Below, piece by piece: positions 1-64,000 of a stretch of 64,000 bases of DNA (position 1 is its first letter; every line of letters starts with the position of its first letter). The position numbers and the translations under genes were made by a program. Below the pieces are notes generated by a model. That model saw only the letters and a program-made list of their open reading frames with translations. It was not told where the DNA came from and made no database searches. Origin of the DNA: an uncultured Bacteroidales bacterium (GTDB lineage: Bacteria > Bacteroidota > Bacteroidia > Bacteroidales > UBA7960); NCBI GenBank assembly GCA_964453995.1, contig CAYVQC010000010.1, forward strand, positions 21,509-85,508, read 5' to 3'.

Positions 1-377
1 TCAAGCAGCTGGGTTTTGCTGATGAGCTGTAGATTGATGGAATCAATTATTTCATTAAAAAATAGGTCATCCCTGGAAAGGGCGTAGAGTGAATCCACTT
101 TATCGTTTACAGCAGATAAATCTTCAAAATAATCATTGAGGAAACTTTCCTTCTCATTAAGCGTATAGGCCCTGATATTGCTTTCGGCCTGGTAAATGGA
201 AAACATGATATCGTGAAGCAGAGCAATGCGGGCGTTGGGCTGGGCAAGCACATCTGCAGAGCGGGTAAGTTGCCGAAAACTGGTAAAAGTAAAATAAAGA
301 AGGGAAGTGATCAGAATAATGATCAAGGCATAACTGAAGAAAACCTTCGTTTTGATGTACTTGTCTTCTTTGCTCAT
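1..377 (-). CDS. N-terminal part of a membrane-bound sensor protein (TM helix + CHASE3/four-helix-like periplasmic domain), probably a hybrid histidine kinase; truncated by the window edge
   Basis: Not in the ORF track; translated by hand from ATG at 377: MSKEDKYIKTKVFFSYALIIILITSLLYFTFTSFRQLTRSADVLAQPNARIALLHDIMFSIYQAESNIRAYTL..., open to position 1. The 'AESNIRAY' segment resembles the CHASE3 'aEtgqRGY' motif. Confidence 0.6.
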   Translation of the reverse strand, partial: MSKEDKYIKTKVFFSYALIIILITSLLYFTFTSFRQLTRSADVLAQPNARIALLHDIMFSIYQAESNIRAYTLNEKESFLNDYFEDLSAVNDKVDSLYALSRDDLFFNEIIDSINLQLISKTQLL

Positions 378-694
378 ATCTTATCAGATGAATGCTGTGC
401 GATCAGGAAAATTATCCCTGCGGTTATTGAGAGGCATTGCTATAAACATTGTAGGGATAATGAGATCGAAATTACAAAATGTTTGCCTCAATGAGCATTT
501 ACACAATTTACTAACAGTCAGCAAATTAAAACAGCACCTACTAAAGCATAGCTCTGAATATGCGATAATAATCAACAGTTTAGGCAAAAAAATTCACATA
601 TCCGTATGAAAAGATAACTCCATTGGCATAGTTTCATTGCATTGTGGCAAGAAAAACGTGGAAGAAATTAATGGTAGGTAAAGCCGACCCGTTA

Positions 695-2176
695 TCAGGT
701 ACCACAAAAGGTTTGATACCCTTTATCTCCCTGTGGTGGTGGGGACTGGAAAAACTCATTGGCCTCCTGGCGTTCGTAGGGTTTGGAGAGAACCTTCATT
801 AGTGCATGCAAGGGTTTGTAATCGCTCATTACCGCTGACTCCAGGGCATTCTCTACCAGGTGATTACGTGGAATCACAAAAGGATTGGACCGTTTCATTA
901 TTTCCAGGGCCTTGTGTTGTTTTTCTTTAGCATTGCCGATCCTTTGTTTCCAGTGGCTGAGCCATTGCCGAAACGGCTCCTGTTGGTACAAGTTTGCCGC
1001 ATCTGGATTGGATCCTGTCAGGGTTCTCTCCAGATGGATAAAAGTATTGGTATAGTCGGCCTGGTTGGTCTGCATCCATTGGAGCAGTTGCTCCACCATT
1101 ACAGGATCATTTTGGCCAAACTCCTCAATACCAAGCTTCTGACCCATCATGGTAAAATATTTCCGGCTAAAAACATTCTCAAAATCTTCCAGCACCTGTT
1201 TAACCATTTCGGTGGCTTTTTTTTCATCCTTATGGATAAGTGCTAAAAGGGTTACGGCAAAGCAACCCAGGTTCCATTGCATAATTCCGGGTTGATTGCC
1301 GAAGGCATATCTTCCATGATGGTCAATTGAACTGAAAACTTTTTGAGGATGATAGTCATTGAGAAAAGCACAGGGGCCATAATCGAAAGTTTCTGCAGGA
1401 ATGCCTGTATTGTCGGTATTCATCACGCCATGAATAAACCCCACTCTCATCCATTGGGCAATAAGATCGGCCTGCTTCACCATAACCGCACGCAACAGCT
1501 CAAGAGCTGGGTTTTCAGCATCTTCAATTTCCGGATAATGCCTTTGAATAACATACCGGGTAAACTCTTCCAGCAAATGGGGTTGCATGTATCTGATATA
1601 TTCAAAGGTGCCCACGCGAATGTGGCTTGAGGCGACCCTGGTAAGAACTGCACCCTGGTGTACTGTTTCCCTGTAAACCTGCTCTCCTGTAGTTACTACG
1701 GCAAGACTGCGCGATGATGGAATCCCCAGGAAGTGTACAGCCTCACTCACCAGATACTCCCTAAGCATGGAATACAATGTAGCTTTTCCATCGCCACTCC
1801 TGGAATAGGGTGTTTGTCCTGATCCTTTAAACTGTATATCCTTTCTTTTGCCATCAGGAGTGATTTGTTCTCCCAGCAAAATGGCGCGCCCATCACCCAG
1901 CATGGTGAAATAGCCAAACTGATGACCGGCATAGGCCTGCGAAAGAGGTTCTGATCCTGTGGGAAGCACATTTCCTGCAAAGATGGATGCAACGGAAGAA
2001 TTATAAGGATCGGGCACCGCAATTCCCAAGTCTTTGGCAAGGGTATCATTCCACAACACCATTGTGGGCTGTTTTACCGGTTTGGGATTCACCCGGGAAA
2101 ATAGTTTTTCATTCAACCTTGCGTAGGTATTGTCAAAATTAAACTTGACAACATTGTTTAAAGCATCGTTTTTCAT
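695..2176 (-). CDS. selO: Protein adenylyltransferase SelO/YdiU family
   Basis: AYAGHQFG, LGDGRA, KGSGQTPYSRSGDG, REYLVSEA, GFIHGVMNTDN, FDYGP and C-terminal YQTFCGT. ATG at 2176 or 2182 preferred to the TTG at 2194. Confidence 0.93.
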   Translation of the reverse strand: MKNDALNNVVKFNFDNTYARLNEKLFSRVNPKPVKQPTMVLWNDTLAKDLGIAVPDPYNSSVASIFAGNVLPTGSEPLSQAYAGHQFGYFTMLGDGRAILLGEQITPDGKRKDIQFKGSGQTPYSRSGDGKATLYSMLREYLVSEAVHFLGIPSSRSLAVVTTGEQVYRETVHQGAVLTRVASSHIRVGTFEYIRYMQPHLLEEFTRYVIQRHYPEIEDAENPALELLRAVMVKQADLIAQWMRVGFIHGVMNTDNTGIPAETFDYGPCAFLNDYHPQKVFSSIDHHGRYAFGNQPGIMQWNLGCFAVTLLALIHKDEKKATEMVKQVLEDFENVFSRKYFTMMGQKLGIEEFGQNDPVMVEQLLQWMQTNQADYTNTFIHLERTLTGSNPDAANLYQQEPFRQWLSHWKQRIGNAKEKQHKALEIMKRSNPFVIPRNHLVENALESAVMSDYKPLHALMKVLSKPYERQEANEFFQSPPPQGDKGYQTFCGT

Positions 2177-2240
2177 GAACATGAAACAGGACAAATGGAT
2201 GCAGGTTCAAAATTGTTTTCAGAATCGCGCCTGAAAGAAT

Positions 2241-2268
2241 AAAAAAAAAAGCCGGGAAACTCCCGGCT
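2241..2268 (-). terminator. Intrinsic terminator of hsp20
   Basis: Minus strand AGCCGGGA-GTT-TCCCGGCT followed by a U-tract. Confidence 0.85.
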
Positions 2269-2288
2269 CAAACATTAAACCAATCTGC

Positions 2289-2756
2289 TTATGAAATTTC
2301 AATCTGTTTTACAGGCTTGGGTTTTACTTCCTCGCGCTTGGGAAGATGGATGTACAAAATTCCATTGTCGTATTTTGCAGATATCTTTTCTGCATTCACC
2401 ACTCTTTCAGGTATTGTAAAAGAGCGTTGGAAAGACTGGTAGCTGAATTCGCGGCGTGTTATTTTCTCCCCTTCCTTTTCTACATTTTCATTTTTCTTTT
2501 CAGAAACAATGGTTAGTCTTCCATTGTCAAAATCAATTTTGAAATCATCCTTTTTCATGCCGGGAACGGCTACCTCAAGCATATACTCATCATTGTTTTC
2601 CTTCACATTCACAGCAGGAAGGGTGCTGTTGGTGTCAGAGAAATTACTGTTGTTCCAGTCCATCATATCTCCTTCAAAGAATTTATCTATCAATGAAGGA
2701 AGATTCGGAAACCAAGGATTTGAAATTCTAGCCAGTGTCATAGTTTTATCCTCCAT
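2289..2756 (-). CDS. Small heat shock protein, Hsp20/alpha-crystallin family
   Basis: LPAVNVKE, EVAVPGMKKDDF, RREFSYQSFQRSFTIP, AKYDNGIL, C-terminal IEI motif. Confidence 0.95.
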   Translation of the reverse strand: MEDKTMTLARISNPWFPNLPSLIDKFFEGDMMDWNNSNFSDTNSTLPAVNVKENNDEYMLEVAVPGMKKDDFKIDFDNGRLTIVSEKKNENVEKEGEKITRREFSYQSFQRSFTIPERVVNAEKISAKYDNGILYIHLPKREEVKPKPVKQIEIS

Positions 2757-2940
2757 TTTTTAGTTAAACATCAGATTAATTAATTTTTATGTGTAAGGTT
2801 GTTCAGGATTTTTTTCTCCACCTGTTTCGCCAAGATGGAGATCCCTGGAACCATGGGGTATTAATTTTACGGTTTTTCATAACAGACTCTCCATATTTTG
2901 GGTTATACCTTGTTAGTTTTGCGATCCGGTTTTGGTGTTT

Positions 2941-2955
2941 TCAATTTGTGTGCCA
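2941..2955 (-). promoter_or_regulatory. Candidate sigma54 (-24/-12) promoter of hsp20
   Basis: Minus strand TGGCAC-ACAAA-TTGA, matching TGGCAC-N5-TTGC/A with correct spacing. Confidence 0.6.
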
Positions 2956-3066
2956 GTCCGTACCAAAATATCTTACCAAAAACCATTATTCCTCACAAAT
3001 TTCTCAACCACTGAAATTTACAACAAAACAACTCCTCGCTAAGTCAAAAAAACAAACCCCTCATAT

Positions 3067-3108
3067 GCCATATTGACACCCCTCAACGTGGCGAAGTGTC
3101 AACATGGC
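3067..3108. promoter_or_regulatory. Inverted repeat, candidate enhancer-binding-protein site
   Basis: GCCATATTGACAC (3067-3079) and GTGTCAACATGGC (3096-3108), 12/13 match, about 110-150 bp upstream of the sigma54 motif. Confidence 0.5.
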
Positions 3109-3204
3109 GCTTATTGAATATATGGTCTTGTAAAGATTGTCAGAAATTCTAATGATAACCGTGAAAACTAATACCCCTGTTAATTGTTCCTATAAAAAAC
3201 AGCT

Positions 3205-4500
3205 ATGCAAAAAGTAAGTATATTCTGGTTTCGTCGCGATTTGCGCTTGCACGATAATAAGGGGTTGTGGCATGCTTTGCAGAACAACAAAAAAGTTTTA
3301 CCCCTGTTTATTTTCGACACAGATATAATTGACAGTCTCCCGGCAAAAGATGCAAGAGTTGAATTTATCCACCAAAGTCTGGAAGAAATCCATGACCAGC
3401 TTTCCACCCGCAAAAAAGGCATTCATATTGAAAAAGGAAAACCTTTGGATGTTATATCAAAACTGATCAAAGAGTATGAGGTGCAGGCAATTTATGCCAA
3501 CAAAGATCACGAACCTTACGGTATACAACGAGACGAAAAGATAAAAAACCTTCTCAAGGATGAAAATATCCCATTCCATACCTACCTGGATCATCTGCTG
3601 TTTGAAAAAGAAGAAGTCGTAAAAGGAGATGGAGCACCTTACACTGTATTTACGCCCTATGCAAAAAAATGCCGGCAACTTTTAGATAAAAAGCATCTTA
3701 AGCATTATGCCTCAGAGGATCTGCTCAGCAACTTCATCAACTACAAAGTATCCTTTCCCTCTTTATCCTCCCTGGGCTTTGAAAGTTCAGGAATAGCTTT
3801 CCCGGGTCATAAAAACAAAGAATCTGTTATCGACACTTACGATAAAACACGCGATTACCCTGCTACCCATGGAACTACAAGGCTTGGGGTTCATTTGCGC
3901 TTTGGCACGATAAGCATACGACAGCTTGCCAAACATGCACTAGAAGCCAATGATACCTTTTTTAATGAACTGCTCTGGCGGGAATTCTATGCCATGATAC
4001 TCTGGAACTATCCCTCGGTTGTAAACGAATCGTTTAAGGCAAAGTATGACAATATTAAGTGGAGAAACAACAGGAAAGAATTTGAATTATGGAAAGAGGG
4101 CAAAACAGGCTATCCTATGGTTGATGCCGGGATGCGGGAACTGGCCCGCACAGGTTATATGCATAACCGGTTGCGCATGATTACTGCAAGTTTTCTGACC
4201 AAACACCTGCTGATAGACTGGCGCTGGGGTGAGGCATGGTTTGCAGAAAAACTGCTGGACTATGAATTATCCAGCAACAACGGAGGTTGGCAATGGAGTG
4301 CCGGAAGCGGTTGCGATGCAGCACCTTATTTTAGAATCTTCAATCCTGCCGAACAGCAGAAAAAATTCGACCCGAAGGGTGAGTATATAAAAAAATGGGT
4401 TCCGGAAATAGATTCAACAGACTATCCGCAACCCATGGTAGAACATAAATATGCTAGAGAACGGTGTTTGAAGGAGTTCAAGAACGCCCTTAACAACTGA
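3205..4500 (+). CDS. phrB: Deoxyribodipyrimidine photolyase (class I CPD type)
   Basis: WFRRDLRLHDN, ELLWREF, GKTGYPMVDAGMREL, MHNRLRMITASFL, NNGGWQWSA, PYFRIFNP. Confidence 0.95.
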   Translation: MQKVSIFWFRRDLRLHDNKGLWHALQNNKKVLPLFIFDTDIIDSLPAKDARVEFIHQSLEEIHDQLSTRKKGIHIEKGKPLDVISKLIKEYEVQAIYANKDHEPYGIQRDEKIKNLLKDENIPFHTYLDHLLFEKEEVVKGDGAPYTVFTPYAKKCRQLLDKKHLKHYASEDLLSNFINYKVSFPSLSSLGFESSGIAFPGHKNKESVIDTYDKTRDYPATHGTTRLGVHLRFGTISIRQLAKHALEANDTFFNELLWREFYAMILWNYPSVVNESFKAKYDNIKWRNNRKEFELWKEGKTGYPMVDAGMRELARTGYMHNRLRMITASFLTKHLLIDWRWGEAWFAEKLLDYELSSNNGGWQWSAGSGCDAAPYFRIFNPAEQQKKFDPKGEYIKKWVPEIDSTDYPQPMVEHKYARERCLKEFKNALNN

Positions 4501-4503
4501 AAA

Positions 4504-4962
4504 TTAATTCAGTTGGGCTTCACTTCCATCGTACTTCCAGTCTTCATTTTGTTCTTCGTACCAGTTTTCATCTTCATAATACTGGTCGTCCAATGATATA
4601 TCAACAAGCCATTTCCCGTCGATGTAGCTGAGTTTTATCTCTTCCAGTTCACCAATATACCAATAGTTGCAAACCGCGGTATTTCCATCTTCGCTTATAA
4701 CACAATCAATGTCTTCCTCAGTGTATTCATTGGGTATATTACCATCCTCGTGGTGATATCCCACCGAGGCAAGAGATTCCATCATATTGAGTAGTTCCCT
4801 TGTAGATTCTGTTCCGTAAATAGCAGCTTGTTGGTATTCTCCGGCTACATAATGGTTGGCAAATTTTTTCGCAACTGTTTCCGGACCTTCTTCTCTCTTA
4901 CACGACACAAATACCAGAAGCATAATACTCAAAGCCATGAGAATTCTTACAGTATTCTTCAT
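4504..4962 (-). CDS. Lipoprotein, DUF4878/NTF2-like
   Basis: Lipobox FVSC followed by GPETVAKKF and DGKWLV; acidic tail. Confidence 0.55.
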   Translation of the reverse strand: MKNTVRILMALSIMLLVFVSCKREEGPETVAKKFANHYVAGEYQQAAIYGTESTRELLNMMESLASVGYHHEDGNIPNEYTEEDIDCVISEDGNTAVCNYWYIGELEEIKLSYIDGKWLVDISLDDQYYEDENWYEEQNEDWKYDGSEAQLN

Positions 4963-5003
4963 ATCTCACAAATTTAATTTCACTATTTCCAGCCCCTTGA
5001 TTG

Positions 5004-7346
5004 CTATTGGTGGCTGGCCATTTCCTGGGAAATATCAATGGTTATTTCCACTACTTTTTGCAGATTATCGTAATCGTCCATCACAGCTTTACTTACCCCT
5101 TTGACGATAAATGTGGATCCGTCTTTTCTTATTCTTTTCAGCGTCCCTGTAACGGGTTTACCTCTTCGGAGCATGTCCCAGAAAAGCCTGTAATTCTCCG
5201 AATTTTTCCAGTCCTTATTATCGAAGAAGATACTATGGTGCTTACCTTCGATTTCTTCAGCAGTATAACCGCTTACTTTATCAAAATTGGGGTTGGTTTT
5301 TCGTATGATTCCTTCAGCATCGTACTCCATTACACAAAAAAGCTTTTCGGTAGTATCGGCAAGGCCCTGGATTTCTTTATCCTTACGCATCATCTCTTCC
5401 TGGGTGGCATGCATTTCTTCCATATTCTGGCGCATCTCCTCTTCCTGTGCCCTCATTTCCTCAGCTTGCTGTTGCGACTGCTCCAGTAAATATGCAGTGC
5501 GCAGATTTATTTTTACTGATGAAATGGTACTGGCAATATTTTCAGCTACTTTTTGAACGAATTCGATCTGATGAGATTCAAAGGGATGAAATGAAGCCAT
5601 TTCAATTACACCGTATACCTCTTCATTGAGCAAAAGAGGCATAATTAAAAGGCAGCATGGATTCTCATCTCCAAGCCCTGAAGTTATTTGTATGTAATCC
5701 TTGGGGATGTCAGTCAGCAGGATATGTTTCTTTTCCAGGTAACAGGCACCTACAAGGCCTTCGCCAATATCTATCCTGCGGGTAAGATATTTTTTCCGAT
5801 CATAGGCGTAGCATGCTGTTAACTCAAGAAATTTATCATCTTTATTTTCATCATTAATCAGGAAAACACCTCCCTGGTTGGCATTCAGGTACTTCACAAG
5901 GTTTTTAATGATGTTGAAGGTCAGTTCTTCCAGGTTATCGTTGTTGAACCTGAGGATATCCGCAAATTTCGCCTGCCCCTGGGTTGTCCAGTTTCTTTTT
6001 TCATCTTCTTTTTTCCTTATTTGTTCTTCCTTTCTCGCTTTGGCAAGGCTATCGCGCATATTCAGCAATGCACTACCAAGAGAATCTCTTTCACCCAGCT
6101 TTTCATAGGAAACCTCCAGTTCTCCCTCACCAATTCTTTGGGCAAAGTTTGCGGTATCTTTAAGACCAGTAACAAGCTTATTCAGGCTGTCAGCCATTTG
6201 TGCGATCTCATCTTCGCCTTTTACCTGCAGAGTTTTTGCACTTTTCAGATCACCAACAGAAAGTGTATTTAACAAATCAGTGGTACGGGCAAGTGGGTTG
6301 GCAATTCGTGCTGCAACCAGGTAAATTACCCATGCCAGGATGACCAATCCCAGCACTGCCACAACAATTGAATAGAAAAGCATTCTGTTTGCCTCAGCCA
6401 TGATAAAAGCACGAGGAACAACAATGGCCAACGACCAGGGTGTACCTGTATCGCCAATTTGCACAGGGGCATAGGCATGGAAAGCTTCCTTTTGTAGCAA
6501 ATCGCTGTATGAGTAATGTTCTTCAAAGGTTCCATTGCTTACAAAAGCACCTATCTCAAATTGCTCATAATACTCAGGATTTACATCGCCAATTTTATTG
6601 CCAAGCAATGTATTGTTGGGATGCCCCACAAAAGTACCGTCATTGGAAAGCAGATAAGCGTATCCAACACCAAAGGGCTTTATGGAATCAATCAGTTCCT
6701 GGAATCTGTCAAGAATTATATCGGCACCCGCAAGTCCGGCAAAACCTCCATCCTGTATCAATGGAATACAGGGGCTTACTTCAAGCACGCGATCGTCATC
6801 ACCCCCCGTGTAGCTGTACCAGTAGGGATTGGTGATGGTTTGTTTCATGCTGAGTTTAATCTGTTCATACAGGCTGCCGGGATCATCTCCCTCCAGGTTG
6901 AGGGTATCGCGCTGAAAAATAATCCTTCCATCTTGGCGTACCCAGGTATACCTTACCCTTCCATAGGGCAGGTCATACTCTGGCAGCAATGCATTTAACT
7001 CAAGACTTACCCATGTGGAATGGAATTCAGGATTGGTTGAAAGGTACTCATAAAGGATTGGCGAAATGATCTCTTCGGTAGAGTCTGAAGGAAAAACATT
7101 AAAATTCTTGAACGCCATGCCGAGCCCTTGGGTAAGACTAAAATCATTGTTGATTTCCTGGCTTACAAGGTTGGCATATTCACGCGCCTGCATCCGGGCC
7201 ATTTCAGTGGCATCAGCATATGCTTTGCTGCGCATGGTTAATGTAAGATAGCCAAAAGACAAAAGAAAAATGCTGAAAGAGATTGATATGATCAATAGCA
7301 GCAATTGATTTCTAAGGCTCATTTTATTTAACGATACCATGCCCAT
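5004..7346 (-). CDS. Membrane receptor: TM-dCache-TM-HAMP-GAF-coiled coil-PAS, no output domain
   Basis: TM at residues ~15-37; Cache motifs (TNPYWY, GLAGADI, GYAYLLSNDGTFVGHP); HAMP (DEIAQMADSLN); GAF (GEGLVGAC, YGVIEMAS); PAS (SGYTAEEIEGKHHS) at the C-terminus. Confidence 0.8.
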   Translation of the reverse strand: MGMVSLNKMSLRNQLLLLIISISFSIFLLSFGYLTLTMRSKAYADATEMARMQAREYANLVSQEINNDFSLTQGLGMAFKNFNVFPSDSTEEIISPILYEYLSTNPEFHSTWVSLELNALLPEYDLPYGRVRYTWVRQDGRIIFQRDTLNLEGDDPGSLYEQIKLSMKQTITNPYWYSYTGGDDDRVLEVSPCIPLIQDGGFAGLAGADIILDRFQELIDSIKPFGVGYAYLLSNDGTFVGHPNNTLLGNKIGDVNPEYYEQFEIGAFVSNGTFEEHYSYSDLLQKEAFHAYAPVQIGDTGTPWSLAIVVPRAFIMAEANRMLFYSIVVAVLGLVILAWVIYLVAARIANPLARTTDLLNTLSVGDLKSAKTLQVKGEDEIAQMADSLNKLVTGLKDTANFAQRIGEGELEVSYEKLGERDSLGSALLNMRDSLAKARKEEQIRKKEDEKRNWTTQGQAKFADILRFNNDNLEELTFNIIKNLVKYLNANQGGVFLINDENKDDKFLELTACYAYDRKKYLTRRIDIGEGLVGACYLEKKHILLTDIPKDYIQITSGLGDENPCCLLIMPLLLNEEVYGVIEMASFHPFESHQIEFVQKVAENIASTISSVKINLRTAYLLEQSQQQAEEMRAQEEEMRQNMEEMHATQEEMMRKDKEIQGLADTTEKLFCVMEYDAEGIIRKTNPNFDKVSGYTAEEIEGKHHSIFFDNKDWKNSENYRLFWDMLRRGKPVTGTLKRIRKDGSTFIVKGVSKAVMDDYDNLQKVVEITIDISQEMASHQ

Positions 7347-7466
7347 AGTACTTTTTATATTTTACAATTATTTGATATTTTCGGTTAAATTGTCTTAAAC
7401 CATTATGGTTTATAATGTTCCATCTTCGGGGAATGAACATAATACTATTTTCCGTTTTCGGAACCA

Positions 7467-7490
7467 AAGAAAAAACCGGGGTTAGCCGGT
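7467..7490 (-). terminator. Intrinsic terminator downstream of 7498-9435
   Basis: Minus strand ACCGG-CTAACC-CCGGT followed by TTTTTCTTT. Confidence 0.55.
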
Positions 7491-7497
7491 CTTTAAC

Positions 7498-9435
7498 TTA
7501 AGCATTTTCTGTTTTCTGAATCACATATAGTATTCTCGCAATAGCCCCATATTTATTGGTAATGTGTTTGAAAACCCCTTTGGTTTTCAAAGGAATACCA
7601 TCGCGGCGGATCAAATGAAACTGCCCTTCTAATGCAGCTCCATTAGCCAGGGTTTCTGTAATATCGGCCATGCCCTGGCCTTCGAGAAAACCTCTATCAA
7701 ACAGGGTGAAGAAACCCATATCATCTACTTCATACTCAGAATAAGAAAGCAGTCCGGCAAGAATAGGATTGAGCCTTCGTACTTTAAGATCGGGGGATAA
7801 CTCGGCAAATGGAACAGTATTATTCATGGCCTGGAAAAACCCTTCATTTTCTACTTCTTTTCTTTCCATTTCTTCCTGGGTAGCATTCATTTCTTCCATA
7901 TTCTGCCGCATTTCCTCCTCTTGTGCCCTCATTTCCTCACTTTGCTCCTGTGATTGGTGAAGTAATTCGGTAGTACGGATATTAATTTTTACACTGGAAA
8001 TCGTGGAAGCAATAGACTCGGCTACCTTCTCTACAAACTCTATCTGGTAGGGTTCTAATACCTTAAATGATGCTACTTCAATAACTCCGTAAATCTCGTC
8101 ATTCAATTTCAGAGGTACAATAAGGATACTTCTCGGATTGGAGTCACCCAGCCCGGAAGTAATATTAATGTAGCTTTGAGGCACATCAGTAAGAAAGATT
8201 GTTTCACCCTCCTGCAAACACGTGCCAACCAGTCCTTCGCCTTTTGCTATTTGCTTTTTAAGAAACTTACGGCGCTCATAGGCATAGCAGGCATTAAGTT
8301 CTACAATAGGCTCGGCCTCATCTTCATTCAAAATAAAAACACCTCCCTGGTTTGCATCAAGATAACTTACAAGGTTCTTGATTATACTGAATGAAAGTTC
8401 CTGAAGGTTATCATTGTTTTGTCTGAGAAGCTCAGCAAATTTAGCTACACCTTGTGTAGCCCAGTTTCTCTTGGTATCTTCCGTTTTTCTCTTTTCTTCT
8501 TCTTCTTTTGCTTTAAGAAGGCTTTCGCGCATATCAACCAGCGACATGCCCAGTGTATCCTCCTCACTCAGGGGTTTAAATTCGTTCTCAAAGTTTCCTT
8601 TACCAATTTCTGTGGCAAAGGTTACTTTTTCTTTAAGACCATCTATAAGGAAATTAAGTGCTTTGCTCATATCTCCTATTTCATCTTCTCTTGAAGGCAG
8701 TTTTTGCTCAGGCAATTTGCCCTCACCCATCATGTTGAGGATATTCCGGAGATAAATTACCGGTCTGGTAATCATTCTGATAAACACAGAAGCGATAATG
8801 ATTCCACCAATGACAATGATGATTCCAAGTAGCAAGCTCAGGCTCCTGAAACGATCAAGAGTAGTTTCCATATCACTCTGTCCATTCTCTACAATATTTC
8901 TTTGTACTTCGAGCAACTGGTCGAGATTTGCAAGGATTTGACCTGTATTGCTTACAATGGTGCCACCTTCTTCCATCATGGGCCTGATCTCAAAAATTAC
9001 CATGACATCATCGTAACTCATAAAATCAGACAGTTGGTCCATGACAGTCTCATAGGTGATGAGCAATTCTCCAACCAGCCTGAACACTTCCTGCAATTCA
9101 GCCTGTTGTTCTTCATTCCATTGTTGAGACATTTGCTCCAACTGGACCTTTAGCTCAGGATACTCTGTATTAAGCAGTTCTCTGAGCCGGTTTTTGTCTG
9201 GTGTATCATCAATGCTTTGAATAAAGATCCAGGTGCCGATCAGCTTTTCTGATTCAATGATCTGGTTCTTAAGCTCCATGAGCATATTCATGGAAGGCAC
9301 ATATACCTCGCTGTTGCGATCATTTACATTTTGAACTCTTACCAAGGTAAAGTAAATGGCGGTAATACTGATTAAAAAGAAAAGCAACAAAATGGTAAAG
9401 CCGATGCTAAGCTTTCTTCCAATGGTTAATCTCAT
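7498..9435 (-). CDS. Membrane receptor: TM-four-helix-bundle-TM-HAMP-GAF-coiled coil-PAS-like, paralog of 5004-7346
   Basis: MCP-like N-terminus MRLTIGRKLSIGF; HAMP (REDEIGDMSKALN); GAF (ANQGGVF, ACYAYER, GEGLVG); EEMRAQEEEMRQNMEEM coil shared with the neighbour. Confidence 0.8.
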   Translation of the reverse strand: MRLTIGRKLSIGFTILLLFFLISITAIYFTLVRVQNVNDRNSEVYVPSMNMLMELKNQIIESEKLIGTWIFIQSIDDTPDKNRLRELLNTEYPELKVQLEQMSQQWNEEQQAELQEVFRLVGELLITYETVMDQLSDFMSYDDVMVIFEIRPMMEEGGTIVSNTGQILANLDQLLEVQRNIVENGQSDMETTLDRFRSLSLLLGIIIVIGGIIIASVFIRMITRPVIYLRNILNMMGEGKLPEQKLPSREDEIGDMSKALNFLIDGLKEKVTFATEIGKGNFENEFKPLSEEDTLGMSLVDMRESLLKAKEEEEKRKTEDTKRNWATQGVAKFAELLRQNNDNLQELSFSIIKNLVSYLDANQGGVFILNEDEAEPIVELNACYAYERRKFLKKQIAKGEGLVGTCLQEGETIFLTDVPQSYINITSGLGDSNPRSILIVPLKLNDEIYGVIEVASFKVLEPYQIEFVEKVAESIASTISSVKINIRTTELLHQSQEQSEEMRAQEEEMRQNMEEMNATQEEMERKEVENEGFFQAMNNTVPFAELSPDLKVRRLNPILAGLLSYSEYEVDDMGFFTLFDRGFLEGQGMADITETLANGAALEGQFHLIRRDGIPLKTKGVFKHITNKYGAIARILYVIQKTENA

Positions 9436-9664
9436 TTGCAGTTTAAATTATATAAACTATTAATACTATTTGCTTTGCAGGCTAAAAGTACAAAAATTGT
9501 ATAATAGTGAATGAAAAAACTATGTTTAAGCCAGTTACATGATTCTCGCAGCAGGCCTGAAAAAAGCGTATTTACGACAAAAGGAGCTTTAAACCGGCTA
9601 ATAGGCTAAAAATGGCAAACTTAAAATTTATTCACCTTTAGCTCTCTTAAATTGTTGAGTATAC

Positions 9665-10189
9665 TTAATCTGCAAGAATAGCAAGGCGGGCAATTTCACC
9701 ACCTGGATTAAGGCCCATAGCCCGGGCGTTTTCCTGGCTTAGCTCAAAGCGCTGACGACTGTCAATTACAGTAAAGTTGATCACTGCTCCGTCATTTATT
9801 CCTCCACGGCTATCAGAAACTACAAGGGCATGAATATTCTTGGCTTTCAGGGCAGCAACAATCTCAGGCAATTTGCGGCTTTGATTGGCAGGCACATAAA
9901 GAATGTGACATTTAGAGAGCTCCTGAGGTGAATTAAACCTTTTTGCAACAATGGTCTGGTTTCCGGCTCTTTTGGTACTGGCCATTGACTCAACCTCTTT
10001 CTGCATGGATGAATTGCCATAAACGGCAACAATAAAATCACCACTCTGGTAGTCCGCAGGCCATGCTATAAGACGGGTAAAATTGTACAGAAATACTGAT
10101 TGGATCCTTGTATCTGACTGTGCTTTAACCTGAAAGGCGAAGAGCATAATCATGGCTAGTGAAAAAGTAAAGTAAAAGATCTTTCTCAT
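9665..10189 (-). CDS. YfiR/DUF4154 family periplasmic protein
   Basis: Signal peptide (VKA-Q); FLYNFTRLIAWP, CHILYV, INF...RFE motifs. Confidence 0.85.
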   Translation of the reverse strand: MRKIFYFTFSLAMIMLFAFQVKAQSDTRIQSVFLYNFTRLIAWPADYQSGDFIVAVYGNSSMQKEVESMASTKRAGNQTIVAKRFNSPQELSKCHILYVPANQSRKLPEIVAALKAKNIHALVVSDSRGGINDGAVINFTVIDSRQRFELSQENARAMGLNPGGEIARLAILAD

Positions 10190-10353
10190 GACATTTGTTT
10201 TTTTTTAGAATTTTGGGGATATTAATGAACACTTTATCCTTGATTGGATTACTCTGAAAAATCTATTGTAACCCTTATAAGGGGAATCTTTTTTGATGAA
10301 TTAAACAACTTTTCAAAATTAGTCCTTTATTACCAAGACCTTCCCCCGATAAA

Positions 10354-10989
10354 TTACCTGTATTTTACCGTAGTTTTCCACAGTATGATCAGCTCATTCA
10401 TCATCATTGCAGTAGCACCCCAGATGACATTTTTTTCGTAAACAAAGCAGGGGGTTTCGATGGTTAAGCCATTGGTGATCTTCAGGGTGGTTGTTTTTAC
10501 AGACGAGGCTGAAAGGAAAAAAGAGAAGGGTATTTCAAGGATGGCATCAACCTCATTTTTATCAGGAAGGAAGGATCCCCTGGGTTGGTATAAACCCACA
10601 AAAGGGCTTACAATATGATTGGAGGGTGGAATGTAAAGATCGGTTAACTTTCCGCAAAAGGAGACATTTTGCGTGTGTATACCTATTTCCTCGTGTGCTT
10701 CGCGAAGTGCAGTATGATACATACTCTTATCGGTAGACTCCCATCGGCCACCGGGGAAGGCAATCTGCCCGCTGTGTACTCCATTGTAAAAAGGCCGTTG
10801 AATGAACGGAATGTAGTATTCATCTGATTTCTTAAAAAAAAGTATCAACACACTGCTTTTATTGGCCGATTGCAAAGTTTCAGGTGTTGGAATTTCGTTT
10901 CGCCTGTATTGTGGAGCCATCAGCATTTGTGCTTCACTGCCTGGCAGGGCATTGTTGAAGCAAGCTTTTAATTGCTGAGCAAATTCCAT
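10354..10989 (-). CDS. CoA pyrophosphatase, Nudix family
   Basis: HSGQIAFPGG, Nudix box TALREAHEEIG, IWGATA. Confidence 0.9.
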   Translation of the reverse strand: MEFAQQLKACFNNALPGSEAQMLMAPQYRRNEIPTPETLQSANKSSVLILFFKKSDEYYIPFIQRPFYNGVHSGQIAFPGGRWESTDKSMYHTALREAHEEIGIHTQNVSFCGKLTDLYIPPSNHIVSPFVGLYQPRGSFLPDKNEVDAILEIPFSFFLSASSVKTTTLKITNGLTIETPCFVYEKNVIWGATAMMMNELIILWKTTVKYR

Positions 10990-11011
10990 TTTTTAATCCT
11001 CTCAAAGCATA

Positions 11012-11050
11012 TAAAAAGAAAGGACATTTCCTGGCAGAAACATCCTTTCT
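11012..11050 (-). terminator. Candidate intrinsic terminator
   Basis: AGAAAGGA...TCCTTTCT stem with an A-run on the + strand, downstream of 11071-11628. Confidence 0.5.
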
Positions 11051-11070
11051 CTGTATTATAATAATAAGTT

Positions 11071-11628
11071 CTAGTTTTCGCTACCAGATTTTTCTGCTTC
11101 AGCAACCTCAACGGGTTCCTGGTCTTCTTCCTGGGTTTGATCTTCAATAATTTCGAAGTTACTTATTTCTACAAAAGCCCTGATATCGGGGGTAATACCT
11201 CTTTCTTCAAGCCTTTTTACAGCTTCTTCAGTAGAAGAGCACGCGTGATCCTCTTCGCCGTCATGGGCGTGATCATGATCATGATCTTCTGCTTCAAGGT
11301 TAAGTACTTCGGTTTTTAAAATACCTGAAAGCACAACATGTTTTCCTTCGTGCTCCGGTGTAAATTGTGTTTGAAAATCATTCAACATCACCAGCATGCT
11401 AAAATCGTCATCATTAAGCTGATTTACAAGCATTTTGTCGCCACTATGCTTGCAGATATGAGTGATAACACCTTCAAATTTAACTTCTTTACCCTCATAA
11501 CCCAGGGGTTCGGATACCAGTTCTGAAATTAAATTCATTTGGGCAGTTTCTGCTTGTTGCTCTTTTACCTGGCCGCAGGAGTATATCAATAATCCCATTA
11601 CGGCAATAATTGCAATTCTTTTAATCAT
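11071..11628 (-). CDS. Lipoprotein with an OB-fold-like domain and a His/Asp-rich loop
   Basis: Lipobox IYSC; GKEVKFEGVITHICKHSG; HDHDHAHD tract; -7 element TACTTTTG at 11673-11680 (-). Confidence 0.6.
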   Translation of the reverse strand: MIKRIAIIAVMGLLIYSCGQVKEQQAETAQMNLISELVSEPLGYEGKEVKFEGVITHICKHSGDKMLVNQLNDDDFSMLVMLNDFQTQFTPEHEGKHVVLSGILKTEVLNLEAEDHDHDHAHDGEEDHACSSTEEAVKRLEERGITPDIRAFVEISNFEIIEDQTQEEDQEPVEVAEAEKSGSEN

Positions 11629-11713
11629 GGTTACTTTAATTTGTTAAGTGTATTGGTTAAGAAATTACGGTGCAAAAGTAATCAAAATATCATAAACCCA
11701 GAGACTCATGGTA

Positions 11714-13717
11714 TTACTTTTTATTTAATCTCTCCAGCACAAAAGCAGATAAGGATGGCAGGTAAAGGCTCAGGACTTCCTTGCCCCCGGAATTTATAAA
11801 TGTAGAATGCCGGAGGGTTTTATCTTGTCGTTCGTGCCCACCAAAGTCTTGGCTGTCGGTATCCAGTACCATACCATAGGTGCCGGCAGTGGCCTCAAAA
11901 GAATAATCAGAGTACGACCGGAAGGGATTAAAGTTGAACACAAAGGTGAATTTACCCCTTTCGAAAATGAGTACCTGGTCAGGGATATTCTGCACTCTGG
12001 GGTAATGAAGTTGTTTTTGGATAATTTTACGCAGTTTAAATAACTTGATCATTTCCCTGTCGAAGAGATTTAAAAACCTGTACCGCAACTGCTCATTGGT
12101 AGCCAGACTCCACTGCCTGCGGGCATAATGATAAGACCAATTATTATGTCGCCCCGGGAAATCTATCCATTCTGGATGACCAAATTCATTACCCATAAAA
12201 TTGAGGTACCCGTTTCCGGCTGTCGCAATGGTAACCAGCCGGATCATCTTGTGTAGTGCGATGCCATTATCAACTACCAGGCTCTGATGATTTACATGCA
12301 TATTGTAATACATCTCTTTATCCATAAGCCAGAAGATGAGCGTTTTATCCCCTACAAGGGCCTGGTCGTGCGATTCGGCGTAGTGTATGGCTTGTTCATC
12401 GGCACGTTTGTTAGACAGGTTGTAATAAATATCGCCCACATGCCAATGCTCAATCTTATTCTCCTTAATAGTTTTGATCCAGAAATCGGGAATACCCATG
12501 GCAAGGCGGTAATCAAAGCCATATCCACCTTTTTCACGGGGGGTAGCAAGGCCTGGCATACCGCTCATCTCTTCAGCCACAGTTATGGCATGAGGGTTTA
12601 CCTGGTGAATGAGCTTATTGGCAAGCTTAAGATAAACTATTGCATCATCATCCTGGTTGCCGTTGTAATACTGGCTGTATTCTGTAAATGAACTTCCAAG
12701 CCCGTGATCGAGGTAAAGCATACTGGTAACCCCGTCAAAACGGTACCCATCGAAACGGTATTCATCAATCCAGAACTTACAGTTGGAAAGTAAAAAGTGC
12801 AGAACCTCGTTTTTGCCATAATCAAAGCACCTGCTGTCCCATGCCGGATGATCACCGCGTGGTCCATTGTGAAAAAACTGGTACAATGTACCGTCGTACC
12901 GGCTGATCCCTTCCACCTCGTTTTTCACTGCGTGCGAATGTACAATATCCATAATCACAAACAATCCCATCCCGTGAGCATCGTCAACAAGGGCTTTCAA
13001 TTCATCGGGGGTGCCAAAGCGCGAAGAGGCAGCAAAAAAATTACTTACATGATATCCAAATGATCCGTAGTAGGGATGCTCCTGGATGGCCATGAGTTGG
13101 ATGGTGTTATAACCTGACTTCTTGATCCCCGGTAAAACATTTTTGCGAAAATTCTCAAAGGAACCTACTTCATAATGTTCGGTTGCCATGCCCACATGCG
13201 CTTCATATACCAGAGGAACGAAGTCCTTTTTTCTTTCAGGTATTTTATTCTTCCAGCTGTAAGGTTTGGCAGGATCCCACACCTGCGCATTAAAAACATG
13301 GGTCTTTTCATCCTGTACCACTCTCCTGGCCCAGGCCGGAACACGTTCACCACTGTTTCCGTTCCAAAAAACATGAAGTTTGTAAAGATCGCCATGCTTA
13401 AGGGTTTCAAGAGGAACTTCAATTTGCCAATTGCCATTACCGATATTGCGGAATACAAATTCTTCCCTGAGCTGCCATTCGCAAAAATCACCCACAAGAT
13501 AGATCTTGGTGGCGTTGGGAGCCCACTCACGCATTATCCAACTCTTTTTCTGCCTGTGCAACCCGTAATACAGGTATCCAACAGCAAAATCACTCAATGT
13601 CTTTTGGTCATTCAACAACTGGGCTTCTTTTTCCTGCGCTCGTCTGATGCGGCCCATTATGGCATCAGCATAGGGTTGCAGGAAAATATCTTTTTCTAGA
13701 AATTCCGGATATTGCAT
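11714..13717 (-). CDS. glgB: 1,4-alpha-glucan branching enzyme (GH13, eukaryote-like subfamily found in Bacteroidota)
   Basis: REWAPNA, YEAHVGM, YYGSFGYHV, MDIVHSHA, FDGYRFDGVTSMLY, AEEMSG, YAESHDQALVGDKT. Confidence 0.95.
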   Translation of the reverse strand: MQYPEFLEKDIFLQPYADAIMGRIRRAQEKEAQLLNDQKTLSDFAVGYLYYGLHRQKKSWIMREWAPNATKIYLVGDFCEWQLREEFVFRNIGNGNWQIEVPLETLKHGDLYKLHVFWNGNSGERVPAWARRVVQDEKTHVFNAQVWDPAKPYSWKNKIPERKKDFVPLVYEAHVGMATEHYEVGSFENFRKNVLPGIKKSGYNTIQLMAIQEHPYYGSFGYHVSNFFAASSRFGTPDELKALVDDAHGMGLFVIMDIVHSHAVKNEVEGISRYDGTLYQFFHNGPRGDHPAWDSRCFDYGKNEVLHFLLSNCKFWIDEYRFDGYRFDGVTSMLYLDHGLGSSFTEYSQYYNGNQDDDAIVYLKLANKLIHQVNPHAITVAEEMSGMPGLATPREKGGYGFDYRLAMGIPDFWIKTIKENKIEHWHVGDIYYNLSNKRADEQAIHYAESHDQALVGDKTLIFWLMDKEMYYNMHVNHQSLVVDNGIALHKMIRLVTIATAGNGYLNFMGNEFGHPEWIDFPGRHNNWSYHYARRQWSLATNEQLRYRFLNLFDREMIKLFKLRKIIQKQLHYPRVQNIPDQVLIFERGKFTFVFNFNPFRSYSDYSFEATAGTYGMVLDTDSQDFGGHERQDKTLRHSTFINSGGKEVLSLYLPSLSAFVLERLNKK

Positions 13718-13811
13718 AATGCTAATTGTTTAATTCAATATCAAAAATATACATTTAAAACCGGTTTAGGGCAAAAACAACAAAAAGAATTAAGTGGGTT
13801 ATTTTGATAAT

Positions 13812-14216
13812 CTACTCAGCTCTCCCGGTAAAACCCTTGTGCCTGTTCCGGAAAGTCTTGAAGAAATTATACCACAGCGATAGCAGAAGAGCGGCCACGG
13901 CAAAAAGGACCGTTAAAGCATCTACAATTTCGCCGGGGGGAGTAATATTTAGGACTCTTGACACCAGGTAAGTAATATAGGAATTGGGCAGATCATACTT
14001 ACCAAGTTCTTTCAGCACAGACCAATGCCAATCGGTAAGCGGGCAATACCCCCACCCATAAAAAATCCCCAGGACAGTCCACGATCCAATTGTAAGGATA
14101 ATAGCAGCCAGGTGCCATTTGCGGGTGGAGGCCCATATCCAACCCGTAAGATTGAACAGGATCAGCAACAGGTGAAAAATCAAAAAGAAAACATCAGCAA
14201 TTTTATACCAAATCAT
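13812..14216 (-). CDS. DUF2784 family membrane protein
   Basis: FHLLLILFNLTGW, GWGYCPLTDWHW; ATG at 14216 preferred. Confidence 0.8.
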   Translation of the reverse strand: MIWYKIADVFFLIFHLLLILFNLTGWIWASTRKWHLAAIILTIGSWTVLGIFYGWGYCPLTDWHWSVLKELGKYDLPNSYITYLVSRVLNITPPGEIVDALTVLFAVAALLLSLWYNFFKTFRNRHKGFTGRAE

Positions 14217-14357
14217 AAATGCACCAGGTAACTGTTGGGGTAACAAAATAATCAATTTCGGGGAGAAAAAGAAATTGTTGCTCCATTCATAATCGTTGCA
14301 GATGCAGCCGGTTAAAACAAAAGTATTTTTCTGTTGTTAAAAATGGAAATGATTTTT

Positions 14358-14365
14358 TACTTTTG
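14358..14365 (+). promoter_or_regulatory. Bacteroidota sigmaA -7 element
   Basis: TACTTTTG about 37 bp before ATG 14402. Confidence 0.6.
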
Positions 14366-14401
14366 CCCCATTATAAAACAGAAATACTCAAATCAATCAT
14401 T

Positions 14402-14938
14402 ATGATGAACTATAAAGAGATATTCAGCCCCAAAGTACTGATCATAGCAGGAATAATTTTGTTTGCCGCTGTTATGAGGCTCGTACCTCACTATCCTAAT
14501 TTTACACCCATTGCTGCAATAGCCCTTTTTGGGGGTGCTCACCTTGGTAAAAGATGGCTGGCATTTTTTATTCCACTTTTCGCTCTTTTTATCAGCGACT
14601 TGCTCATAGGTTTCCATGGCTTTATGATTCCTGTTTATATAAGTTTTGCTTTGGTAGTGTTGCTGGGCCAATTGATGAAAAACAATATAAAAGCACATAC
14701 CGTATTGGGAGCCTCTATAGCTTCATCAACACTATTTTTCATTATAACAAATTTTGCAGTGTGGGCAGGAAGCCCTTATTATTCGCAAACTTTTGCAGGA
14801 CTAATTCAGTCTTACACCATGGCTGTTCCATTCTTCCACACATCACTCCTGGGTGATCTTTTTTACAGTGTATTATTCTTTGGAGGTTTTTACCTGGTAC
14901 AGCTAAGATATCCATCACTGGCAAAAATCAAAGCCTGA
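14402..14938 (+). CDS. DUF6580 family putative membrane transport protein
   Basis: RLVPHYPNFTPIAAIALFGG, FFIITNFAVW, SYTMAVPFF...LLGDLFY. Confidence 0.8.
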   Translation: MMNYKEIFSPKVLIIAGIILFAAVMRLVPHYPNFTPIAAIALFGGAHLGKRWLAFFIPLFALFISDLLIGFHGFMIPVYISFALVVLLGQLMKNNIKAHTVLGASIASSTLFFIITNFAVWAGSPYYSQTFAGLIQSYTMAVPFFHTSLLGDLFYSVLFFGGFYLVQLRYPSLAKIKA

Positions 14939-14992
14939 AATATCCTTTAACCATAATCGAAGGAATTTTTTACTGACATTCCTTGTAAATAC

Positions 14993-15029
14993 AAAACCGC
15001 AGTTTACCCATAAAGCTGCGGTTTTTTTT
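14993..15029 (+). terminator. Intrinsic terminator
   Basis: AAAACCGCAG-TTTACCCATAAAG-CTGCGGTTTTTTTT. Confidence 0.85.
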
Positions 15030-15246
15030 GTCCTGTAATAGATGATCCTATTCCAATATACACTGTATTGGACAAACAAGAATTGTTAAAATTGAAAATT
15101 GCATGATTTTTCTCGTTCATGCTATTTGTTTTTATGTCCGAATTTTCATAAGATTGAAACATTATTTTTAGCATTTCATAATTGCCCAACCTTAGCAGGC
15201 AAAGCATTGAAACAGATACTCCCTTCGAAAATTTGACGAAAAAGCC

Positions 15247-15254
15247 TAAATTTG
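15247..15254 (+). promoter_or_regulatory. -7 element upstream of the cyanophycinase gene
   Basis: TAAATTTG, 77 bp before ATG 15331. Confidence 0.5.
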
Positions 15255-15330
15255 TTTACCCAATTTGAATGTCGTTTCACAACTCATACAGATTGCTTCA
15301 ATCCACCCCCTAATTGCATGTGCTACAAAA

Positions 15331-16185
15331 ATGGCTAAAACGAAGAAAAATAAAAACAAAGGAAACCTGGTACTGATAGGCGGCGCCGAGGACCGGAAGG
15401 AAGAAAAAATTGTATTAAAAAGCCTTGTAGAGCTCAACCATGCTGAAAATATTGTAGTTATTCCAACGGCAACATTGTATCCTACCGAATGCGGCGAAGA
15501 TTATTTTTATGCCTTCAGGGATCTTGGGGTGAAAAATGTTGAAATATTTGATATCCGTGACAGCCGGCAGGCATCCCATAGCAGCTACCAAAGAAAGCTG
15601 GAAAAGGCAGATATAGTTTTTTTCACAGGGGGAGATCAGGTAAGACTTACACGTATTTTGAACAATACACGCCTTATCGATAATATTTCAAATCGCTTTC
15701 AAAAAGAAGGCCTCACCATAGCGGGTACTTCTGCCGGTGCCTCGGCCGCTGCCAATCCTATGACCTTTGATGGTGATAACCATGGACTAATAAAGGGCTC
15801 GGTAAAATTTGACCGGGGGTTCGGATTTATCGAAAACATTACCATTGATACTCACTTTGTTGCACGCGGTCGACTGGCAAGACTGGCGCAGTTTCTTTGC
15901 CATGGCTACACCCGCAGAGGAATTGGTATCGGTGAAAACACCTCCATTACTATAACCCCCGACAATGTTTTTTATGTAACAGGAACAGGCATTGTTACAG
16001 TCGTTTCCACCGAAGACCTCACTTTTTCCAATTTCGACCAGGTAAGTGAAAATGAAAGGATATCGCTGGATGGTATTCGGTTGGGCTTCTTACAACACGG
16101 TGCAGTTTTTGACATTCATACCTGGAAAACGATCCGGTTTATTAAATCGCAGGGAATATCTTCCCAAATTGAACTCCTGGGCTAA
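15331..16185 (+). CDS. cphB: Cyanophycinase (peptidase S51), cytoplasmic CphB type
   Basis: GNLVLIGGAED, VVIPTA, FFTGGDQ, nucleophile GTSAGA, DTHF..RGRLARL, GIGIGENT; no signal peptide. Confidence 0.9.
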   Translation: MAKTKKNKNKGNLVLIGGAEDRKEEKIVLKSLVELNHAENIVVIPTATLYPTECGEDYFYAFRDLGVKNVEIFDIRDSRQASHSSYQRKLEKADIVFFTGGDQVRLTRILNNTRLIDNISNRFQKEGLTIAGTSAGASAAANPMTFDGDNHGLIKGSVKFDRGFGFIENITIDTHFVARGRLARLAQFLCHGYTRRGIGIGENTSITITPDNVFYVTGTGIVTVVSTEDLTFSNFDQVSENERISLDGIRLGFLQHGAVFDIHTWKTIRFIKSQGISSQIELLG

Positions 16186-16349
16186 CCTCTAGCCGGCCAG
16201 GGGCTTTCAGAAAACCAACCGGCACAGGAAAACTGCCAAAGCAACAAGGTCAATCTCTACCAGGCCGCATCCTACATACAAAAGCTCATTTTAATGCCCT
16301 TTAGGCTTAATTATTTCCGGTAAAGGTTATTTTTTTCGCAAATTTTCCG

Positions 16350-16357
16350 TAGGTTTG
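16350..16357 (+). promoter_or_regulatory. -7 element upstream of the cphA2-like gene
   Basis: TAGGTTTG, 58 bp before ATG 16415. Confidence 0.55.
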
Positions 16358-16414
16358 AATACTGCTCCCATAACTATAGCCTTGCATATTAATCATCACC
16401 AAAACCATAACCAT

Positions 16415-18322
16415 ATGCAAACAAAGGAGAAAGATTTTGATGTAAAGAAGTTTTACTTTTATTTTGGCCCCAATCATTACCTGCCCGCAAAAGCGCTGGT
16501 GTTCAATCTGCATATTGCCCCGGAAGGGCCAGAGGTAGAGTTTTACAAACCCTATATTTTCCATGAATTCCCACAATTGAGTGCCTATAACCTGCAGACG
16601 GTAGCCGACTTGTTTGTGCACACGCTCCTGGAGGTACTTCGTATGGAAATAGACCTCCATGTGAATGAATTCAACATTACCGAGGATGGAGAAGATTACG
16701 TGGTTGCCATGGAATTTCTTGATGATTACACGGCTGAAGATGCCGTGGTTTTGGTTAGCGACTGGTTTAAATCCATCAATGAGGGAAAAAACGAAGATTT
16801 CAATTTCAGGAAAAAATTTAAACTCCTTAAAGGTGTTTTCGATCAATCCCTGTTGGGGGGGCCTACACTCTATGCACTGGTAGAAACAGCAATCAAAAAC
16901 GATATTCCCGTTTTTTTCATTGAAGAGGAAAACCAGTTTCAGTGGGGCTATGGCATCAGGCAATTGCGGGGCCGCTCTACAACCTTCCATACCGACAGCA
17001 TAAAAGACACTGAATTTACTATGTATAAAGACATGGTAACAGAGTTTTTACACATGTGTGGCTTTCCTACTCCGGCAGGACGAAACTGCTTTACTGCTGA
17101 AGAGGCCCTGCTGGAAACAAAAAAACTTGGATACCCGGTAGTGGTAAAGCCCGTAGCCGGACACAAAGGAGTGGGCGTTACCACCGGAATAATGCATGAA
17201 GCTGAAGTAAAACTTGCCTTCCAGTCGATAGTGGAAGCCGCCGAAAAAGAAGGTGCTTTTTTTGATGGCGCTATCGTTCAGCAACACATCCAGGGGCACG
17301 ACCATCGCCTGTTAACCATTGATGGCAAGTTTGCTGCTGCACTGAAACGCATCCCAGCCTTTGTGGAAGGGAATGGACAGGATACCATTGAAACACTTAT
17401 AGCTGCAGAAAACAAAAAAGAGATAAGACGCGACGACGCTCGTTCCCCTCTGGCAAAGATAAATATTGACAAAGATCTTATAGACTACCTGCTTGCTCAA
17501 AACCTGAACTTAAGCAGTATACCAGCCAAAGGGCAACAGGTTTATCTGAGAAGGGTGGCGAATATTTCTGCAGGGGGAATTTCTATCAATGTAACTGATT
17601 CTATCCATCCTAAAAATGCAGAACTGGCAGAAACGATTGCCTCCTTTTTTAATGTAAAATGCCTGGGAATAGATGTCCTCACCGACGACATATCCCTGCC
17701 CTGGAGTGAAGGAAATTTCGGTATCATTGAGATAAATGCAGGCCCTGGTGTATTTATGCACCTGGCACCAGCTTATGGAGGTAGCATTAATGTTCCTGAA
17801 AAAATTTTGCTATCCCATTTTGGAAAACACGACCAGGCAAGAATCCCCATTATTGCCGGAAACCATATCACACAAAGTTTTTTAAATGAATTGCTCAGTG
17901 AACTGAACAGCATCCGCAAAGGAATATTTACAGGCTCTTTGATTGCCGAAGGAATCTTCTTCAACAACCGGTATTTTTATAAGAACAATCACCACGACCA
18001 GAATGTGAAGATCATACTTCGACATCCCAAAACAGAATTTGCCATCTTCCATCACACGAAAGATGAAATTTATGATTACGGATTTTTCCACCAGGGAGCC
18101 GACCTTATTATTCTTGATCAGCCCAACTGGGCCGAAGAAAGCATGAAAAACTTGCTGTTGCCCGGCGGCTATGTGGTGGAAGTTTCTGAATCGGAAATTG
18201 TCCTTACATCGAACAGCCATACCCTCAACAGCGTTACTTTTGCAACCGGGGATAAAGAATCTGCGTTACTGCAAATCATAAAACCTTTATTGCCCCAACT
18301 GATTGAAAAATATTCCTCCTGA
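16415..18322 (+). CDS. cphA2: Cyanophycin synthetase 2-like ATP-grasp ligase (635 aa)
   Basis: N domain (GPNHY..ALVFN); GGPTLYAL; QWGYG; ATP-grasp GYPVVVKPVAGHKGVGVT, GHDHRLL, LRRVANISAGG, GIIEINAGPGVFMH; short degenerate Mur-like domain, ARIPIIAGN, lacking the GTNGKTT P-loop of CphA1. Confidence 0.85.
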   Translation: MQTKEKDFDVKKFYFYFGPNHYLPAKALVFNLHIAPEGPEVEFYKPYIFHEFPQLSAYNLQTVADLFVHTLLEVLRMEIDLHVNEFNITEDGEDYVVAMEFLDDYTAEDAVVLVSDWFKSINEGKNEDFNFRKKFKLLKGVFDQSLLGGPTLYALVETAIKNDIPVFFIEEENQFQWGYGIRQLRGRSTTFHTDSIKDTEFTMYKDMVTEFLHMCGFPTPAGRNCFTAEEALLETKKLGYPVVVKPVAGHKGVGVTTGIMHEAEVKLAFQSIVEAAEKEGAFFDGAIVQQHIQGHDHRLLTIDGKFAAALKRIPAFVEGNGQDTIETLIAAENKKEIRRDDARSPLAKINIDKDLIDYLLAQNLNLSSIPAKGQQVYLRRVANISAGGISINVTDSIHPKNAELAETIASFFNVKCLGIDVLTDDISLPWSEGNFGIIEINAGPGVFMHLAPAYGGSINVPEKILLSHFGKHDQARIPIIAGNHITQSFLNELLSELNSIRKGIFTGSLIAEGIFFNNRYFYKNNHHDQNVKIILRHPKTEFAIFHHTKDEIYDYGFFHQGADLIILDQPNWAEESMKNLLLPGGYVVEVSESEIVLTSNSHTLNSVTFATGDKESALLQIIKPLLPQLIEKYSS

Positions 18323-18351
18323 AAACATAAACCTAAAACAACCTTACATAC

Positions 18352-19512
18352 ATGTTATTAATTAAGAATGCCAATCTGTATGCTCCTGAAAAATCAGGAA
18401 AAAAAGATATCCTTATAGCAGGAAACCAAATAATTGCTGTTGAAGACCAAATTGAAGTTCCCAAAGGTATTGATGTAAAAGTATTGGACATTACAGGCTT
18501 ACGGGTAATACCAGGTTTAATAGACGCTCATGTGCACATTGCAGGTGCAGGAGGTGAAGGTGGCCCGGCGAGCAGAACCCCCGAAATGCAGTTGAGCCAT
18601 ATGCTGGAAGCTGGCGTTACCACGGTAATCGGTTGCCTTGGCACAGATGGCCTCACGCGCAGTCTTGAATCTGTGCTCATGAAGGTGAAAGCACTGAGAC
18701 AGGAAGGTGTAAGTGCATGGATGTTTACCGGTTCTTACCAGGTTCCTACCCCTACCATCATGGGTGATGTTGGAAAAGACATTGCACTCATTGAAGAAGT
18801 AATTGGTGTAGGCGAGATTGCCATATCCGATCACCGCAGTTCCTTCCCATCCGCCCACGAGCTGGCACGCCTGGCGGCACATGCAAGGGTTGGCGGTATG
18901 CTGGGCGGCAAATGCGGCATAGTAAATATTCACATGGGTGATGCCAAAAGTCCCTTTAAACCATTGTATGAAATTGTGGCGATGAGTGAATTAAACTTTA
19001 ATCAATTCCTCCCAACACATATCAACCGTAACACCTACATTTTTGAAGATGCAAAAACCTACGGTAAAAAAGGATGCATTGATATCACGGCAAGTTCTTA
19101 CCCCTATTTCCCGCAATATGAAATAAAACCGTCTAAAGCAATCGCTCAGCTGCTGAAAGCAGATGTACCCATAAAAAACATTACCATGACCAGCGATGGT
19201 TGTGGCTCATTGCCCCAGTTCGATGAAAACGGTAAGCTCGAAAAACTTGAAATGGGCTACCCCAAATCAGTATTTGATGAAATTAAGGATGCGGTAACAC
19301 AGGAAAAACTAAAATTACAGGATGCCCTGAAGGTTGCCACCAGCAATATTGCCGACATCTTGTGGCTGAGAAAGAAAGGGCGGATTGCCCCAAAAATGGA
19401 CGCCGACCTGGTAGTAATCGACAAGGAATACAACATCGTACACATGGTGGCAATGGGAAATCTTATGGTAGAAAATTCGAAAATGCTCAAAAAAGGCAGC
19501 TACGAAAAATAG
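18352..19512 (+). CDS. iadA: Isoaspartyl dipeptidase (beta-aspartyl peptidase, amidohydrolase)
   Basis: PGLIDAHVHIAGAGGEGGPASRTPE, GCLGTDG, TGSYQVP, GEIAISDHRSS, HMGD, PTHINR, TSDGCGS. Confidence 0.93.
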   Translation: MLLIKNANLYAPEKSGKKDILIAGNQIIAVEDQIEVPKGIDVKVLDITGLRVIPGLIDAHVHIAGAGGEGGPASRTPEMQLSHMLEAGVTTVIGCLGTDGLTRSLESVLMKVKALRQEGVSAWMFTGSYQVPTPTIMGDVGKDIALIEEVIGVGEIAISDHRSSFPSAHELARLAAHARVGGMLGGKCGIVNIHMGDAKSPFKPLYEIVAMSELNFNQFLPTHINRNTYIFEDAKTYGKKGCIDITASSYPYFPQYEIKPSKAIAQLLKADVPIKNITMTSDGCGSLPQFDENGKLEKLEMGYPKSVFDEIKDAVTQEKLKLQDALKVATSNIADILWLRKKGRIAPKMDADLVVIDKEYNIVHMVAMGNLMVENSKMLKKGSYEK

Positions 19513-19567
19513 CAGGAATCCGCCCGGTTTCCCGTTTGCTACCCCGTTTCGCTATAAAACATATTTC

Positions 19568-20518
19568 ATGAGCAATTCTTTCAAAATACACATATTAGGT
19601 TCGTCTGCAGCTATACCAACCTCCCTGAGGCACACTTCAGCACAGCTGGTACATTATTACAACAAATACATGCTTATTGACTGTGCCGAGGGCGCCCAGA
19701 TACAAATGCGCCGGATGCACCTTCCCCTGATGAAAATCAATCATATATTCATTTCGCACCTTCACGGTGATCATTACCTGGGCCTTCCAGGCTTGATCTT
19801 TACCATGCACCTGCTGGGCCGCAAAAGGAAACTACATGTATATTCCCCCGAAGGACTCAAAGAGATTATTGAGTTGCAATACAGCATTTCCAGGCTTGAA
19901 CCCGGTTTTGAAATAGAATATCATATTATTGGTCATGGCAAACAACTCCTGTATGAAGACAACGACCTAAGGGTAGAATCCATTGAAATGATGCACCGGT
20001 TACCTGCCTATGGTTTTCTTTTCGAAGAAAGACCAGGGCTGCGCAATATTATTAAAGAAGCCATAAGCAAATATGATATCCCGGTAGAGAAAATGCAAAA
20101 ACTCAAATCGGGAAAAGACCTGCAACTCCCCGATGGCACTGTAATTGACAACAAACAAATCACAACACCTCCGTCACCACCAAGGATTTATGCCTGCTGT
20201 TCTGATACAGGTTTTACGAACCAGTATATCGATCAGATTAAAAATGCCGACCTGCTGTACCATGAGGCTACTTTTTTGCATGACAAAGCTGATATAGCAA
20301 AGGAAAAAACCCACTGCACAGCTTTGCAGGCCGCAACCATTGCACGTGAAGCAGGAGTAAAGAGGCTCATGCTGGGCCATTATTCGGCGCGCTACGATGA
20401 ACTTTCACTTTTTGTGGAAGAAGCTCAGAAAGTATTTCAAAATACCATCCTGGCAGAAGAAGGCTCTACAATAGACATCCCCGCGGCCAAAACCCAAAAC
20501 TTTGAACAACAGGACTAA
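19568..20518 (+). CDS. rnz: Ribonuclease Z
   Basis: ILGSSAAIP, DCAEG, SHLHGDH, SDT, HEATF, GHYSARY. Confidence 0.93.
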   Translation: MSNSFKIHILGSSAAIPTSLRHTSAQLVHYYNKYMLIDCAEGAQIQMRRMHLPLMKINHIFISHLHGDHYLGLPGLIFTMHLLGRKRKLHVYSPEGLKEIIELQYSISRLEPGFEIEYHIIGHGKQLLYEDNDLRVESIEMMHRLPAYGFLFEERPGLRNIIKEAISKYDIPVEKMQKLKSGKDLQLPDGTVIDNKQITTPPSPPRIYACCSDTGFTNQYIDQIKNADLLYHEATFLHDKADIAKEKTHCTALQAATIAREAGVKRLMLGHYSARYDELSLFVEEAQKVFQNTILAEEGSTIDIPAAKTQNFEQQD

Positions 20519-21492
20519 AAAAACATTTCCAGTATTTTTTTCCTGTCGGAAGACTGATTGTAACCCAAAAAATTAACTTCTTTCAACAACTCATGAATTG
20601 CATTATGGTGATGCATTGCGCCCAAAAGTTTCTCAACCAATAGGTGATCTCTTTGATCAATTTGGTCAATAAAAACATTAGTTTCCTGTATCTTCCCCTT
20701 ACTAACTTTTAGCTTTACTTCTATTTGGTGTCCGTTGATATTTTCTTCATTATTGAACTCATATTCAGGAGAGTATCCAAAGTTCCAGGCATCAGAAAGG
20801 TATCTTTCGGTTTTAATCTTTTCTATCTGGTTTACATCAGATACAGAAAATTGGTAGTTCTCGCCCTGGCCAAAGTATTGTATGAGGAAATGAAACAATC
20901 CCATGGTAAAATCATCAATTGACATTGTATGGTTTAGCAATGAAGAAATATTAGTGACCTTGCTTCTGACCGATTTTACCGCCTTGCTCCAAAAGTTTTT
21001 TTCCCTGGCATCTATGGATTTATTGAGATAAGCCAGATCAGAATTGAACAATAAAGTACCATGATGTAACAATCGTTTTTTATGTATATGCTCTGCATTT
21101 CCTGATATCTTAAGCCCATTTACCCGCAAATCATTTTTCCCTTCAAAACGGGCATCAATACCCAATGTTTGCAGGTATTGTATTACCGGTGTTGTGTGCA
21201 GCCGGAAATTGACAACCTTCTCCCCCTGCACATTGCGGATAAAGGTGAAATTGAGGTTCCCGGGATCATGGAAAACTGTTCCCCCGCCCGACAACCGTCG
21301 AATTACCGGAATGTTGTACTTCCTCACAAAGGAGGTATTGATTTCTGCTAATGTATTCTGGTGTTTACCTATAATTACTGACGGTTCACTTCGCCATAAC
21401 ATGGTAATTTCCTTTTGAAAATGCTTCAGGAGATATTCTTCTGTAGCCAGGTTGAAATAGGGGTCTGTTGAGGAATTTAGGATGAAAAGCAT
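20515..21492 (-). CDS. lplA: Lipoate-protein ligase A
   Basis: PYFNLATEEY, IGKHQN, RRLSGGGTVFHDPGNLN, KNDL...KISGNA, HHGTLL. Confidence 0.92.
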   Translation of the reverse strand: MLFILNSSTDPYFNLATEEYLLKHFQKEITMLWRSEPSVIIGKHQNTLAEINTSFVRKYNIPVIRRLSGGGTVFHDPGNLNFTFIRNVQGEKVVNFRLHTTPVIQYLQTLGIDARFEGKNDLRVNGLKISGNAEHIHKKRLLHHGTLLFNSDLAYLNKSIDAREKNFWSKAVKSVRSKVTNISSLLNHTMSIDDFTMGLFHFLIQYFGQGENYQFSVSDVNQIEKIKTERYLSDAWNFGYSPEYEFNNEENINGHQIEVKLKVSKGKIQETNVFIDQIDQRDHLLVEKLLGAMHHHNAIHELLKEVNFLGYNQSSDRKKILEMFF

Positions 21493-21499
21493 AGGTTTT

Positions 21500-22183
21500 T
21501 TAAGGAGTGTAATACGTATTGGCTTTGGAATGATCTTGATTTTGCCTGGGATTGTAACTGGAAGGCACCAGGCAGGCGGGAACCTCCCACCGATGAAAGT
21601 ATAATTCCTTGTTGATCAGGTTGCCTTCGCAGTCAAGCAGATTTCCTTGTTTATCTTTTTTAATAACAATAAAATATCCATCTAGTAACTTCTCCAAAAT
21701 GATCCTTTGTAATTCTTCCCGGGTGGCATCCGGATGATTTTTCCCAATTTCAATTCCCATTTCATTGTTAAAAATATCCATTGTACAATCGAGCGCGGTA
21801 GGTAATCTGCCGGTACTATCACCACGATTTTTCTTAAAATGAAGTTTATTTCCCTTTTCATGATCATACCCAAGCCGCCAGGCTCTTCGGGGATGTACTT
21901 CTTTTGCCATCAGTGCCATCCAGTAGGCATGTTTGAAAGCATCTACCTGCCCTCCGCTTCCCTGGCCATCCAGTTGGGGATGGTGCTCCATTGCGCGAGA
22001 AACTTCACGCACATGCTGACTGATCTCCAGCGCACGGGAGGCAGAAAACGGATGTGTTATGACCCACCATTTTTCCGGGCGCGATAACTCGCGGAAATGC
22101 TGCAGCATACTCTTTTGCTGCGCACTTGCCACGATGGAGATAAAAACCAGTATAGCCCCAAAATATATTTTATACGCATTCAT
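21500..22183 (-). CDS. Secreted hypothetical protein, DUF6973-like
   Basis: Signal peptide; DAFKHAYWMA, HEKGN, MDIFNNEMG motifs. Confidence 0.6.
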   Translation of the reverse strand: MNAYKIYFGAILVFISIVASAQQKSMLQHFRELSRPEKWWVITHPFSASRALEISQHVREVSRAMEHHPQLDGQGSGGQVDAFKHAYWMALMAKEVHPRRAWRLGYDHEKGNKLHFKKNRGDSTGRLPTALDCTMDIFNNEMGIEIGKNHPDATREELQRIILEKLLDGYFIVIKKDKQGNLLDCEGNLINKELYFHRWEVPACLVPSSYNPRQNQDHSKANTYYTP

Positions 22184-22333
22184 GAGATTTCTAAGTGGTA
22201 GTTGGTTTTGCCATGTTAGGTTTGGTGTGCCGCCCCTATGTAAATGATCCGGGTTTGGTGATCCGGTAGCGATAGCCTGGCTGGTGCTGATAATTTAAAA
22301 CTACTCTTGTTACATTAGAAGAATTATCTGGGT

Positions 22334-23185
22334 TCATCCATTTTCCCGTTTGAGTTCCTCCAGTCGCATCTTAATTTTTTTAACAATATACTGGTCTTTT
22401 ACCTCTGTTAGTAGTTTCTCCAGTATCATACTATCATGCAGTTTTGAAATAGCTCTTTTGCGTACTTCAAAATCATTGTCTTTACGGATGACCTCCGCTA
22501 AAACCTCTTGATCATCAATTTTCGCTACAGCCTTGTTCCGTACATAATAATCCGAGTCCTGGAAGGCAATCTGCCTGATGACTTCTTCATCAAAAATTTT
22601 CTCCAAGGCAAGAGCCCTTACATAGTAATCATTATCGTTTGTTGCAATATAAATCAGGGTTTGCTGGTCAGTTAGCTTCTTTAACGCATCTGATCTTACA
22701 TAAAAATCTTCATGATGCAATGCAATTTTCTTAAGTATATGCTGAGCTTCAATGGCTTCTACCGCAGTTTTCATAATATCGCGGTCAGAGATTTGCTCTA
22801 TAAGTCTTTCAAGCACATCGTCATTTTTTATTTTTGCCAAAGCATCCTTACAGATATAATAGTCTTCCTGGCTCTTCAATACAATATGGGCCAATACCTC
22901 AGGATCAGAAATTTTACGCACTGCTGCGACCCTAACATAATAATCGCTATCGTTTAATGCAATTTGCATCAATACATCAGCATCATTGATTTTTTCAGTG
23001 GCTGTTTGCCTTACATAATAATCCGGATCGTTGGCAGCTACTTTTCTGAGGATTTCCTGATCGTCTATTTCCTTCAAAGCATCTACCCGATCATAATAAT
23101 CTGTTGCATTAAAAACCTTATCAATCAACTCTTTCATTTTATCTTTAGGAATCGGGTCGTTGGGGTTTGTAGGGCTTTCTGACAT
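22334..23185 (-). CDS. Alpha-solenoid protein of about ten 26-aa HEAT/LRV-like repeats
   Basis: Repeated DYYVRxxAxxKIxDxxVLxxIAxxD; ATG at 23185 (MSESPTNP) preferred. Confidence 0.75.
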   Translation of the reverse strand: MSESPTNPNDPIPKDKMKELIDKVFNATDYYDRVDALKEIDDQEILRKVAANDPDYYVRQTATEKINDADVLMQIALNDSDYYVRVAAVRKISDPEVLAHIVLKSQEDYYICKDALAKIKNDDVLERLIEQISDRDIMKTAVEAIEAQHILKKIALHHEDFYVRSDALKKLTDQQTLIYIATNDNDYYVRALALEKIFDEEVIRQIAFQDSDYYVRNKAVAKIDDQEVLAEVIRKDNDFEVRKRAISKLHDSMILEKLLTEVKDQYIVKKIKMRLEELKRENG

Positions 23186-23456
23186 GGCTGGAAGTTTTAT
23201 CGATGAACGACTGTGAAAAGGATCAACAGGGCATAAAAATAGTGAAAAAAATAGGATTTCGACTGCATCGGGTTGTTTTTTCCTTAGGCAAAACACTAAA
23301 TTCTCATCTTATTCTTAATTTAAAAATCTAATTTACATATCGTAATTTCCTGTATCACTCGTGTTTTAATAAGGTTCTGATCAATGAGTCTGATGTATTT
23401 TAACATGACAATTATCTATTTTGTAGTTTTTTTTTTGCTTCTAACAAAATATTTTC

Positions 23457-23464
23457 TAAATTTG
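23457..23464 (+). promoter_or_regulatory. Candidate -7 element for the giant surface-protein genes (long leader)
   Basis: TAAATTTG about 440 bp upstream of ATG 23905. Confidence 0.4.
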
Positions 23465-23904
23465 CCTCACCAATAAACATTTTTTCCAGATTAAACATCT
23501 CCTCCCGCAAAATTAAATAAGATTGCAGATTTAACTCCCTCATAATCTGCATGTTACTAATCTACCGTAGATTGTTTCCTCCCTGCAATCTTAGATTAAA
23601 AATTATATTTTACTCCTCCTCTCCCGGAGAAATCTTTGCAAATCAATAATTGATACTCAGGTATCATGTTTTTGTTTCAATGCAAATATTTTTTTCATGA
23701 AAATCGTCCATGCAAACTCAAAATTGAATTGGTTAGGGGCCAATATATTGCATAGTCTTTCAAAAGTAGATTTTTTTTCCTGTTTCTTTGCCTCCACTGA
23801 ATTTATCGGGCAACATCATGTTGCTGCATTCCCTCCAGAACGATTAAATCCATTCTTTTTTTATTATCCAAACCTACCTTAGTATTAATCTAAAAACCAA
23901 CGTT

Positions 23905-26900
23905 ATGGAGAGAAGAACCCTACTACTAATTTTTTGCTTATGGTTTTATGCGGGCCTTACAAGTGGACAGCCGGTTACCATCAGTAAAAGTGATTCTAAA
24001 GGCACAAAGGCCGAACTTAAAAACTCTGTCAACCCAAATCAGCACAGTAGAACCCAATTCTTTACTGACAATTTGAAAGATTCAGAGACCTTTTTCACGG
24101 AAGATTTCGATGGAGATGTTTTTCCACCAACAGGCTGGAGTATTATTGCGACCCACCCTGATTCGGATTCCAACTGGCATGAAGCAACCATTGAGGAAAA
24201 TTCTTTTGCAGAGGTATTGTACACCGATGCCCTGATGATGGATGAGTGGATCATTAGTCCTTCCATTGATCTCTCATCTATGGTAGCCGGATTTATTTCC
24301 TTCCGGTTTCTGACCAGCTACTACTGGCTGGTAGACCCTTTTGATGGTGCTAACCTTATGCTTAAAGTATCCACCGACGGTGGAACAACATGGGAACAGA
24401 TATGGTTTGAAGAGGACTTTGGAACCTTTTTAGATTATACGTGGTATACCGTTACACTTCCTATTGACGACTATGCAGGCGAAAGCAATGTAAAAATTGC
24501 CTTTCACTTTCTGGGAAACGATGGGGCACAAACCAATGTGGATGATATAACAGTTTTTTCGGCTGACTCCTACCAGTTAACCATGCTTGACCCCATCGGT
24601 GACGGAAGTGTAATTCCGGCTCCTGGTGTGCACGAGTATTTTGAAAACACTGAGGTAGCTTTGGGTGCAAACCCGGACTTTGGATATACCTTCAATTCAT
24701 GGAATCAGGGAGATGTAACCGACACGAATGCTTCCATTACAACAATTGTAATGGATCAGGACAAAACAGTTCAGGCTACTTTTACCCAATTGAACCTGGA
24801 TCTGCTTTGGCATCAGTATACTTATGGGGAAAGTGCAATCAATAGCGCTGTAATTAATGAAGACACTGAATATGAGGTAGCTGACAATTTTTCCAGCTCA
24901 GCCATTGAAAGCATTACAAAAGTAGTAGTACATGGATTACCCAGTGGAATTGCCAGCGGACCCCAAAGAGTCCTTACCTTAAGGTTTTACAGCCCTACCA
25001 AATCGGGCGAACCCGACTGGGAGAACCCTGTCTCCGAGCAAACAATTACTGCTAAAGCATATTATGTAGAACCCCTTTCCTGGAATCCTTCTTTCAATAT
25101 ATTTAAATATGAACTTGATTTATTAACACCAGTGGATTTACAGGAAGGCTGGATCTCGGTACAGGCCAATGATACCGGATCATTTTACTGGTTAGCTGCA
25201 GAGGAAGGAACCGGAGATGGTAATGCATGGCAAAGAATTGTAAATGCTGATGAAGACCCCAATGAAAATCTGACCATGGATTTTATGCTGGAGGTGTGGG
25301 GGGAAGGAGCTGAAATTGCTCCCGATTGCGTGCTTTATATTTCTCCCGATGATGAAGCAATTGATCAGCCAACAGATATTTCCTTATCCTGGCAGGCAAG
25401 CCCCAATGCCACTGGTTACATGCTCTACTTTGGTGAAACCCTTCCTGCTACAGGTATAGATGTTGGCAATGTAACAAGTTATAGTACATCGCTGGAATTC
25501 AGTACAACCTATTTCTGGAAGGTGGTACCTTACAATTTCATTGGCTCAGCGGAAGGTTGCCCTGCATATAGCTTCACCACTATTGATGACCCTACACAGC
25601 TTCTCCCCTGGGCTGAAGACTTCACAGGACTGGAAGCCGGAGCAATACCCACAGGCTGGAACAGAACCCATAGCAATTGGGGTGCTTTTGACGGTAATAA
25701 TGCAGGTGGTACATCTCCTGAAATGAGATTTTTTTATTCACCTTCTGCTACCGACGTTTTTAGATTGGTCTCTCCTCCGCTGCAAAGCACAGCCAAAGTA
25801 GATTATCGGCTCACATTCAAGCACCAGATTGATTTCTATGATACACCTGCAAGCTATAAAGTACAATTCTCAAACGATGGTGAAACATGGGAAACCATCT
25901 GGGAAATTATAGATCCTGTGGAAAACGTAGGACCTGAGACTGTTACAATAAATCTGAACGAATTGAATGGTATATTTTACCTGGCATGGGTATTTGATGG
26001 ATACTCATTCAATACTGATGCGTGGCATGTAGATGATATTGCAGTGGAAGAAATACCCACCGAGCCTGTTTTCTCCATCGTTCCTGATCCTGAGGGTGGA
26101 GAATTTGATTTTGGTATTATTAACATGGGAGAACAATCTGATCCTGAAAACTTTACTGTTACCAATACCGGTGATGGAGTTCTTACCATAAACTCCGTAA
26201 CTATTACCGGCGAAGATGCAGCTGATTTCATCCTCACCCTCGATCCTGAGGCTGATACCGGGCTGGGTGCAGGAGAATCCCTCTCATTCAGCATTGTATT
26301 TGCACCTGATATAGCTGGTGCGAAAACCGCTCAACTCAATGTATCTTATGATACTGGCACAGGTTTAAAAGATCAAACATATTTGCTGGTGCTGTTGGGT
26401 GAGGCTATAGACCCAACAATCTTGCCACCTTTCGAGGTTAATTTTGATCCCTTCCCACCTGCCAACTGGACAAGGCCATATGGTATTCTTGACGTTGAAA
26501 CGGAATTTATTACTCCCATTGGATTAAACTGGGTCAGCAGCAATTTTGGTAATAATAGCTCTAATCCAAAAGCCACAAAAATAAACCTCTATGTTTCATC
26601 CAATCCTATTTACCGGTGGTTCATGAGCCCACCCATCGATATGACTGCCAAAGGTGACGAATACCAGCTTTCATTCGATCTGGCAGTGACCGGTTATGCC
26701 AATCAAACTCCGGATCAATTGGGACCTGAAGACTATTTTGCCGTGGTTGTTTCAAGGGATGGTGGTCAAACATGGTCATCCGACGATGTCATTTTTGAGT
26801 TGTCAGGAGCCGATTCGGATGAGATCACTCCCGGCGGGCAAACGTTTACTATAGACCTTGACGCCATTACGGGTACTATTAAACTGGGTTTCTATGCACA

Positions 26901-29196
26901 AAGGCACTCAGGAACAAATCCCGATATTGATCTTCATCTGGGCAATGTCCTGGTTAGGGTCAAACCTACGGAGCCTATTTTTTCCATAAACCCTGATTCC
27001 TGGGACTTTGGGCAGGTTGATATTGGATTTGAATCCCCCGTAAAAGAGTTTACCATTACCAATACGGGATCTGGAGTTCTTAAGATTGAACCCGAGAATG
27101 TATACCTGGAAGGAGAAGATCAATATGCATTCGGGCTTTTCAATTTTGATGAAGTGGTATCTCTGGGCGCCAATGAATCAGCAACTCTAAGTATAATGTT
27201 TATGCCCGATGATACCAGGATATTCAATGTTAATCTTGTTATAGACGATGATTTAGCAAAAACAGTACATTATATACCTATCACAGGAGAAGGAATTTCA
27301 AAACCCTCCGGTTCAACCTGCGAAAATCCTTACCTGCTAAGCTTACCGGTAATTGATTACGTAGATAATACAGAAGATTACGGAGATAATTATTCAAATG
27401 ACTGGGTATCTCCCCCCACCAGCTATCTGAATGGTAATGACTTTGTTGCGAAGTTTACCCTTGCTGAAACCGGTTATCTCAGTGGCAGTGTTGCAGGAAG
27501 CTGGACAGGACTCATTATTGTTGAAAATTGCCCTGATCCTGTTAATGCTGCAGAGGTTCTGGCCCTTGCTACAGGATCAAACGGGGGATCTTTTTCCAAT
27601 GTAACATTTGAAGATGGCACCTATTATGCAATCGTTTCAACCTACCCCTCTCCACAATTTACCGATTTTACGCTAAATCTTTCCTTTGAGCCGCTACCTG
27701 ACTGTATTGCGCCCAATAACCTAACGGCTGACAATATTACCACAACAGGTGCCTCTCTTGGGTGGACAGCACTGGGAAGTGAAACCTCGTGGAACGTTGA
27801 ATGGGGGTTGGCCGGTTTCGTCCAGGGCGAAGGAACCCTTGCAGCAGGAGTTACTAATCCTTATGTGCTTTCCGGACTAGATTCCGGTACCATTTATGAG
27901 TTTTACGTTCAGGCGGTTTGCAACGGCGAAACAAGTACGTGGAGTGGACCCTTTGCCTTCAGCACACTGTGCAATCCCGTTGATTTACCGTGGGTAGAAA
28001 ACTTTGATGGAGTAACCGCTCCCCAAGTACCTGCGTGCATAAGTGTAATTAACAACAACGGTGACAATTATACATGGGAAACCTCAACCCAGGATCCATA
28101 CTCTTCACCAAACTCAATGGCTATTAGGTGGAATTCTTCTTTAGCTATGGATGACTGGTTCTTCTCTCCCGGTTTAAACCTTATCGCCGGAGAGACTTAT
28201 GAGGTAAAGTTTTATTATTCAGTAGCGGGTATAAATTATCCCGAAAAACTAAAGGTAATGTGGGGCGATGAACCAAACGCTTCTGGCATGACAGGTGGCA
28301 TCCTTTGGAATAACGACGACCTTACCAACACAGAATATCTCGAGGCCACAGCAACTTTCACCCCTGGTGAATCAGGTATCTATTATGTTGGATGGCATGG
28401 CTACAGCGATGCTGACCAGTTTAGAATTTATGTTGATGATATCCAAATTGATGTGGCACCTCCTGCAGGCATTACCCTCGACCTGAAAGTAATTCTGGAA
28501 GGAGCTTTCAGTCCTGGCAAAAGTGAAATGATGCATACAATCATCAATGATGTATTACCTCTTGACCAACCCTTTGCACCCGACCTGCCCTACTATGGCA
28601 ACAACAACCCGGAATGGTACTATGAAGGTGATGAAGCAGTTGACATTATGCCGGAAAATGTTGTTGACTGGGTCCTCATCGAACTACGTGATGCTGCAGC
28701 ACCATCAGAAGCATATACCAGCACTGTGATCTCTCAAAAGGCTGCACTGCTTCTCAATACCGGAGAGATTGTATCTACAGACCTTACTATGCCTGTATTC
28801 GATGTTGAAATAAATGAAGGGCTCTATGTTGTGATTTATCATCGGAACCATCTTGCCGTCATGTCAGCAGAAGCACTTACAGAAGCAGGAGGCATCTACA
28901 GTTGGGATTTTACCCAGTCATTAGACCGGGCCTTTCATCTTTACAACAGATCTTCATACGGAGAAGGGCACAAGGAACTTGGCGAGGGTATCTTCGGAAT
29001 GTATGGTGGTGATGGCGATGCCAACGGACAAATCCAGGCACAGGATAAAAATAACGTCTGGAACCTGCAGTCCGGTTTTGCCGGCTATTTCCCTGCCGAC
29101 TTTGATCTTAATGGTCAGGTGCAGGCACAGGATAAAAACAATATTTGGAATGCAAACAGTGGAATTGGCACTGCCGTTCCTGGTGATTCCAAATAG
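23905..29196 (+). CDS. Giant secreted acidic multidomain adhesin-like protein: cleaved-adhesin/choice-of-anchor-J-like domains, InlB-B-like repeat, Ig/ASH-like and FN3 domains, C-terminal dockerin-like module
   Basis: Signal peptide; EDFDG..FPPTGW, DEWIISP, DDWFFSPG; DFG...FTVTNTGDGVL; CIAPNNL...YEFYVQAVC; two Ca-loop repeats DGDANGQIQAQD and DFDLNGQVQAQD. Confidence 0.8.
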   Translation: MERRTLLLIFCLWFYAGLTSGQPVTISKSDSKGTKAELKNSVNPNQHSRTQFFTDNLKDSETFFTEDFDGDVFPPTGWSIIATHPDSDSNWHEATIEENSFAEVLYTDALMMDEWIISPSIDLSSMVAGFISFRFLTSYYWLVDPFDGANLMLKVSTDGGTTWEQIWFEEDFGTFLDYTWYTVTLPIDDYAGESNVKIAFHFLGNDGAQTNVDDITVFSADSYQLTMLDPIGDGSVIPAPGVHEYFENTEVALGANPDFGYTFNSWNQGDVTDTNASITTIVMDQDKTVQATFTQLNLDLLWHQYTYGESAINSAVINEDTEYEVADNFSSSAIESITKVVVHGLPSGIASGPQRVLTLRFYSPTKSGEPDWENPVSEQTITAKAYYVEPLSWNPSFNIFKYELDLLTPVDLQEGWISVQANDTGSFYWLAAEEGTGDGNAWQRIVNADEDPNENLTMDFMLEVWGEGAEIAPDCVLYISPDDEAIDQPTDISLSWQASPNATGYMLYFGETLPATGIDVGNVTSYSTSLEFSTTYFWKVVPYNFIGSAEGCPAYSFTTIDDPTQLLPWAEDFTGLEAGAIPTGWNRTHSNWGAFDGNNAGGTSPEMRFFYSPSATDVFRLVSPPLQSTAKVDYRLTFKHQIDFYDTPASYKVQFSNDGETWETIWEIIDPVENVGPETVTINLNELNGIFYLAWVFDGYSFNTDAWHVDDIAVEEIPTEPVFSIVPDPEGGEFDFGIINMGEQSDPENFTVTNTGDGVLTINSVTITGEDAADFILTLDPEADTGLGAGESLSFSIVFAPDIAGAKTAQLNVSYDTGTGLKDQTYLLVLLGEAIDPTILPPFEVNFDPFPPANWTRPYGILDVETEFITPIGLNWVSSNFGNNSSNPKATKINLYVSSNPIYRWFMSPPIDMTAKGDEYQLSFDLAVTGYANQTPDQLGPEDYFAVVVSRDGGQTWSSDDVIFELSGADSDEITPGGQTFTIDLDAITGTIKLGFYAQRHSGTNPDIDLHLGNVLVRVKPTEPIFSINPDSWDFGQVDIGFESPVKEFTITNTGSGVLKIEPENVYLEGEDQYAFGLFNFDEVVSLGANESATLSIMFMPDDTRIFNVNLVIDDDLAKTVHYIPITGEGISKPSGSTCENPYLLSLPVIDYVDNTEDYGDNYSNDWVSPPTSYLNGNDFVAKFTLAETGYLSGSVAGSWTGLIIVENCPDPVNAAEVLALATGSNGGSFSNVTFEDGTYYAIVSTYPSPQFTDFTLNLSFEPLPDCIAPNNLTADNITTTGASLGWTALGSETSWNVEWGLAGFVQGEGTLAAGVTNPYVLSGLDSGTIYEFYVQAVCNGETSTWSGPFAFSTLCNPVDLPWVENFDGVTAPQVPACISVINNNGDNYTWETSTQDPYSSPNSMAIRWNSSLAMDDWFFSPGLNLIAGETYEVKFYYSVAGINYPEKLKVMWGDEPNASGMTGGILWNNDDLTNTEYLEATATFTPGESGIYYVGWHGYSDADQFRIYVDDIQIDVAPPAGITLDLKVILEGAFSPGKSEMMHTIINDVLPLDQPFAPDLPYYGNNNPEWYYEGDEAVDIMPENVVDWVLIELRDAAAPSEAYTSTVISQKAALLLNTGEIVSTDLTMPVFDVEINEGLYVVIYHRNHLAVMSAEALTEAGGIYSWDFTQSLDRAFHLYNRSSYGEGHKELGEGIFGMYGGDGDANGQIQAQDKNNVWNLQSGFAGYFPADFDLNGQVQAQDKNNIWNANSGIGTAVPGDSK

Positions 29197-29201
29197 CACA
29201 T

Positions 29202-29253
29202 ACCCTTGGGCAACCTGTCTGCTCGATTAGGACAGGTTGCCGTTTCAAGGGGT
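29202..29253 (+). other. Long intergenic hairpin without a U-tract
   Basis: GGCAACCTGTC (29209-29219) pairs with GACAGGTTGCC (29231-29241); outer stem CCCTTG/CAAGGG. Confidence 0.6.
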
Positions 29254-29349
29254 TTACCAGGCAAAAAGTGAAACCTTGTAAACCCAATATAACGCTCAGT
29301 TTCTTTTGTTTTAGAATGTAAATCTATGTCAAACTAAAAATCAGTTCCT

Positions 29350-32300
29350 ATGAAAAAGATCAAACTACTGTTGTTGATATTGTTTGCCTTTATGGCAACA
29401 ACAATTGCCAACAACAAAGATTCAGATCCCTCTATGGACTTCCGCTTTGCCAATGAGCAAGTGGTAGAGGAAGGGGGAACATACTACTTCATGTTCGATG
29501 TGCAGGTTAGGGCAAGTGTTGCAGGAACCTTCCACCGCGACATGCAGGTATATTTTGACTACAACCCCGCTGTATTTGGCAATAGTATAAAAGCCAATGA
29601 TAAGATCACAGTGGAAAAGATCGGTATTATGGCAGAGGAGTTTTCCGAAAACCCCAAATATATTTGGGTAAATGAAGGAACGCCCCAAGGCTATGGAACC
29701 GACAATACACCAACAAGGTATTACATTACCAGCGAAAGTTCTTTTTCAACCTTCGCTGCTGATGAGATGTTCCACACTGAAGTACCCACTGACTGGGCCG
29801 GCTATATGCGCGCCAAAATTGAAATAACAAACTTTGGACATCCTGCCGGAATCCAGCTAATCGGTAGTATTGGAAATACTACTTTTATGGATGGTGGACA
29901 ATATTACCAGTCAGAAACTGCCCAACCCGTAGTATATGCCACTCCTTATGGTTACATTAACAACCTGATGGAATATATAATAACCTCAGGAGAACCCGCC
30001 GAGTATACTCTGGTAGTAGATATTAATGGCAATGGCGGAGTTCTAGTAGATGGATTATCATATACTATTCCTCTTATCTTTGAAGAAGGCACTGTAGTAA
30101 ACCTGCAGGCCGTACCAGATTCCGATTGGGAGTTTACTGGCTGGACAGGCGACCTGACTTCAGCCAATGTCAATGAAACCATCACCATGGACGGTGACAA
30201 ATTCATTGAGGCAAACTTTACTGAAATACCTCCACAGATCTACCTTCTAACCCTGCTGGTCAATCCCGAAGGAGCCGGTGAAGTAACCGGCGCAGGGGAA
30301 TACGAAGAAGGTGAAATTGCCAGTGTAGATGCCGTAGCCAACGAAGGATGGGTTTTCGTAAACTGGACCGATACAGAAGACAATGTAATCTTTGAAATGC
30401 CCGCCAACGACATTCCAATGACCGAAGACCTTACCCTTGTGGCCAACTTCGTTGAAGAATTCATTCCTGAAACTTACACCCTTACCCTTATGGCAAATCC
30501 CGAAGGTGCGGGTGAAGTATTCGGTGCCGGTGAGTATGAAGAAGGTGAAATTGCCAGTGTGGATGCGGTGCCCAATGAAGGTTGGGTTTTCGTAAACTGG
30601 ACCGATACAGAAGACAACATAATTTCTGAAATGCCCGCCAACGACATCCCCATGACCGCCGATCTTACCCTGATCGCCAATTTTGAGGAAATTCCACCGC
30701 CGGTTTACACCCTCACCTTACTGGTCAATCCCGAAGGAGCCGGTGAAGTAACCGGCGCAGGGGAATACGAAGAAGGTGAAATTGCCAGTGTAGATGCCGT
30801 AGCCAACGAAGGATGGGTTTTCGTAAACTGGACCGATACAGAAGACAATGTAATCTTTGAAATGCCCGCCAACGACATTCCAATGACCGAAGACCTTACC
30901 CTTGTGGCCAACTTCGTTGAAGAATTCATTCCTGAAACTTACACCCTTACCCTTATGGCAAATCCCGAAGGTGCGGGTGAAGTATTCGGTGCCGGTGAGT
31001 ATGAAGAAGGTGAAATTGCCAGTGTGGATGCGGTGCCCAATGAAGGTTGGGTTTTCGTAAACTGGACCGATACAGAAGACAACATAATTTCTGAAATGCC
31101 CGCCAACGACATCCCCATGACCGCCGATCTTACCCTGATCGCCAATTTTGAAGAAGAACCTGTAGAGGATGAGCTTATGGTTACCATCGATGTAACCGGT
31201 GTTACCTGTCCGGGTTTTGACGACGGTAGTATTTTCGTAAGCGTTACCGGGGGAGAAAAACCTTACAACATTTGCCTTTCATACGGATGTGATACCAAGG
31301 GTGATTTTGACAAAACACAAACTGCCGATTATGGTGGCTTAATAGCAGGCTACTATCAGATCACTATAGTTGATAACAACGGGCTTACCTACGAAGAATG
31401 CGTCCTGGTTCCCGAGCCCGATCCAATTATGGTGGATATTGACCTTAATGTTCCCGAATGCTATGCAGAAGAAATGACAGCTACCGCAACTTATACCATC
31501 ACTGGCGGTACACCACCCTACACATTTGATGGTGAACCCGTTGATGGAAATACTGTGATGGTAGTTTATGACACCGAGGGAACCTTCAGTCATGTGGTGG
31601 AAGATGCCAATGAGTGCGGACCTGTTGGCTTTGAAGTAACCATTTTATTCCCCACAGCCATTGAAGCATATGTGGAATATGATCCCATTCTTTGTTTTGG
31701 CGAAACAACTCTGGTTGATGTGGTTGCCATGGGCGGAACGGGAGTCCTTTCTCTTTATGATGTCGTGGAAGGTTCACTGGAGTTTGTCTCTGAACTACCC
31801 CTGGCAGAACCCCTTGCATTGGGTGCCGGTGAATACAGTTGGGTAGTGATGGATGAAAACGGGTGTGAATTTGCCCTTGAATTTGAAATTGTTCAGCCGG
31901 AAGAACTTCTAGCTGAAGTAATTTACGAACCCATCGCCTGCTATGGTGGTACAACTGAAGTCGATGTAGAAGCCATGGGTGGAACTGGTACCTTATCATT
32001 GTACGATCTTGTAGACGATGAACTTGTGTTTGTTTCTGAACTTCCGCTTGAAGATCCTCTGGTACTGGGTGCCGCTACCTACATGTGGGTAATTATGGAT
32101 GAAAACGAATGCCAGGTGTCCCTTGAATTCACCCTCTCTCAACCCGACCTGCTGGAGGCAGTAATTATCGAAGCTGTTGATCCAACATGCTTTGAGGGTA
32201 CTGACGGATATGTAGTCATTGAAATATCTGGTGGCACACCACCTTACATCCCTGACTTTGGCGAACTCGATGGCAATATGCTCACCCTCAGCAATCTTAG

Positions 32301-34431
32301 TGCTGGCCCCGGAAGTGTTTCTATCACTGATTCCAAGAATTGCGGACCTGCTGTAGTAGAATTTGAACTCGGTCAACCCGAACCTGTCGTGGTTAACCTC
32401 GAGGAAGTAGTTGACGTTCTTTGCTATGGCGATGCAAGCGGTGTAATAGAAGTATCAGCATCCGGAGGAACCGGTGTTGTGATGTTCTCTATCGATGGAG
32501 AAGTATACCAGGAAAGCGGCCTGTTTGAAGGTCTGTTTGCCGGTGAATATACCATTTATGCCATGGATGAGAATGGCTGCATGGGTATGTTCGAAGGAAT
32601 AGTAGTTGCCCAACCCGAAGAACTCCTGGTTGACCTTACCATAACAGATGTAAGCTGCCTTGGCGCGGATGACGGAGAAATCATGGGATGGATAACCGGA
32701 GGTGTTGGGCCCTACGATGTGTGCTTGCTTACTGGCTGTGATGAAATTCCTGACAAACAGGATTTCGATCCTGCAAAAGGACAAGGCTTCCTGCACTGGG
32801 ATCTGGTTCCCGGCGAGTATATGGTAGTTGTAACAGACCAGAATGGTTGCCAGTGGATGGAATGCGTTACCATTGAAGAGCCTGAAGAGCTCACAGCCGA
32901 TTATATTGATCTCAATAATGTCCTCTGTAATGGAGACAGCAGTGGATCAGTAACCATTGTGGCAGAAGGTGGTACCATGCCCTACACTCTAACATGGGAA
33001 GGTATGGAAGAATTTGAAATTGAAGGCAATAGCTATACCATTGCCGATCTGCCCGCAGGTATTTATACAATCTACGTTGATGATGCCAACAATTGCGGTC
33101 CTGTTGCCGTAGAATGCGAAATCACCCAACCTGAGTTCGCTCTTGAATTCGAAGAGATCGAATATGGAAATGTTAGCTGTAATGGAGGTAATGATGGTTT
33201 CATCAACATCTACTATTTTGGCGGAACTGGGGAAGGACATGTTGAGGGCGACCTGCCTGATTTCTTCTCACCCAACCTGCCGGCCGGTTTTTATGAGTTC
33301 TTTGTTATTGATGAAAACGGATGTGAACTCTATGGTGATGTTACCATTACAGAACCTGAAGAGCTAACGGTTTCTATCGAGGTAGAAGATTTGGTTTGTG
33401 AAGGTGATGGAGAGGAAGTATTTGCCTCCGATTGGGTATGGTACCGCCAGGATCTTACCAATGCAGGCAATCTTCCCAATGCTGAGCGCAGCGATCCCGA
33501 ACAAATCATCGGTGAACCCGTCTTTGGTGACGTTGAAGGTACTTTCTTCTCTCTAGGGTTTGGCGGAGAAATGATTGCCAAATTTGACATGCCGGTCGCC
33601 AATGGAGAAGGAAATGACCTGATGATCGTTGAAACGACCTTTGGAGACCAAACCTGCGATTCCTATCCGGAAAAGGTTGATGTTTGGGTTGCACAATACA
33701 TCAACGAAGACCTCTATACTCCCATCCAGGGTGAAATTGACGTACTGGGTCTTGGTGATGAATGGGTCTACCTGGGCCAGGGATGCCTCGACGCTGAGTT
33801 TGACTTTGGAGATCTGCCATGGGTACAGTATGTATACATGAAAGATGTAAGCGATCCGGATGATTTCTCCAATTCTCAGATAAGCGATGGTTATGACATC
33901 AATGGACTAATTGGTCTCAATGGAAGCCTTGTAGTTTCAGGAAACCTGGTCGCCTATGCCGATGGTGGTACTCCTGAATACTATTTTGAATGGAACACCG
34001 GCGATGTTGGCAATATGCTGGCCATCAATGCCTGTGGCACTTACAGCGTGCTGGTGGTCGACTTTAACGGATGTTTCATTGAAACAGAAGTAGAAATTGT
34101 TTGTGGTGAATACGAGGGCGATTTGGATGATGCTAAGCTTATTTCTGAAGAGCTTGTTGGCAGTAAAGACATCCTCAATGCCAATGTATTCCCCAACCCC
34201 TTCTCCAATGAAGCAACCATAGAGTTCACCCTTACCAGGAATGCTCCCGTAACCGTTCAACTCTACAACCTTGCAGGTGAAAGGGTAAGTGTACTGTTTG
34301 AGGGTAATGTAGAAGCTCATGAACTGAAGCAGGTAAAAGTTCAGGGTGAATACCTCAGCAGTGGTGTTTATTTCTATCACATCAATACAGGAAATGAAGT
34401 TCTTATTAATAAATTCGTAGTGGTTAAATAG
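29350..34431 (+). CDS. Giant T9SS cargo protein: cohesin-like N-terminus, five InlB-B-like repeats, SprB repeats, inserted beta-sandwich, type A CTD
   Basis: Signal peptide; NPEGAGEV.GAGEYEEG repeats; C..D..G.....GGT.PY SprB repeats; CTD VFPNPF...LYNLAG...LSSGVYFY...KFVVVK. Confidence 0.88.
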   Translation: MKKIKLLLLILFAFMATTIANNKDSDPSMDFRFANEQVVEEGGTYYFMFDVQVRASVAGTFHRDMQVYFDYNPAVFGNSIKANDKITVEKIGIMAEEFSENPKYIWVNEGTPQGYGTDNTPTRYYITSESSFSTFAADEMFHTEVPTDWAGYMRAKIEITNFGHPAGIQLIGSIGNTTFMDGGQYYQSETAQPVVYATPYGYINNLMEYIITSGEPAEYTLVVDINGNGGVLVDGLSYTIPLIFEEGTVVNLQAVPDSDWEFTGWTGDLTSANVNETITMDGDKFIEANFTEIPPQIYLLTLLVNPEGAGEVTGAGEYEEGEIASVDAVANEGWVFVNWTDTEDNVIFEMPANDIPMTEDLTLVANFVEEFIPETYTLTLMANPEGAGEVFGAGEYEEGEIASVDAVPNEGWVFVNWTDTEDNIISEMPANDIPMTADLTLIANFEEIPPPVYTLTLLVNPEGAGEVTGAGEYEEGEIASVDAVANEGWVFVNWTDTEDNVIFEMPANDIPMTEDLTLVANFVEEFIPETYTLTLMANPEGAGEVFGAGEYEEGEIASVDAVPNEGWVFVNWTDTEDNIISEMPANDIPMTADLTLIANFEEEPVEDELMVTIDVTGVTCPGFDDGSIFVSVTGGEKPYNICLSYGCDTKGDFDKTQTADYGGLIAGYYQITIVDNNGLTYEECVLVPEPDPIMVDIDLNVPECYAEEMTATATYTITGGTPPYTFDGEPVDGNTVMVVYDTEGTFSHVVEDANECGPVGFEVTILFPTAIEAYVEYDPILCFGETTLVDVVAMGGTGVLSLYDVVEGSLEFVSELPLAEPLALGAGEYSWVVMDENGCEFALEFEIVQPEELLAEVIYEPIACYGGTTEVDVEAMGGTGTLSLYDLVDDELVFVSELPLEDPLVLGAATYMWVIMDENECQVSLEFTLSQPDLLEAVIIEAVDPTCFEGTDGYVVIEISGGTPPYIPDFGELDGNMLTLSNLSAGPGSVSITDSKNCGPAVVEFELGQPEPVVVNLEEVVDVLCYGDASGVIEVSASGGTGVVMFSIDGEVYQESGLFEGLFAGEYTIYAMDENGCMGMFEGIVVAQPEELLVDLTITDVSCLGADDGEIMGWITGGVGPYDVCLLTGCDEIPDKQDFDPAKGQGFLHWDLVPGEYMVVVTDQNGCQWMECVTIEEPEELTADYIDLNNVLCNGDSSGSVTIVAEGGTMPYTLTWEGMEEFEIEGNSYTIADLPAGIYTIYVDDANNCGPVAVECEITQPEFALEFEEIEYGNVSCNGGNDGFINIYYFGGTGEGHVEGDLPDFFSPNLPAGFYEFFVIDENGCELYGDVTITEPEELTVSIEVEDLVCEGDGEEVFASDWVWYRQDLTNAGNLPNAERSDPEQIIGEPVFGDVEGTFFSLGFGGEMIAKFDMPVANGEGNDLMIVETTFGDQTCDSYPEKVDVWVAQYINEDLYTPIQGEIDVLGLGDEWVYLGQGCLDAEFDFGDLPWVQYVYMKDVSDPDDFSNSQISDGYDINGLIGLNGSLVVSGNLVAYADGGTPEYYFEWNTGDVGNMLAINACGTYSVLVVDFNGCFIETEVEIVCGEYEGDLDDAKLISEELVGSKDILNANVFPNPFSNEATIEFTLTRNAPVTVQLYNLAGERVSVLFEGNVEAHELKQVKVQGEYLSSGVYFYHINTGNEVLINKFVVVK
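30256..31151 (+). repeat. Apparently identical 431-bp direct repeat (30256-30686 and 30721-31151, period 465 bp)
   Basis: Compared by eye with no mismatch found; each copy encodes two InlB-B-like units. Confidence 0.9.
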
Positions 34432-34451
34432 AAGATCATTTTACTGGTTTT

Positions 34452-34483
34452 CAAAAGGCGTCCCCTGCAGGGGGCGCCTTTTG
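34452..34483 (+). terminator. Intrinsic terminator
   Basis: CAAAAGGCGTCCCC-TGCA-GGGGGCGCCTTTTG. Confidence 0.85.
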
Positions 34484-34526
34484 TATGTTACCTCCCTGCG
34501 GATTATTTTTGTATAAAATAAAAAAT

Positions 34527-34557
34527 TTTGACATCACGTTTTCTGTTGATACATTTG
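34527..34557 (+). promoter_or_regulatory. Canonical Bacteroidota -33/-7 promoter
   Basis: TTTG-N19-TACATTTG. Confidence 0.75.
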
Positions 34558-34602
34558 CACGTGAAATCTTCTACATTGTAAAGAATTAAACCAATAATAG
34601 TA

Positions 34603-34977
34603 ATGGAAATACAGGGCCGACTCATTGAAATACTGGAACCCAAAACGGGTCAATCATCAAGAGGAAGTTGGAAAAAGCAGGAGTTCATTATAGAAACCGA
34701 CGAATCTTTTCCCAAAAAAATTTGCATAGCCAACTGGAACGACAAAGCAGACCTCTCCAATCTGAGGCCTGGAGATAATGTAACAGCATCTGTTAATATC
34801 GAAAGTCGTGAGTACAATGGAAATTGGTATACCGATATAAAAGTATGGAAGCTGGAAGTCGCAAATTCTTCAGCCTCCAAACAAGACCAGGAATTGCCCG
34901 GCCTGCCCGGTGGCGATGCCCCACCCCCACCATGGGAATCTGATCCCGGTGAACCTGAACAGGATCTCCCCTTTTAA
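34603..34977 (+). CDS. DUF3127 family protein (OB-fold, SSB-like acidic DLPF tail)
   Basis: MEIQGRL, WKKQEFIIET, ESREYNGNWYT, C-terminal QDLPF. Confidence 0.85.
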   Translation: MEIQGRLIEILEPKTGQSSRGSWKKQEFIIETDESFPKKICIANWNDKADLSNLRPGDNVTASVNIESREYNGNWYTDIKVWKLEVANSSASKQDQELPGLPGGDAPPPPWESDPGEPEQDLPF

Positions 34978-35154
34978 GAACATTGGAAAAACATAGGACA
35001 CCTTCCATTGTGTACTCCCGGTTTTAGTAAGGTGAAATATATTGAGAATACCAGATAATCTGATCCTTACATTACATGAAAATATGATAGATTTTGATTA
35101 ACTTTAGGTCTGAGGACCCCATCTGGTAAATAATCAATTAGTTCACTTAATCCT

Positions 35155-36942
35155 ATGGCTATGAAAAACAAAAATACATTACAACCCGGCTCAAGCCTTT
35201 CAAAACACAAGGCATATGCACTGCTTTTTTTCTTCTTCATGTGGCTGGGCAACCCCACTTTATTTTCTACAAACAACCAAACCCAATGGCAGCCGGGTAC
35301 CATTATCATCAAATTCCAGGAAAACTCACAAGTATTTGCAGACCTCAAAAATCATTTGGTCTCAGAACAGGAACCGGTATTCTCTCCAAACCATAATAAT
35401 GTGGCTGCTTTCCAAAAATCATTTGAAACAAGAAATGGTTTATTCCTCCGTGCTGCCTATGATTTTTTCATGAGCAATCCCCTGCTCAGCATTGAACCCC
35501 TTATCATTTCAAAATTAAACGCCCAAACAAAGCAAGGTCTGGAACGGATTTTTCTGATAAAAATAAAATACGCCTCCTCGGTTGCTGAAGTTGCGTATGA
35601 GTTGGGAAAAATGGATGGTATTGAATACGCAGAACCAGACTATACGGGCTATGGGGGAGGTAAACCTTCGTTCGCCGAAGATTTTTACCAGGTTTATACG
35701 CCCACAATGACACCGCCGGTAAATGACGCCAACTTCCATTTTCAGTATGGCTTACTCAATACAGGTCAATTTATTGGAGGGATAGCGGGTATTCCGGGTG
35801 CAGATATCAATATTGTTCCCGGCTGGGATATTACCACAGGCAGTACTGAAGTTATCCTGGGAATCCTGGATTCAGGAATGCCTTCTGATCATTTTGATTT
35901 TGAAGGTAGGGTAACAGCTGGTTACAACTTTGTTTCCGACAACAACGATTACCTTGATGACCATGGTCACGGGAGCAGTGTTACCAGCATTGCCGCTGCA
36001 ACAGGTAACAATTCGGGTTTAATGGCCGGCACTGATTGGAACAGCCAGATTTTGCCGGTAAAAATTCTTAATGAGGACAATTCGGGTTATTATTCCTGGT
36101 GGATCAATGGGATTACTTATGCCACCGACCAGGGAGCCCATGTAGTCAACATGAGTGTGGGGGGGTCTTCATACAGCAGTGCTTTGCACGATGCTATCAA
36201 TTATGCCCTTTCCAATGATGTAATCGTGGTAGCGTGCATGATGAACGAAAACAATGATGTTACCTATTACCCTGCAGGTTTCGAAGGGGTAATTGCCGTT
36301 GGAGCCACCAACAATACTGATGAGAGAGCTGAGCCCTTTTCTTGGGGCGGAGGTAGTAATTATGGCAACCATATCGATTTTGCCGCTCCCGGCGACCGTA
36401 TTGCAAGCCTTGGAGGATCAGATTTTCAAAGCATCGCATACTGGAGCGGAACTTCTATGGCAACACCATTTGTTGCAGGTACCATCTCACTCATGTTAAG
36501 CATTGATCCTGTGCTCACCAGCGAGCCGGCATACGATATTCTTAAAGAAACTACACGCCCGCAGGTGGTAGGCAAAACAACAGACGAAGAAGAGTGGAAC
36601 CAATTTACTGGCTGGGGAAGAATTGATGCTTTTGCAGCCCTGCAGCTCACCCTGGCAGGTACAACACCCTCTTCAAACGAGCATATTCTTCGTCCTAATA
36701 ACCAACAGGTGAAACTATTTCCCAATCCTGCTTCCAACATGCTTCAAATTGAGGTATCTCAAAATATAACATCTTTGCAAATTATAGATTTCTCAGGAAA
36801 AACGCTTTATCAATCAGAACCATTTGCAGGGCAACAACAGATATCAATGGATGTTTCCACCCTGAAAGAAGGAATTTATCTGGTTCGCTTCATGGGGCAC
36901 AACCAGAATATTACTCAAAAACTCATTATCAAAAAACCATAG
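35155..36942 (+). CDS. S8 subtilisin-like serine peptidase with T9SS type A CTD
   Basis: Triad ILDSG / DDHGHGS / GTSMATP; prodomain YAEPDY; CTD LFPNPA...GIYLV...QKLIIK. Confidence 0.9.
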   Translation: MAMKNKNTLQPGSSLSKHKAYALLFFFFMWLGNPTLFSTNNQTQWQPGTIIIKFQENSQVFADLKNHLVSEQEPVFSPNHNNVAAFQKSFETRNGLFLRAAYDFFMSNPLLSIEPLIISKLNAQTKQGLERIFLIKIKYASSVAEVAYELGKMDGIEYAEPDYTGYGGGKPSFAEDFYQVYTPTMTPPVNDANFHFQYGLLNTGQFIGGIAGIPGADINIVPGWDITTGSTEVILGILDSGMPSDHFDFEGRVTAGYNFVSDNNDYLDDHGHGSSVTSIAAATGNNSGLMAGTDWNSQILPVKILNEDNSGYYSWWINGITYATDQGAHVVNMSVGGSSYSSALHDAINYALSNDVIVVACMMNENNDVTYYPAGFEGVIAVGATNNTDERAEPFSWGGGSNYGNHIDFAAPGDRIASLGGSDFQSIAYWSGTSMATPFVAGTISLMLSIDPVLTSEPAYDILKETTRPQVVGKTTDEEEWNQFTGWGRIDAFAALQLTLAGTTPSSNEHILRPNNQQVKLFPNPASNMLQIEVSQNITSLQIIDFSGKTLYQSEPFAGQQQISMDVSTLKEGIYLVRFMGHNQNITQKLIIKKP

Positions 36943-36996
36943 TATCAAAAACACAATCAGCCAATTCTTTTATTCTCCACTTAAATCAATTTTGTG

Positions 36997-38883
36997 ATGA
37001 CTGATACAGAGATAAAGAAATTCCTGAAAAAGGTTGAACTTTTCAGGGATTTAGAAGAAAATGAACTCAATATTATTGCTAAGGAAATCCAGGTAAAGGA
37101 ATTCACTCCACGGGCATATCTTTTCCAGGAAAACAGCCCGGCCAACAAGTTCCTGTATATTATTTACGAAGGTGAAGTTGAGCTTTTCAAGAAAACACCT
37201 TTCGGGGAAGAAAAAAGGCTTACCTTTTTTGGCACCTTTGACTTTTTAGGAGAGGGAACGATCATGGCTGATACACCCCACTCAACCAATGCCAGGGCAT
37301 TAAAAAAAACCAAAGTGCTGTGTATCTCCAAAAAAGGATTTACACATCTTTTTGACACACAGACCTCCATCGCGCTGAAAATTTTCAAGCAGATATCTAA
37401 AGTGATATCACGGCGCATGCGTCAGAGCAATTCCAAGGTGGTTAATGTAGGTGCCCAATACGAGTCGGGCCGCACACGCAAAGAACACGACCTTTTAGGA
37501 TACCGCGATGTTCCTGCCGAAGTATACTATGGCATACAAACCATGAGAGGTATTGAGAATTTTACCATCAGTGGAGTAACACTAAATTTCTTTCCCGAAC
37601 TGATCATCAGTCTTGCCATGGTAAAAATGGCTTCTGCAAGGGCCAACCATGACCTTGGTTTATTGCCAGAAGATGTTTCCAATGCCATTGACAGAGCCTG
37701 CCATGAGATCATTAATGGGAAATTCCACCATCATTTTGTTATTGACATGATACAGGGTGGAGCAGGAACCTCTACCAATATGAATGCCAATGAGGTAATT
37801 GCCAACCGGGCTCTTGAACTCCTGGGCCACGAAAAGGGTGAGTACAAATACTGCCACCCCAACAACCACATAAACATGTCTCAATCAACCAATGATGCAT
37901 ATCCTACAGCGGTAAAAATAGCACTTATTGCCAGCAACGAAAAGCTCGTTGAGGTGCTGCAAATACTTATTGCCGGATTTAAGGAAAAGGAAAAGGAATT
38001 CAACCATATCCTTAAGATGGGCCGCACCCAGCTGCAGGATGCTGTTCCCATGACGCTGGGCCAATCCTTTGGAGCCTATGCCACAACCCTTGAAGAAGAA
38101 GTAGAACGGCTTTACCAAAATGCCAACCTGCTCAAAGAAGTAAACATGGGTGGCACTGCCATCGGAACAGGTATCAACGCAGACCCTGATTACAGCGATA
38201 AGGTTATCCGTCATTTACAAACCATAACAGGTTATGATATCAGGCTTGCTTCCAACCTTGTAGAAGCCACACAGGACACCGGTGCTTTTGTAATGTACTC
38301 GGCCACTGTAAAGAGGCTTGCCGTAAAACTATCCAAGATCTGTAATGACTTGCGTTTAATGTCTTCAGGCCCACGAGCAGGACTCAATGAAATCAATCTG
38401 CCCCCCATGCAACCAGGCTCTTCCATCATGCCAGGAAAGGTAAATCCGGTTATTCCCGAAGTGGTAAACCAGATTGCCTTTAAAGTAATTGGCAATGACC
38501 TGACGGTAACGCTTGCTGCCGAGGCAGGACAACTGGAACTCAATGTAATGGAACCCATCATAGTACAGAGCCTTTTTGAATCGATAGAGATGCTGAAAAA
38601 TGGTATGACAACGTTATTGCATCGCTGTGTTTCAGGTATTACGGCTAATGAAGAACACTGCAGGCAAACCGTAATGCATTCTATCGGCCTGGTTACAGCC
38701 CTTAATCCTGTTTTGGGTTACGAAGTCTGTACGATGCTTGCCAAGGAAGCCATGGCAAGCAATAAAGGAGTATACGAGCTTGTGCTGGAAAAAGGATTAA
38801 TGTCGAAGGAAGAGCTTGATGAGGTGCTCAAACCGGAGAATATGATTTCGCCCAAAAGGCTGGCGGGTTTAAGAATAAAATAG
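36997..38883 (+). CDS. aspA: Aspartate ammonia-lyase with an N-terminal cNMP-binding-type domain
   Basis: N-terminal LKKVELF.DL, LYIIYEGEVEL, FLGE; aspartase motifs YYGIQT, QGGAGTSTNMN, KMGRTQLQDAVP, GSSIMPGKVNP. Confidence 0.9.
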   Translation: MTDTEIKKFLKKVELFRDLEENELNIIAKEIQVKEFTPRAYLFQENSPANKFLYIIYEGEVELFKKTPFGEEKRLTFFGTFDFLGEGTIMADTPHSTNARALKKTKVLCISKKGFTHLFDTQTSIALKIFKQISKVISRRMRQSNSKVVNVGAQYESGRTRKEHDLLGYRDVPAEVYYGIQTMRGIENFTISGVTLNFFPELIISLAMVKMASARANHDLGLLPEDVSNAIDRACHEIINGKFHHHFVIDMIQGGAGTSTNMNANEVIANRALELLGHEKGEYKYCHPNNHINMSQSTNDAYPTAVKIALIASNEKLVEVLQILIAGFKEKEKEFNHILKMGRTQLQDAVPMTLGQSFGAYATTLEEEVERLYQNANLLKEVNMGGTAIGTGINADPDYSDKVIRHLQTITGYDIRLASNLVEATQDTGAFVMYSATVKRLAVKLSKICNDLRLMSSGPRAGLNEINLPPMQPGSSIMPGKVNPVIPEVVNQIAFKVIGNDLTVTLAAEAGQLELNVMEPIIVQSLFESIEMLKNGMTTLLHRCVSGITANEEHCRQTVMHSIGLVTALNPVLGYEVCTMLAKEAMASNKGVYELVLEKGLMSKEELDEVLKPENMISPKRLAGLRIK

Positions 38884-38915
38884 ATATCTGTAAGCCAATA
38901 CTTTATCTTCGAAAG

Positions 38916-38954
38916 AACCAAAGAGCCGGCTTGTTTGTTGTCGGCTTTTTGGTT
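38916..38954. terminator. Bidirectional terminator between convergent aspA and the EamA gene
   Basis: AACCAAAGAGCCGGC...GTCGGCTTTTTGGTT. Confidence 0.7.
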
Positions 38955-39815
38955 TTAAAACAAACTGATCAGTGCCACCCCGGCAAGCATAATGATCACA
39001 GCAAATAATCTTCCCCCAAGACCTTTTTCCTTAAACAGCAGCGCCCCAAAAACCACTACCATAAGGGCACTGGTACGTTTTACTGCAATTACATAAGCTA
39101 CGAGTGTAATTTGTATGGCATGCATCTGGAATATGAGTGTAAGAGCAGTAAAGAAACCGACTGGGAATAACGTCTTCAGATGCGTTCTCAGATGAGAAGC
39201 CTGGTGACTGGCCTTCCACAAAACAAGAGGGATCATTGCGACAAAAAGAAAAATACTGATGGAAATGACCCAGAAAAAAGGAGAGCTGTTCTGTATACCC
39301 ACTTTATCAATATTAGCAGTAATACTCCATAAAAAGGCAACAAGCAACATCAGCCGGGGGCCTTTTTCAGTAAGCAATGCCTTGAAGGGAGCAAGTATGC
39401 CTCTACTTTTGGATGAAAACTGTAAAAAATAAGATCCCAGCACAATGCACAATACACCGGCTATACCTGTTGCATCTGGCATCTCACCAAGAATAAGAGG
39501 AGAAGTGATCAGCAAAAAAAGTGGCGTGAAAGTTACCATAGGTACAGTAAGTGAGATGTCTGAATGCTGAATAGCTTTCAGGTACAATATGGTAATAATG
39601 ATATTCAGGGAGCCTCCTGCCAGGAGAGCCAGGTAGAATTGTGATCCCAATTCAGGTATTGGGATGAAGAATAAAGAGGGTAAAAGAAAAGGCAAGGCAA
39701 ACATCCTCATTGCAAATGCCACCATGAAGGGGTGCGTGTTTTTCAGCGAATACTTACTGAAAACATCCTTCAGGGCTTCGCAGAGCGCCGTTGAAAGAGC
39801 AAGCCATAACCACAT
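38955..39815 (-). CDS. EamA/DMT family transporter
   Basis: About 10 TM helices in two repeats; LKAIQHSDISLTVP, VAYVIAVKRTS. Confidence 0.85.
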   Translation of the reverse strand: MWLWLALSTALCEALKDVFSKYSLKNTHPFMVAFAMRMFALPFLLPSLFFIPIPELGSQFYLALLAGGSLNIIITILYLKAIQHSDISLTVPMVTFTPLFLLITSPLILGEMPDATGIAGVLCIVLGSYFLQFSSKSRGILAPFKALLTEKGPRLMLLVAFLWSITANIDKVGIQNSSPFFWVISISIFLFVAMIPLVLWKASHQASHLRTHLKTLFPVGFFTALTLIFQMHAIQITLVAYVIAVKRTSALMVVVFGALLFKEKGLGGRLFAVIIMLAGVALISLF

Positions 39816-39830
39816 TTATTCCATCAGATA

Positions 39831-40382
39831 TCAGGTAGATAAATAAAAATAAAGCAACAACACAGGAATGAGAATTCCTGTAGCCACAAAATACCAGCCT
39901 CTTCTGCCAAACCCATTTTTCCCCTTTAAAATAAAAAGCCCCGAAAAGGCAAGAATGATAAGACCGGCAGCAAACATATCAGAAAACCAGGTCCATAATT
40001 TTCTTGGCGTATTATAATGCAGGAAATTGACCTGGTGAAAAACCGGACGCTTTTTTACGGTTTCCAATGATCCTTCACCGGTTACCAGATTTACATTCAC
40101 TGTTCCACCATCAATAAAGATCCGCATATTATCACCACTTTCCAGATGGGTTTTATACCCTTGTTCACCAATTTGAGCCAGGATTTGATTAGCAAGATCA
40201 GGTCCCTGGTATTGCCCGCGGGATACTTCTACCTGAAAAGCATCTTGCTTAATGATATAATTGGGATTCCAATGATGGCGGTGGTTGAGGGCAATACCTG
40301 ACAGGCCATAAATGATGCACATACCAAAAAAGAAATAACCTAAATCGCGATGTATCGCTCTGTTGATTCTGCGAATATTCAT
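39831..40382 (-). CDS. PepSY-associated TM helix protein
   Basis: IHRDLGY, SGIALNH, NFLH...WTWFSD, SGLFILKG; ATG at 40382 preferred. Confidence 0.8.
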   Translation of the reverse strand: MNIRRINRAIHRDLGYFFFGMCIIYGLSGIALNHRHHWNPNYIIKQDAFQVEVSRGQYQGPDLANQILAQIGEQGYKTHLESGDNMRIFIDGGTVNVNLVTGEGSLETVKKRPVFHQVNFLHYNTPRKLWTWFSDMFAAGLIILAFSGLFILKGKNGFGRRGWYFVATGILIPVLLLYFYLST

Positions 40383-40530
40383 AGAAATGTATTTTTCCGA
40401 TATAAAATAAGATTCATATTGATCCAAACATTTGCTCCTGCACAAAATGCCGGTAGAGAAATAATTTTCACCCTTCAACCATTTTTGTCTACCGGTTGGT
40501 TGCACCAACAATAAAGTCTGCAAATATAAC

Positions 40531-40566
40531 AAAAAAGCGCCCCCGCATATCACATGAGAGGACGCC
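40531..40566 (-). terminator. Orphan intrinsic terminator
   Basis: Minus strand GCGTCCTC-TCATGTGATATGC-GGGGGCGC-TTTTTT; no CDS ends just upstream. Confidence 0.65.
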
Positions 40567-41146
40567 AAACCTACAGATTGCTATCTTTACTTCACCCTAT
40601 GGTGAAACGTTCAGGTATACGAATGTTTTCTTTTATCACAGTTATTCCGGTCATCCAGGATAAGGTGTTCCGAAACATTCGGCCTGCGATAAAAAAAACA
40701 TGCAATATGAATCAAAGATCATCAGATGATAATGAAAGCCTGTTTCAGCCTATTATTCTCATCATGCAGATAAGCAATGAACTACACGAAAAGATACGAC
40801 ACTCACACAAATAAAACATGCAGCAAAATGAGAACTGTTCCTTATCGAATTTGCGTTTTTAAAAACCCGAAATGGTTTTCTGCAAATAACAAACACGTAC
40901 TTTTTCGAACATTACATCGACAAAAATACGCAATATTATCATACGGATAAATACCTACATAGTTAAAGGCTAAAAACAGGTATTTTCACCCATTATGATA
41001 AGGGTTAAACTCTATCAGGATTTTCTTACTACAGGATAACCGAGAAGGGGTTCAGAGGTTTAGCAGGAGTAGAAAAAAGATGTGTTTTGTGAGATAAAAC
41101 ATTAGGATAAATACGTCTTCAGAATCCCATTCCTGAAACGAGTTTA

Positions 41147-41752
41147 TTAAAACTTCCCTTGCGAATCCTTAAGGATATTGAAGAGAAATTCTCTTGCTCT
41201 GAACAACTGGGCTTTTACCGTTCCCAGAGGCAGGTCAAGTTCTTCGCATATTTCTTCATAAGAATATTCATCGAAATACCGCAATTGGATAAGCTTTTTA
41301 TACCTGGGTTTGAGCTGTTCAACCAACTGGCGCATAAGCTGTATCTTTTGCGATTTGATAAGGTTTTCTTCGGGATCGAGCCCCTGCGATGTCATTTTGT
41401 GTGCCTGGTAGGATTCGCTGATATCCTCATAGTTTTCATTGGCAAGAACATTTTTCTTTTTCTTGCGCATGAAGTCAATACAGTTATTGGAGGCAATTTT
41501 AAACAGCCATGTGCTGAACGCGTAATCGGGGGTATATTGTGAAAGATTTTTAAAAGCTTTGCCAAAAGCTTCCAGGGTGAGATCTTCGGCATCGTCTACA
41601 TTTCCGGTCATTTTAACCAGCATAAAATAAATGGTATCCCTGTACAATCTCATCAATTCGGTAAAGGCCATCTGGTCGCCTTTTTCAACGGCTAACCTCA
41701 CCAACTCATAATCTCTTTGCGCCTTTTCTGTCAGATTGGGATTTACTTCCAT
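41147..41752 (-). CDS. ECF-type sigma-70 factor
   Basis: GDQMAF, DAEDLTLEAF.KAF, FSTWLFKIASN, SYEEI..ELDLPLGTVKAQLFRAR. Confidence 0.92.
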   Translation of the reverse strand: MEVNPNLTEKAQRDYELVRLAVEKGDQMAFTELMRLYRDTIYFMLVKMTGNVDDAEDLTLEAFGKAFKNLSQYTPDYAFSTWLFKIASNNCIDFMRKKKKNVLANENYEDISESYQAHKMTSQGLDPEENLIKSQKIQLMRQLVEQLKPRYKKLIQLRYFDEYSYEEICEELDLPLGTVKAQLFRAREFLFNILKDSQGKF

Positions 41753-42888
41753 TTATTCTTTCTGTAAAACAAATTAGCTATGGCAAAAATCGGATTAAGC
41801 AAAACAAATATCAAATCAAATATTGGCGAATATAAAAATAATTTCTTTTCTAAAAACCTTTTGCCTGCATTATAGTAGATTAAAACCTGGGATGCCATTC
41901 GTAACAACACCAAAGTTAAAGCAATGATTAAAGATAGTGGGTTTTGGGCCAAAAACAAAAGTACCACCAGCGACACATAAAAAAATGTGCCCGATAATGC
42001 AAACAAACCCAACCTGAATTTGTCGATAGCTTTGTAATAAATACCGGTTGACAAATGTCTTTTTTTCTGCTTAAACCAGGCAACAAATGTTCTTTTGGCT
42101 CTTGAAAAGGTAATGGCTTCCGGATTGAGGCATACCGCAGTATTGCTACTGGTGGCAGCCTGGTTTACAAACAGGTCATCATCGCCGGATTTGATTTTGT
42201 AATGTGCCGCAAATCCTCCGGTTTTAAAAAACAAGCTCTTACGATACGCCAGATTTCTGCCTACTCCCATATAGGGCGATCCCGCCATGGCAAAACCCAG
42301 GTATTGCATAGCGATGCTGAGGGTATCAAATCTGATCAGCTTATTGAGAAAACCTGGTCTTTCTTCGTAGCCACCATAACCCAGCACAAGGTCTTTACCC
42401 TTAGCAAAAGGTCTGCTCATTTCTTTTACCCAGTTCGGAGAGTTGGGCTTGCAATCTGCATCGGTCAACAACACAATCTCATTCTTTGCAGATTTAATCC
42501 CCACTGCCAGTGCCAGCTTTTTACCCTCGAAAAAATTTACATTTTCGCGAAGCTGGATCACCTTGAAATGCTTGTATTTCTCTTCAAATGACTTTAATAA
42601 GAAGAAACTTTCATCCTGTGAAAAATCATTAACCAGGATAACTTCAAAATCGGGATAATCCTGCTCCAGCACAATGGGAAGGTTATTCTTCAGATTTTCA
42701 TATTCATTCTTGGCACAAATGATGACCGAAACGGGTGGATAAAGTTCTGACCCCGATTTGGCGTTGTTTTTTGCAAATGAAGGTCTGGCAAAATAATACC
42801 AGTAATAAAAAAGTTGGATCAGGGTAAAAGCAGTGAAAATGGTCAAAACGATCCCCTCTGGTTGACGGAAAAATTCAATTGTAAACAT
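41743..42888 (-). CDS. Membrane glycosyltransferase, family 2
   Basis: VSVIICAKNE, GKKLAL, LTDADC, SGDDDL, QKKRH; N- and C-terminal TMs; overlaps the sigma gene start. Confidence 0.88.
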   Translation of the reverse strand: MFTIEFFRQPEGIVLTIFTAFTLIQLFYYWYYFARPSFAKNNAKSGSELYPPVSVIICAKNEYENLKNNLPIVLEQDYPDFEVILVNDFSQDESFFLLKSFEEKYKHFKVIQLRENVNFFEGKKLALAVGIKSAKNEIVLLTDADCKPNSPNWVKEMSRPFAKGKDLVLGYGGYEERPGFLNKLIRFDTLSIAMQYLGFAMAGSPYMGVGRNLAYRKSLFFKTGGFAAHYKIKSGDDDLFVNQAATSSNTAVCLNPEAITFSRAKRTFVAWFKQKKRHLSTGIYYKAIDKFRLGLFALSGTFFYVSLVVLLFLAQNPLSLIIALTLVLLRMASQVLIYYNAGKRFLEKKLFLYSPIFDLIFVLLNPIFAIANLFYRKNKWK

Positions 42889-42914
42889 AAAATCCTTGCG
42901 GTTATGAGAAGCTG

Positions 42915-42952
42915 CAAAATTACCTTTTCTATAGTAATATGCCTTATCTTTG
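42915..42952. promoter_or_regulatory. Divergent -7 elements for the GT2-sigma and tgt-lptG units
   Basis: CAAAATTA (TAATTTTG on -) at 42915-42922 and TATCTTTG (+) at 42945-42952. Confidence 0.6.
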
Positions 42953-42974
42953 ACAAATTTTTAATCCACCGTAA

Positions 42975-44105
42975 ATGCAATTCACCATACACCACCAGGA
43001 TTCAACAAGTAAAGCCCGAACAGCCACCCTACATACTGACCATGGTTCTATAAAAACACCGGTTTTCATGCCGGTAGGAACTGCCGGAACCGTAAAAGCC
43101 ATTCATAACAAAGACCTTGAAGAGCAGGTAAATGCCCGCATTATATTGGGCAATACCTATCATTTGTATCTCAGGCCCGGTACCGAGATATTAAAAAAAG
43201 CTGGAGGGTTGCACCGTTTCAATGGCTGGAAGCGGCCCATCCTTACTGATAGTGGTGGATACCAGGTATACTCGCTGGCACATCGCCGCAAGATGAACGA
43301 AGAAGGGGTAGTTTTTCAGTCGCACATCGACGGCTCGCGCCATACATTCAGCCCGGAAACGGTCATGGATATTCAGCGAATTATCGGAGGTGACATTATA
43401 ATGGCTTTTGATGAATGCACCCCCTACCCTTGCGAATACGAATATGCCAGGCAGTCGATGCATCTTACCCACAGGTGGCTCACACGTTGTTGCAAACATT
43501 TCGACAACACCCCCGATTTGTATGACTACCGCCAGAGTCTTTTTCCTATTGTTCAGGGGAGTGTATACAAAGATCTCAGGGTGCAATCGGCAGAATACAT
43601 AGCATCATGCCACCGGGATGGAAATGCCATTGGAGGACTTTCGGTAGGAGAACCTGCCGAGATGATGTATGAAATGACTGAACTGGTGTGCAACATACTA
43701 CCGGAAGATAAACCCCGTTACCTTATGGGAGTAGGCACTCCGGCCAATATTCTGGAAAGCATTGCTTTAGGAGTAGACATGTTTGATTGTGTAATGCCCA
43801 CGCGAAATGCCCGCAATGGGATGTTATTTACCAGTGAAGGCATATTAAATATGAGAAACAAAAAATGGATGGATGATTTTTCTGCTATCGATCCCAATGG
43901 CCTTACTTTTGTCGACGCCATGTATTCCAGGGCATATTTACGCCATTTGTTCACTGCCAACGAAATGTTGGCATCCATCATCGCTACCATACATAACCTG
44001 GGATTTTATTTGTGGCTGGTAGATGAGGCTTCCCGGCAGATTGAAAACAATACCTTTGCGCAATGGAAAAACATGATGGTACCAAAAATCAGTCAGCGAC
44101 TTTAA
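42975..44105 (+). CDS. tgt: Queuine tRNA-ribosyltransferase
   Basis: TPVFMPVGT, NTYHL, LTDSGGYQV, FDEC, IVQG, GGLSVGE, YLMGVG, DMFDCVMPTRNARNG. Confidence 0.96.
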   Translation: MQFTIHHQDSTSKARTATLHTDHGSIKTPVFMPVGTAGTVKAIHNKDLEEQVNARIILGNTYHLYLRPGTEILKKAGGLHRFNGWKRPILTDSGGYQVYSLAHRRKMNEEGVVFQSHIDGSRHTFSPETVMDIQRIIGGDIIMAFDECTPYPCEYEYARQSMHLTHRWLTRCCKHFDNTPDLYDYRQSLFPIVQGSVYKDLRVQSAEYIASCHRDGNAIGGLSVGEPAEMMYEMTELVCNILPEDKPRYLMGVGTPANILESIALGVDMFDCVMPTRNARNGMLFTSEGILNMRNKKWMDDFSAIDPNGLTFVDAMYSRAYLRHLFTANEMLASIIATIHNLGFYLWLVDEASRQIENNTFAQWKNMMVPKISQRL

Positions 44106-44166
44106 CATTGACCAACTTGGCAAAGGCTTAAGAATAAAAGAATTAATTTTGCGTTTTACACTTTCT

Positions 44167-45249
44167 ATGGGATTAAAAAAGCTAGATTGGTACATCATCC
44201 GTAAGTTCCTTGGCACTTTTTTCTATGCCATTACCCTGATCATTCTAATCGTGATCATTTTCGACCTTTCGGAAAGGATTGATAACTTCATTGAAAACAA
44301 GGCCCCACTCAGAGACATCATCCTGGTGTATTACCTGAACTTTATTCCTTACTTCATCAACCTTTTCAGCCCACTTTTTACATTCATTGCAGTAATATAC
44401 TTTACGTCACGTCTGGCATTCAACACCGAGATCGTAGCCATATTAAGCTCCGGAATAAGCTTCAAACGATTGCTTGTACCCTATTTTATATCAGCAGTTT
44501 TCCTGGCATTTCTTTCCATTTATCTTTCCAACGTAATGATCCCCCATGCCAACAGGAGTCGGCTCGATTTTGAAAATACTTATATACGGAACAAGCGTCA
44601 GTTTAAAGAAAGAAATATTCACCTGCAAATAAGGCCTGGTGAGTTTGTATACCTGGAGTCTTTTAATGAGAGAGTTAATATCGGTTACAAGTTTGCCCTC
44701 GAAAAGATTCAGGATGGAAAGTTGCAGCACAAGCTCAGTGCTGAAAGGGCCGAGTGGGTAGACAGCACAGGTACATGGATATTAAGAAACTATGTGTTGA
44801 GAGAGATTGAAAACATGGAAGAGGAAATTTATGCAGGCCCAAGAAAAGATACCGTGATCAATCTTAGTCCTGACGATTTCATTCAAAACCTGCAGGATAT
44901 GGAAACTATGAATTTCAGGGAGTTGCAGCAGTTTATCGATAAGGAAAAGCTTAAAGGATCAGAGCACATAAGATTTTACCTTGTGGAAAAGCACAGGAGA
45001 ATAGCCTTTCCATTTGCAACAATGGTTCTCACGGTAATAGGTGTATCCCTTTCGAGCAGAAAAGTAAGGGGTGGAATAGGTTTACACCTTGGAATGGGAT
45101 TATTGTTGAGTTTTGCATTTATCCTGTTTATGCAGGTTTCTACCACCTTTGCCACCAATGGCAACCTTCCTGCTGCACTTGCCGCATGGATACCCAATAT
45201 CGTCTTTGCAATATTCGGGGCATACCTTATGAAAACTGCTCCAAAATAA
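44167..45249 (+). CDS. LptF/LptG family LPS export permease
   Basis: LDWYII..FL, TEIVAILSSGIS..RL, 3+3 TM layout, AAWIPN. Confidence 0.88.
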   Translation: MGLKKLDWYIIRKFLGTFFYAITLIILIVIIFDLSERIDNFIENKAPLRDIILVYYLNFIPYFINLFSPLFTFIAVIYFTSRLAFNTEIVAILSSGISFKRLLVPYFISAVFLAFLSIYLSNVMIPHANRSRLDFENTYIRNKRQFKERNIHLQIRPGEFVYLESFNERVNIGYKFALEKIQDGKLQHKLSAERAEWVDSTGTWILRNYVLREIENMEEEIYAGPRKDTVINLSPDDFIQNLQDMETMNFRELQQFIDKEKLKGSEHIRFYLVEKHRRIAFPFATMVLTVIGVSLSSRKVRGGIGLHLGMGLLLSFAFILFMQVSTTFATNGNLPAALAAWIPNIVFAIFGAYLMKTAPK

Positions 45250-45306
45250 CTGTCGGTATGGTTGGCTGAAAGACAGGCAAAAAATCAAGGAGCAATGAAT
45301 ATAATC

Positions 45307-45549
45307 CTAATCTTCCTGGAGTGTTTCGTCTTCCTCTTTGCGGGGTGTCAATACCATATCGGGTAGCAGATAGCCCAGGGCTCCCCCCCAGATCATTGAC
45401 AAATAAGGATTGGATTGAATGGCACAACCACCACTGTTGCATCCTATAAATGCATAGTAGGCATAACCACCAATTACTCCCAGAAGGGTGAAGCTACCTA
45501 TGATCCACAAATACATTTTCCTTGAGATATTTCCTTTTGATTTTTTCAT
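45307..45549 (-). CDS. DUF6132 family small membrane protein
   Basis: GYAYYAFIGCNSGGCAIQSNP...WGG.LG. Confidence 0.75.
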   Translation of the reverse strand: MKKSKGNISRKMYLWIIGSFTLLGVIGGYAYYAFIGCNSGGCAIQSNPYLSMIWGGALGYLLPDMVLTPRKEEDETLQED

Positions 45550-45623
45550 GTGTTAAGTGAAGAGAGGTTAATCAATACAATATTTTTAAATATACTTATT
45601 TATATCCGCAACATAATCAAAAC

Positions 45624-45665
45624 AAAAAAATACCCGCAAACACTATAAGGAGGTGCCTGCGGGTA
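45624..45665 (-). terminator. Candidate terminator after the thioredoxin gene
   Basis: TACCCGCA...TGCGGGTA stem with a U-tract on the minus strand. Confidence 0.55.
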
Positions 45666-45680
45666 ATGCTATGATTTCAT

Positions 45681-46034
<354 letters not shown>

Positions 46035-46111
46035 AAAATTGATTTCTTAAAAGGACAACACAATTATGCCAATCCTCTTAGTTTATATATAAATGATTAA
46101 TTACCCTGGAA

Positions 46112-46591
46112 TTACATATGGTTTCTGATGGCAGCCAGTAGGGTTTCTTTTTGCTGCACTCCCACAAAACGCTGAACTGGCTCACCATCCTTAAAGATAA
46201 TCAGGGTGGGAATGTTTTGCACCTTAAGCATATTGGCAGTAAGAGGATTATGATCCACATCGAGCTTGGCTATGATGGCTTCGTCGCCAATTTCCTGGGC
46301 TACCTGCTCTATAATGGGATTCTGTATACGGCAGGGCGGGCACCAAACAGCCCAAAAGTCTACCAATACAACACCGTTGGATATAGTTGACTGAAAGGCA
46401 TCATCAGTAAGCTTTACAACTTTACTGTCTGCCTCTGCAACAAAAGTTGCTTTTTCTTGCCTGTCATCGGAATTCGACTGTCCTTTGTTAAAGAACATAA
46501 CACTACCTACCGCTATAAAAATGACCAACAAGGCAATTTGTATGGGTCGGGTTCTTACCAGGAAACTTTCTTTCTTTTGCTTTTTTTTCAT
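46112..46591 (-). CDS. Membrane-anchored thioredoxin
   Basis: N-terminal TM; DFWAVWCPPC, VQNIPT; -7 element TATATTTG at 46657-46664 (-). Confidence 0.88.
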   Translation of the reverse strand: MKKKQKKESFLVRTRPIQIALLVIFIAVGSVMFFNKGQSNSDDRQEKATFVAEADSKVVKLTDDAFQSTISNGVVLVDFWAVWCPPCRIQNPIIEQVAQEIGDEAIIAKLDVDHNPLTANMLKVQNIPTLIIFKDGEPVQRFVGVQQKETLLAAIRNHM

Positions 46592-46957
46592 TGTGTGTTA
46601 ATAAATATTTGATTTTTAACTGCCTACTTTTTGTCAAAATCCTTTGACAGTATGAGCAAATATATTCAATTATGTAGATGTGTAAAAGTTATTTTTTGTT
46701 AACCCATTGACTATCTTTACATATCAAATTTATCTGGTACTCTGATAAAGTAATTGCAATCAAATAACCTTTTTGAAAGAAAATTGTTCAAGTCATAAAA
46801 ATCTCCAGTCAATGCTGAAATTATGATTGTTTTTCCTTATTTTTATGATCCCGACGTTCATTCAGGATGCTTACCTTTCCTTTCATCCTGATGTCAATCA
46901 AAAGGGGAGTCATTCTCAAAAAAAAAAACAGCCTGTAATGGGCAAAAACACCTGCAA

Positions 46958-47719
46958 ATGATGAAACGGAATAAATACCTTCGCATAATCCACGGCATGT
47001 TTTCCGTGGCGCTTATTAGTATGGCTGTATTTACCCTTCAGTCCTGCGAAGTCCTCAAAATGCTTGAACAGGAGCAAACATCTCGCCCGCTCACCCAGGC
47101 TGAGATCGCACAGGGTTTGCGTGAAGCTCTAAAGGTAGGGATCAACAAATCGGTGGAAAAAACCCATACTGCCAATGGCTATTTTGGCAACCCCCGCATC
47201 AAGATCCCCTGGCCCGAGGAAGCTATCGGAGCGTATAATTTTATCGATAATAATCTTTCGGCCTTACGCCCGCTGCTCGATGAGGTAGTGCTCCAAATGA
47301 ACAGAGGAGCAGAAGAAGCCTCAGCCAAAGCTATACCCATTTTCACCGAGGCTATTGCCAACATGACCATACACGATGCCCAAAATATTCTGCTGGGTCC
47401 TGATGATGCTGCGACCCGCTACCTCAACGAAAGAACCTACAGTGCCCTGCATGAGGCCTTCAAACCTGATATTCACAAAGCCCTGGAAAGCGTGGGAGCT
47501 GCTACTTTATGGACTGAGATTACCAACGTATACAACCCTGTAGCACGCCTAACACCCGGAATTCAGCCTATTACCACCGATCTTGCAGATTACACCACCA
47601 CCAAAGCTCTGGATGGTTTGTTTCTGTTGGTTGCAGAAGAAGAATTAAAAATCCGGGAAAACCCCGCCGCACGAATCAATGAGATCTTAAGACGGGTATT
47701 TGGCTCTCTCGACAGGTGA
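46958..47719 (+). CDS. DUF4197 family lipoprotein
   Basis: Lipobox LQSC; GLREAL, MNRGAEEA, KALDGLF, EELKIRENP.AR..LRRVFG. Confidence 0.85.
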   Translation: MMKRNKYLRIIHGMFSVALISMAVFTLQSCEVLKMLEQEQTSRPLTQAEIAQGLREALKVGINKSVEKTHTANGYFGNPRIKIPWPEEAIGAYNFIDNNLSALRPLLDEVVLQMNRGAEEASAKAIPIFTEAIANMTIHDAQNILLGPDDAATRYLNERTYSALHEAFKPDIHKALESVGAATLWTEITNVYNPVARLTPGIQPITTDLADYTTTKALDGLFLLVAEEELKIRENPAARINEILRRVFGSLDR

Positions 47720-47879
47720 TCGATCTGTTCACTATTCCTGCTTATATCCAACAATAAATGAAGTGGCATTAAGAAGAAAACAAAATGGCATTTTGTTAAA
47801 TTTCGTCTATATTTGCCCTCGTTTTCCTGACGGTTTCCACACAGGGAAAACGGCATTCAATCACACAAAATAAACAAAG

Positions 47880-48617
47880 ATGGCAATAAGCGGATATGGA
47901 AAATGGATCCTGGGGGGACTCGGCTGGGCGCTCGGTGGCCCCATAGGTGCAATCGTAGGATTTCTGATGGGATCAGCTTTTGACAGTATGGATTCGGGGG
48001 AATTTGAATACCGTGCTGATCCCCATGCAGGCACCCAACCCGGCGACTTTCGCATAAGTCTGCTCATATTATCGGCAGCAGTTATGAAAGCCGATGGCAA
48101 ACAGCTCAAATCTGAGCTGGATTATATTAAGGCGTTTTTTGTGCAGAACTTTGGAACTGATGCCACCCGCAATTATATGAGGGCTTTCAGAAACATCCTG
48201 AATCAACAAATCCCATTGCAAGACGTTTGTTTGCAGATACGATCACACATGGATCTGCACGCCAGGCTGCAGCTTATTCATTACCTTTTTGGCATTTCAA
48301 TGGCCGATGGTAGGGTTCATCCCAATGAAATAAAAATGATTGAAGATATCTCAAGCTGGCTCAATATCAACCAGTATGATTTCATCTCCATCAAAAACAT
48401 GTTTATTAAGGAAACAAACAGTGCCTACAAGATTCTCGAAGTAGAGCCTGGAGCAAGTGAAGATGAGATCAAAAAGGCCTACCGTGCCATGGCTCTGAAA
48501 TATCACCCTGACAGGGTAAGTCATTTGGGGGAAGAATTTCAACAGGCTGCCAAAGAGAAATTCCAGGAAGTAAATGATGCTTATAATACCATAAAAAAAG
48601 AAAGAGGATTTTCCTGA
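47880..48617 (+). CDS. TerB + J-domain co-chaperone (DjlA-like)
   Basis: GGLGWALGGPIGA TM; VMKADG; J-domain YHPD; -7 element TATATTTG at 47808-47815. Confidence 0.88.
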   Translation: MAISGYGKWILGGLGWALGGPIGAIVGFLMGSAFDSMDSGEFEYRADPHAGTQPGDFRISLLILSAAVMKADGKQLKSELDYIKAFFVQNFGTDATRNYMRAFRNILNQQIPLQDVCLQIRSHMDLHARLQLIHYLFGISMADGRVHPNEIKMIEDISSWLNINQYDFISIKNMFIKETNSAYKILEVEPGASEDEIKKAYRAMALKYHPDRVSHLGEEFQQAAKEKFQEVNDAYNTIKKERGFS

Positions 48618-48647
48618 TACCAGTTACCAGAGAAAACACGGATGACC

Positions 48648-49565
48648 TTATTTACCAAAAGCATCCGGACCGGTAGATAAGGCATACAGCGAATCAATTA
48701 AATGATCAAGACTCTGGCCCTGAGAAAGAAAAAGCTTTTTGCCGGCGTAGACACTGGTCTTTTCCAAACGATATTTTTTTGAGCGGCACATCCTTTCCAC
48801 CATTCGAATCTCCTGAAGCATTCTCCCTTCCTGTTTAAGTTCTTTAAGTGCTTGAAGCATTACAACCAAATCGTGATGATTTCCCAGCTGCTTGCTCAAC
48901 TCTTTAAACTCCGTAGCAAAAGAATCGATGATTCGGGGCCACAATGGTTGAAGAAACACCAGTTGATACCACAGGTATTTTACCTGTTTGCGCCACTGAT
49001 GCATGATATGGTCATCGGTTTGTTGAAGGTTTAGCTCCAGCTGTTTCCTGCCCTTCCGGTATATTTTTTGAAAGCCCCTGCCCAGGACAGAAGTATGATT
49101 GTCATCAAATTCCAACCCAGAAATAATCTCACTTTGCTGTTCAAAAGCATTTCTGATTCCTGAGCGGACTACTCCAAATTCCTGGTTCACTGCCGTTTGC
49201 CGCCGCTTTTTCAGCAGCTGATTTCTAAACCAAACTATAAATTTCCTGCTTTTCTCATTATGCGTAGAATCCAGGAATTTTTGCAACGTTTCACTTAAAG
49301 CGGTAAAATCACGAATGATGGACAGCTCCCGGGCCTGATCGCGATAGAAAGTATTAAAACGGTCGTATGTTTCCGGGGACAAACCGGGCCGAACAAGCCT
49401 GAGTAAACTCCGGATGCGTTTGCAGCACAATCGGGTTTCATGAATATGGTAATGTACCAGGGTCTTCTTTTCAAGGTGATCGATGGCCAGTTTGTTGTAA
49501 TACAGCAATGCATGTTGTATGGATTCCGCAAGTGCCAGGTTGGTATGAATTACAGGATGTTTCAT
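48648..49565 (-). CDS. CHAD domain protein (polyphosphate-binding family)
   Basis: IHETR..CKRIRSLLRL, RD, HQWRKQVKYLWY, LGNHHD; ATG at 49565 preferred. Confidence 0.85.
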   Translation of the reverse strand: MKHPVIHTNLALAESIQHALLYYNKLAIDHLEKKTLVHYHIHETRLCCKRIRSLLRLVRPGLSPETYDRFNTFYRDQARELSIIRDFTALSETLQKFLDSTHNEKSRKFIVWFRNQLLKKRRQTAVNQEFGVVRSGIRNAFEQQSEIISGLEFDDNHTSVLGRGFQKIYRKGRKQLELNLQQTDDHIMHQWRKQVKYLWYQLVFLQPLWPRIIDSFATEFKELSKQLGNHHDLVVMLQALKELKQEGRMLQEIRMVERMCRSKKYRLEKTSVYAGKKLFLSQGQSLDHLIDSLYALSTGPDAFGK

Positions 49566-49674
49566 GATTTTTGTTTTTGTCAATAACAAAGTGTGGGAGG
49601 CCATTGTTTGTGATGCTGCATCTTTCACAATGGGTTTGTATCCTTTTGATCCCGTCACAACAGATCTAATCGGG

Positions 49675-50412
49675 TCAATCTAACAAAATGATAAGGATCA
49701 CAGAAATATTATCTCTGCCTCCCTTTCGTTTGGCCTCTTCCACCAGAGCCCTGGCATTCTTTTCCTGCATCAACTCCTTAATCCTGTCAGTGTCTAACAT
49801 ATCCGTAAGCCCATCGCTGCAAATCAGAAAAACATTACCTGGTTTTTTATATTCCGTAACATTTTCAACCTCTATCATCGGGTTGCTTATAGCACCAATG
49901 CAATTTACAAGCAAGCCTGCATTCAAACCTTGTAATCCGGTAGTTTCACCCAGGGTATGGTCCCGGGTGATCTGAATAAGATCTTTTCCTGTATAAAAAA
50001 AAGTTTTGCTGTCACCGGCATTGAACACAAATATTTCGTTACTGCCAAAAAACAGTCCACTAAGGGTGGTACCCATATCTTTATAGGCGGGATTTTCTTT
50101 CCCGGCGGCTCTAAGGTCTGTGTGAATTTTTGTCAACCAGGAGGCAAGCTCTTCTTCAAAAGCAGAAAAGGTAATAGCAGAGCTACAGTTTTCGGCAAAC
50201 TCATTTAAACTTGTAAGCACCATTTTACTGGCCACCTCTCCGGCACTGTGCCCGCCCATACCATCAGCTACTGCAAACAATGCTCCACCATTCATTTCAA
50301 ACTCCATTTCAGAAGAAGCATCTGTAAATATCTTCCCCGGCAACAGAATATGATCTTCATTATTGGTTCTTAAACAACCCTTGTCGCAAATTGCTTCAAC
50401 TCTCAGGTTCAT
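49675..50412 (-). CDS. PP2C-type Ser/Thr protein phosphatase
   Basis: RTNNED, VADGMGGH, MGTT, NAGDS, TRDH, CSDGL, GGRDNIS. Confidence 0.92.
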   Translation of the reverse strand: MNLRVEAICDKGCLRTNNEDHILLPGKIFTDASSEMEFEMNGGALFAVADGMGGHSAGEVASKMVLTSLNEFAENCSSAITFSAFEEELASWLTKIHTDLRAAGKENPAYKDMGTTLSGLFFGSNEIFVFNAGDSKTFFYTGKDLIQITRDHTLGETTGLQGLNAGLLVNCIGAISNPMIEVENVTEYKKPGNVFLICSDGLTDMLDTDRIKELMQEKNARALVEEAKRKGGRDNISVILIILLD

Positions 50413-50618
50413 GAAAAATAATTTTTTATACTATGCAAACGGCCCAAAGATATTAATATATTCCTAATTCTTCTTTGTCGATTTTTGTACCCAAAAATAC
50501 GCAAGCCCTCCATGCTCTCAGTCATCGGAAAGATTCCGTAGCTGGCTGATACCGGGTTTTTAAAAGTCATTTCGGGTGGTTAAATCAAGTTTGCGGTTTT
50601 GAAATTCACTCCTATAAT

Positions 50619-50647
50619 AGGGTAAAAGATAGTTTTATCTCTACCCT
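50619..50647. promoter_or_regulatory. Imperfect inverted repeat upstream of rrf2
   Basis: AGGGTAAAAGATA-GTTT-TATCTCTACCCT. Confidence 0.4.
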
Positions 50648-50718
50648 TTTTCTTAAATAATTAAAATTTAAATTTACTATGCCATTCATTTACTGATAAT
50701 TACATTTTTCATCTCACT

Positions 50719-50790
50719 ATTGTGGTAATTTAATACCACAATTCCTTTTTCATTTCAAAAAACATTTATACATTTGCGTATTCTTTTACC
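50719..50790 (+). promoter_or_regulatory. rrf2 promoter with candidate operators
   Basis: Palindrome ATTGTGGTA-N6-TACCACAAT (50719-50742); -7 element TACATTTG (50769-50776); second site CGTA-N6-TACC (50777-50790). Confidence 0.6.
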
Positions 50791-50811
50791 TGTTTACCTA
50801 TTTACAAAAAC

Positions 50812-51210
50812 ATGAGCAAAATCTTCAACATATCAGAAGCCGCCACGATCGCTCTTCATTCGATGGGCCTGATTGCACGCAGTGAAAAGCTTATTAATGC
50901 GCAGGAGATAGCTGATGTAACCGGTTTTTCAAAAAACCATATTGCGAAGATTTTGCAACAGCTGGTCAAGAACGGATACCTGATCTCTACCCGCGGACCC
51001 AAGGGAGGATTTGTGGTAAGTGAAAAAGCCAAAGATGTAAGCTTGCTTGACATTTACAAAGCCATAGAAGGTGACCTTGAAGATACCCCCAATTGCAAAA
51101 TGCAATGCGAGAACTGTCCTTTCAATTCTTGCATTTTTGGAGGTCTTGAGCAAAAGTTTTCCCGGGAATTCAGAAATTATCTTACAAACAAAAAAGTAGC
51201 AGAACTATAA
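50812..51210 (+). CDS. Rrf2 family transcriptional regulator with a Cys-rich C-terminal motif
   Basis: IALHSM, HTH HIAKILQQL, STRGPKGGF, LLDIYKAIEG, CKMQCENCPFNSC. Confidence 0.92.
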   Translation: MSKIFNISEAATIALHSMGLIARSEKLINAQEIADVTGFSKNHIAKILQQLVKNGYLISTRGPKGGFVVSEKAKDVSLLDIYKAIEGDLEDTPNCKMQCENCPFNSCIFGGLEQKFSREFRNYLTNKKVAEL

Positions 51211-51234
51211 AAAATCCCCATAATCTAAGAGAAA

Positions 51235-52140
51235 ATGAAAAGAACAATCATAAAAATCGACGAGGAACTCTGCAATGGCTGTGGCCTGTGCATTGATGGC
51301 TGTCACGAAGGAGCCCTCCAACTTATTGATGGCAAAGCCCGCATGATCAGTGATTTGTATTGCGATGGCCTGGGAGCTTGCATAGGCGATTGCCCTGTTG
51401 GGGCGATTACCCTCGAAGAGCGCGAAGCCGAAGCTTACGATGAGATCAAGGTAATGAACCGTATCTCTCCCAAAGGAGAAGCGACCATAGTAGCACATCT
51501 CAACCACCTGATCGACCACAAACAGGATGAATTTGTTGAGCAGGGTATCCGCTATATTATTGACAACAACCTGAAAGTTGACCTCACCAAACTGAAAAAC
51601 CACAACGGAAATCAAGTATCACAAAAAGAAGAACAACCCATGAAAGAAATGATCAAAGAAGAAATGCATGCACACCAGGGTGGCGGTTGCCCCGGATCAC
51701 GAATGATGTCTTTCAACCAACCCCAGGGCAAAGCTCCGGCAGCCACCACCGATCAACCCTCAGAATTAAGGCAGTGGCCGGTTCAGATGCACCTTGTAAA
51801 TCCACAGGCACCATATTTTCAAAATGCCGATGTACTGATGGCAGCCGATTGTGTTGCATTTTCCATGGGAAATTTTCACAGCAAATATCTCAAAGACAAA
51901 GGTTTGGCCATTGCCTGCCCCAAGCTGGACCATGGCAAAGACATCTATGTTGACAAGCTCACCGCTATGATTGATACCGCTAAGATAAACACTCTTACCG
52001 TTATGATCATGGAAGTGCCCTGTTGCTCAGGATTGTTGCAAATCGCCAAGCTGGCCACCGAAAAAGCCTCTCGTAAAGTGCCTGTAAAAGCTCTTGTAGT
52101 AGGGCTTGATGGTGAGATAAGAAGTGAGGAATGGATTTAA
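51235..52140 (+). CDS. 4Fe-4S dicluster protein of the hcp-associated type
   Basis: CNGCGLCIDGC, CDGLGACIGDCP, GGCPGS, LRQWPVQ, ADC, ACPKLD, MEVPCC. Confidence 0.88.
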   Translation: MKRTIIKIDEELCNGCGLCIDGCHEGALQLIDGKARMISDLYCDGLGACIGDCPVGAITLEEREAEAYDEIKVMNRISPKGEATIVAHLNHLIDHKQDEFVEQGIRYIIDNNLKVDLTKLKNHNGNQVSQKEEQPMKEMIKEEMHAHQGGGCPGSRMMSFNQPQGKAPAATTDQPSELRQWPVQMHLVNPQAPYFQNADVLMAADCVAFSMGNFHSKYLKDKGLAIACPKLDHGKDIYVDKLTAMIDTAKINTLTVMIMEVPCCSGLLQIAKLATEKASRKVPVKALVVGLDGEIRSEEWI

Positions 52141-52388
52141 CAGAAAAGACAGAATAAAACCGGAAGTTCAGGGAAATGAAATAAGGAATAAAAAGTGAAA
52201 AGATGTAAACTTTCCCTTAATGTCTAACCTTGAGCTTCCAAAGCTAAACTAAATTACATAAAATAGAATCATTTAACTTTTATATATCAAAGTTTAACGA
52301 CAAAAATTAATCTGTTAAAGAGAATATCGTTCTTTAGAGCACAGTCAAACAAAAAAAAATTGAACTAACTAAAAAGGAGACTAAAATT

Positions 52389-54047
52389 ATGAGTATGTTT
52401 TGTTATCAATGTCAGGAAGCCGCAAAAGGAGTAGGATGCACAGTAAAAGGCGTTTGTGGCAAGGAGCCGGAGTTGGCAAATATTATGGATGTACTGATGT
52501 ACCAACTCAGAGGTATAGCGGTGTTGAACAAAACAGCCAGGGAAAATGGTTTGGATACCTCAGCCGAAGACCGGTTTATTTTTGAAGGCCTGTTTATGAC
52601 CATCACCAATGCCAACTTCGACCATCAGCGGTTTATTGACAAGATCCGCGAGGGTTTCCAACTCAGATTGGCCCTGGAAAAGAAACTGGAAGAAGCCGGC
52701 GTTACCGTCAACAGGGAAGCGTTGCCCGAAGCCGCTACCTGGTATGCCAATACACCTGACGAATATGAAAGAAAAGCACAGCAGGTGGGAGTATTGCAAA
52801 TGAGTGAAAATGTAGACATCCGCTCTTTGCGCGAACTGATGATCTACGGCCTGAAAGGTATGGCAGCCTATGCTGAACATGCTTTCAACCTGGGCCATGT
52901 AGAGCAGGATATCTTTGATTTTATGTCCAAAGCTCTGGCTGCTACCCTTGACGACAGCATTGGTGCCGAAGAACTCACCGCAATGGTTTTGGAAACCGGA
53001 TCATATGGTGTAAAGGTTATGGCCCTGCTTGACAAGGCAAACACCTCGGCTTATGGTAATCCGGAAATTACCACGGTAAATCTTGGGGTTCGAAACAATC
53101 CTGCTATCCTTATCAGCGGACACGATCTGCGCGACATGGAAGACCTGCTCATCCAGACCGAAGGTACAGGAGTAGATGTTTATACCCACTCCGAGATGCT
53201 GCCTGCCAATTACTATCCCGCTTTTAAAAAGTATGACCACTTCGTGGGCAACTACGGCAGCTCATGGTGGAAGCAAAGAGAGGAATTTGAAACCTTCAAT
53301 GGCCCTGTTCTCTTCACCACAAACTGTATTGTTCCCCCCTTAAAAAGTGCAACCTATACCGACCGTATATATACTACCGGTTCGTCAGGTTTGAAAGGGA
53401 GCAAACACATCCCTGACCGTCCCGAAGGAGGACGCAAGGATTTCTCTGCCATTATTGAGCATGCAAAACAATGCCCTCCCCCTACCGAAATTGAAACCGG
53501 GGAGATTGTTGGAGGATTTGCTCACAACCAGGTAATGCAGCTGGCCGATAAAGTGGTTGATGCTGTAAAATCAGGCGCCATCCGCAAATTCTTTGTAATG
53601 GCAGGATGTGACGGCCGTATGAAAAGCCGTGAGTACTACACTGAGTTTGCCGAAGCATTACCCAAAGATACTGTAATCCTTACTGCAGGTTGTGCCAAGT
53701 ACCGCTACAACAAACTGCCCCTGGGCGATATAGGTGGTATTCCAAGGGTATTGGATGCCGGCCAGTGCAACGATTCTTATTCACTGGCAGTAATTGCCCT
53801 CAAACTCAAGGAAGTATTCGAACTCAACGATATCAACGAGTTGCCAATTGCATACAACATTGCATGGTATGAGCAAAAAGCCGTTATTGTTTTGTTGGCA
53901 TTACTTTCTCTCGGGGTGAAAAATATCCACCTCGGACCCACCCTGCCTGCATTCCTTTCACCCAATGTAGCCAATGTACTGGTTGAAAACTTCGGAATCG
54001 CTCCCATCGGCACTGTGGATGAAGACATGAAACTGTTCCTCAACTGA
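52389..54047 (+). CDS. hcp: Hybrid cluster protein (hydroxylamine/NO reductase)
   Basis: [54 protein letters not shown]. Confidence 0.97.
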
Positions 54048-54062
54048 TCCGATCCAATAAGC

Positions 54063-54100
54063 AAACCTTGGAGGTTTTAAGTAACCTTCAAGGTTTTTTT
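54063..54100 (+). terminator. Intrinsic terminator after hcp
   Basis: AAACCTTGGAGGTT-TTAAGT-AACCTTCAAGGTTTTTTT. Confidence 0.75.
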
Positions 54101-54188
54101 CATTTTATGCAAGTGTAAAGCACGTTATTTTCAAGCCTTTACGGTTTTATCAGGCCAAACCTATTTATCACCTCAAAATCAAAACGCT

Positions 54189-55427
54189 ATGATAAAAAAA
54201 GTACTTATCGCTATCGCATTGCTGCTATTTATCAGCACAAGTATCCGGGCACAATACTCCCTTTCCGGAGAATTCAGACCCCGGTCCGAATACCGTCATG
54301 GATTTGGTAGCCTGGCCAGCCCAGGTGACGATGCCGCCTTTTTTATTTCCCAGAGGACACGATTGAATTTCGGATATAACAACACCGATGTAAAGGTTTT
54401 CATTAGTTTGCAGGATATAAGGGTTTGGGGAGAAGTACCCCAGCTCAATCGTTCTGATCTTAATACATCCATTCATGAAGCCTGGGCTGAGTTTCCCCTC
54501 AGCAGTGTGTTATCACTGAAACTGGGTCGCCAGGAGGTGCTCTACGACAATGTAAGAATATTTGGAAATGTAGACTGGGCACAGCAAGGCCGCAGCCACG
54601 ATATGGCCCTGGCAAAACTAAATCTGCCCTCGGGCATCAAAGTGCATGCTGGATTTGCCTTCAACCAGGAGGCCGAAAAAAGAGTAGCTACCTTCTACCC
54701 TCTCAGCAATTACAAAACACTGCAATACCTCTGGCTAAACTATAAACCCAATAACACCGGAATCAGTTTTATGGCATTAAACCTGGGTTTCCAGGAAAAC
54801 GACAACAATACCGCCTTCAACCAAACCCTGGGTACCTTTATCACCCATAGCATTGGCCGCACCCAACTGGAAGGGTCTTTTTACTACCAGATGGGGAAAG
54901 ATCCCTCCAACAGGGATCTGAATGCATGGTACCTGGGTGCAGAAGCAAGAGCTCCCATGAGTGAAAAGTGGATGGCCAGGGGTGGTATTGAGTTACTCTC
55001 CGGAACAGACATGCAGCAAACAGAGCAGAACCAATCATTTACTCCGTGGTTTGGCACCAATCATAAATTCAACGGGCACATGGACTACTTTTATGTGGGA
55101 AACCATATAAATAATGTGGGACTGAGTGATGTGTACATTTCCGTTAATTATAATTACGCCAGGTGGCTTGCCATGGCAACCCTTCACAATTTCTGGGCAG
55201 AAGGGAATGTTACCGCGGCAGATGATCCTTCCCAAAGCATGAAAGCCTACCTGGGTACCGAAATCGATTTTATGGTAGGCTATGCCATCAATCCCGCAGT
55301 GGCTTTCAGGATGGGATACTCTCAAATGTTTGCCACCGAAACCATGGAACGGATCAAAGGAGGCAGCAAGGATGAAACCCAGAACTGGGCCTGGGCAATG
55401 ATTATCATCAAACCCCGGTTTATATAA
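54189..55427 (+). CDS. Alginate-export-family outer-membrane beta-barrel
   Basis: Signal peptide; RPRSEYRHG, QRTRL, QDIRVWG, GRQE..YD..RIFG..DWAQQGRSHD, GTNHKFNGHMD. Confidence 0.8.
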   Translation: MIKKVLIAIALLLFISTSIRAQYSLSGEFRPRSEYRHGFGSLASPGDDAAFFISQRTRLNFGYNNTDVKVFISLQDIRVWGEVPQLNRSDLNTSIHEAWAEFPLSSVLSLKLGRQEVLYDNVRIFGNVDWAQQGRSHDMALAKLNLPSGIKVHAGFAFNQEAEKRVATFYPLSNYKTLQYLWLNYKPNNTGISFMALNLGFQENDNNTAFNQTLGTFITHSIGRTQLEGSFYYQMGKDPSNRDLNAWYLGAEARAPMSEKWMARGGIELLSGTDMQQTEQNQSFTPWFGTNHKFNGHMDYFYVGNHINNVGLSDVYISVNYNYARWLAMATLHNFWAEGNVTAADDPSQSMKAYLGTEIDFMVGYAINPAVAFRMGYSQMFATETMERIKGGSKDETQNWAWAMIIIKPRFI

Positions 55428-55512
55428 AAAGCCTTTGAAACGGCAGAGCCTAAAGGGAATACTTCCCTGCAGCATTATCGTTTCATGGCTATCATCATAA
55501 AATTTTTTTGCT

Positions 55513-55704
55513 ATGAACAGAGAAGATATTATATGCACATGCCTCGACATTACCAAAGGTACGGTTGAGGATGCCATTAAAAGTAAAAAACTTAAAAGCG
55601 TGCAGCAGGTGCAGGATGAAACCGAAGCAGGCACAATATGCGGTGGTTGCGTTGACGATATCTACCTGCTGCTGGAAGAGATCAATGGAAAAGTAGAAGA
55701 CTGA
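55513..55704 (+). CDS. BFD-like [2Fe-2S]-binding protein
   Basis: ICTC...TEAGTICGGC. Confidence 0.85.
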   Translation: MNREDIICTCLDITKGTVEDAIKSKKLKSVQQVQDETEAGTICGGCVDDIYLLLEEINGKVED

Positions 55705-55789
55705 GGTAACAGAACAATACTTTCACCCTTTGAGCTTTCATCTTCAACCTTTATTTTATTCAATTCATTAAACTTAAAAATCATAACCC

Positions 55790-56116
55790 ATGAGTAATTT
55801 CAATCATAGTACAGTTATCAATTTCAGGAAAGATATTTCATATTCCGAAAATAGTGTGGTAAGCAAGCGAGTACTCGAAAAATCGACAGGAAACATCAGC
55901 CTTTTTGCCTTTGACAAAGGGCAGCGCCTGAGCGAACACTCTGCTCCTTTCGATGCCATGGTACAATGTGTGGAAGGAAAAGTGGAGATTACCATTGACA
56001 AAAAGCCTTATGTGCTGGAAGAAGGGCAAACTATTATCATGCCTGCCAACATTCCACACGCTTTGCTGGCAGTAGAAAAATTCAAAATGCTGCTGACTAT
56101 GATCAAAGGAAACTGA
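55790..56116 (+). CDS. Cupin domain protein
   Basis: LFAFDKGQRLSEHSAPFDA, MPANIPHAL.A...FKMLL. Confidence 0.88.
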   Translation: MSNFNHSTVINFRKDISYSENSVVSKRVLEKSTGNISLFAFDKGQRLSEHSAPFDAMVQCVEGKVEITIDKKPYVLEEGQTIIMPANIPHALLAVEKFKMLLTMIKGN

Positions 56117-56217
56117 TGGTTGTTTTCAATGATTAGTTTTTAACTATCAATGCTCATATCTCAGAAAGTTATTTTCGAACGGGTATACACCCCGGCAAGC
56201 TCACAACCCATAATCCA

Positions 56218-56291
56218 CCGGGTCACTGAGCCTGTCGATGTGAGCCCGTCAAAGGAACCTGCCAACCCGGTCACCGAGCTCGTCGAAGTGA
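56218..56291 (+). repeat. Two direct copies of a Bacteroidota REP-like palindromic element
   Basis: GGTCACTGAGCCTGTCGATGTGA and GGTCACCGAGCTCGTCGAAGTGA. Confidence 0.55.
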
Positions 56292-56353
56292 ACCTGTCTA
56301 AGTGATTATCCCATACGTTATAGTTTTCACTTATTCCCAAAAACCTCTCAAAC

Positions 56354-57901
56354 TTGAAAGCCTTCCAATTCCTCCACCGTTGGCTGGGTATTCTTGCAGC
56401 CGTTTTTATCCTCTTATTTGCCCTGAGCGGTATTGTACTTAACCATCGCAGCTCTTTCTCTGCAATTGCTATAAACCGCCAATGGCTGCCCAAAACCAAT
56501 CAATACCACAACTGGAACCTGGCTGCCGTAAAATCGGCAACCGGCATTGGGAATGACAGCCTACTAGTTTACGGAAATGTGGGCATTTGGCTCACCGACA
56601 GTACAATGACAGGATTCACTCCATTTTACCAGGGCATACGTCGTGGTGCCGACAACAGGCGCACTGCTTCCATCGTCAAAACCCCCTCGGGAAGCATTCT
56701 TGCAGGTACCATGTCGGGGTTATATGTATTGAAAAACAAAAACTGGCACCCTTTGCCTTTACCGGTAAAGGAAAAAAGAATTACCGGAATTACCGCCCGT
56801 GGAGAGGATATATGGGTCACTACCCGCTCCAACCTGCTTCTTTTGCAGGAAAAAAGAAGTGATTTTTCAACCCTGGAAGTACCCCTTCCCCATCCTTCTG
56901 ATTTTAAAAGAGAAACCAGCCTCTTCAGGGCATTATGGGTGATCCATAGTGGCAAAATACTTGGTCTGCCGGGCAAGCTGCTGGTTGATCTTATGGGGGT
57001 GGTGATGATTTTCCTGAGCCTTACAGGCATTATCTGGTTTGTGGCCCCCGATATGATGAAGGCACTCAGGAAAAGGATAACAGCCCGCAAACGTATGGTC
57101 CGGGTAAACCGTTTCAGCCTGAAATGGCACAACAAGCTTGGGATCTGGACTCTGGCCTTTCTTATTATCCTTACCATAACGGGTATGTTCCTTAGGCCGC
57201 CATTGCTCATTGCTATTGTTCGCAGCACCTTCCCGGCAGTAAAATTCACCATCCTCGACCACCCCAATCCATGGTACGATAAGCTGCGCGACATAAAGCA
57301 CGACAGGCTCAGCGGCGGTTTTATTCTTTCCACTTCCCAGGGCTTTTACTTTGCAGAGCCTACTTTTTCCGATTCATTGGTGCCTCTGCCTTACCAGCCA
57401 CCCATCAGCGTTATGGGAATCAATGTATTTGAACAACCTGCCGATGGAGTTTTCATTACCGGTTCTTTCAGTGGCATTCACCGCTGGGTGCCGGCTGCTA
57501 TGCATATCAACGATTTCATTACAGGAGCTCCCGTTACACCGACAAGAGGAATGGCAAACCCGTTTGGTTCCATCCCTGTGGCAGGCTATATCAACCTGGG
57601 CGAGAAAGGTGAGTTTCTGTTTGACTACAATGCCGGCATTGTTTCCCTAACCAGGGGAATCACGGCTCCTGAAATGCCCCAGGAAGTGATAAAGAACTCT
57701 CCCATGCCCTTATGGAACCTTGCCCTCGAAGTGCACACCGGACGGTTTTATTCTTTCGTGCTCGGAAAATACTATATCCTTTTCATTCCCCTGGCAGGGC
57801 TGGTAATCCTCATCATCCTGGTAAGTGGCGGTTTTTTGTGGTGGAAGGACTATCGAAGAAAGAAAAAACGGGCAGCATCCGGTTTGCTTGTCCGCGATTA
57901 A
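56354..57901 (+). CDS. PepSY-associated TM helix protein with a periplasmic propeller-like domain
   Basis: LHRWLG..SGIVLNH, IHSG, WHNKLG..TGMFL, EVHTGR; TTG start. Confidence 0.8.
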   Translation: MKAFQFLHRWLGILAAVFILLFALSGIVLNHRSSFSAIAINRQWLPKTNQYHNWNLAAVKSATGIGNDSLLVYGNVGIWLTDSTMTGFTPFYQGIRRGADNRRTASIVKTPSGSILAGTMSGLYVLKNKNWHPLPLPVKEKRITGITARGEDIWVTTRSNLLLLQEKRSDFSTLEVPLPHPSDFKRETSLFRALWVIHSGKILGLPGKLLVDLMGVVMIFLSLTGIIWFVAPDMMKALRKRITARKRMVRVNRFSLKWHNKLGIWTLAFLIILTITGMFLRPPLLIAIVRSTFPAVKFTILDHPNPWYDKLRDIKHDRLSGGFILSTSQGFYFAEPTFSDSLVPLPYQPPISVMGINVFEQPADGVFITGSFSGIHRWVPAAMHINDFITGAPVTPTRGMANPFGSIPVAGYINLGEKGEFLFDYNAGIVSLTRGITAPEMPQEVIKNSPMPLWNLALEVHTGRFYSFVLGKYYILFIPLAGLVILIILVSGGFLWWKDYRRKKKRAASGLLVRD

Positions 57902-57927
57902 TAATTAACCCCTCTCAACAAAAAAAT

Positions 57928-58238
57928 ATGATACTAAAAAACACTCCCGGGGAAGCTTCACAGGCAGATGCACCCATTGATGGCCGCATTATGTTCAGCA
58001 ATGAAAAGGCCGAATGTATCCTGATAACACTCAGGCCGGGAGAGGGCATTCCGGCACATAAAAATCCTCTTGATGTTGTTTTTATCGGGATGGAGGTAGC
58101 GCTCTCATGTGCACCTCATCACAAAACTTAACGATTGGACCTTGTGAAACACTTTATGTGAGCAGAGATGAAGAACGGATGCTACAAAACCTAACCAGGA
58201 CGGTTGTAAAGGTAATGGTGATGAAATTGCTCCGGTGA
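57928..58238 (+). pseudogene. Cupin domain gene with a 1-bp frameshift (or sequencing error)
   Basis: MILK...LRPGEGIPAHKNPLDVVFIGME, then a frame change at ~58095 continues GSALMCTSSQNLTIGPCETLYVSRDEERMLQNLTRTVVKVMVMKLLR*. The span is 311 nt; one extra base gives 103 aa plus stop. Confidence 0.8.
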
Positions 58239-58296
58239 GCCTTGCTGCAGTTGAAAAAATCCTGTACATTTACCCTCATTCAAAAAATGATTCCGT

Positions 58297-58896
58297 ATGA
58301 AAGGATTTGTTAAACCATGCATGATGTTTTTTTTCACCATGCTTTCAATTTCTGCTATTATGAGCCAGCCACCTGCCAACGATTTCTTCTCCGTAATCCA
58401 CAGTCGCAAAAGTGTACGAGAATATCTTCCTGACTCTGTACCCGCCGAAAAGATTGAAACCATGCTGAGGGCAGCCATGGCCGCCCCCACAGCCCGAAAT
58501 ATTCAGCCCTGGCAGTTTTTCGTGATCACCCGCCGCGAAGTACTCGACCAGTTGGCCCAGGACCTTCCCTACGCCAAAATGCTGGCCAACGCACCGCTGG
58601 CAATAGTAGTGGCCGGCGATACCCGCAAGGGAAACCCCAATGAAGAACAAATTCACAACTGGAAGCTCGATTGTGCTGCTGCCACCCAAAACCTGCTGCT
58701 GGCAGCAGAAGCCCTGGGGCTGGGAGCCGTTTGGACAGGCGTTTATCCTTACAGTGCAAGGATTCAGGCAGTAAGCAATGCCCTTGATCTGCCTTCCCAC
58801 ATCGTTCCGCTCAATATCATTCCCATCGGTTATCCTGCTGGTGATGCTTCACCTAAAGACAAATGGGATCCGGAAAAGATAATGTATGTGGAATAA
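58297..58896 (+). CDS. Nitroreductase family protein with a probable signal peptide
   Basis: RKSVREY, AAMAAPTARNIQPWQF, DCAAATQNLLLAAEALGLGAVW, IGYP. Confidence 0.9.
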   Translation: MKGFVKPCMMFFFTMLSISAIMSQPPANDFFSVIHSRKSVREYLPDSVPAEKIETMLRAAMAAPTARNIQPWQFFVITRREVLDQLAQDLPYAKMLANAPLAIVVAGDTRKGNPNEEQIHNWKLDCAAATQNLLLAAEALGLGAVWTGVYPYSARIQAVSNALDLPSHIVPLNIIPIGYPAGDASPKDKWDPEKIMYVE

Positions 58897-58921
58897 TAAA
58901 AATTCTAAGGGTGAACCATCA

Positions 58922-59794
58922 CTACAAAACCGCCCTCACCATCCTATCCTTTCCAAAGAGATCCCTCTTTACCTTAGCCTGGCTAAACCCAATGGAAAGC
59001 AACAACTCAACAGTTTGCATGCCCAGTGCCTCATTGATCTCGAGGTATAAAAACCCATGCGGTGACAATGATGTAAGGGCAGTTTCGCCTATAGACCGAT
59101 AAAATTTAAGGGGATCATGGTCTGGCACAAACAGCGCAAGATGAGGATCATGCAACAAAACATTGTTGCGTATCAAAGGCTTTTCCGATTCGCGCACATA
59201 GGGTGGATTGCTCACTATAATATCAAAAGAACCTTCAGGGGGAGCATCATTGAGAATGTCATGCAAGAGAAACTGAACACCAGTAATGTATTTCATACTG
59301 TTCTCCCTGGCTATTGCCAACGCTTTTTCACTTACATCTGAAGCCAGCACCTCTGCCCCTTGAAGTTCTGTTGCAAGACTGAGTGCTATCGCACCCGAAC
59401 CAGTACCAATATCCCAAATTCGCAGTGATCTTCCCCTTCCTTTTTCAGCAATATCATCCAGAATCCATTGTACCAGTTCTTCCGTTTCGGGTCGGGGAAT
59501 GAGCACATCACCATTAACTTTGAGCACCAGATCACGAAAGTGGGCAACCCCCGTTATGTGCTGCAACGGAACATCATTGTTGAGTTTTTTGAGCACCCGG
59601 TAAAGATTCACAATGTCTGATTCAGAAATACGCCACCCTCTGTTCACCTGCAGGTCGACAGCAGAAAAGCCGAGCATTTCTTCAAAAACCACACCTCCAA
59701 TGGCCCTGGCTTCCCTGGGTTCATATTTTTCGGCAATGCCCTGGCAAAACCACTCAAAAACCCCGGCAAGGGTATTGTTTTTCAATCCTTTCAT
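58922..59794 (-). CDS. prmC: Release factor glutamine methyltransferase
   Basis: PLQHI, VLIPRPETEELV, DIGTGSGAIA, VSNPPY, EINE; ATG at 59794 preferred. Confidence 0.93.
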   Translation of the reverse strand: MKGLKNNTLAGVFEWFCQGIAEKYEPREARAIGGVVFEEMLGFSAVDLQVNRGWRISESDIVNLYRVLKKLNNDVPLQHITGVAHFRDLVLKVNGDVLIPRPETEELVQWILDDIAEKGRGRSLRIWDIGTGSGAIALSLATELQGAEVLASDVSEKALAIARENSMKYITGVQFLLHDILNDAPPEGSFDIIVSNPPYVRESEKPLIRNNVLLHDPHLALFVPDHDPLKFYRSIGETALTSLSPHGFLYLEINEALGMQTVELLLSIGFSQAKVKRDLFGKDRMVRAVL

Positions 59795-60102
59795 ACTTTG
59801 TGGTATAATGATCTGCTGAAAATTGATGTATGGCAAAAGTATTTCTATTTCGGCAAACCGGCAAGTGGATATTTTCATTTTCAACAGGTTGCAGCAAGCC
59901 TTACAATCTTGTTAAAGTACATAAATTCACCTTGTTATCATGATTATTTATAATAAATATAAATAGTCCTGAAAATTTGGAAAACTTAACAAAAATCAAT
60001 TTCTTTGTGCAGGAAGTTTATGTGAACAAGAGGGAATTGTCCCACAAATGCAGCTATTTCTCAGGCTTATTAATCCGTGTCATCAATTAAATCCGGATCA
60101 AG

Positions 60103-62085
60103 ATGAAAGTAAAACAAGCCCTGATTATGATTTGCGCCATTCTTATGGCTTCATCAGTTCTGGCAGAATTACCCTTCACCTTTGGAACCATCAGTCCATC
60201 AGAGATGGAAATTGATTATTACCGGGAAAAATATCCTGGTGAATCGGCTGTTGTTATTGGGGATATAGGACACTGCAGAATGAGGCCCGACAGGAGATCG
60301 GGGTTTGTTCTTTTATTTGAACGGGTATTCAGAATCGTCATTCTTAATGAAGAAGGGCTTGAATTTGGAAATTTCTCAATACCTGTTTATGAATCACCCT
60401 GGCGAAGAGAAAAAATTCGTTCCTTTCGGGCCTATGTTTATAACATGAATGAAAATGAAGAAATACATACCATAAAAATCAAATCAAGGGACGGCCTGAA
60501 TACCCAATTAAATGATCGGTATAAAGAAAAAACATTTTCGCTTCCCAATATTAAGCCTGGCAGTGTTATCGAGATTCGATACACCCTGGAGTCATTTTTT
60601 ATTTTCAACCTCAGAAACTGGTATTTCCAAAACGTTATTCCTGTAGAATACAGTGAATTCAACCTGAACATGCACCCCTGGTTCAAGTATACAGCAAGAT
60701 TCAAAGGATCATTTGACCTGGATGTAAACGAACAGATCTATTCTACAGGAGCACAAAGGCTGAAGGATATTTTTCTTGGAGAAGGAAGAAATATCCGTTA
60801 CCGTTGGGTGGCAAAAAACATAGCCCCATTAAAAGAAGAACCATATACTGACAATTTAAAAAACTACCTGGGACAGATATATTTCGAGATGACCAGCATT
60901 TATCCGCCCAACAAACCCGCTATACATTATTCCCCTTCCTGGTCGCATGCAGCACTTTACTTTTTGGAAAAGGCAAATTTTGGCGGGTACATCGAAGCTG
61001 CCGAAGATGCCTGCATGGATCATTTTCCACAGGATTCCATTAAGGAAAACGAAGAAGCTATTGCCTATGCGCTGAAAACCACTCATGATCAAATAAAATG
61101 GAATCACAACAGTTCAAATCTTACTTACAGTCATCCCAAAGAAGTATTGGAAAGAGGGTTTGGCAATAGCGCAGAGATTAATCTATTCCTTGTAGCTGTT
61201 TTACGCAAGCTCGGGGTAGATGCATATCCCGTTGCCCTTAGCACTGTCAACAATGGTTCGCTATTCAGCGATTCTCCGACAATCTCCCAATGGAATTATA
61301 TTGTGGCCATGGCAATGCTGCCCGACAGCACTCAGGTGCTGTTGGATGCAACAGTACCCAAACCCATTCCAGGCTATATTCCCTTAAGAGCACAAAATGG
61401 CCGAATGAGAATTATAGATCTGGAACGCAACGATTGGGTGATGACATATGGCAGTGGCTCCGGTTATAACGAAATCAGAACATACAATCTGGCTCTTGAC
61501 GATGGGGGCAATCTCACAGGTAATCTTGAGATTCTTTTTGAAGATTATGCTGCATACCTGATGTTCCAGAGGCTTGAATTGGAAGCCGAACAAGAAATAG
61601 CAGATATGCTGGCCAGCCAGACCGGGGCAACCATTAGCAATGTTGTCATTGAGAAGGTTGATACAGGCAATATCTGTGTGGCTGTGAAAGCCGACATGAT
61701 TATTAATGGATATTGTCAAAAAATTGGAGAGGAAATGCTCATTCCGGCAATGCTTTTTGAAACCATCACTGAGAACCCCTTCTGGTCAGAGCAAAGATTA
61801 TATCCGGTAAAATATCCCTATGCCAGCATCATCAGTTATGCTGTCAACCTGGAAAAACCCAAAGGATTTAAAGTTACATATCTACCTGAAAGCAAAACAT
61901 CTACATGGGGAGGGTTCCACTACAAATTTGATTTTTCTGAAATAGGAAATACCATTAAAATTGAAGCAATAAGGCAAATTGCAACCAGAACCATTCACAG
62001 CAACCAGTACCCTTATTTTAAATCCCATATGGACAAAATGATTGAGGATAATATTGATAACATAATACTAGCACCCATGGAATAA
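60103..62085 (+). CDS. DUF3857 + transglutaminase-like exported protein (no catalytic Cys)
   Basis: Signal peptide; PNIKPGSVIEIRY, WYFQ..IP, LKEEPY, GNSAEINL, LLDAT. Confidence 0.82.
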   Translation: MKVKQALIMICAILMASSVLAELPFTFGTISPSEMEIDYYREKYPGESAVVIGDIGHCRMRPDRRSGFVLLFERVFRIVILNEEGLEFGNFSIPVYESPWRREKIRSFRAYVYNMNENEEIHTIKIKSRDGLNTQLNDRYKEKTFSLPNIKPGSVIEIRYTLESFFIFNLRNWYFQNVIPVEYSEFNLNMHPWFKYTARFKGSFDLDVNEQIYSTGAQRLKDIFLGEGRNIRYRWVAKNIAPLKEEPYTDNLKNYLGQIYFEMTSIYPPNKPAIHYSPSWSHAALYFLEKANFGGYIEAAEDACMDHFPQDSIKENEEAIAYALKTTHDQIKWNHNSSNLTYSHPKEVLERGFGNSAEINLFLVAVLRKLGVDAYPVALSTVNNGSLFSDSPTISQWNYIVAMAMLPDSTQVLLDATVPKPIPGYIPLRAQNGRMRIIDLERNDWVMTYGSGSGYNEIRTYNLALDDGGNLTGNLEILFEDYAAYLMFQRLELEAEQEIADMLASQTGATISNVVIEKVDTGNICVAVKADMIINGYCQKIGEEMLIPAMLFETITENPFWSEQRLYPVKYPYASIISYAVNLEKPKGFKVTYLPESKTSTWGGFHYKFDFSEIGNTIKIEAIRQIATRTIHSNQYPYFKSHMDKMIEDNIDNIILAPME

Positions 62086-62148
62086 ATTTATCTGAATTGC
62101 TCATATTCCTGGATATCTGACTATTATTAACCAAAACCCAAACCCAGA

Positions 62149-64000
62149 ATGAAAGCACATTTTTTTACCATCCTCACCTGCATAATGTTGTTATGCTCTT
62201 TTTCCACCTTTTCATCACCCTTCGATTTTGGAAAAATATCTGATGAGCAGATGGACCTTGATTATTACCAAAAAAAATACCCCGGTGCACCAGCGGTTGT
62301 TATTGGCGACATTGCTGACAGCAGGTTTGTTTACAACAACTCCTCAGACAGGTTTCAGTTCCAGATGTTCCGGCAAACAAGGATTATGATCCTTAGCGAA
62401 GCAGGACTGGATTATGGCGATGTTCCCATACCATACTATCAATCCCATGATGGAAAGGAAGAAATCAGCAAATTCAAGGGTTACGTTTATAATCTTGAAG
62501 GTAAAAAAACCAACAGGATCAAGGTAAGTTACCGTGAAGCAAACACCAATGAGCTGGGCAACAACTGGAAGGAGATGATCATTCCGTTTCCTTCTGTAAA
62601 AGTAGGATCTGTTATTGAACTGAGATATGAGATCACTTCAGACTACCTTTTTAACATGCGCTCATGGTTTTTCCAGCGGGAAATCCCGGTTGAATATAGT
62701 GAGTACCAGGTTAACCTGCCCTCATTTTTCAATTACCTTGCCCGTTTCAATGGAAACTTTGAACTTGCAGTAAACGAAGAAAAAAAATCAGTAGAGAATT
62801 TTCGTGTCACTCAAAAAGTTTCCAACTATGGCCATATGATTGATGGACAGAGTTTCAATGTAAGGGCCAACAGCACACAATACAAGTGGGTGGCCAAAGA
62901 CCTCCCCGCATTGAAAGAGGAACCCTTTACCGACAATATCCGCAATTACATGGGGATGGTTTTCTTTGAAATGGTAAGTGAACAGTGGCCCGATAGGGAA
63001 CCCATAAATTATACTACAACATGGGAAGATGTGTCGAAAAACATGTTGAAGAGGGAGGATTTTGGTGAATTTCTCAAGGAGGCAGAATTCAGTTCACGAA
63101 ATTTTATTCCGGATCGCGAGCTCAAAACTCCTGATGAGATCATGGCGTGGGCCCTGGAGACGATCAACTCACAGATCAAATGGAATGGAGACGCCTCAAG
63201 ATATGCGGATCAATCTCCTGATAAGCTTATAAAACAAGGTGTAGGCAACAGTGCCGAAATCAACCTTATGCTTGTGGCTTTATTGCGCAATCTCAATCTG
63301 AAGGCCTATCCAGTGGTATTGAGCACCATTAACCACGGTGCCCTGTTTTCTGATTCACCCACCCTCTCCCAGTGGAACTACGTAGTGGCCCAGGTGCGCA
63401 TTCCAGGCCGGCAGCCCATTCTTCTGGATGCAACCACATTAAAACCCATTACCGGATATTTGCCTCCCCGGGCCATTAATGGTCGGGGCCGCGTCATTGA
63501 TCATTCTATAAATCAATGGGTTGATTTGGAAAGCAAAATCAGTTTCAATGAAAATAAAGTATATGATCTTGAGCTGGATGAGCAGGGAAATCTGGCAGGT
63601 ACCGCTACCATTCGTTGGGAAGACTATGGAGCATACCTGAAATTACAGGATCTGGCCCAGGAAGAAAAAGATGAATTTGCAAAAGAGATTTCGTCGGATC
63701 TGGGGGTGAGTCTATCGGAAGTAGAACTACAAACCTTTGAAGATGATACACTGGCACTTATTATGCAGGCCAGGGTCAATGCAACTGGCTTTGCCCAGGT
63801 GATAGGAAACGAAATGCTCCTCCCCGGACTTTTGTACGAAACCATGGAGGAGAATCCCCTGAAAACGGATCAACGGCAGTTCCCCGTAATGCTTCCCTAC
63901 AAGCTCAATTCCAACATTACCTTTAACATTAAGCTTCCGGATGGTTTCTCTGCTGTTCACCTGCCCGAAAGAAAGGCTTCTTCTTTTCATAGGTTTGCCC
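62149..64000 (+). CDS. Second DUF3857/transglutaminase-like paralog; runs off the window end
   Basis: Not in the ORF track; translated by hand from ATG 62149: MKAHFFTILTC...FDFGKIS...PSVKVGSVIELRY...WFFQREIP...GNSAEINL...LLDAT. Confidence 0.82.
   Translation, partial: MKAHFFTILTCIMLLCSFSTFSSPFDFGKISDEQMDLDYYQKKYPGAPAVVIGDIADSRFVYNNSSDRFQFQMFRQTRIMILSEAGLDYGDVPIPYYQSHDGKEEISKFKGYVYNLEGKKTNRIKVSYREANTNELGNNWKEMIIPFPSVKVGSVIELRYEITSDYLFNMRSWFFQREIPVEYSEYQVNLPSFFNYLARFNGNFELAVNEEKKSVENFRVTQKVSNYGHMIDGQSFNVRANSTQYKWVAKDLPALKEEPFTDNIRNYMGMVFFEMVSEQWPDREPINYTTTWEDVSKNMLKREDFGEFLKEAEFSSRNFIPDRELKTPDEIMAWALETINSQIKWNGDASRYADQSPDKLIKQGVGNSAEINLMLVALLRNLNLKAYPVVLSTINHGALFSDSPTLSQWNYVVAQVRIPGRQPILLDATTLKPITGYLPPRAINGRGRVIDHSINQWVDLESKISFNENKVYDLELDEQGNLAGTATIRWEDYGAYLKLQDLAQEEKDEFAKEISSDLGVSLSEVELQTFEDDTLALIMQARVNATGFAQVIGNEMLLPGLLYETMEENPLKTDQRQFPVMLPYKLNSNITFNIKLPDGFSAVHLPERKASSFHRFA

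Follow-up and report, generated by a model that had tools for sequence, protein, structure and literature searches.

CphA2 is described in print as restricted to cyanobacteria that have CphA1. What, then, would a CphA2-type gene do in a heterotroph of the Bacteroidales, and from what would its product build a polymer? We addressed these questions with the window (the whole stretch of DNA that was analyzed, 64,000 nucleotides from an uncultured Bacteroidales bacterium; genome G000). No intact CphA1 was found in this host, a departure from the host trait given in print.

The cphA2 gene and its product

The gene cphA2 (16415..18322, + strand) encodes a 635-amino-acid (aa) ATP-grasp enzyme of the CphA2 family (P0001), a predicted beta-Asp-Arg polymerase by sequence, fold, and tree. 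Its length follows from the open reading frame starting at ATG 16415. An alternative TTG start 60 nucleotides upstream would give 655 aa, and close homologues of P0001 are 631 to 636 aa long. The N domain (residues 1-146; 16415..16852, +; boundaries mapped from Stanieria CphA2) is without the Cx19HxxEH hydrolytic motif, which was absent from this domain in 60 of 60 CphA2 rows. By residue alignment, the G (ATP-grasp) domain (residues 147-476; 16853..17842, +) has an intact active site, formed by T151, E200, K205, K245, R298, R312, D352, R379, N383, S385, E439, N441, and G445; F447 stands where CphA1 has R458. The rest of the protein (residues 477-635; 17843..18319, +) aligns, and is predicted to fold, as a truncated M-core remnant without the P-loop and the lid, and it ends about 240 aa short of the C terminus of Synechocystis CphA1.

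A preliminary description of this DNA had claimed an N-G-short C-terminal layout of 635 aa and the loss of the Mur-ligase P-loop. The layout was borne out by the sequence and the predicted fold, and comparison with Synechocystis CphA1 confirmed that the M-domain P-loop is replaced in P0001. The motifs quoted there are present as well (GGPT at residue 148, KPVAGHKG at 245, EINAGPGVFMH at 439, and RIPIIAGNHIT at 476).

TAnnTTTG boxes, which we take to be the Bacteroidota -7 promoter consensus, can be read in the 229-bp gap before cphA2 (16350..16357, +) and before cphB (15247-15254, +). The motif is short and common by chance, and a promoter scan gave 8 sites versus 10.2 in shuffles, which is no excess. 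No RNA run was listed among the sequencing runs that contain this DNA.

Gene cluster and native origin

The preliminary description left two neighboring genes, cphB and iadA, unmentioned. Upstream lies cphB (15331..16185, +), encoding a cyanophycinase (P0002; TIGR02069, 210.6 bits; cut-off, 126.6) with no signal peptide by eye, which implies an internal polymer. Downstream, starting 29 bp past the cphA2 stop, is iadA (18352..19512, +), encoding an isoaspartyl dipeptidase (P0003; TIGR01975, 495.3 bits; cut-off, 331.25). A terminator-like 13-bp hairpin (14993..15025, +) closes the upstream gene and may mark the 5' edge of the cluster, a weak feature, since such sites numbered 10 in the scan and 5.8 +/- 2.8 in shuffled sequence. 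The order cphB-cphA2-iadA-rnz was kept in 8 of 8 same-genus stretches (one ends at the contig end), and the wider neighborhood is common to G009 and G011.

This synteny supports the earlier claim of a native Bacteroidota gene, as do the GC content (43.3%, versus 44.0% genome-wide), a contig from a second study that bridges positions 15864-19800 with 2 substitutions and 0 indels, and the nearest named homologues, which are titled Bacteroidales or Bacteroidetes (up to 74%). A cyanobacterial chimera or a recent transfer from a cyanobacterium was rejected on the phylogeny (see below), the second-study contig, and the genus synteny. At least 89% of the sampled words were found in four runs from two studies, labeled microbial mat metagenome, one of which may itself be the source of this DNA.

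Elsewhere in the window, positions 23905-29196 (+) encode a 1,763-aa secreted-looking multidomain protein with adhesin-like repeat modules and, at the C terminus, an Asp/Asn-rich repeat (all labels assigned by eye). A tandem short-repeat protein with a DxDYYVR-like unit (22334-23296, -) is conserved beside the cluster in genus relatives. A glycogen-branching-enzyme-like gene (by eye; 11714-13717, -) lies 1.6 kb from the cyanophycin cluster, and this arrangement is the same in G009 and G011.

P0001 belongs to the CphA2 family

In sequence searches, the best PDB matches of P0001 were the CphA2 structures 7TA5 (475.6 bits; E = 2e-141) and 8FXH (434.6 bits), whereas CphA1 structures scored 198 to 213 bits and GshAB scored 98 to 107 bits. 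The predicted model (pLDDT, 90.8; 67-row alignment) was likewise closest to 7TA5 (TM, 0.85/0.92; 41% identity), with CphA1 chains ranking 6 to 15. P0001 is under all NCBIfam cut-offs. Its score against the CphA1 family TIGR02068 (321.6 bits; cut-off, 850) and the absent P-loop show that it is not a CphA1. GshF/GshAB was rejected: NF002688 matched at 170.4 bits (cut-off, 425) over the ATP-grasp part only, without the glutamate-cysteine ligase domain that the family requires. A GshF or RimK identity was also rejected, with at most 107 bits by sequence and a TMq of at most 0.46 by fold.

The careful tree was built from 320 columns of the G domain and 46 of 119 rows, with four ATP-grasp fragments, taken as GshF-like by length, as the outgroup. 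P0001 fell inside a single CphA2 clade of 30 rows (support, 100/99), apart from CphA1, so the phylogenetic check that had been proposed for the assignment came out in its favor. The clade splits into a cyanobacterial-type group (100/98) and a non-cyanobacterial sister group that includes P0001 (95/97). A quick tree of 92 rows gave the same split between CphA2 and CphA1; there, the support for the non-cyanobacterial group was only 88, and P0136 was outside it.

The mutational data in the available part of a preprint identify seven important CphA2 residues, T163, D212, R308, D362, R389, N393, and S395 (bioRxiv 2023.04.15.537035). Six of them are identical in P0001, and D212 is replaced by E200; CphA1 bears E or D at this position. 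In CphA1, Arg458 binds the alpha-carboxyl of free Asp (PMC9427784, available sections). R occupied this position in 19 of 19 CphA1 rows and in 0 of 24 cyanobacterial-type CphA2 rows, and F or Y did so in all 36 non-cyanobacterial CphA2 rows. P0001 therefore shares with CphA2 the loss of this residue for binding free Asp. All 24 cyanobacterial-type rows and 19 of the 36 non-cyanobacterial rows were found by two G-site patterns, and conservation of the patterns there is by construction; the remaining 17 came from whole-protein searches. The catalytic motifs are complete in P0001 and are near-invariant also in the rows not selected by motif. At chain-binding positions, the non-cyanobacterial clade differs from cyanobacterial CphA2 by H208->I, D212->E, and A453->G, and T202 is variable. 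Since no CphA2 structure shows the incoming dipeptide, as far as the accessible text of the preprint goes (bioRxiv 2023.04.15.537035), the substrate of P0001 is extrapolated across a sequence identity of about 40%. The CphA2-type identity itself is borne out by sequence, predicted fold, tree, and active-site residues, and, judged from its sequence, P0001 very probably has polymerase activity.

CphA2 is widespread outside cyanobacteria

The occurrence of CphA2 outside cyanobacteria, as first described from this locus, is real, but it is not a one-off: P0001 is a member of a wide sister clade. We detected CphA2 in 29 of 400 genomes of the order (672 to 884 bits), in 12 of the 60 near relatives searched, not counting three deleted copies, and in 11 of 22 genus members, this genome counted; it was not found in the other 11. 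A phylum-wide sample of 400 highly complete genomes yielded no CphA2-level match, the top score being 225 bits. The 80 top-scoring loci, out of at least 594 in GTDB, had titles that included Cloacimonadota, Muiribacteriota, Fermentibacteria, Eisenbacteria, CSSED10-310, and Spirochaetia, as well as Negativicutes, Holophagales, SAR324, Chlorobiota, and Cytophagales. The non-cyanobacterial clade holds records titled with about ten phyla besides its own. Nearly all of these records are metagenome bins, which may be why surveys of complete genomes missed them.

Degenerate CphA2-derived proteins have eroded ATP-grasp motifs (P0128, P0130, P0140, and P0143), internally deleted copies occur in G025, G027, and G035, and L024, L025, and L027 are listed with eroded or internally deleted CphA2-derived proteins. 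Several Bacteroidales genomes carry two CphA2 copies (G489, G497, G581, G692, G724, G787, and G816). Cyanobacterial-type CphA2 was found in L201 (a 1,370-aa open frame), L207, L214, L215, L217, and L199, in records titled Geminicoccaceae, Competibacteraceae, Planctobacterium marinum (isolate), and Actinomycetota; some of these may be mis-binned. Family f48 (e.g., G425, G353, and G361) has up to three ATP-grasp proteins per genome, of 550 to 700 aa and with 105 to 157 bits against P0001, that are neither CphA2 nor full CphA1.

A CphA1-derived partner with an intact hydrolytic site

The sole other CphA-like gene found in G000 is cphA1* (contig C21, 8653-11373; L009:7654-10374). It encodes a 906-aa protein (P0123) with 716 bits against TIGR02068 (cut-off, 850), which we refer to, with its relatives (CphA1*), as the pseudo-synthetase. 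With a genome completeness of 88%, an intact cphA1 could be unassembled. P0123 is without K220, H267, R323, N394, S396, ExN, G456, N497, R561, D585, H586, and H748 but keeps Cx19HxxEH with H57, R70, and E87. In CphA1, this N-domain site cuts cyanophycin into primers, and CphA2 is without it (PMC9262961, in the part available). Going by these residues, P0123 likely acts as an endo-cyanophycinase.

We compared 34 pseudo-synthetases, from 34 of 41 CphA2-positive genomes, with 34 intact CphA1 proteins. In the other seven genomes, no pseudo-synthetase was found, it was a fragment, or it was fetched later; four rows from CphA2-negative genomes were kept out of both groups. The residues H57, C59, R70, H79, E82, and H83 were retained in all 34 pseudo-synthetases, and the full motif was present in 30 of 34 intact CphA1 proteins. 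R323, G456, and N497 were lost in every pseudo-synthetase, R561 was retained in 4, and R100 was replaced by K throughout (34/34). More than half (19/34) are short, lidless forms. Domain identities were 0.60 (N), 0.48 (G), and 0.40 (M core), compared to 0.58, 0.60, and 0.58, respectively, for intact CphA1 (n = 34). The pseudo-synthetases form one clade nested in CphA1 (100/100 in the careful tree). In six forms of 449 to 512 aa, about 240 aa of the G domain are deleted and the N site is intact (P0274, P0280, P0283, P0284, P0286, and L174:8874-10409). The one in L174 directly follows cphB-cphA2, and a pseudo-synthetase gene adjoins the cphA2 cluster in L104, L108, L114, L144, L148, L174, and L203. 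A stand-alone N-domain gene in G699 was discarded, as it proved to be cut by the contig end. Five pseudo-synthetases exceed the TIGR02068 cut-off and would be called normal synthetases in annotation.

In the order sample, the pseudo-synthetase was present in 26 of 29 CphA2-positive genomes (a 27th ends at the contig end) versus 1 of 371 CphA2-negative genomes, counts that are descriptive because related genomes are not independent samples. Intact CphA1 was found in 4 of these 400 genomes, all CphA2-negative, with only two to three candidates scored per genome. With up to 15 candidates each, no intact CphA1 was found in any of the 40 other CphA2-positive Bacteroidales genomes, many of them >95% complete. 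The pairing has exceptions in the genus: G005 (95% complete) has CphA2 without a pseudo-synthetase, and three members have the reverse. In genus member G021 (L026 and L040), cphA1 is intact and paired with cphB, and no CphA2 was found; in this single case, the pseudo-synthetase is without the N-site motif. Outside the Bacteroidales, L138, L139, L140, and L152 have intact CphA1 beside CphA2. In L140 (6971-15675), cphA2, iadA, a pseudo-synthetase gene whose M site is complete, and an intact cphA1 stand side by side, possibly a snapshot of the duplication that gave the pseudo-synthetase. The gene pepE (NF003642, above cut-off) directly precedes cphA1* on C21, and this link recurs in at least nine loci from relatives.

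A candidate uptake locus

On contig C8 (L010:1741-9797), genes for a SusC protein, a SusD-like protein, a PKD-like lipoprotein, a lipoprotein cyanophycinase, and a YfcC-like permease lie in one run. SusC (TIGR04056, 868 bits; cut-off, 368) and the cyanophycinase (TIGR02069, 168.8 bits; cut-off, 126.6; lipobox-like start read by eye) pass their family cut-offs. The permease scored 371 bits, under its family cut-off of 500, and the labels SusD-like and PKD-like were given by position and look. This is a candidate cyanophycin uptake locus that could supply dipeptide; it is common in the genus, both with and without CphA2.

Of 30 loci, 14 have a lipoprotein cyanophycinase next to a permease. All 14 belong to the host's family, and 8 of them were in genus members without detected CphA2. 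A close orthologue of the C8 lipoprotein was present in 8 of 11 CphA2-positive genomes in the family and in 2 of 29 outside it. These counts do not support an uptake locus that travels with CphA2. In L175, permease, cyanophycinases, and cphA2 are in a single cluster. Cyanophycin scavenging is, then, a reasonable interpretation for this genus but not for the clade as a whole. On contig C5 (33056-33961), an Asparaginase_2 family gene (PF01112, 366 bits) possibly encodes a second isoaspartyl peptidase of the IaaA type.

Proposed pathway and alternatives

We favor, with a probability of roughly 0.6, the reading that P0001 polymerizes ready-made beta-Asp-Arg into cyanophycin and that the host's sole CphA1 is only a chain cutter. 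The acyl-phosphate chemistry of CphA2, the making of primers by the N site, and the steps catalyzed by CphB and IadA are established knowledge. In the pathway we propose, the C8 lipoprotein cyanophycinase would cut environmental cyanophycin, and the YfcC-like permease would import the dipeptide. CphA2 would then phosphorylate the chain-end carboxylate with ATP and add one dipeptide, at one ATP per unit. The zinc site in the N domain of the pseudo-synthetase, a role suggested by motif retention, would cut chains into primers and new ends, or alternatively might open granules. Finally, CphB and then IadA, both recognized at the family level, would release dipeptide and then Asp and Arg. Some CphA2 enzymes are said to be primer independent through a Ser where P0001 has Thr199 (our literature search for such a mutation of CphA2 gave no match); if so, primer supply would be less needed.

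The idea that the substrate is a dipeptide rather than free Asp and Arg is strengthened by the genome's only CphA1 having lost its synthetic sites. De novo cyanophycin synthesis is, with high probability, missing from this genome, and an external supply of dipeptide for CphA2 is probable. The more unusual part of the system is the pseudo-synthetase partner elsewhere in the genome, not CphA2 itself.

Four other explanations deserve weight. The same polymerase chemistry could act on another or a mixed beta-Asp-X pool (e.g., beta-Asp-Lys or isoaspartyl peptides of damaged protein) and yield a cyanophycin-like polymer. In its favor are the three positions near the chain-binding site at which the clade consistently differs from cyanobacterial CphA2, the promiscuity of IadA enzymes even in cyanophycin clusters, and the position of pepE before cphA1* in this genome and several relatives. 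However, the Arg-binding position is still acidic (E200 in P0001; E215 in CphA1), the two cyanophycinases score above the TIGR02069 cut-off, and the pseudo-synthetase retains its cyanophycin-binding N-site residues, so we consider this unlikely.

About as improbable, or slightly more so, is a purely catabolic or decaying cluster that yields no storage polymer, with P0001 serving to bind granules or to ligate an unrelated substrate. Decay is seen in the degenerate paralogues (P0128, P0130, P0140, and P0143), the deleted copies in G025, G027, and G035, and the 11 of 22 genus members in which CphA2 was not found. It is hard to reconcile with the complete catalytic motifs of P0001, which are conserved beyond the motif-selected rows, and with a cyanophycinase whose lack of a signal peptide implies an internal polymer.

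A two-enzyme de novo route, in which the pseudo-synthetase makes the dipeptide, at a remodeled G site or a live M site, for CphA2 to polymerize with no scavenging, seems improbable here. Outside the genus, 24 to 25 of 34 pseudo-synthetases retain K220, K261, R309, ExN, and mostly R458, and the Asp pocket is remodeled uniformly (R323->L/V and G456->D in 34/34; S396->R/K in 23/34). Two retain all nine M-site residues checked, two more differ solely by D585E, and the close uptake orthologue is missing from most of those genomes. Yet neither this genome nor any of the 8 genus relatives examined retains K220 or ExN in the pseudo-synthetase, and its M site is eroded in all of them; six forms are without the G domain, and a bulky residue at position 396 kills CphA1 (S396W; PMC9427784, available sections). 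The route may apply to other families, but scarcely to this genome. We also rejected complementary halves, with a dead G and a live M site in the pseudo-synthetase and a live G site in CphA2, for this genome, because its M site is eroded too; the idea may hold for 4 of the 34 relatives.

The least probable explanation, ordinary recycling as in cyanobacteria, with an intact cphA1 missing from the assembly and CphA2 repolymerizing only CphB products, would fit the 88% completeness, the intact cphA1 of G021, and the CphA1-CphA2 pairs of some other phyla but not the 0 of 40 other CphA2-positive Bacteroidales genomes with intact CphA1 or the lack of detected CphA2 in G021.

A broader and speculative proposal, doubtful as it stands, is that the Bacteroidales took the three-site synthetase apart. 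CphA2 would be the sole polymerase, and the pseudo-synthetase would be a primer maker whose remodeled ATP-grasp site joins Asp and Arg in most Bacteroidales families. The basis for such a new two-enzyme route is that ATP-binding residues persist in most pseudo-synthetases outside the genus, whose Asp pocket has been altered in a uniform manner. Scavenging from mat cyanobacteria would have replaced it in the genus, and CphA2 would be an old family rather than a cyanobacterial specialty.

Significance and comparison with known systems

An intact CphA2 in a Bacteroidales heterotroph is in our view real, and it overturns the printed restriction of CphA2 to cyanobacteria with CphA1. It is part of a hitherto undescribed form of cyanophycin metabolism, in which the synthetase partner would be left with cutting alone. 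The finding suggests that some heterotrophs bank a nitrogen polymer made by other organisms, in the form of dipeptide units, and spend one ATP per unit rather than two. The pseudo-synthetases are natural tests of the primer-making N-domain site, in proteins left with that site alone, and the clade offers a pool of CphA2 enzymes about 40% identical to the studied ones, useful for modified cyanophycins. In the literature searched, we found no published account of the non-cyanobacterial CphA2 clade or of the pseudo-synthetases; the supplementary trees of earlier papers may already include CphA2 from outside the cyanobacteria. One earlier hint is a genome note that likens the residue makeup of Bacillus horikoshii proteins to that of CphA2 (PMC5532821, in the part available). 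CphA2 is the label for a second adjacent synthetase gene in PMC5178258, and it is unmentioned in PMC10687191.

P0001 resembles the CphA2 enzymes of Gloeothece citriformis (7TA5) and Stanieria sp. (8FXH/8FXI) in length, N-G-truncated-M layout, and predicted fold, and it shares with cyanobacterial CphA2 the tested G-site residues, the absence of the N-domain hydrolytic motif, and the absence of R458. Cyanobacterial CphA2 is, like P0001, often encoded near a cphB. GshF/GshAB and RimK-type ligases share the ATP-grasp fold with P0001, at far lower scores. P0123 is like CphA1 (Synechocystis 7LG5/7TXV and Trichodesmium 7WAC-F) in its three-domain length, its complete Cx19HxxEH, and its nesting in CphA1. 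It is unlike CphA1 in having lost the Asp-adding and Arg-adding site residues, and among its relatives, either the lid is gone or the G domain is largely deleted. In CphA1, hydrolysis and polymerization cannot be regulated apart (PMC9262961, in the part available), whereas here the two activities would sit on separate genes. Much as proposed for this host, the utilization locus of Bacteroidales strain L21-Spi-D4 has a cyanophycinase, a transporter, and an isoaspartyl dipeptidase for scavenging (as summarized in PMC10206079). Unlike in that strain, a polymerase is added here, so that dipeptide brought in from outside could go into storage and not only be cleaved.
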